A stretch of DNA of 64,000 nt, from contig CAQUUC010000001.1 of assembly GCA_948896235.1 (NCBI GenBank), positions 410,063-474,062 of the forward strand, given 5' to 3'. Positions 1 through 64,000 of the stretch are shown here, piece after piece. The stretch comes from an uncultured Clostridia bacterium. GTDB lineage: Bacteria; Bacillota; Clostridia; TANB77; CAG-508. The notes beneath the pieces were generated by a model that searched no databases, was not told the DNA's origin, and saw only the letters and a list, made by a program, of their open reading frames with translations. The translations under genes were made by a program, and so were the position numbers. How positions within the stretch are numbered: position 1 is the stretch's first letter; each line of letters begins with the position of its first letter.

Positions 1-1408
1 ACATTATAATCTTTTTAATTCCAATATCTTTTAAATTTTTTACGATATCAACGCTTTCCTTTCTTATTTCCTCTGTTAATATAACATATCCCGCTATTTC
101 TTTATCTATACTCAAGCAAATTGCATTCCCTGGTATTTCATTATTTATCCCAATTTCATATTGTTCTAATAATTTTCTATTTCCAAATAGTATCTCTCTA
201 CCTTCTATTTTTCCATATAGTCCATATCCCGCAATTTCTTTATAATCTTCTACTATTCTTTGTTCTATTTCTTTACTATAATTTTTTATTGCTGTTCCTA
301 TTGGATGATTTGATAATAATTCTAAACTATACATATATGAAAGTATTGTTTCTTTACTATAAGAATTAAAACTCTCTAATTTACTTATTTTCATATTTCC
401 TGTAGTTAGAGTTCCTGTTTTATCAAACGCAATAACAGTTGCATTTGATAAATTTTCAATATGCTTCGTTCCTTTTATAAGCATTCCTTTTTTAGATATT
501 TTTCCAAGTCCTGTGAAAAATGATAAAGGAACTGATATCACTAAGCTACATGGACACGAAGCAACTAAAAATATAAGAGCTCTCATAATCCAATCTTTTA
601 CATCTAAATTAAATATAAATGGTACAATAGCAATTAAAACTGCTATTACAATAACTATTGGTGTATATATCTTAGAAAATCTTGTTATAAATTTTTCTGT
701 TCTTCCTTTATTATTTTTTGCTTCATATACCAAATCAACAATTTGGGAAGCCGTAGAATTCTCTACATCTCGTAGTACTTCACACGTAATACTTCCTGTT
801 AAATTTACTCCACCTGATAGTATTTCTATTTCTTTCGATACAAAAACAGGTTTACTCTCTCCTGTAAGACTTGATGTGTCTATTTCTGTTTCTCCATAAA
901 TAACTTTACAGTCCACAGGTATTTTTTCTCCAGGTTTTATTAAAATAGTGTCACCTACTTTAATTTCTTTTGCATCTACTGTTTCTATCACATCCTTTAT
1001 AACTCTATTTGCTGTATCTGCTTTAATTTTTACTATTTCTTTAATACTTTCATTAGATTTATCAACCGCTCTTTCTTCTAAAAATTCCCCTAATCTAAAA
1101 AGTATGATTACCAAACAACTTTCCACATATTCTCCTAAACAAAATGCAGCAATTACAGCAATTGTCATTAGTGTATCTTCTTGAAAATCAAGTTTAAATA
1201 TATTTTTTATTCCATTAAATAATAGTTCATATCCTGAAAGTACTATAGATAATAATATAAATATTACTTTTATATTTATAAATGCTGGTATAAATGATAA
1301 CCCTAAAAATACTATTGCTATTATATATAAAATAATATCTAATTTATTTTCCTTTTCCTTATGCTCATGATGTTCAATTTCACAGTGGTCACAATGTTTA
1401 CATGCCAT
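1..1408 (-). CDS. Heavy-metal translocating P-type ATPase (CadA/ZntA-like), partial; the 3' end runs off the window
   Basis: My own translation of the minus strand. It is not in the ORF track because it has no stop inside the window. It reads MACKHCDHCEIEHHEHKE... and contains LTGES, the CPC metal motif (VASCPCSLV) and the DKTGTLT phosphorylation motif. Start ATG 1408..1406 overlaps the upstream regulator stop by 11 nt. Confidence 0.85.
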   Translation of the reverse strand, partial: MACKHCDHCEIEHHEHKEKENKLDIILYIIAIVFLGLSFIPAFINIKVIFILLSIVLSGYELLFNGIKNIFKLDFQEDTLMTIAVIAAFCLGEYVESCLVIILFRLGEFLEERAVDKSNESIKEIVKIKADTANRVIKDVIETVDAKEIKVGDTILIKPGEKIPVDCKVIYGETEIDTSSLTGESKPVFVSKEIEILSGGVNLTGSITCEVLRDVENSTASQIVDLVYEAKNNKGRTEKFITRFSKIYTPIVIVIAVLIAIVPFIFNLDVKDWIMRALIFLVASCPCSLVISVPLSFFTGLGKISKKGMLIKGTKHIENLSNATVIAFDKTGTLTTGNMKISKLESFNSYSKETILSYMYSLELLSNHPIGTAIKNYSKEIEQRIVEDYKEIAGYGLYGKIEGREILFGNRKLLEQYEIGINNEIPGNAICLSIDKEIAGYVILTEEIRKESVDIVKNLKDIGIKKIIM

Positions 1409-1781
1409 AACTATTTCCCTCCTCTAATATGTGTTCTAAACTTAAAGATATAATCTTTTCAATATGCTCATCTTGTAAACTATAATATACTTGTTTTCCT
1501 TCTCTTCTATATTTTACAAGTTTAGCATTTCTAAGTAACCCTAACTGATGTGAAACAGTTGATTGATTTAAGCCTAAAAGCTCGCACAAATCACATACAC
1601 AAAGTTCTGTATTTAAAATGCTACAAATAATTCTAAGTCTTGTGTTATCTGCAAATAGTTTAAACATATCTGCTAAACTTAAAATTTCTTCAGTATTGGG
1701 TTCTACTCTTTTTACTTCATCTATTTTTTTATAGTGTGGACAATTTTCTCCACATACAAATTCTAACTCTTTATCTTCCAT
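1398..1781 (-). CDS. ArsR/SmtB-family metalloregulator (CadC-like)
   Basis: 127 aa with the winged-helix signature LFADNTRLRIICSIL...CVCDLCELLGLNQSTVSHQLGLLRNAKLV. N-terminal Cys residues are present. It is translationally coupled to the P-type ATPase. Confidence 0.85.
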   Translation of the reverse strand: MEDKELEFVCGENCPHYKKIDEVKRVEPNTEEILSLADMFKLFADNTRLRIICSILNTELCVCDLCELLGLNQSTVSHQLGLLRNAKLVKYRREGKQVYYSLQDEHIEKIISLSLEHILEEGNSYGM

Positions 1782-1802
1782 AAATTACCTCCTTAGTATA
1801 TT

Positions 1803-1822
1803 ATATGCACGTATGTTCATAT
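1803..1822 (-). promoter_or_regulatory. Candidate operator: imperfect 8-4-8 inverted repeat upstream of the arsR-like gene
   Basis: atatgcac gtat gttcatat, with one mismatch, about 20 nt upstream of the start codon. The position is typical for autoregulated ArsR-family operators. Confidence 0.3.
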
Positions 1823-1880
1823 GTTAATATATTTTTTTAAAAAAGTCAATAGCTTTTTATTTTTTTATTTCTACAATAAA

Positions 1881-1911
1881 AATAGAACAATTAATAATTA
1901 ACTGTTCTATT
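1881..1911 (-). terminator. Hairpin downstream of the RND pump gene
   Basis: aatagaaca ... tgttctatt, a 9-bp stem in an A/T-rich context just after the stop at 1921. Confidence 0.45.
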
Positions 1912-1920
1912 CTAAATAAA

Positions 1921-4900
1921 TTATTTTTTCTTTTCTTTATTCATCATCATATACAAACAAGGAATTACAAATAATGTTAAAAGTGTTGCATACACAAGTC
2001 CTCCTATTGTTACTATACCTAATGGTTGTATCATTTCTGTACCAGAACCTACCCCTAATGCCATTGTTGATAACCCAAGTATTGTTGTTAGAGCTGTCAT
2101 AAGAATTGGTCTTAGTCTTGTTTTTCCTGTTTCTATTAAAGCATCTTTTATTTTTAATCCTTTTTCTCTTCTTAGATTATTTGCATAATCTATAAATACT
2201 ATTCCATTATTTACAACTATACCTGCAAGCATTAAGAAACCAAGCATTGCAATTAAACTTATCTCGCATCCTGTTATGAATAGTGCAAATAATCCTCCTG
2301 TAAACGCAAGCGGTATTGTAAACATTACTATAAATGGTGATTTTAATGATTGGAACTGTGCCACCATTATTAGATATATAAATACTATTGCAAGCGCAAT
2401 CATTTTTACTAACTCTTGTAGAGACTGATTGATTGTTTCACTTTCCCCTTGTAGTTCCACACTATATCCATCTGGAGCAATATATTGTTTTAGTTTATTT
2501 TCTATTTCTCTTCCTACAATACCAACGTTTGCATCTTGTTTTATTGTTGCAGATACTGTAACATATCTTTCTCCATTATCGTGTGAAATTGAGCTTAGTC
2601 CATCTTTTTCTTCTATACTTGCTATATCTCCAAGCTTAACCTCTACAGTTTCGTTATTCTTCTTTCCTTCTAATATAATAGAATTTACGTTCTCACTTGT
2701 AACCCTTTTTTCTTCTGGTTTTACTACAATAATAGGATAATCTTTATTATCTACCGTAATAGTTGTTGCTTCATTTTCATTTGAAATATCACTAGATACC
2801 TTAGAATAAACTTGTGCAACAGTTAAACCATATTCCATTGCTTTATTCTTATCTACTGTAACTCTTGTTTCTTTTGAAGTTTCACTTACCCCAGAATCTA
2901 TTTTATCTATTCCTTCTATCCCCTCTAGTAATGAAGATACTTCTTTTGCAACTTCTTGTAATTTATCTATATCAGTTCCTTTTACTACAATTTGTACTCC
3001 AGATGTCATCATAGAAGACATATCCATTTCAGAAGTACTAACAGAAATTTCGCAGTTCATACCATTGGTTAGTTCGTAAATTTTATTTGCAATTTCGGCA
3101 TTAGTTCCCTTTCTATCTTCTTTTAAAATTGCATACATACTAATAGAATTACTGTTTCCTCCTGAAAGACTTGATATAGAACTCATTGTTCCAGAATCAA
3201 GTGCACCTATTTCCTCTATTTCTTCAATTGTTAATAATTTTTCTATTATCTCATCTGCCATTTTCTTTGTTTCTTCACTTGTAACTTCTTTTGGTGTCTC
3301 CATACTTATAGATATTTGTTCTCCATCAACACTTGGTATAAATGCTGTTCCCATTATTCCTGTAAGCATAAAACTTCCTATAAGTAATACAAGTGCTGTT
3401 AGGACTACTATTATTTTATGGTTTAATGCAACTCCTAGTAATTTTTCATATATGGAAATTATTTTATCAAAGAAAATATCTTTCTTTATTTTTGTTTCTT
3501 TAAACATTTTTGAAGCCATTGCTGGTACTAATGTTATTGCTACAATTAAACTTGCAAGCAATGAATAAGCAATAGTTAATCCCATATCTGTAAATAATTG
3601 TCTTGATATTCCTTGTATAAATATAATTGGCAAAAATACACATACGGTGGTTAATGTTGATGATGTGATAGCACCAGCAACGCTTGATGCTCCCCTAATA
3701 GCAGCTGTTTTAACACTTTCACCATCTTTACGTAATCTATATATATTTTCAATAACAACAATAGAGTTATCTACAAGCATACCCACACCTAATGCAAGAC
3801 CTGATAGAGATATAATATTTACTGTTACTCCTGTAAAATACATAAGTGCTATTGCAAATGTTAAACTTATTGGTATAGATAGCGCTATTATAAGTGTTGG
3901 TTTGTAATCTTTTAAGAATACAAATAAAATTATAACTGCAAGTATTCCTCCATAAACTAAGTTATCTAATACTGAGTTTATAATAATGTCTATGTAAACC
4001 CCTTGGTTCATAAGAGTTGTAAATCTTAAGTTTTCATTTTGTGTTTCTAACTTATTCATTTTGTTTTCTATATCTTTACAAACCTCAGCTGTTGATGTTG
4101 TACTTTGCTTTTGGAATGTTAAAACAACTCCATTATTTCCATTTACTTTTGCATAAATTTCACTTGAATTATCTGTAAATTCTATATCTGCTAAATCATT
4201 TAAAGTAATATTTTCAAGCCCTTCTATATCAAAAGATAATATTTTTAAATTTTTAACTTCATCTACATTATTAAACTTTTCTCCAACTTTGATAATCATT
4301 TTGTCGTTTGAAGTTTCAATATATCCTGCTGGCATAGAAAAATTCTCAGCTTTTAATATGTTAGAAATCATATCAATAGTTATAATTCCGTCTATTGATG
4401 CACTTTTTAATGCTTGGTCTCTTGCTTCTTCAAATTGCTTAATTCCATTATTTAATTCTGTTTCGCTTGTAGATAAAGCCTGCTCTGCTTTACTAAGTTC
4501 TTTAGTTAAAGTTACTTTTGCCATTTCTAAATCTTTTTCTTGTTTTGCAAGATTTTCTTTTTGTTTATTTAATTCTATTTTAGCAATAGATATTTGGTTT
4601 AATCCAGAATTTACTTCTTCAAGTTTTGAATTTGTTTCTTTTTTTAATTCTTCTGTTTTTGATATACTGCTATTTAATGCTTCTAATTTTATTTTTTGTT
4701 CATCTGTTAAATTATTTCCTAATTTAACAAGTTCAGCTTTTTCACTATTTAGTTTATTAAGTAAGGTATCCATTCCTTGTATTGTTGTAGTTAAGGTATT
4801 TTTAGTAATATTTAATCCTTGTTCTTTTGTTTCTATTTCATTTTTTGCTGAATCTATTTTAGCACTTCCTGCTTTTATAGCACTTAATCCATCTATTAAT

Positions 4901-5616
4901 TTTGCTGTTTGTTCATTAGATTGTTTTTTTAATGTTTCTTTTCCTTCATTTAATTTACTTTTAGCATTATTAAGCTCAGCTTGTGTTTTAGATAATTTAC
5001 TATTTACACTACCTAATATTTTTTTATTTACATCATCAATTTTATTTTGACTTAATTTAATTTTTATTTGTTCTTCTAATAATCCAGTAGCACTTACACT
5101 TGCTACTCCATCTATCCTTTCAAGTTCTGGTATTATTTTGTTATTTACAAATGCTGTTACCTCTGCATTATCCATATTTTGAACATCAACTGCTGTAAGC
5201 ATAATAGGCATCATATTTGGATTTATTTTAGACACCATTGGTGATCCTATCATATCATCATTCCATGCAGCCTTTATTAAATCTAATTTAGAGTTTATTT
5301 CAATTAGTGCAGAATCCATATTTACATCATTTGAAAACTCTAATATAACTACTGAAGAGTTTTCACTTGATATAGAAGATACATTTTTAATATTACTTAT
5401 TGTAGACATAGATTGTTCTAATGGTTTTGTAACAACATTTTCTACTTTTTCAGGACTTGCTCCTACATATGTAGTCATAATAATTGCATATGGCAAATCC
5501 ATTTTAGGTAAAAGATCAGTTGTCATACTTGTAAATGAAATTACTCCTAAAATAATAATTAGTATTACTGCAACAAACACAGTAAAAGGTTTTTTTACAC
5601 TATAATTTGAAATCAT
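1921..5616 (-). CDS. RND (HAE1/AcrB/SwrC-type) efflux transporter permease with a long coiled-coil insertion
   Basis: 1231 aa. The N-terminus (SVKKPFTVFVAVILIIILGVISF...LPKMDLPYAIIMTTYVGASPEKVENVVTKPLE) and the two 6-TM bundles are typical of AcrB-family pumps. Residues about 185-410 are heptad-rich and low in complexity. Confidence 0.85.
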   Translation of the reverse strand: MISNYSVKKPFTVFVAVILIIILGVISFTSMTTDLLPKMDLPYAIIMTTYVGASPEKVENVVTKPLEQSMSTISNIKNVSSISSENSSVVILEFSNDVNMDSALIEINSKLDLIKAAWNDDMIGSPMVSKINPNMMPIMLTAVDVQNMDNAEVTAFVNNKIIPELERIDGVASVSATGLLEEQIKIKLSQNKIDDVNKKILGSVNSKLSKTQAELNNAKSKLNEGKETLKKQSNEQTAKLIDGLSAIKAGSAKIDSAKNEIETKEQGLNITKNTLTTTIQGMDTLLNKLNSEKAELVKLGNNLTDEQKIKLEALNSSISKTEELKKETNSKLEEVNSGLNQISIAKIELNKQKENLAKQEKDLEMAKVTLTKELSKAEQALSTSETELNNGIKQFEEARDQALKSASIDGIITIDMISNILKAENFSMPAGYIETSNDKMIIKVGEKFNNVDEVKNLKILSFDIEGLENITLNDLADIEFTDNSSEIYAKVNGNNGVVLTFQKQSTTSTAEVCKDIENKMNKLETQNENLRFTTLMNQGVYIDIIINSVLDNLVYGGILAVIILFVFLKDYKPTLIIALSIPISLTFAIALMYFTGVTVNIISLSGLALGVGMLVDNSIVVIENIYRLRKDGESVKTAAIRGASSVAGAITSSTLTTVCVFLPIIFIQGISRQLFTDMGLTIAYSLLASLIVAITLVPAMASKMFKETKIKKDIFFDKIISIYEKLLGVALNHKIIVVLTALVLLIGSFMLTGIMGTAFIPSVDGEQISISMETPKEVTSEETKKMADEIIEKLLTIEEIEEIGALDSGTMSSISSLSGGNSNSISMYAILKEDRKGTNAEIANKIYELTNGMNCEISVSTSEMDMSSMMTSGVQIVVKGTDIDKLQEVAKEVSSLLEGIEGIDKIDSGVSETSKETRVTVDKNKAMEYGLTVAQVYSKVSSDISNENEATTITVDNKDYPIIVVKPEEKRVTSENVNSIILEGKKNNETVEVKLGDIASIEEKDGLSSISHDNGERYVTVSATIKQDANVGIVGREIENKLKQYIAPDGYSVELQGESETINQSLQELVKMIALAIVFIYLIMVAQFQSLKSPFIVMFTIPLAFTGGLFALFITGCEISLIAMLGFLMLAGIVVNNGIVFIDYANNLRREKGLKIKDALIETGKTRLRPILMTALTTILGLSTMALGVGSGTEMIQPLGIVTIGGLVYATLLTLFVIPCLYMMMNKEKKK

Positions 5617-5639
5617 TTTAATTCAACATCCTTTTTAAT

Positions 5640-6509
5640 TTACTTTTTTCGTATTGGTGTAAATACTTTTATATAGTATGGTTGTATATCACTCAATATG
5701 TCTTTAACAAATATTATATTTCCATCTTTTCCTGTTAATTTAATATTGGGAAAAGTTTTTAGCATTTTTTCATCCGAAAAATGTTTTAATGTAAAATTCT
5801 TAATATCTTCATTTTTATAAATTTGGGCGCACTCAAATATATATTCATCATAATCTTGTAATTCTAAATTATGTTGTATTACTAATCTAGTAAAGAACAT
5901 TTTTAAAGCAAAACTTGAAATTATAGAACTTACGAAGATTGTTAATATTAGTATAACAACAATACTTTTCAACAGTTTTATTGAAATTTTATTTTTTAAT
6001 TTTTCTATTATTCTGTCTACTATAGGATTAAAGTGTGACATTAGATATATAGCAAGAATTCCCCAAAAGAATGAAAATGCCATACATATTCTTCCATTTA
6101 TATTAAATGCCATGTCTGAATAATCCCACCATTTTATATGGAATATAAATTCCCCAACAAGACTAACAATATATTCTACTATTGATCCAATTATGAAGCC
6201 TCCCAAAAATAAGGTGTAATTATTCTTTTTAAAGTGTTGTAAACCTACAACCATAACTACTGCTCCAACACCATATATACAGCATACTGGCAAAAATAAT
6301 GAACTTTGTCTACTTTCTATTACTCCTTTAGTAATAAGCCCAAATAAAGTTTCTATAATAAATCCAACCACACTATAAATAATAAAATAAGCAAACATTC
6401 TCCATATACTTATTCCCATAATAGTAAATTTCTTCTTTTCTTTATGTATTTCTTCTTTTTGTTTTACTATGTTTTCTACTTCATCTACTTTTTCCATTAT
6501 TTCTTCCAT
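5640..6509 (-). CDS. Polytopic membrane protein (putative ABC-transporter type IV / CmpB-like family)
   Basis: 289 aa with multiple TM helices. The motif FIIYSVVGFIIETLFG...LPVCCIYGVGAVV resembles the PF06541 family. This assignment is from memory. Confidence 0.45.
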   Translation of the reverse strand: MEEIMEKVDEVENIVKQKEEIHKEKKKFTIMGISIWRMFAYFIIYSVVGFIIETLFGLITKGVIESRQSSLFLPVCCIYGVGAVVMVVGLQHFKKNNYTLFLGGFIIGSIVEYIVSLVGEFIFHIKWWDYSDMAFNINGRICMAFSFFWGILAIYLMSHFNPIVDRIIEKLKNKISIKLLKSIVVILILTIFVSSIISSFALKMFFTRLVIQHNLELQDYDEYIFECAQIYKNEDIKNFTLKHFSDEKMLKTFPNIKLTGKDGNIIFVKDILSDIQPYYIKVFTPIRKK

Positions 6510-6619
6510 TTATTTTCCCCTTTTTACATATTTTCTATTATAGCAACTTTTTTACAATATGTAAACCAATTAAAATCAGATTTTTGTGAAATTTTGGTGA
6601 ATTTTGCATATTAGTAAAT

Positions 6620-6659
6620 AAAAGTTTGATAGTTGCATCTTAGCAACTATCAAACTTTT
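6620..6659 (-). terminator. Rho-independent terminator after galE
   Basis: Perfect 15-bp stem aagtttgatagttgc / gcaactatcaaactt with a 6-nt loop, followed by a T-rich tract on the minus strand. Confidence 0.7.
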
Positions 6660-7659
6660 ATTTATCTTTTATATAATTCCAAGAATCTCTACACATTTCA
6701 TCTATACCAAGATTTGCTTCCCATCCTAATTCTTCTCTTGCTTTTTTAGGGTCTGCATAACAACTAGCAATATCTCCTGGACGTCTTGGTGCAATCTTAT
6801 ATTCTACTTTCTTTCCTGTAGCTTTTTCAAAGGATTTTACCATATCTAGTACACTATATCCATTTCCTGTACCTAAATTATAAATAAATAAACCTTTTTT
6901 CTCTTTTTCTAATTTTTCTAATGCTTTTATATGTCCAATCGCTAAATCTACTACATGAATATAGTCTCTTACTCCTGTTCCATCAGGTGTATTATAATCA
7001 TTTCCAAACACTGATAATTCTTTTAATGTACCTTTTGCAACTCTTACTATATATGGCATTAAGTTGTTTGGTATTCCTTGTGGTTCTTCTCCTATTAATC
7101 CACTTTGATGTGCTCCTACTGGATTAAAGTATCTTAAAATACATATGTTCCAAGTTGGATCTGATGTATAAATATCCTTTAATATTTGTTCAATAAATAA
7201 TTTTGATGTTCCATATGGATTTGTTGTTCCTCCAGTTTTACATTCTTCCGTAATTGGTATTGTTTCTGGATCTCCATATACTGTGGCAGAGGAACTAAAT
7301 ACAAAAGTTTTTACAGCATATTTTTTCATAGTATCTAATAACACTAATGCTCCTGAAACATTGTTTACATAATATTCGATTGGTTTTGCAACAGATTCTC
7401 CAACAGCTTTAAATCCTGCAAAATTTAAAACTGCTTCTATTTCATTTTCTTCAAATACTTTCTCTAAGGCTTCTCTATCTAAATAATCTATTTCATAAAA
7501 CTTAAAATCTTTTCCTGTAATCTCTTTAATTTTATCTAATACTTCTGGCTTACTATTTGAAAAATTATCTATTATAACAACATCTTTCCCACTATTTAAT
7601 AATTCTACTACTGTATGGCTTCCAATATAACCTGCTCCACCTGTAACTAAAACTGACAT
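6658..7659 (-). CDS. galE: UDP-glucose 4-epimerase
   Basis: 333 aa. [17 protein letters not shown] Rossmann motif and YGTSK catalytic motif, with full-length similarity to GalE. Confidence 0.9.
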
Positions 7660-7692
7660 TTTTGTACCTCCTTTATTTTGTGTTATTATATA

Positions 7693-8196
7693 TCAAGTAA
7701 TATTATTTGTAAATGATTTTATTTCTATTTCCTCTAGTAATATTTCGCTCATCTTTATTATGTCTGGAAAAACTACTTTTTTCCCTTTCTTAGCAATTTC
7801 TAATACAAGATTTGCTTTTTCTTTTATTTCTCTTTCCAATTTATTTGTTACTGTTACTTTATCACTTTTTCTTACATATACTTCTTCAATATATTTTTCT
7901 ATTGTAGGAAACATATTTTGTATTAGAAAAACCCTTTCCTCTCCACCAACCTTGCCAAACACTAAAGTATCAACTTGCTTATATTTTTTTAATTTTTCTT
8001 TATAAATTTTTTGATACTTGTCAACTTTAGAACTTATTGGTATAAACCAAAGTAATCCTTCTTTTTTCTTATCTCTAAAACAATAATAACATGGTCTTTT
8101 ATTCCCGTTATCTTTATTCTTTGATAAATTGCTGTCTTTCATCTTTTCGAAAAAATAATCTTTTAAAAAATAGAATTTTCCCTCTTCAACTTTCAT
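7693..8196 (-). CDS. Small basic protein resembling type III toxin-antitoxin / abortive-infection endoribonucleases (ToxN/AbiQ/CptN-like)
   Basis: 167 aa. The N-terminal pattern is KFYFLKDYFFEKM..NLSKNK....KRPCYYCF......LLWFIPISSKVDKY. This resembles my recalled ToxN/AbiQ consensus (FY.v...Y...l...d..v..Nk....RPy.gv.......yyaPLtSpK.Kh). I could not run a search. Confidence 0.4.
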   Translation of the reverse strand: MKVEEGKFYFLKDYFFEKMKDSNLSKNKDNGNKRPCYYCFRDKKKEGLLWFIPISSKVDKYQKIYKEKLKKYKQVDTLVFGKVGGEERVFLIQNMFPTIEKYIEEVYVRKSDKVTVTNKLEREIKEKANLVLEIAKKGKKVVFPDIIKMSEILLEEIEIKSFTNNIT

Positions 8197-8326
8197 ATTT
8201 CTTTTCCTCCTACTTGCTTATAAAACAAAAATAAGGAGCTTACTATTAAAATCTTAGTAAACCCCCTATTCAATTTGTTCACCTACGCATTTGTTCTTCG
8301 CAAGTAGGGTTGCGAAACCTATTTGT
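8197..8326 (-). ncRNA. Structured 5' leader RNA of about 130 nt, upstream of the ToxN-like gene
   Basis: Contains a 7-bp hairpin TTCGCAA-CCCTAC-TTGCGAA (8297..8316). The loop and 3' arm CCTACTTGC is perfectly complementary to GCAAGTAGG (8209..8217), which abuts and overlaps the AGGAGG RBS. The motif AACAAAU occurs three times. A weak hairpin plus T-tract lies before the RBS. Confidence 0.35.
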
Positions 8327-8333
8327 TAATAGT

Positions 8334-8362
8334 ATGATAACATATGTCTTTACATATGTCAA
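8334..8362 (-). promoter_or_regulatory. Sigma-A type promoter of the ToxN-like gene
   Basis: On the minus strand: TTGACA, a 17-nt spacer, then TG-n-TATCAT (extended -10). The spacer contains two direct copies of GACATATGT, each a palindrome core ACATATGT. Confidence 0.55.
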
Positions 8363-8397
8363 TTATATTTTATGCATTCTTTTGAATTTTATGTTAA

Positions 8398-9000
8398 TTA
8401 TTTATAAAGTTCTTTATATATCTTATAATCTCTCAAAATCTTTCTTACATAATTATTAGTTTCTTTAAATGGTATGTTTTCTATATCGCTACCATCTTCT
8501 TTTATAATTCCTTGTTCTATCCACCTTTTCACATTACCAATTCCAGCATTGTATGCTGTTAATGCTAGCAAATAATTATTGTTGTATTCTTTCATTAGAT
8601 TTGAGAAATATTTAGTTCCAAGTTGTATATTTAATTCTGGATCATATAGCGATTTTCCTTCTACAAAATTAATTTCTAACTTTCTTGCTATTTCCTCTGC
8701 TGTTCGATCCATTAACTGCATAAGTCCTATAGCATTACTTGAAGATACTACATTTGGATTAAAATTACTTTCTGCCTTTATTATTGCAAATACAAGAGTT
8801 GGATCTACATTATATTCTTTTGAGTATCTATATACATACTCAGAATATTTAGTTGGATATATTTTCTTTAATACTATGTTTTGAATTTTAAATACACCAA
8901 ATAATAATATTGATACCAACATTATTATTGATAGTATAATTGTTATCTTCATAATTTTCTTTTGCAAACTTTTCTCTCCTATCTTTTTACTTTGCCTCAT
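8398..9000 (-). CDS. Membrane-anchored lytic transglycosylase (SLT domain)
   Basis: 200 aa with an N-terminal TM helix. SLT catalytic motif AIIKAESNFNPNVVSSSNAIGLMQLM and AYNAG. Confidence 0.8.
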   Translation of the reverse strand: MRQSKKIGEKSLQKKIMKITIILSIIMLVSILLFGVFKIQNIVLKKIYPTKYSEYVYRYSKEYNVDPTLVFAIIKAESNFNPNVVSSSNAIGLMQLMDRTAEEIARKLEINFVEGKSLYDPELNIQLGTKYFSNLMKEYNNNYLLALTAYNAGIGNVKRWIEQGIIKEDGSDIENIPFKETNNYVRKILRDYKIYKELYK

Positions 9001-11707
9001 ACCAGTCTTTTGCCTCTCCTAGTTCTGCTTTTAAAGGTATCTTTAACTTTATTGCACCTTCCATTGAAGTTTTCAAAATTTCTTTTACTTGTTCTTTTTC
9101 TTCTATAACTGTATCAATTATTAGCTCATCATGAACTTGTAGAACAAGTTTTGATTTTAATCCTGCTTCTTCTAATCTTTTAAATACTTGAATCATAGCA
9201 ATTTTCATAATATCTGCTGCTGTTCCTTGTATTGGTGTATTCATTGCTGCTCTAGCACCAAATTGTCTTACCATGTAGTTTGATGATTTTAATTCTGGAA
9301 TTTGTCTTCTTCTATTAAATAAGGTTTCTACATATCCTTTTTCTTTTGCGTCTTCTACTATTGTATCCATAAATTTCTTAATTCCACTATATTTTTCTAA
9401 GTATTGGTCTATATATACTTTTGCTTCTTTTCTTGATATACCAAGTTGACCAGCAAGTCCAAAATCACTTATACCATAAACTATCCCAAAATTAACTGCC
9501 TTTGCACTAGCCCTTTGTTCTTTGGTTACTTCTTCTATTGGTACATTTAAAACTTTTGATGCTGCCTGTTTATGAATATCTTCATCCTTCATAAATGCCT
9601 CTATCATATGTTCATCACCAGAAATATGAGCAAGTACTCTTAATTCAATTTGTGAATAATCCGCATCTAAAAATATACAGTCCTCACTTGGTTTAAATGC
9701 TTTTCTTATTTTCTTTCCTGCTTCATTCCTTGTTGGAATATTTTGTAAGTTTGGCTCTGTTGAACTAATTCTACCAGTAGCAGTTACAGTTTGATGAAAA
9801 TAAGAATGAATTTTCCCATCACTTTCATTAATATATGGAATTAATCCTTCTACATAAGTAGAATTTAATTTTGCCATAGCACGATAATCCAAAATTTTAG
9901 AAACTATTTCGTGTTCATTCTTTATTTTTTCTAGTACCTCCACATCTGTTGAATATCCACTTTTCGTCTTTTTTGCATAGGGTAGTTTTAATTTATCAAA
10001 TAAAACTTCACCTAATTGTTTTGGTGAATTTATATTAAATTCTTCACCTGCTAGGTTATGAATTTCTTTTGTTAATGCTTCTAGTTCTCCTTTTAAAACC
10101 TCTCCATAACTAACTAATTCCTCTTTATCTACCTTCATACCAACATATTGCATATCTGCTAATACTTCTACAAGTGGCATCTCTATATTATTGAATAATT
10201 CTATAGAACCTTCATTCGTTAATTTTTCTTGTAAAATTTTCTCTAGTTTTGATATAACATAAACATATATGATACCTTGTTGCTTTTGTTTTGAATTAGA
10301 CGATTTTTCTTCATTCATTTCAAATAAATTAAGTTGCTCTTTCTCTTCTTTTACACCATTTTTCTTTAAATATTCTAAAATATCAGTTCCAGTATATGTA
10401 ATACTAAGGCCATCTAATGGATATTTTGAAGATACTGGATTTAATAAATATGCTGCAATCTTCACATCAAATTTAAAATGTTTTGGTGTAATTCCTATTT
10501 GCTTTAGCATTATATAATCTCTTGATAGTTCATATCCAACAAGTTCTTTTTCTTCAAATATAGTTTTAAAATACTTTATAAATTCTTCTTTATTTTCATC
10601 AAATTCATAATAATAAACTGTATTATTTAAAAATACACTAATACTTACTATTTGTTCTTTAATAATATATTCTACTTTATCTTTTGCTTCTTTTATTCCC
10701 AAATAATAAATAATTTTTTCTTCTTTTTCTAAAAGTTCTATTAAACTCTGTAATTCCGCTTCTTTGCTTATTTCTTTTACTTCAAAATTAGTATTTTGCT
10801 CTTCTGGTTTAGTTCCTTCACCTTGTAAAGAAAAACGTTCAATATATCTATTAAATCTATATTTTTTAAATAGTTCTAGTACTTTTTCTTTATCCCATTC
10901 ATCTTTTTTCATTTCCTCTAAATTTTCTTCTATTGGAGAATTTATATTTATTCTTCCAAGTTCTCTAGATAGAAGTGCAAGTTCTTTATTTTCTACTAGT
11001 TTTTCCCTTAATTTTCCTTTTATAGTATCTTCCCCTACTTCTATTTTTTTATATAAGTTATCAATATCTGTATATTCTTTAATTAGAGCAATTGCTGTTT
11101 TTTCGCCTACTCCTGGTACACCTGGAATATTATCAGATGTATCTCCCATTAAGCCTTTTACTTGTATTAATTGATATGGCTCTAAACCATATTCTTCTAT
11201 TACTTTTTTTCTATCATAATAATCTGTTTCTGTTTTTCCTGCTTTAGTTCTTGGTATTTCAATTGTTATTTTATCTGTTGCAAGTTGGAAGTTATCTCTA
11301 TCTCCAGAAAGAATTGTTACTTCTAATCCATTTTTTTCTCCAAATCTAGATAAAGTTCCAATAATATCATCACCTTCATAGCCTTCTTTTTCTATGATCT
11401 TAATGTTCATTGCTTGTAATATCTCTTTTATTATTGGCATTTGGCAAGCTAGTTCTTCTGGCATACCTTTTCTATTTGCTTTATATTCTTTATACATTTC
11501 ATGTCTTTTGGTTGGTCCTTTTTTATCAAATGCTACTACAATATACTCAGGTTTTAATTCTTCCTCTGTTTTAAACAGAATGCTTAAAAAACCATATACT
11601 GCATTTGTATAAGTTCCATCTTCTGTCATTAACATTTTATTTCCCATTATTCCATAAAATGCCCTGTTTAGTATGCTATTTCCATCAATTAACAATATTC
11701 TTCCCAT
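8987..11707 (-). CDS. polA: DNA polymerase I
   Basis: 906 aa. The 5' nuclease N-terminus (LLIDGNSILNRAFYG), a 3'-5' exo-like middle region and the polymerase motifs (DYSQIELRVLAH, QVHDELI) are all present. Confidence 0.95.
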   Translation of the reverse strand: MGRILLIDGNSILNRAFYGIMGNKMLMTEDGTYTNAVYGFLSILFKTEEELKPEYIVVAFDKKGPTKRHEMYKEYKANRKGMPEELACQMPIIKEILQAMNIKIIEKEGYEGDDIIGTLSRFGEKNGLEVTILSGDRDNFQLATDKITIEIPRTKAGKTETDYYDRKKVIEEYGLEPYQLIQVKGLMGDTSDNIPGVPGVGEKTAIALIKEYTDIDNLYKKIEVGEDTIKGKLREKLVENKELALLSRELGRININSPIEENLEEMKKDEWDKEKVLELFKKYRFNRYIERFSLQGEGTKPEEQNTNFEVKEISKEAELQSLIELLEKEEKIIYYLGIKEAKDKVEYIIKEQIVSISVFLNNTVYYYEFDENKEEFIKYFKTIFEEKELVGYELSRDYIMLKQIGITPKHFKFDVKIAAYLLNPVSSKYPLDGLSITYTGTDILEYLKKNGVKEEKEQLNLFEMNEEKSSNSKQKQQGIIYVYVISKLEKILQEKLTNEGSIELFNNIEMPLVEVLADMQYVGMKVDKEELVSYGEVLKGELEALTKEIHNLAGEEFNINSPKQLGEVLFDKLKLPYAKKTKSGYSTDVEVLEKIKNEHEIVSKILDYRAMAKLNSTYVEGLIPYINESDGKIHSYFHQTVTATGRISSTEPNLQNIPTRNEAGKKIRKAFKPSEDCIFLDADYSQIELRVLAHISGDEHMIEAFMKDEDIHKQAASKVLNVPIEEVTKEQRASAKAVNFGIVYGISDFGLAGQLGISRKEAKVYIDQYLEKYSGIKKFMDTIVEDAKEKGYVETLFNRRRQIPELKSSNYMVRQFGARAAMNTPIQGTAADIMKIAMIQVFKRLEEAGLKSKLVLQVHDELIIDTVIEEKEQVKEILKTSMEGAIKLKIPLKAELGEAKDWYEAK

Positions 11708-11723
11708 GAACTTTTAAACTCCT

Positions 11724-13304
11724 TTATTTTAATTCATATATAACAAATCTTCCTAGCCATCCTATATATTGTGCTGTTTCAAATACATCATTCTCTAATA
11801 ACTCACCTACTATTTGATTTTGGTATCTGCAATGCATCATAACAAAAATCCCATTATTATTTTTTACGCCATTTAATACATATTTTACATTATTAGATGA
11901 AAATTTATCTTTTGACATTATATATGTTTTATCTACTTTTGTAAGTGCTTCATAACATTCCATTGTTTTATTATATTGTGCTGAATAATCTTCATATACA
12001 TATATCATAGGTATATTACATACACTTTCTAGATATTTTAAAGCTTCTTTGTGTCCTTTATATGTATATAAATTATTAGATAGTTTTGGTATTACAGTAA
12101 TTGCAAAATAAATTGATATTACCACTAATATTAAAAATACACTTTTATTATTTGTTATATCCTTTAGTATATCATAAAATACATATATTAATGAACAAAA
12201 TATAAGTGGTATTACTGGCATTAAATATCTTAAATCTATATATGGTGAACAAATTATAGAAAATCCTAAATATATAGCCATAGGTATTGTAACATATTTT
12301 ATCTTATCATTTCGTTCTTTTTTATTCGTTTTCTTTTTAGTAATTAGCCATAAAATGCATATTAAAGTTGCTAAGATTACTATTATATAACTATAATTGT
12401 TAAATATTTCACTATTTATTAACCTAATATTTTCTAAGATTTTAGATAATAAAGTTTCAAGTTCAAAAAAGCTTGTCTTAATACCTTCTCCTCTATAACT
12501 GAAAAATATATGTTGTATTGAATATGGAAATATTATTATTCCAGTTAGTCCTGATGCTATTAATGTTATTATATACAAAATTGCGTTGTTTAATTGTTCA
12601 TGTTTTATATATTTTATCAAATATATAAAACATAATATAGAAACTATTACACAATAGTAATAATGTGTTAAAAAGCCTGCAATCACCATAAAGTATAAAG
12701 GTATTAGGTCTTTATATGTTAATTGTTTAACTTCACTTTTTCGTATGTGCCAATAAATTAACATTAGTATATTTAAAACCAACAGTTCATACATTCTTAC
12801 ATACATTACTGTTTCTATAATTGCTAATGAAAATCCAGAAATAAAACACACTAATAATGCATAGTATGGACTTCTAAATATTTCTTTTGCTATTAGAAAT
12901 AAAAATATACTTGCAATTATAAAAATTATAATATTTAGTATTGTTCCTGGCCATATAGAGAATTCGCCTATATTAAAATTACATACTATACGTAATAGTA
13001 AATAATATAATGGCGGATGTACATCTTCTACTTGATTATTATATACACTACTAAAATCATATTTTTCGTTTTCATTTATTACTAAATAGTCTTTATAATA
13101 TTCTTTATTATGCCAGTTATCTAAAAAATCTTCATTTTCATATATAAATGCCCTTTTATATCCCATTAATCCATGTGAATAATATTCATCTATATGATAA
13201 TACTCTCTTTTGCTGGTAGCATATATAATTGCTAATATTTGCATAAATATTATAAGTATAAATAGTGCTATTACGATTATTTTTTCTTGCTTTAATTTTT
13301 TCAT
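11724..13304 (-). CDS. Large polytopic membrane protein, GT-C (ArnT/PMT-like) glycosyltransferase fold candidate
   Basis: 526 aa with more than 10 predicted TM helices plus a C-terminal soluble domain. The architecture fits GT39/GT83-like enzymes. I recognised no specific motif. Confidence 0.4.
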   Translation of the reverse strand: MKKLKQEKIIVIALFILIIFMQILAIIYATSKREYYHIDEYYSHGLMGYKRAFIYENEDFLDNWHNKEYYKDYLVINENEKYDFSSVYNNQVEDVHPPLYYLLLRIVCNFNIGEFSIWPGTILNIIIFIIASIFLFLIAKEIFRSPYYALLVCFISGFSLAIIETVMYVRMYELLVLNILMLIYWHIRKSEVKQLTYKDLIPLYFMVIAGFLTHYYYCVIVSILCFIYLIKYIKHEQLNNAILYIITLIASGLTGIIIFPYSIQHIFFSYRGEGIKTSFFELETLLSKILENIRLINSEIFNNYSYIIVILATLICILWLITKKKTNKKERNDKIKYVTIPMAIYLGFSIICSPYIDLRYLMPVIPLIFCSLIYVFYDILKDITNNKSVFLILVVISIYFAITVIPKLSNNLYTYKGHKEALKYLESVCNIPMIYVYEDYSAQYNKTMECYEALTKVDKTYIMSKDKFSSNNVKYVLNGVKNNNGIFVMMHCRYQNQIVGELLENDVFETAQYIGWLGRFVIYELK

Positions 13305-13330
13305 TTTTTCTCCTGTTTTTTACTTCTTCT

Positions 13331-14767
13331 TTACGCATTTCTTGTCTGTAACTTATGCTTTCTATCACATAATATATTAGAAATCACCATTGCAACTAAC
13401 AAAATTATTGGATATATTGCTCCAAACATATAATGTTCATATGCAACAAAATATACTATGTTACTAAGTTCTGCAAGTATTGTAATACTTGCTAACCATT
13501 TTATATTTTTTGATGAATCCCACATTATTGTAGCTAGTATCCATAGTGTATACCAACTTTGGAAATTAGTTATTACTCCAAATAAGAATAACACTAATAA
13601 TCCATTGTATTTTCTAATATATGTGCTAAATATATACTGTTTTTTTGTTACTAACAGTTTTATTATAGTAATTAAATATATTACTATAAATGCTAGCATA
13701 AACCCTTTTGATACAGCTAATCCTAAGTTAAAATCTCTTAATACAATCGGTGTAAATATTGAATTTACAAATTTTCCTTGTTGTGTCATTATTCCATTTA
13801 AGAAATCAAAATCTCTCATATATACTGAATAACACAATACCAATACCGCAATAAATAGTATAGCCCACAAGAAAGAATATAATATCTTTTTAAATAATTT
13901 TTCTTTTCTATAATGATATAAAATTATAAATGGTATTAGTAATATTGCCACATATTTTACTGCTGAAGCTAGTGCAAATGATATTACAGTTAGTGATAAA
14001 TTCTTCTTTTTTATAAAGAAATATAATCCAAGTAAAATTAAGAAAATAAGCACTAGTTCATTATGTACATTTGCTAAACCATCAAATAGTATTAATGGAT
14101 TTATTCCATATAATAATGCAAATATATTTCTCTTATTGGTTATTTTATATATTAAATATGTATTTATTAAATGTAATCCCAAATTAAATAATTTATATAT
14201 AAATAATGCTAAAAATAAATTTCCCATAGATAAACCACTTAAAATTTTACACATCAATGGCCACGCTGGTCCATATACTATTGTTTGCCCACTCCAAATT
14301 CCTTTCATCTTAAGTAGCATCTCATCATTTGCAGCTTCCTCATTTTCTGCCATTACATCATTTACAGAGGTATAATATGGATTTACTTTGTAATGTGCCT
14401 CACTCCAACCAGTTCCAATATAATAAAATACATCTGTACTAGTTAGTGGTAGCATAATAAAGAATAGTAAAGATACAATTGTAACAAATATTGCTACTTT
14501 TTTACTACTTGTAAATTCTTTTTTGTGGTTATTTATAATTTTATAATATACAAAAGCTAATGCTACAAATATTCCAACAAAAAATATTGTTCCAATTACT
14601 TTTCCTGGTGTAATTCCTGCAGTAGAATATGTAAAGAAAAATGTAAAACTAGAAACTAAGTCTATTATCTTTCTTCCTTGTAACAAATATACAATAGATG
14701 GACTAATAAAAGCCACTGATAATAATATAAATATGATTTTCCAATTAATCTCTTTTTTCTTTTTCAT
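13331..14767 (-). CDS. Large polytopic membrane protein, GT-C-like (DUF2029/GT87-like candidate)
   Basis: 478 aa and highly hydrophobic, with about 12 TM helices. It overlaps the queH stop region by 23 nt. Confidence 0.4.
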   Translation of the reverse strand: MKKKKEINWKIIFILLSVAFISPSIVYLLQGRKIIDLVSSFTFFFTYSTAGITPGKVIGTIFFVGIFVALAFVYYKIINNHKKEFTSSKKVAIFVTIVSLLFFIMLPLTSTDVFYYIGTGWSEAHYKVNPYYTSVNDVMAENEEAANDEMLLKMKGIWSGQTIVYGPAWPLMCKILSGLSMGNLFLALFIYKLFNLGLHLINTYLIYKITNKRNIFALLYGINPLILFDGLANVHNELVLIFLILLGLYFFIKKKNLSLTVISFALASAVKYVAILLIPFIILYHYRKEKLFKKILYSFLWAILFIAVLVLCYSVYMRDFDFLNGIMTQQGKFVNSIFTPIVLRDFNLGLAVSKGFMLAFIVIYLITIIKLLVTKKQYIFSTYIRKYNGLLVLFLFGVITNFQSWYTLWILATIMWDSSKNIKWLASITILAELSNIVYFVAYEHYMFGAIYPIILLVAMVISNILCDRKHKLQTRNA

Positions 14768-15323
14768 AGTATACCTCTTTGTCTTTTTCTATTTTTTTAC
14801 TATATCTATCTTCTTCTGAAAATACACATCCACAATATTTTTGCATATATAGTCCACGTTCTCGTGCGATTTTTTGCCCTTCTCTAAATCCTATTCTAAA
14901 ATCCCTATATACAAATTTAATGTCATATTCTTTTGAAAGATTCTCACATACTTCTTTTAATACTTCATGGTTTTGATATGGACTTACTAATAATGTTGTT
15001 GTAAATGCATCATATCCATTTTCTTTTGCATATTTTACTGTTTTTTCTAAACGAACTTTATAGCAGTAATTTGCACATCTATTTTTCAAATCACCTATTA
15101 CATTTTTACAAAACTCGTCTAAGCCATATTCTTCTTCAAATATAGCTTCTACGTTAATACTTTTAGCATATTCTTTTAAACAATCTCTTCTTGCACTATA
15201 TTCAGTGTATGGATGTATGTTAGGATTGTACCAATAAATGACAGGTTCAATTCCTTCTTTTCTTAATGTATCTATACAATAAACACTACATGGTGCACAA
15301 CAGGTATGCATTAATAAATTCAT
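14745..15323 (-). CDS. queH: Epoxyqueuosine reductase QueH (DUF208)
   Basis: 192 aa. The LMHTCCAPCS start and the C-terminal YCGCVFSEEDRY are diagnostic of QueH. Confidence 0.85.
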   Translation of the reverse strand: MNLLMHTCCAPCSVYCIDTLRKEGIEPVIYWYNPNIHPYTEYSARRDCLKEYAKSINVEAIFEEEYGLDEFCKNVIGDLKNRCANYCYKVRLEKTVKYAKENGYDAFTTTLLVSPYQNHEVLKEVCENLSKEYDIKFVYRDFRIGFREGQKIARERGLYMQKYCGCVFSEEDRYSKKIEKDKEVYYEKEKRD

Positions 15324-15354
15324 TTTTGTTTCCTCTTTTCATTTTTGTATATTA

Positions 15355-17322
15355 TTAAATTTGTTTCTCTCCAATATTTCTATTAGTAGATAATTGTTCT
15401 TGCCTATCTTCAACTTTTACCAATGTATATATATTATTTAAAATACTATTATATTTACTATAGATATTGGTTAAATTTTTAGTAATTACTTGTCCTTGTG
15501 TTTGACTATTTTCTCTAGGTTGTTGTACCAATAACTGTAATTCATTTTTTATTATTTGTGTTTCATTATTTAGTTGTTCTATTTGCTTCCTATTACTAAA
15601 TACACTAAATATTCTGCCTACTTTACTTGGTAGCTGTAAACCTTGACTTTGAATATTCAAGGTGCTTAATGCCTTTTCTTGTAGCATTTGTACTGTTGGT
15701 AAATTTCCAAATACGCTTCTTATTGCTCCTTCCGTTTGTAACATTTCTTCCGTTAAAGTTCCTCCATTATATTGATATGCACATTCATATATTTCATATA
15801 GCATTTCTTCTTCACTATTTTGTTGATTTGCACATTCTCTAGTAAAAGCTGCATAATTCATTTTTGTTTCTGCATTTCTAACCTTTGCTTGTTTTAATTT
15901 AGTCCTTCCTAATATTTTATTTAGAAAGGTATCTTTTTCACTTAAGGCACTATTCCTTTCATAATTTAATTTGTCAACTTTTATTCTATATATCATTTCT
16001 TGAATTTTTCTATTTAAATTAATTTTTATATCTAACACAGAATTTTCATCATAGCCTTGTAAAAAATCAGGAAATTCTACTAACATTTCTTTTGCATTTC
16101 CATATTTCTTAGATAATTCTCCTAATAACTCAAATTCAATATTAGGGTCATTGGCTATAATCTTCTTTTTTAATTCTTCACCTATTTGTTCTACTCTGTC
16201 ATTTAATTCACCTTCTAATGCTTGCGAATTAAATGTTTGTATTCCTAAAGCATTTGATATATCTCTGTACTTATGTATATGTTGTATAATATTCGCTACA
16301 TTATTTAGTAAACTTTGCCTAATAAAGGTACTATCTTGATTTGTTATGCCTTTAAGTTCTTCTATCCTTGCATATAGTATACTTAATATTGCTTGTTGTA
16401 TTTTCTGTGTTTGTTGTTCTTCTTGTATTGTTTGTTCTTCACTTCTATTTTCATTTCTTTGTTTATCAATATGTATTTCTCTTTGTTTACACAACCCTTT
16501 TAACATCTGCCTAAAATTGTTTTTATAATTTGATATGCTTTCTTTTATATGTCCATATTCTTCTAAAATTTTGTCTTTATCTTGAATAATTAGCTTTCTT
16601 TCTTCCAATGTTGTTGGACTTAAGGTTGATAATCTTTCATATTCGGCTTCTAAATCTTCACCTTGTTTTACTTGTTGTATAAATTGTTCATATCCATCTA
16701 TACAACTTTTTCTTAAATCACTTAATGTTTCAGCACTAAGTTCTGGTAATTCTCCTTTTTCTAATGTTACATTGTAATATTTAGTATCTTCCCACTCACT
16801 AACAAATTGTATATCTCTTACTTTCGAAAATGGTAATATTAATACTTCTTCTTCATTATCAAGATTATTTCCTTTTTGTTTTTCTATATAACAATGTGGT
16901 AAATCTCCAATTGTTTGAATTCTCATTATTACTGCATTATTGTAATCGGTGCAAAACCTTTTAGCTATATCTTCATCAAGAGTCGTTGATAATGCTCCTC
17001 CTATTTCATCTCCTGATTTGATATTTTTCACTTCATCTGTTATTGTTCCTCGAATTAATCTACTATGTCCTGTTTTTCCATCTCTATAAATTAATCCGTA
17101 AATATTAACAAAGTCTTTTATCAAAGCCTGTATTTCAGCTTTTGAAGATTTCATATTCCATCCTTTACTATGCATTTTTATTATTCTTTCAAAATCTAAA
17201 TCTCCCAATACATTAATTTTTGCATGTAACGGTCCAGAATATCTCTGCATTGACTGTATTTCTTCCTCATTACTTGGTAATCCATCTATATAATTTGAAT
17301 TGCTTTTTTCTTCACTTTTCAT
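15355..17322 (-). CDS. ADP-ribosyltransferase-domain protein (C3/VIP2-type R-S-ExE) with a long C-terminal coiled-coil, Gln-rich region
   Basis: 655 aa. The N-terminal region reads EEEIQSMQRYSGPLHAKINVLGDL. It has R91 in SRLIRG, S112-T-T in GGALSTTLD and E157-E-E in NEEEVLILP. No signal peptide or TM helix is present. Confidence 0.6.
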   Translation of the reverse strand: MKSEEKSNSNYIDGLPSNEEEIQSMQRYSGPLHAKINVLGDLDFERIIKMHSKGWNMKSSKAEIQALIKDFVNIYGLIYRDGKTGHSRLIRGTITDEVKNIKSGDEIGGALSTTLDEDIAKRFCTDYNNAVIMRIQTIGDLPHCYIEKQKGNNLDNEEEVLILPFSKVRDIQFVSEWEDTKYYNVTLEKGELPELSAETLSDLRKSCIDGYEQFIQQVKQGEDLEAEYERLSTLSPTTLEERKLIIQDKDKILEEYGHIKESISNYKNNFRQMLKGLCKQREIHIDKQRNENRSEEQTIQEEQQTQKIQQAILSILYARIEELKGITNQDSTFIRQSLLNNVANIIQHIHKYRDISNALGIQTFNSQALEGELNDRVEQIGEELKKKIIANDPNIEFELLGELSKKYGNAKEMLVEFPDFLQGYDENSVLDIKINLNRKIQEMIYRIKVDKLNYERNSALSEKDTFLNKILGRTKLKQAKVRNAETKMNYAAFTRECANQQNSEEEMLYEIYECAYQYNGGTLTEEMLQTEGAIRSVFGNLPTVQMLQEKALSTLNIQSQGLQLPSKVGRIFSVFSNRKQIEQLNNETQIIKNELQLLVQQPRENSQTQGQVITKNLTNIYSKYNSILNNIYTLVKVEDRQEQLSTNRNIGEKQI

Positions 17323-17344
17323 AGGTACTCCTCTAAGTAATTTA

Positions 17345-19198
17345 TTATTTACACTTCACAATTCCACCAAAATTGTTTTCAAAAATGATATCTCCTAGTT
17401 CATGTATTCTTTGTTGTAATACTTTATAGTAATCTGTTCTATTAAAATAAATTATATAATCAGCAGCTTCTATATCATTTTTTGCATTTAACATTTTTAG
17501 TGTAATCCCATTTTGTCCTTTTCTTGTATATGATTGTTCTTTATTGTTTAAATATCTTGTTAATGTATAAGCCCAGTATCCTTGCTCCATATCTCCTATT
17601 ATTTCTACTTTATTATCATAACTTATATTATCTTCTAAATATTTTAACAGTTCTAACTCTTCTTTATAAAAATCCGTCTTTTTATATTTCAATATTGTTT
17701 TATTCGCACCAAATACTTCTACTACTGTTGTTAGTCTTTCATTTGGGTTTAATTCCCTGTTTTCTAATGTTGTATCTACAAATAATAAATTTAGTATTAT
17801 TAGCACTGTATAAAAGCCTACTATTCCAAAAGAAATTTTAGGATACTTCTTATATATTTCCACTAACCCTTTGTAATTTAAATAAAATAGTATAAACCAT
17901 AATGCAAAATAGTTTTTGCTTAGATAATATATTGATACTTTTCCAAATATAAAACCAAATAGTAATAGTTCTATAAAGGCTATACAAAATATCATATTCA
18001 TTCCAGCAAACTTATTATCTTTCCAGCTTTTTATTATTAAATATATAGGAATTGGTAGCAACAATAACATATTAGAATATAAATTCACATATATATATCC
18101 ATATGTTGCAAGACCTCTTCCCGTTAGATATGATGAGTAATTAAACATTGTTTCAGTATTTAAATTAGCATTAATAATTACTCCATATATTTGTGGTGCT
18201 ATATGATATATAAATCCCAAGAAAAATGGTAATAGCAATGTTACAATTAACAAAGCAATATTCTTTTTAGTAAATATACTTTTATCTTTTTCATAGCTAT
18301 GAATACAGAAATATAACCATAATGCTGGATACAAAAATGGTACAAACATATAGTATGCACTAAATACTCCAAAGTTTAATAATGCAAATATTATTATGCT
18401 ATATACAAATTTTAATTGTTGATTTTTAAAATAATACACCATATCAAATACTAAGCATATAAGAAGAATTCCCATACTTAGATATTCAAATCCAAATAAG
18501 AAACTATTTAAGGGGTATCCCATTGTATATATTAAACTAACTACAAATGCCAAAAAATGTGTTTTTTTATCTATTGCAGCTGTAGATATTGTTGTATACA
18601 TTGATGCTGCAGTTATAAATAATACAAATATTCCAAAAATTATAAATATATTGTAGTTATAAAATGGATCTATAATCCCATCTAAACACTTCATTATTAA
18701 TCCTGAGTTAACATATGAAACTGTTTTTCTTGTAGCAAAACTATTATAAACTTCATCTCTATCCGTTATTAGTAATGAATCGTTTTCAGCAAACATTTCT
18801 GATGTTAAATAATGTACTGATGGATCTCCTGTTTCATATTTTATATTGAATGGAAATCCAAAATTTAAGTATGATACTATTAATACTGCAATTCCTAATA
18901 TTGCTATATATATTATATCTATCTTTTTTATTTCATATTTTTGTATTTGTTTTTTGTATAACATTAGAGTAATAAGAATTATTGAAAATACAATATTAAT
19001 TATTGATAAACTCATTAATGTCACTGGTATTAAAAAGAATGTAAGCACATAACTTATAAATGTATTATAGCAAAACATTACTCCTATAGTTATATTTATG
19101 AAGCTAAGTATGTTTAGCTTTTTATCTGTTTTTTTGATAAGTATAAAACTTATTACCAAAATAATTAGTGACAAAATATAAATTATTTGCATTCTCAT
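17345..19198 (-). CDS. Large polytopic membrane protein (GT-C/YfhO-like candidate)
   Basis: 617 aa with many TM helices and a C-terminal soluble domain of about 130 aa. No motif recognised. Confidence 0.4.
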   Translation of the reverse strand: MRMQIIYILSLIILVISFILIKKTDKKLNILSFINITIGVMFCYNTFISYVLTFFLIPVTLMSLSIINIVFSIILITLMLYKKQIQKYEIKKIDIIYIAILGIAVLIVSYLNFGFPFNIKYETGDPSVHYLTSEMFAENDSLLITDRDEVYNSFATRKTVSYVNSGLIMKCLDGIIDPFYNYNIFIIFGIFVLFITAASMYTTISTAAIDKKTHFLAFVVSLIYTMGYPLNSFLFGFEYLSMGILLICLVFDMVYYFKNQQLKFVYSIIIFALLNFGVFSAYYMFVPFLYPALWLYFCIHSYEKDKSIFTKKNIALLIVTLLLPFFLGFIYHIAPQIYGVIINANLNTETMFNYSSYLTGRGLATYGYIYVNLYSNMLLLLPIPIYLIIKSWKDNKFAGMNMIFCIAFIELLLFGFIFGKVSIYYLSKNYFALWFILFYLNYKGLVEIYKKYPKISFGIVGFYTVLIILNLLFVDTTLENRELNPNERLTTVVEVFGANKTILKYKKTDFYKEELELLKYLEDNISYDNKVEIIGDMEQGYWAYTLTRYLNNKEQSYTRKGQNGITLKMLNAKNDIEAADYIIYFNRTDYYKVLQQRIHELGDIIFENNFGGIVKCK

Positions 19199-19224
19199 TT
19201 TCTCCTTTTGTTTTACTCTGCGAT

Positions 19225-20223
19225 TTATTGTGTTATTCCTAGATGTATATATGCCTCTGGCATGGCAACTCTTCCTCTTGGTGTACGTGATAAAAATCCT
19301 ATTTGTATTAAATATGGCTCATATACATCTTCTATTGTTTCCACTTCTTCTCCTATTGTTACAGCCAAAGTTTCTAATCCCACTGGCCCACCTTTATATT
19401 GTTCAATAATTGTTTTTAATATTTTTCTATCTATTTCATCTAAACCTAGTTCGTCTATTTCTAATTTGCTTAAAGCAATTTTTGCTATTTCTAATGTAAT
19501 TTTCCCATCTCCTAAAACTGCCGCATAATCCCTAACTCGTTTTAAAATTCTATTTGCAATTCTTGGTGTTCCTCTAGAACGTCTTGCCATTTCATTTATT
19601 GCTTTTTCTTCTATATCTACTCCTAAAATTGTTGCAGATCTTTTTATTATTAGTGCAAGTTGTTCTGGTGTGTAAAGTTCAAGTCTTGATACTATTCCAA
19701 ACCTATCTCTTAAAGGAGTTGTAAGTGATCCTGCTTTTGTTGTAGCTCCTATTAAAGTAAATCTAGGAAGATCTAGTCTTATAGACCTTGCGCTTGGACC
19801 TTTACCTATTATAATATCTAAACTAAAATCTTCTAATGCAGGATATAATATTTCTTCTACTGTTTTATTTAATCTATGTATCTCATCTATAAAAAGCACA
19901 TCAAATTCTGTAAGATTTGTAAGTATTGCCGCTAAATCTCCTGGTTTTTCAATTGCTGGCCCCGAGGTTATTTTAATGTTAGAATTCATTTCATTTGCTA
20001 TTATATTAGATAATGTCGTTTTTCCAAGTCCTGGAGGTCCATATAACAAAACATGGTCAAGAGGCTCGCCTCTTTTTTTGGCTGCCTCTATATATATTTT
20101 CATATTTTCTTTTACTTTATCCTGTCCAATATATTCTTTTAATGCTTTTGGTCTTAAAGAATTTTCTAGTCTTTCCTCTTCTACGCCTTCTAATTCTGGA
20201 CTAGTTATATTTTCATATTCCAT
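19225..20223 (-). CDS. ruvB: Holliday junction branch migration helicase RuvB
   Basis: 332 aa. Walker [10 protein letters not shown] and LFIDEIHRL, with full-length RuvB similarity. Confidence 0.95.
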
Positions 20224-20278
20224 ATGGGGTTACCTTCCTTTTAATTTTTTAGAACTCCTATGCAGTAATATATTTACC

Positions 20279-52460: not shown

Positions 52461-53359
52461 TTTTAATCTATTCTATACTTATTTATTTTTAGTATTAAAT
52501 ATTGCTTTTAAGAAAATATAATATAACTACATTAGCTTAAATAAGTGAATATAAATCTTCAACTGTAAATAAAATAGTTGAATTAAAAAGATTAAGAGAG
52601 AAAACTTATAAAGAAAAGTGCAAGATGATCTATTTGTAGTAGAAACACACACCATCAAGCTGATAGTGTGTGTTTCTGCTTAGATTAAACGTGTAGTTTC
52701 ACGTTTACAGGTTTGCCATAGCTGTACTTCTTTACAGCATCGTAGCTTCTTTCAGAAAAAACAACGAGTTTGTCGTTGTTCTCGACATCTCTCAAAAGAA
52801 ATTCGAAAACAACAAGTTGTTTGTCCGTCAAATAGTCGGGTGTGTAGATTGCATAGTCATTATTACCAAAGTCTGCAATGGCAAGCATTGCAGGACCATC
52901 TTCAGTTTCATAATCTCCACAAACTGAATAGATAAAAACTGACTCTGCTACCTTTCTCCGAAACAACTTGCAAGACCCACATTTTTCCTGAAGCTTTGCA
53001 ATAGCATTGTACTGGATTTCAATTTGCTTTTTGGGTGTTGTTGAAATTAACGCCATGTCTTTTCCTCCATTTCATAAAAGTATTTAGTACTGCCTTTCAT
53101 TGTTATGACCAACCTTTCAAAGTTATTTTAGATTGCTCTAACACAAGTATTATATCACTAAATTATGTGAATTGCAAATTTACATTCTTATAATTGCTCT
53201 AGCCCTTAATTTTTCCATCACATTGCCACTATTCTTTTACAAATTCATAATTATCTGTTGGTAATTTTGCGCCACTTCTTTTTAACAATTCAAATTCACC
53301 TTTTTCAAGAATCAAATTAGTAAGTTAGCAAGTATTTATATATTATTTTTCATTAGCAA
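52461..53359 (-). mobile_element. Remnant genomic islet of about 0.9 kb, bounded by tRNA-Leu and its 3'-half repeat
   Basis: Flanked by the 51-nt direct repeats. It contains one ORF at about 40% GC and short ORF fragments. No integrase remains. Confidence 0.45.
52685..53056 (-). CDS. Hypothetical 123-aa protein with atypically high GC, inside the tRNA-Leu islet
   Basis: An intact ORF. GC is about 38-42% by hand count over two 60-nt lines. It contains an in-frame CGG (52960..52958) read as Arg in the intact frame (KLFRRKV). Confidence 0.4.
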   Translation of the reverse strand: MALISTTPKKQIEIQYNAIAKLQEKCGSCKLFRRKVAESVFIYSVCGDYETEDGPAMLAIADFGNNDYAIYTPDYLTDKQLVVFEFLLRDVENNDKLVVFSERSYDAVKKYSYGKPVNVKLHV

Positions 53360-53442
53360 TGGTGCCCAAGGCGGGACTCGAACCCGCATGGTTTCCCGCA
53401 CGATTTTGAGTCGTGTGCGTCTACCAATTCCGCCACTCGGGC
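53360..53442 (-). tRNA. tRNA-Leu (anticodon CAA), long variable arm, CCA encoded
   Basis: The minus strand reads GCCCGAGUGGCGGAAUUGGUAGACGCACACGACUCAAAAUCGUGCGGGAAACCAUGCGGGUUCGAGUCCCGCCUUGGGCACCA. Confidence 0.9.
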
Positions 53443-53523
53443 AAATACTACTTACATATATTAGCACAAAATAAGGAACAGGTCAATAGCCTATGCTCCT
53501 TATTTTGTAATTGTTCTATAAAT

Positions 53524-55791
53524 TTATTTTTCTGTTAATTCATATTCATATAAGCATATTTCTTTTGTTTTTATTTTAAATTCATTTTCTAATTTACTTA
53601 TTCTAAAGCTTTCTTTGCCTATTTCGTTCATTTTGTATGTTTCTAAATTTAACAAGCCCTTATCGCTAATATCCATTCCTATTGGTAAGGTTTTGTTATA
53701 ATTGTCATAATAAATTATGTTTGAGAAATATACTACTTTAGTATCTTCTTTTAACTTAATTTTATATAATACAATTTTTTTATTATCTTCCGCTTCTTTT
53801 ATTACTTCTTCAAGGTTTAAATTTAAAACTTTAAGTCCTTCTAATTCTTCTTTTCTATCTAATGCAATATAAGCAGGAATAGAAATTAATTTCTTTTGTT
53901 TATTTATTATCCTTTTTACATTATCTAAAACCTTTTTAAGTTTATCTTTATATTCTTCTAAGTTTGTATCTTTGGTAATTTCTAAAATCTTCAGCTTATC
54001 TTTTTTAGTCTCACGATGTTTTTTATCTCCTAAAGTTTTTATTTTAGTATTATCATTAGCCATTTCTCCAAAAATATCAATTTTATCTGTATTAAATAAA
54101 ACCCTATTATTTTCCAGCTCTTCTTTTAGTTGTTTTAAACTATTATCTACTATTTCGTCATTATCAATATTATTTAATACCTTTAAAAGTTCTGTTCCTG
54201 CAATATAAATTGAATCTGTATCATCTTTAGATAAATAACTTCTTTGTATTTTATCTATTAAATCTCCTATTTCTTCCCTATCTTCATCATAACTATATAC
54301 TTTTTCTATTGTTCTTTTATTAACATTTTGAACTATAGAACCTTGGTTTAACATTAATTTTTCATCTTTGTTTGCAAATTTCCAAAACTCAAAAATGCTC
54401 TTTTCGTGTTTATCAATTTCTTCTATGTACAAATTAGCATTTTGAATTTTTATATTCATACTTTGGGTTCTATTTTCTAAAGCATTATAGTCTAATTTTA
54501 GATTTTTTACCTTTTCTAATAATAAATCTAATTCTTTATAAATCTTCACTATATCATCTATTGTATAAAATTCTCTTATAGTAAAGTTTGTATTTGTAAT
54601 CTCTTCTTTGTTTTTTTCTATTTCTTTTACATTGTTATCTTCTTGTTTTTCAGTATCTTCTTTCTTCTTTTTCTTTAGTTTAAAGAAATATTTTACTCTT
54701 CCAAAAAAAGTTTTTCTACATTCTAAATATGTTGCTATTTGTCTTTCTTTTGATAAATATTCTTTTTCTTGTTTGACTGATATACTTTTTAACTCTTCTA
54801 TACTAGCATCCAAATCATTCTTTTCTTTTTCTAGTGATGACATTTCTTCCATCGCTTTTTTATAATCTTCTGCAAGTACTGTAAACATATTTTCATATGT
54901 TATTTCTTTGTTTTTTAAAGAAAATCCTAGTTCACCATTTTTATCAATCTTTGCTACAAATTTATAATAATGTGGTAATTCAGTTGATAGTATAAACATT
55001 GCCTTTAAAAATTTATAAAACTTAAGTGCTTGTTCTTTACTTTCTAATTTGTTTTTATATACACTTATTAAATCTTCATAAACTACTGTATCTCCAGTAA
55101 TTTGTAAAGACATATTCCCTTGAATATCATATACTTCATAAATATTTGGCCATTCTTTTGTAAAAAACCATATATATTTTTCTAAATCTTGTATTTCCGA
55201 GTTTTTAAGAAAGTCGCTTGAATAGTTTTCATATACAATTGGAACAAATATCATTTGTTCTTTTTTTGTTTTATGATATTCTATTTGCTTTTTTAATAAA
55301 TAAAAGAAACTCGCATATTCCAAATCCTCTGTTGGAACAAGCATAAAATAAATATCATTCACATCAGAATAGTAAATTTGCCATAAATAGTTTTCTTCAA
55401 ATTTAACTTTAAATGGTATATTTTTATTTAATCTTACTTGTTCTTTTGCAAGCTTTTCTATCTCTTCTATTTTTGTCTCTTTTAACATTTTTAAAAAGGT
55501 AATAAATTTTTCATTATCCTTTTCGTCTTCTAGTTTTAAATAACTTTTTAAGGTAGAAGCTTCCCCATATTTTTCTTTTATTGTGTTTAACCTATTCTTT
55601 GGTGTTAATAATATCTGTATTTTTGATATTGGAACATATTTATATACTCTATATGTATTTTCGTCATATGCTTTTAAGGGCCTGTAATCAATATTACTAG
55701 AGTTCATAAAAAACTCTGGAACATTTTCTAAATCAAGCCCTATATATTTTAATTTTTTAGTTATTTCATCATCATTAGTAACTTTTGGCAT
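53524..55791 (-). CDS. Large cytoplasmic protein of unknown function: N-terminal globular region of about 330 aa, then a long coiled-coil, Lys/Glu-rich region
   Basis: 755 aa with no TM helix or signal peptide and no motif recognised. It lies immediately downstream of rnr on the same strand. Confidence 0.5.
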   Translation of the reverse strand: MPKVTNDDEITKKLKYIGLDLENVPEFFMNSSNIDYRPLKAYDENTYRVYKYVPISKIQILLTPKNRLNTIKEKYGEASTLKSYLKLEDEKDNEKFITFLKMLKETKIEEIEKLAKEQVRLNKNIPFKVKFEENYLWQIYYSDVNDIYFMLVPTEDLEYASFFYLLKKQIEYHKTKKEQMIFVPIVYENYSSDFLKNSEIQDLEKYIWFFTKEWPNIYEVYDIQGNMSLQITGDTVVYEDLISVYKNKLESKEQALKFYKFLKAMFILSTELPHYYKFVAKIDKNGELGFSLKNKEITYENMFTVLAEDYKKAMEEMSSLEKEKNDLDASIEELKSISVKQEKEYLSKERQIATYLECRKTFFGRVKYFFKLKKKKKEDTEKQEDNNVKEIEKNKEEITNTNFTIREFYTIDDIVKIYKELDLLLEKVKNLKLDYNALENRTQSMNIKIQNANLYIEEIDKHEKSIFEFWKFANKDEKLMLNQGSIVQNVNKRTIEKVYSYDEDREEIGDLIDKIQRSYLSKDDTDSIYIAGTELLKVLNNIDNDEIVDNSLKQLKEELENNRVLFNTDKIDIFGEMANDNTKIKTLGDKKHRETKKDKLKILEITKDTNLEEYKDKLKKVLDNVKRIINKQKKLISIPAYIALDRKEELEGLKVLNLNLEEVIKEAEDNKKIVLYKIKLKEDTKVVYFSNIIYYDNYNKTLPIGMDISDKGLLNLETYKMNEIGKESFRISKLENEFKIKTKEICLYEYELTEK

Positions 55792-55842
55792 TTATATCCT
55801 CCAAAATTTTTTTCTTTCGATAGTATATCATAAAAATTTTTT

Positions 55843-57960
55843 TCATACAATCTCAAAAGCAATTTTTCTTGTCTCTTTATTTGCATCAATAACTCTAATT
55901 TTTAACTTATCACCAAGTTTATATATTTTACCAGTTCTTTCTCCTATCAATATTTTTCTTTCATCGTCATAATTAAAATATTCATTTTCTCCTAAATTTT
56001 CAAACCTAACTAATCCTTCAATTGTATTTTCTAACTCTACAAATATTCCAAAATTAGTTACACTACTAACAATTCCATCATATTCTTCCCCAATTTTATC
56101 CATCATAAATTCTGCTTTTTTAAGATCCACACTATCTCTTTCAACTTTCTTAGCTATTTTTTCTCTTTCAGAAGATTTGTCTGCTACAATCTCTGCAATT
56201 TTTTGATATTCTCCTTTAGCTTTCTCTTTTAAATTATATCCATTTTCTAGATACATTGAAATAATTCTGTGTATAAATAAATCTGGATATCTTCTAATTG
56301 GTGATGTAAAATGGCAATAAAATTTACTAGATATTCCAAAATGTCCTTTGTTTTCACTTTCGTATTTCGCTATTTTTAAAGTCCTTAATATTAAAGTGGA
56401 AACTACCATTTCTTCTGGTTTTCCCTTTATTTCTTCTAAAACCTTTGCAAACTCTTTAGGATGAACATTATCTTTACTACCTTTTATTTTGTAGCCAAAG
56501 TTATATAAAAATTTATTTAGTTCTGCTATTTTCTCTATTTCTGGAATTTCGTGTACTCTATAGACAAATGGTGCTTCTAACCAATAAAACTTTTCTGCAA
56601 TGGTTTCATTTGCAGTAAGCATAAATTGTTCAATAATTGTATTTGCAAAAGTTAACTCGTATTTTCCAACTGAAATTGCTTTTCCTTGTTCATCTAAGAC
56701 TATTTTACTTTCAGGTATATCTAAATCTAAACTTCCAGCAATTTGTCTTCTTTTTTCTAATATTTTTGCAAGTTCTTCCATTAACTTAAAGTTATCAATA
56801 TATTTTTCATATTTCTTACATATTGCTTTATCAGAATTTTCTAATATTTTATTTACATCGGTATAACTCATTCTTTCTTTAACATTAATAACTGCTTTAA
56901 AAATATTTGAATCTATAACTTTTCCATTTGGATCTATTTCCATTTCAATAGATAATGTAAATCTATCTTTTCCTGCATTTAAGCTACAAATTCCATTTGA
57001 TAAACGTTTTGGTAACATTGGAATAACTCTATCTAACATATATATACTGGTTCCTCTTAATAAGGCTTCTTTATCTAGTTTAGAATTTTCTTTTACATAG
57101 TAACTAACATCTGCAATATATACACCTAGCTTATAGTTTCCATTTTCTAACTTTTCAACTAATACTGCATCATCTAAATCTTTTGCATCTTCTCCATCAA
57201 TTGTAAAAATATCTTTATCTCTTAAATCTACTCTATTTGGAATATCTTTCTTTTCTATTTCTTCTCTAATTTCATTTGCTTCCTCTAATACAAACTCTGG
57301 AAATTCATAGGGTAAGTTATATTCTTTTATTAAGCATAGCATATCTACTCCTGCTTGATTTATATTACCTATAACTTCTATAATTTCACCTTCTGCATTT
57401 TTTCCTCTTTCTGGATATTTAGTTATTTTTACAACAACTTTTTCATTATCTTTTGCTCCTTTAAATTTCTTTTTAGAAACAAATATATCTGTTCCTATTT
57501 TTTTATCATCAGGAATAACAAATCCAAAATTTCTACTATTTTTAAATGTTCCAACAACTCTATCAATACCACGTTTTAATATCTTAATAATCTTTCCTTC
57601 TTTTGTCTTATTATTATTTTCTTCTTCAATAATCTTTACTAAAACTGTATCCCCATTTAATGCATTTTTAGTGTTTTCTACAGATATGTGTATCTCTTCA
57701 TCACTATCTTTAATTTTTACAAATCCAAAGCCTTTTTGATTTGCCAAAAATTCTCCTTCTATATACACTTCGTCCATTAAAATATATTTGTTCTTTCTAT
57801 TCTTTCTAATTTTATAATCCGCTTCTAATTCATCTAAAATGCTCCTTAATTCATCTTGTTCTTCTTTAGGTACCATTAATACTTGTACCATTTCTTTTAG
57901 TTTCATTGGTACATATTCTTTATCCTTTATAAATTCTAATATTTTCTCTTTTCTATCCAT
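55843..57960 (-). CDS. rnr: Ribonuclease R
   Basis: 705 aa. Cold-shock-like N-terminal domains, the RNB domain (TIDGEDAKDLDDAV) and a C-terminal S1 domain. Confidence 0.9.
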   Translation of the reverse strand: MDRKEKILEFIKDKEYVPMKLKEMVQVLMVPKEEQDELRSILDELEADYKIRKNRKNKYILMDEVYIEGEFLANQKGFGFVKIKDSDEEIHISVENTKNALNGDTVLVKIIEEENNNKTKEGKIIKILKRGIDRVVGTFKNSRNFGFVIPDDKKIGTDIFVSKKKFKGAKDNEKVVVKITKYPERGKNAEGEIIEVIGNINQAGVDMLCLIKEYNLPYEFPEFVLEEANEIREEIEKKDIPNRVDLRDKDIFTIDGEDAKDLDDAVLVEKLENGNYKLGVYIADVSYYVKENSKLDKEALLRGTSIYMLDRVIPMLPKRLSNGICSLNAGKDRFTLSIEMEIDPNGKVIDSNIFKAVINVKERMSYTDVNKILENSDKAICKKYEKYIDNFKLMEELAKILEKRRQIAGSLDLDIPESKIVLDEQGKAISVGKYELTFANTIIEQFMLTANETIAEKFYWLEAPFVYRVHEIPEIEKIAELNKFLYNFGYKIKGSKDNVHPKEFAKVLEEIKGKPEEMVVSTLILRTLKIAKYESENKGHFGISSKFYCHFTSPIRRYPDLFIHRIISMYLENGYNLKEKAKGEYQKIAEIVADKSSEREKIAKKVERDSVDLKKAEFMMDKIGEEYDGIVSSVTNFGIFVELENTIEGLVRFENLGENEYFNYDDERKILIGERTGKIYKLGDKLKIRVIDANKETRKIAFEIV

Positions 57961-58100
57961 ACGTTTTCTCCTTCAAAGTAAAGTTTTATATCTTCTATTT
58001 TTCACTGTATATTTTATCCTATTATTATATAAAGCTCCTTTTATATAATAATAGAGGCAACTAAAAAAATATGTTGCCCCTTTTTATTATTTACTTAAAA

Positions 58101-58349
58101 CTAAATTACATACATAATTGATAATACAATTGTTAATATTGCAAAAGCTATTCCCAACATTATCGTCCATCTTTTTAGTTTTCCTTCTCTAGTTCTTCCT
58201 TTATTCTTCTCATAAAAATTATTTGATGATGAACCAGTCATTGCTCCACTCATTCCAGCATCATCTTTAGATTGCATCATAGCAACAATAATTAATGCAA
58301 GGCAAACTATAACATATACAATAATTACAATATATTTTAAAATTTCCAT
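58101..58349 (-). CDS. secG: Preprotein translocase subunit SecG
   Basis: 82 aa, two TM helices, and LIIVAMMQSKDDAGMSGAMTG, which is typical of SecG. Confidence 0.85.
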   Translation of the reverse strand: MEILKYIVIIVYVIVCLALIIVAMMQSKDDAGMSGAMTGSSSNNFYEKNKGRTREGKLKRWTIMLGIAFAILTIVLSIMYVI

Positions 58350-58466
58350 CTATTTATTCCTCCTCTAAAAGCAAAACTTTAAAACTTTTCACTCTTAAGT
58401 TTAATTTCAATATTGATATTTTAGCACAAACTATAATAAATTGCAAATACTTTTAGAAATTTCTTT

Positions 58467-59153
58467 TTATAATATACAAATTATACTATATATTATTATT
58501 TTCAAAATATCTTTCGCAAATATATCTAAATTTACAAGTTTAATTCCCATATTGTTTAATTCATCATATTTAGATACAATTTTATTTACATTTTCTTTTG
58601 AACATATATTATTTTCTTCTAAATATTCTTTAGCAATGTATCTTGCTTTTGTCATTGCATCTGTTTCTAACATACTTCTAATAAAGTACTGTACCATTCC
58701 CATAACTATAAGTATATATAAAAATATTGATGGCTTAGTAATAACATTACATACAGTTAATATTGATACTATTAAAAAATACAACATATAAATATTTGTA
58801 TAGATAAAGTTAAACCATAGCATTCTTTTACTTTGAATGGAATGTATACATTCATGTGCTACAGTTTGTATCCTTGTATAAGAATCTCTTATGTTTGCAA
58901 TTGTAATTGTATTAGTTACTACTACATATAGGCTTGTTTTACTATCCTTATCTTCCTTTATATTTACATTGTTATTTCCTAATTTGTTCAATATATTTTT
59001 ACAAATATCTATATTATCAGGAAAGTCCTTTGTAATACTATCTAATTCTTTATCTTCACCAATTTGTTTTAGTTTTTTTATATTTAGTTCTAAAATAACC
59101 CACAATACCATTAAAAACATTAAACAAATTAAAATTAGAAATATATATTCCAT
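58467..59153 (-). CDS. Membrane protein with an HExxH zinc-metallopeptidase motif
   Basis: 228 aa. An N-terminal TM helix, AHECIHSIQ, and C-terminal TM helices. Confidence 0.5.
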   Translation of the reverse strand: MEYIFLILICLMFLMVLWVILELNIKKLKQIGEDKELDSITKDFPDNIDICKNILNKLGNNNVNIKEDKDSKTSLYVVVTNTITIANIRDSYTRIQTVAHECIHSIQSKRMLWFNFIYTNIYMLYFLIVSILTVCNVITKPSIFLYILIVMGMVQYFIRSMLETDAMTKARYIAKEYLEENNICSKENVNKIVSKYDELNNMGIKLVNLDIFAKDILKIIIYSIICIL

Positions 59154-59184
59154 ATTTATTCTCCTCTTTTGTACTTACCTTATT

Positions 59185-59520
59185 CTATTTAATTAAATCT
59201 TCAACTGCATCGCCTATTATTTTATTAATATCAGTTAATAATACATTAAACTTTAATTCTGCGTCAAAATATTTTTTCATAGTTTCGTCTTGAATTAATT
59301 CAAGATATAACTTTTGCATTTCTATTGTTTTTTCTTCATCTCTTTTACCACTTTGAATTGTCATCAGTTGAACTTCATATCTTGAAGTTTCAAATTTATT
59401 TAACTTTTCTTTCAATTCTTGATTTTCATTAACTTCTTTTTTTAACTTTTTATAGTTTAGATACTCTTCTGAGTTTTTAATTTCATAAGCTAATCTATTA
59501 GCTGTATCATAAATATTCAT
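59185..59520 (-). CDS. YlbF/YmcA-family (UPF0342) regulatory protein
   Basis: 111 aa. MNIYDTANRLAYEIKNSEEYLNYKKLKKEV matches the family's N-terminal pattern. Confidence 0.6.
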   Translation of the reverse strand: MNIYDTANRLAYEIKNSEEYLNYKKLKKEVNENQELKEKLNKFETSRYEVQLMTIQSGKRDEEKTIEMQKLYLELIQDETMKKYFDAELKFNVLLTDINKIIGDAVEDLIK

Positions 59521-59600
59521 ACTATCTCCTCCTAAAAAAATTAAATGGCAGCACCTCCACCACCATCCTTCTTAATTATTAGCTATTTTAAAATAAATTT

Positions 59601-60894
59601 TTAAGCATATGCTTGTCTTTTTTTGAAAGATAACAAGTTTGTAATTTCTGCTTCTGTATTTTTTGCCTTTTTTGCTTTTTTTGCTTTTTCTTGTGCAATT
59701 TGATTTTTCTGGCGTTCTGCCATAGTTTGACATATAGCTTTTTGATATATAAAATGTGTATCTTGTGCAATTTTTGCCCAATTATATTCATTTTTCACTT
59801 TAAGTTTTGCTTTTTTTACTACGCTATCTGCAAGTGCAGGATTATATAATAATTCAAGTATTGAATCTGCAAGTGAATTAGCATTTCCAGCATAGCTCTT
59901 CATGCCATCTACACTGTGCTCAACTATTTCATTTAATCCCCCAATATCTGAAACAACCACTGGTGTACCTGAAAGCATTGCCTCTAATGCAACAATTCCA
60001 AAAGGTTCGTATGTACTTGGAAATACAGATACATCTGCACATTTATACATTTTACAAACTTGCTTTTGATCCATATATCCTGTAAAATACACTTTATTTC
60101 CTAATCCCATAGAGTATACTTGTGATTTTAATTCCTCCATCATTCCACCTTTACCAGCAATAATAAGTTTTGCATCGTGATATCCTGCTAGTATTTTAGG
60201 CATAGCTGAAATTAAATGTTGTACTCCTTTTTCATAAACAAGTCTTCCCATAAATAGAATTATTCTTTCATTATCTAAAGCATATTGTCTTCTAAATTCA
60301 TAATCTTTTTCTACACCATTAAACATATTTATATTTATTCCATTTGGTGCTACATTTATTTTTTCGAATGGTAAGCCAAATAATCTTTGTAGTTCCCTTT
60401 TCATATAGTTACTATTTACTATTACTTCTGTAGATTCATATGTAAGCATCCATTCTGTATCATTTATATATCTTTGTGTTTCATCGTGAATTCCTGAATT
60501 TCTTCCGTGATTCTGTTGCATGTATTGTTGATACTATTGGTATATCATATGAATTCTTTAGTGTTTTTGCAGCATAAGCAACTAACCAATCATGTGCATG
60601 GATTACATCAAATGCACCTTCTTTTGCAATTATTTCACTTGCCTTTGCTACCATATTAAAGTTCATTTGCATAACCCAATCAATAAAATTGTTTGGATTA
60701 ATCATATAATTATCTACTCTATAGACTTTAACCCCTTTATCATCCTCAAAATATGGTGCATTTCCTTCTCTATATGTAACAACTGTAACTTCATGACCAT
60801 CTTTTATTAATCTTTTTGATAAATCGTTAACAACTCTCGCAATTCCGCCAACAATTCTTGGTGGATATTCCCAAGTGAGCATAAGAATTTTCAT
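59601..60894 (-). CDS. GT4-family glycosyltransferase, interrupted by a +1 shift at in-frame CGG 60507..60505
   Basis: Track ORFs 60481..60894 (MKILMLTWEYPPRIVGGIARVV...STIHATESRKKFRNSR) and 59601..60521 are one gene. Skipping C 60507 gives ...STIHATESGRNSGIHDETQRYINDTEWML. The downstream half carries the GT-B C-terminal domain (FPSTYEPFGIVALEAM). Confidence 0.8.
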
Positions 60895-61112
60895 AGGTCA
60901 AAGTTCCCCTTTCTTCTGTGTTATCTTCTGTTTTATCTTTTTGTATTTTATACAACTTTATAACAAAAGTAAATATATTTTTACAAAATAACTCTTATTT
61001 TGTAAAAATGTAATATAACTGTAATATTACCTGTCTTTATTAATTTTTTATGAAAATACACACATATATTAAATTATATGCTATAATGTAAAATAGAGAT
61101 AGTTTTAAGGAG

Positions 61113-61676
61113 TTGAACCTTGTATTTATGCTAGAGATAAAAGAAAATATTCACGAGGATTATACCAATATGCGTGAATTTGAGAATATTATATATGATT
61201 TAGTTACTAATGATACTGTATTAAAAATGAAAAATTATAAACAACATTATGAAACAAGCTGCTTTGAACATTGCAAAATGGTTTCATATTATTGTTATTT
61301 AATATGTAAAAAATATAATTTAGATTACATATCTGCTGCTCGTGCAGGAATGCTACATGATTTATTTTTATATGATTGGAGACTAAGACAAAATGGTAGA
61401 AAAGGTTTACATGCTTTTACTCATCCGAAAACTGCTTTAGAAAATTCTAAAAAATTATTTACTTTAAACGAAAGAGAATGTGATATAATTTTAAAACATA
61501 TGTGGCCTGTTACATTATTTAGTTTTCCTAAATATAAAGAAAGTTTTATTATTACCCTTGTTGATAAATATTGTGCAATACAAGAATCAATTAAGGCATA
61601 TAAATCTAGAAAGAAACTACAAATTGCTTATAGATATGCTTATGTGTTTTTAAGTATGTTTATTTTACTTAGATAA
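61113..61676 (+). CDS. HD-domain phosphohydrolase with a C-terminal hydrophobic segment
   Basis: 187 aa. H...HC and GMLHDLF (HD) motifs. The start codon is uncertain (TTG 61113 versus ATG 61128). Confidence 0.6.
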   Translation: MNLVFMLEIKENIHEDYTNMREFENIIYDLVTNDTVLKMKNYKQHYETSCFEHCKMVSYYCYLICKKYNLDYISAARAGMLHDLFLYDWRLRQNGRKGLHAFTHPKTALENSKKLFTLNERECDIILKHMWPVTLFSFPKYKESFIITLVDKYCAIQESIKAYKSRKKLQIAYRYAYVFLSMFILLR

Positions 61677-61700
61677 TTTATAAGAAATGAGGTATTTATT

Positions 61701-62447
61701 ATGGTAAAAGTTTTAATCAATGGTTGTAATGGTAGAATGGGTCAAGTTTTGGCTAAAGAAATTGATCGTTTTTCTAATTTATTATTAGTTGGAGGTTTTG
61801 ATATCGCTGATAATGGTTCAAACACTTTCCCTGTTTATACTAATATAAATGATATTAAAGAAAAACCTGATGTTATTGTAGATTTTAGTGTTCCTGTTGC
61901 AACTCTTAATATATTAAAATATGCAGTTAATTCAAAAATCTCTATGGTAATTGCTACCACTGGATTTGACTCTGAACAATTAAAAGAAATTGAAGAAGCT
62001 TCAAAAATCATTCCTATTTTTAAATCTTCTAATATGTCTTATGATATTAACTTGATGAAAAAGGTTGTTGCAGAAGTAGCTAAAGCTTTAAAAGGAACTG
62101 ATATAGAAATTGTAGAAACACATCATAATAGAAAAATTGACGCTCCTAGTGGTACTGCTATTACTCTTGCAGACAGTATAAATTCTGCTTTAGGTAATAA
62201 TATGGAATATGTGTTTAATCGTCATGATATACATGAAAAAAGAAAACCAAATGAAATTGGCTTTTCTTCTATTCGTGGTGGTAACATTGTTGGTGAACAT
62301 TCTGTTCAGTTTTATGGTGTTCATGAAACTTTTGAAATAAAACATACTTCTTATTCGAGAGATGTGTTTGCTGAAGGCGCTTTAAAAGCTTGTGAATTTA
62401 TCGCAAATAAAACACCTGGTTTATATGGAATGGATGATATGGTATAA
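61701..62447 (+). CDS. dapB: 4-hydroxy-tetrahydrodipicolinate reductase
   Basis: 248 aa. VLINGCNGRMG, ETHHNRKIDAPSGTA. Confidence 0.9.
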   Translation: MVKVLINGCNGRMGQVLAKEIDRFSNLLLVGGFDIADNGSNTFPVYTNINDIKEKPDVIVDFSVPVATLNILKYAVNSKISMVIATTGFDSEQLKEIEEASKIIPIFKSSNMSYDINLMKKVVAEVAKALKGTDIEIVETHHNRKIDAPSGTAITLADSINSALGNNMEYVFNRHDIHEKRKPNEIGFSSIRGGNIVGEHSVQFYGVHETFEIKHTSYSRDVFAEGALKACEFIANKTPGLYGMDDMV

Positions 62448-62546
62448 AATAAAAATATATTTATGATTTTTATAGTGTTAAATGGATAACTGTTTTTAAA
62501 TAGTTATTCATTTTTTATTTTTAGAAGATATTTATATAATCAATTT

Positions 62547-62942
62547 TTATAATATATTATCTAAACTAAACATCTCTTTTTCATGAATATGATCTAAAAT
62601 ATAAATGCACTTATCTATTGCCTCTATACTTTCTAAGTATTCTTCCACTTCTATATAGCTTTTAGCTGAGGTCAGTGCCGTTTTAACCTTTTCAAGTTCA
62701 TCGTGTTCGATATAATATGCCATTATATCGTCTAACTCTTCCCATTTATCATAAGCTATATTGATATCACTTGTAACTTTAGCCTTATTAGGAGCTTCTT
62801 CTAACGCACTATTTCTCACTGTATTTAATTTTTCTGTGACTGTTTCTACAGTAATATCTGTATTTCTTTGTGTAACATAATTTAAACTAAAAATTAATGC
62901 TACTATTATTATACTTATTATCAATTCTTTATACATAAGCAC
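62547..62942 (-). CDS. DUF4363-like small protein with an N-terminal TM anchor
   Basis: 131 aa. It sits immediately downstream of a DUF421 gene, a pairing common in Firmicutes. The family assignment is from memory. Confidence 0.45.
   Translation of the reverse strand: MLMYKELIISIIIVALIFSLNYVTQRNTDITVETVTEKLNTVRNSALEEAPNKAKVTSDINIAYDKWEELDDIMAYYIEHDELEKVKTALTSAKSYIEVEEYLESIEAIDKCIYILDHIHEKEMFSLDNIL

Positions 62943-64000: not shown

Follow-up and report, generated by a model that had tools for sequence, protein, structure and literature searches.

The window, by which the whole 64,000-nt stretch of DNA analyzed here is meant, contains a locus that is very probably a chromosomal CptIN type III toxin-antitoxin system in the usual layout, judging from sequence comparison. 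The toxin gene, cptN, is an ORF of 167 aa at positions 7693-8196 on the minus strand. The leader transcribed ahead of it is considered to be a canonical CptI antitoxin, present in one copy. The identification of CptN and CptI is independent of the outcome for the copy number, which is treated here as a trait that varies between orthologous loci and not as a criterion of homology.

On one side, cptN is flanked by a galE-like epimerase gene (6658-7659), and on the other side by a gene for an SLT lytic transglycosylase (8398-9000). The next gene after the SLT gene is polA. The identities of these neighbors are backed by Pfam matches on public contigs that are 100% identical to the window. The initial annotation had placed a 167-aa ORF between galE and the SLT gene, and the same coordinates were recovered. 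The SLT-cptN intergenic region, which is upstream of cptN on the minus strand, is 201 nt long. It contains the following features.

8334..8362, minus strand: sigma-70-type promoter, matching 11 of 12 consensus positions
8362-8357, minus strand: -35 element TTGACA, followed by a 17-nt spacer
8342-8334, minus strand: extended -10 element TGnTATCAT, in which TG precedes the -10
8340..8360, minus strand: two copies of the palindrome ACATATGT, an inverted repeat (ACATATG..CATATGT) in the promoter spacer
8321..8327, minus strand: 5' boundary AACAAAU, predicted cut A8324^A8323 (A^AAU)
8276..8323, minus strand: CptI unit, predicted processed RNA of 48 nt, AAUAGGUUUCGCAACCCUACUUGCGAAGAACAAAUGCGUAGGUGAACA, equal to the tandem unit of loci L001 and L002
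8310..8317, minus strand: 5' arm of stem S1, UUUCGCAA, with covariation in helix 1
8309, minus strand: loop L1, a single C
8304..8308, minus strand: 5' arm of stem S2, CCUAC, inside the S1 loop, with covariation in helix 2
8296..8303, minus strand: 3' arm of stem S1, UUGCGAAG, with covariation in helix 1
8287..8295, minus strand: A-rich loop L2, AACAAAUGC, which holds the middle AACAAAU and matches the E. rectale L2, AUAUAAAUG
8282..8286, minus strand: 3' arm of stem S2, GUAGG, with covariation in helix 2
8273..8279, minus strand: 3' boundary AACAAAU, the opening 7 nt of a second unit, predicted cut A8276^A8275
8222..8271, minus strand: intrinsic terminator with a 17-pair hairpin at 8271-8229 and a U-tract after it
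8206..8217, minus strand: anti-RBS-pairing element GCAAGUAGG (element 8217-8209), which overlaps AGGAGG and pairs with CCUACUUGC at 8308-8300
8211-8206, minus strand: ribosome-binding site (RBS) AGGAGG, 9 nt before the ATG

The protein matches the NCBIfam equivalog model NF047359, titled "type III toxin-antitoxin system CptIN family toxin", with 188.4 bits against a cut-off of 90 (E = 6e-56), and the match covers 150 of the 150 profile positions. It is 41% identical over 148 aa to the CptN of Eubacterium rectale (PDB 4RMO_A; E = 1.6e-27). The catalytic residues of the E. rectale CptN are Ser51-Ser52-Arg53 and Tyr104 (Rao et al. 2015, PMC4627078). In the family, the triad is Ser-Ser/Thr-Arg, and the Tyr stacks on the scissile adenine. 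In the alignment, they correspond to Ser55-Ser56-Lys57 and Tyr107 of the window protein, and thus the active-site Arg is replaced by Lys. Among 26 relatives, S55 is invariant, and S56, K57, and Y107 are each conserved in at least 90%. Asp81 and Ser85, which read the scissile adenine in the E. rectale CptN (PMC4627078), are not conserved in the window protein; they are opposite a gap and Arg88. The dN/dS of cptN against its relatives is 0.06-0.16, at dS of about 0.55-1.7, and the gene is under purifying selection. An identical protein is encoded on at least 24 public contigs.

In the initial annotation, the protein was described as a ToxN/AbiQ-like endoribonuclease of the type III toxin-antitoxin class. 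The homology to CptN supports the class, but the family is CptN, with 188 bits to the CptIN model versus 15.6 bits to ToxN_toxin. A profile check with Pfam PF13958 (ToxN_toxin), which had been proposed there, gave 15.6 bits (E = 0.019), below the gathering threshold of 25. The AbiQ model of PADLOC also matched below its threshold (E = 5.5e-4). As both matches are sub-threshold, membership in ToxN/AbiQ was dropped. The fold class is related to that of ToxN/AbiQ, but the protein falls outside that family.

A scan of one genome per GTDB species revealed 80 related loci, all of which are from Clostridia metagenome-assembled genomes. The three closest relatives, L001, L002, and L003, show 86, 81, and 78% protein identity, respectively, and are at the same polA-SLT-cptIN-galE site. 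In these three loci, the same promoter is followed by about 2.1 tandem copies of the antitoxin unit and then by an equivalent terminator. The 48-nt unit of the relatives, AACAAATAGGTTTCGCAACCCTACTTGCGAAGAACAAATGCGTAGGTG, is identical letter for letter to positions 8327-8280 of the window. The initial annotation took the leader as an alternative to a canonical antitoxin; this was not borne out, since L001 and L002 carry the same unit in tandem. An nhmmer search of the 64-kb window with the unit profile gave one match, 8324-8273 (E = 1.6e-14). The Rfam search of positions 7600-8500 found no family, CptI or other, even at E <= 10.

The sequence AACAAAT appears three times in the leader on the minus strand (8327-8321, 8295-8289, and 8279-8273). 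These are the three AACAAAU motifs that the initial annotation reported for the leader. The two strands of the window, 128 kb in total, contain 49 matches. About 0.02 matches are expected in 55 nt and three are present, and thus the cluster is not due to chance. Two of the three motifs correspond to unit boundaries, at which processing is predicted, and the third is in the A-rich L2 of the pseudoknot. The 3' boundary motif is followed by a full second unit in L001-L003. All 59 distinct units keep AAAU at the boundary, on both sides. The AAAU inside L2 varies among relatives (AAGU, AAAA) and is not a conserved boundary. Between loci at dS of about 0.55-1.7, the CptI unit shows 0-1 changes. These are the distances over which the toxin is under purifying selection, indicating that the constraint on the RNA is at least as strong as that on the protein.

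The initial annotation described a hairpin, UUCGCAA/UUGCGAA, whose loop CCCUAC is complementary to a downstream GUAGG, and proposed that covariation be analyzed. The hairpin and the complementary segment are present, and covariation among 59 distinct units bore out the pseudoknot. In the alignment of these units, columns 10-17 pair with columns 24-31 in S1, and columns 18-23 pair with columns 42-47 in S2. In helix 1, both sides have changed in 6 of 8 pairs, and the core is paired in 97-100% of sequences. For helix 2, the pairs with changes on both sides are 5 of 6, and paired cells make up 88%. The two helices together thus have 11 of 14 pairs with changes on both sides. Doubly changed cells number 142. 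Shuffles gave 49.9 +/- 7.3 such cells, and sliding the partners gave no more than 58. Paired cells account for 80%, against 35-44% with slid partners. The variants of S2 include CCUAC/GUAGG, AUUAGG/CCUAAU, AUCAAC/GUUGAU, and ACUGGU/ACCAGU. Covariation therefore confirmed the predicted H-type pseudoknot of the CptI unit, whose architecture is that of E. rectale CptI. The unit folded alone with a nested-structure predictor was unremarkable (z = -0.8), because such a predictor cannot model a pseudoknot, and for this reason covariation was used instead.

The sequence of E. rectale CptI, AAGUUUACCACUGACCGAUAUGUGGUAUAUAAAUGGUCGGGUUGA, was recovered from a cloning primer in Table 2 of PMC4627078. The two loci share the order of promoter, CptI, terminator, and cptN, and their toxins share Ser-Ser-(Arg/Lys) and Tyr104/Tyr107. 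The two RNAs are built alike: a 5' tail, an H-type pseudoknot, and a short 3' tail whose last base is A. In both pseudoknots, L1 is a single base, and L2 is an A-rich stretch of ~9-10 nt that contains UAAAUG and ends with AAAUG. The RNAs also share an A at the predicted scissile position, with the cut within an A-run (A^AA). Differences are found in the unit length (48 nt in the window and 45 in E. rectale), in S1 (7 pairs versus 5), and in the number of bases between the 5' arm of S2 and the 3' arm of S1 (0 versus 3). The boundary is A^AAU in the window and A^AAG in E. rectale, and the residues that read the scissile adenine (Asp81 and Ser85) are not conserved in the window CptN. The window has 1.15 units, versus about 2 in E. 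rectale.

The cut sites were placed by analogy with E. rectale CptI, which is cut at GA^AAG (PMC4627078). By this analogy, we infer that cuts at A8324^A8323 and A8276^A8275 would release the 48-nt RNA 8323-8276.

The elements around the unit fit this organization. The initial annotation reported a strong extended -10 promoter, which agrees with the match at 11 of 12 consensus positions and the preceding TG. The same promoter is found upstream of the arrays of L002 and L003. Transcription is predicted to start near A8327. The two palindrome copies reported in the promoter spacer were both found; ACATATGT(C) appears there twice and overlaps in part the ACA of the -35 and the TG of the extended -10. 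Its half-sites are retained in L002 and L003, where the center differs. The terminator hairpin has a folding energy of -19 kcal/mol (z = -5.55), and 0 of 200 shuffles fold as well. A comparable hairpin with a T-tract is present at this position in every related locus inspected. The hairpin and U-tract had been interpreted as a terminator that sets the antitoxin:toxin ratio. This interpretation is retained, but the hairpin is strong (z = -5.5), not weak as described.

The locus layout and the mechanism proposed below are standard for type III systems (Blower et al., PMC3401426). The strong promoter would initiate transcription a few bases ahead of the first AACAAAU. The single 48-nt CptI unit in the transcript would fold as an H-type pseudoknot with S1 (UUCGCAA/UUGCGAA), S2 (CCUAC/GUAGG), an L1 of one nucleotide, and an A-rich L2. 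The strong terminator (8271-8222) would stop most transcripts and leave the antitoxin RNA in excess, and cptN would be supplied by read-through transcripts. CptN, as an endoribonuclease, would cut the precursor in the invariant AAAU at both ends of the unit. The released pseudoknot would keep CptN bound and inactive, by analogy in a 2:2 heterotetramer. When the antitoxin supply fails, free CptN would cleave cellular RNA and growth would stop. The toxicity of CptN, the antitoxicity of CptI, and the stoichiometry of their complex are presumed on the model of the characterized systems.

ToxIN of Pectobacterium, Bacillus, and E. coli, and AbiQ/antiQ are similar in that the toxin is an endoribonuclease that cuts the repetitive RNA of its antitoxin at A-rich sites (AA^AU, A^AAAA, GAAAU), a pseudoknotted product holds the toxin inactive, and a terminator sets the antitoxin:toxin ratio. 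They differ from the window CptN in the toxin family (ToxN_toxin 15.6 bits versus the cut-off of 25). They have 2.8-5.5 copies of a unit of 34-36 nt, and their complexes are heterohexamers with triplex pseudoknots. In the literature cited here, no CptIN system is reported to abort phage infection (PMC4627078). IMG/VR viral contigs were scanned for the CptI unit without a match, and thus they provide no evidence for a phage-borne locus.

The array in the window consists of one full 48-nt unit and the first 7 nt of a second, or ~1.15 copies, and this copy number is the only point at which the locus departs from the rest of the family. The unit profile matched twice in 75 of the 80 related loci, three times in one, and once in four. 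In two of the four one-unit relatives, the contig is cut inside the array; among the informative relatives, tandem units were found in 76 of 78. Tandem Repeats Finder detected no antitoxin array in the window and reported only an A/T-rich 15-mer inside the ORF. The initial annotation stated that the array of antitoxin repeats is absent. It is correct that no tandem repeat is detected, but one complete antitoxin unit is present.

The single copy in the window is due to either recent recombinational contraction or assembly collapse of a tandem repeat, and a real contraction or polymorphism and a collapse are about equally probable. The chance falls only a little short of even that the single unit is an assembly artifact, in which the genome has at least two identical tandem units and a de Bruijn assembler skipped the 48-nt loop. 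Such an artifact would affect the copy number only. It is compatible with the CptIN identification, and the locus would then be fully canonical.

Many assemblies with the identical protein break off at the array. L092 (GCA_948974575.1), which matches the window at 100% identity along 18 kb, has 100 N at the array, and this gap is flanked by two copies of the 55-nt unit+AACAAAT. The SPAdes contig L094 and seven similar contigs start exactly at -131, which corresponds to the 56-mer ending at the first base beyond the periodic stretch. Five Logan contigs (k = 31) start exactly at -106, the first unique 31-mer. Start points at the first 56-mer or 31-mer to include the base after the periodic stretch are the pattern expected from a loop of at least two units in a de Bruijn graph. 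The same break is observed in L101 and L102 (a close relative), and the array is where at least 14 of the 24 contigs encoding the identical protein end. Loss of the loop is plausible in L087 and in L004, a relative with one unit, both of which are SPAdes contigs of ~5x coverage.

Other assemblies argue against an artifact. The window is gap-free over at least 64 kb. In L087, L093, and L099, which all encode an intact toxin, the sequence runs without a break through a single unit. A sister strain has the split toxin, and each of its four assemblies shows one unit; two of these are MEGAHIT k141 contigs and one is a Logan contig. Identical contig breaks would also arise if the genome had a second copy of the unit at another site; the profile search found no second CptI unit in the 64-kb window. 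JGI metagenome contigs were scanned for the unit-unit junction GCGTAGGTGAACAAATAGGTTTCGC and for the unit, and neither gave a match; these scans therefore did not directly show this species with two resolved units.

The operational definition of a type III locus requires a tandem array, and the published copy range for cptIN is 1.9-3.4 (PMC3401426), compared with 1.15 in the window. A single E. rectale CptI repeat with processable flanks fully neutralized the toxin when overexpressed (PMC4627078). In cis, shortened arrays can fail: antiQ with 0.8 repeat was inviable, and Pectobacterium ToxI required 2.5 repeats (PMC5086642). The cptIN loci in the catalogue of Blower et al. (2012, PMC3401426) are similar to the window locus in being chromosomal, in Clostridia, and with a repeat of 40-48 nt, a terminator between repeats and toxin, and a toxin of ~160 aa. 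They differ in that a match by Tandem Repeats Finder was required. That filter would discard the window locus and also many relatives with two units less than 80% alike.

An additional feature of the leader is the complementarity between the CptI core and the RBS. The sequence CCTACTTGC (8308-8300) is perfectly complementary over 9 nt to GCAAGTAGG (8217-8209). When the full leader is folded (z = -5.2), both the minimum-free-energy structure and the centroid include the pairing of GCAAGUAGG with CCUACUUGC. It is unlikely, though, that the leader is mainly a cis riboregulator, in which CCUACUUGC pairs with GCAAGUAGG and hides the RBS, and in which leader folding or antisense action of the free leader (type I-like) controls toxin translation in place of protein-RNA sequestration. 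Both the perfect complementarity and its presence in the two predicted folds are in favor of such a regulator. The 9-mer is also kept in L001-L003 and in L101/L102 although adjacent bases differ, and the pairing is 10 nt long in L003. In L100, which carries GUAAGUAGG, a C-to-U change would preserve a G-U pair. These loci and the window are, however, the only seven with the pairing (L100 as a variant), and they belong to a single shallow clade, in which the pairing is explained by shared descent. The complementarity is missing from L004 and L044, although their unit is nearly the same. Over 81 loci, the energy of the antitoxin/RBS duplex was -10.5 kcal/mol for cognate and -10.4 kcal/mol for non-cognate combinations, with shuffled pairings of loci as the null, and there is no family-wide enrichment. 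The pairing also competes with the pseudoknot, which is strongly supported by covariation, and 3 of the 9 paired bases belong to the Shine-Dalgarno sequence. For the RBS occlusion proposed in the initial annotation, the perfect 9-nt complementarity is thus upheld, while its role as a general mechanism is not, since it is found in the closest clade only and the energies equal those of the control. The pairing may be a lineage-specific add-on; that it is how the CptIN family works is not supported by the comparison of loci.

It is very unlikely that the one-unit array is real and the pairing compensates for it. In that case, identical tandem units would switch between one and two copies in this clade by recombination and alter the antitoxin dosage. 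The element GCAAGUAGG would let the CptI core pair with the toxin RBS, in cis on the read-through transcript or in trans, as an antisense (type I-like) layer that would make a single unit sufficient.

It is highly doubtful that the locus is a decaying remnant that has lost one antitoxin unit, is heading to inactivation, and has no working toxin-antitoxin pair. Some same-species alleles are already broken: L081-L084 have a 22-nt insertion after nt 183 of cptN with a stop after residue 63, and in L085 a 114-nt deletion has taken out the ATG and RBS, the terminator, and half of the unit. In the window, however, the ORF is intact with its catalytic residues, and at least 24 contigs encode the identical protein. 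The promoter, unit, terminator, and RBS are likewise undamaged, and all four match their counterparts in relatives under purifying selection. The broken toxin in some strains of the same species indicates that the locus is dispensable.

The window locus is nothing new in kind; it adds another locus to the known CptIN family. For annotation, the gene can be named cptN, and the upstream 48-nt RNA can be annotated as cptI. Tandem-repeat detection by itself overlooks single-unit loci such as this one, and among the 80 related loci it misses ~20 whose two units have diverged in sequence and kept the fold. A structure-aware profile recovers all the loci that repeat finders miss. Short-read assemblies are unreliable at 48-nt tandem repeats of the CptI type. 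If the one-unit state is true, the window contains the smallest natural CptI array so far, and it would set a lower bound on the antitoxin dosage needed by a chromosomal CptIN locus.

The spacer of the promoter upstream of cptI carries an inverted repeat.

Window 8340-8360, minus strand: inverted repeat ACATATG-N5-CATATGT, promoter spacer.

In L002 and L003, two of the most closely related loci, the half-sites of this repeat are kept and the centre is variable. The counterpart in L044, another relative, is ACATAT..ATATGT. The repeat might be an operator. Alternatively, it might be merely the ACA of the -35 element and the TGT of the extended -10 element with four additional bases.

Extra sequence separates the antitoxin terminator from the toxin RBS in three relatives (~75 nt in L001; ~65 nt in L050 and L055). 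In L001, the GCAAGTAGGAGG element still adjoins the RBS. The toxins of the window and of L001 are both 167 aa long, versus 157-162 aa in most relatives, with an excess of ~6-10 residues at the C-terminus.

Window 7693-7740, minus strand: C-terminal tail of CptN, ..EIKSFTNNIT.

Broken cptIN alleles are present in other strains of the same species.

L081-L084: cptN interrupted by an insertion of 22 nt that follows its nt 183 (the base matching window 8014), with a stop after residue 63.
L085: 114-nt deletion corresponding to window 8189-8302; this allele lacks the 3' half of the CptI unit together with the terminator, and neither the RBS nor the start codon remains.

Several metagenome-assembled genomes each contain two different cptIN loci of the same subfamily, whose CptI units are distinct. 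Examples are L003 with L055, L012 with L022, L017 with L028, L030 with L063, and L050 with L058.

The CptI units of L038 (-194 to -65) and L075 (-188 to -59) are 63 nt long, with ~15 nt inserted in the A-rich loop L2 of the pseudoknot, and exceed the published cptI range of 40-48 nt.

Within a locus, the paired CptI units are often diverged. In the upstream regions of L005 to L080, their identity is below 85% in 47 of the 76 multi-unit relatives, with a minimum of 57%.

L005, -156 to -57 relative to the start codon: paired diverged units.
L029, -156 to -56 relative to the start codon: paired diverged units.

Tandem Repeats Finder detected no repeat at ~20 of the loci with diverged units. Both pseudoknot stems, S1 and S2, are still preserved in each diverged unit via compensatory changes, and the unit-1 type and the unit-2 type are each tied to their own position across ~45 loci. 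Such divergence could lead to complexes holding two different RNAs. Alternatively, it could reflect selection against the loss of one unit by recombination.
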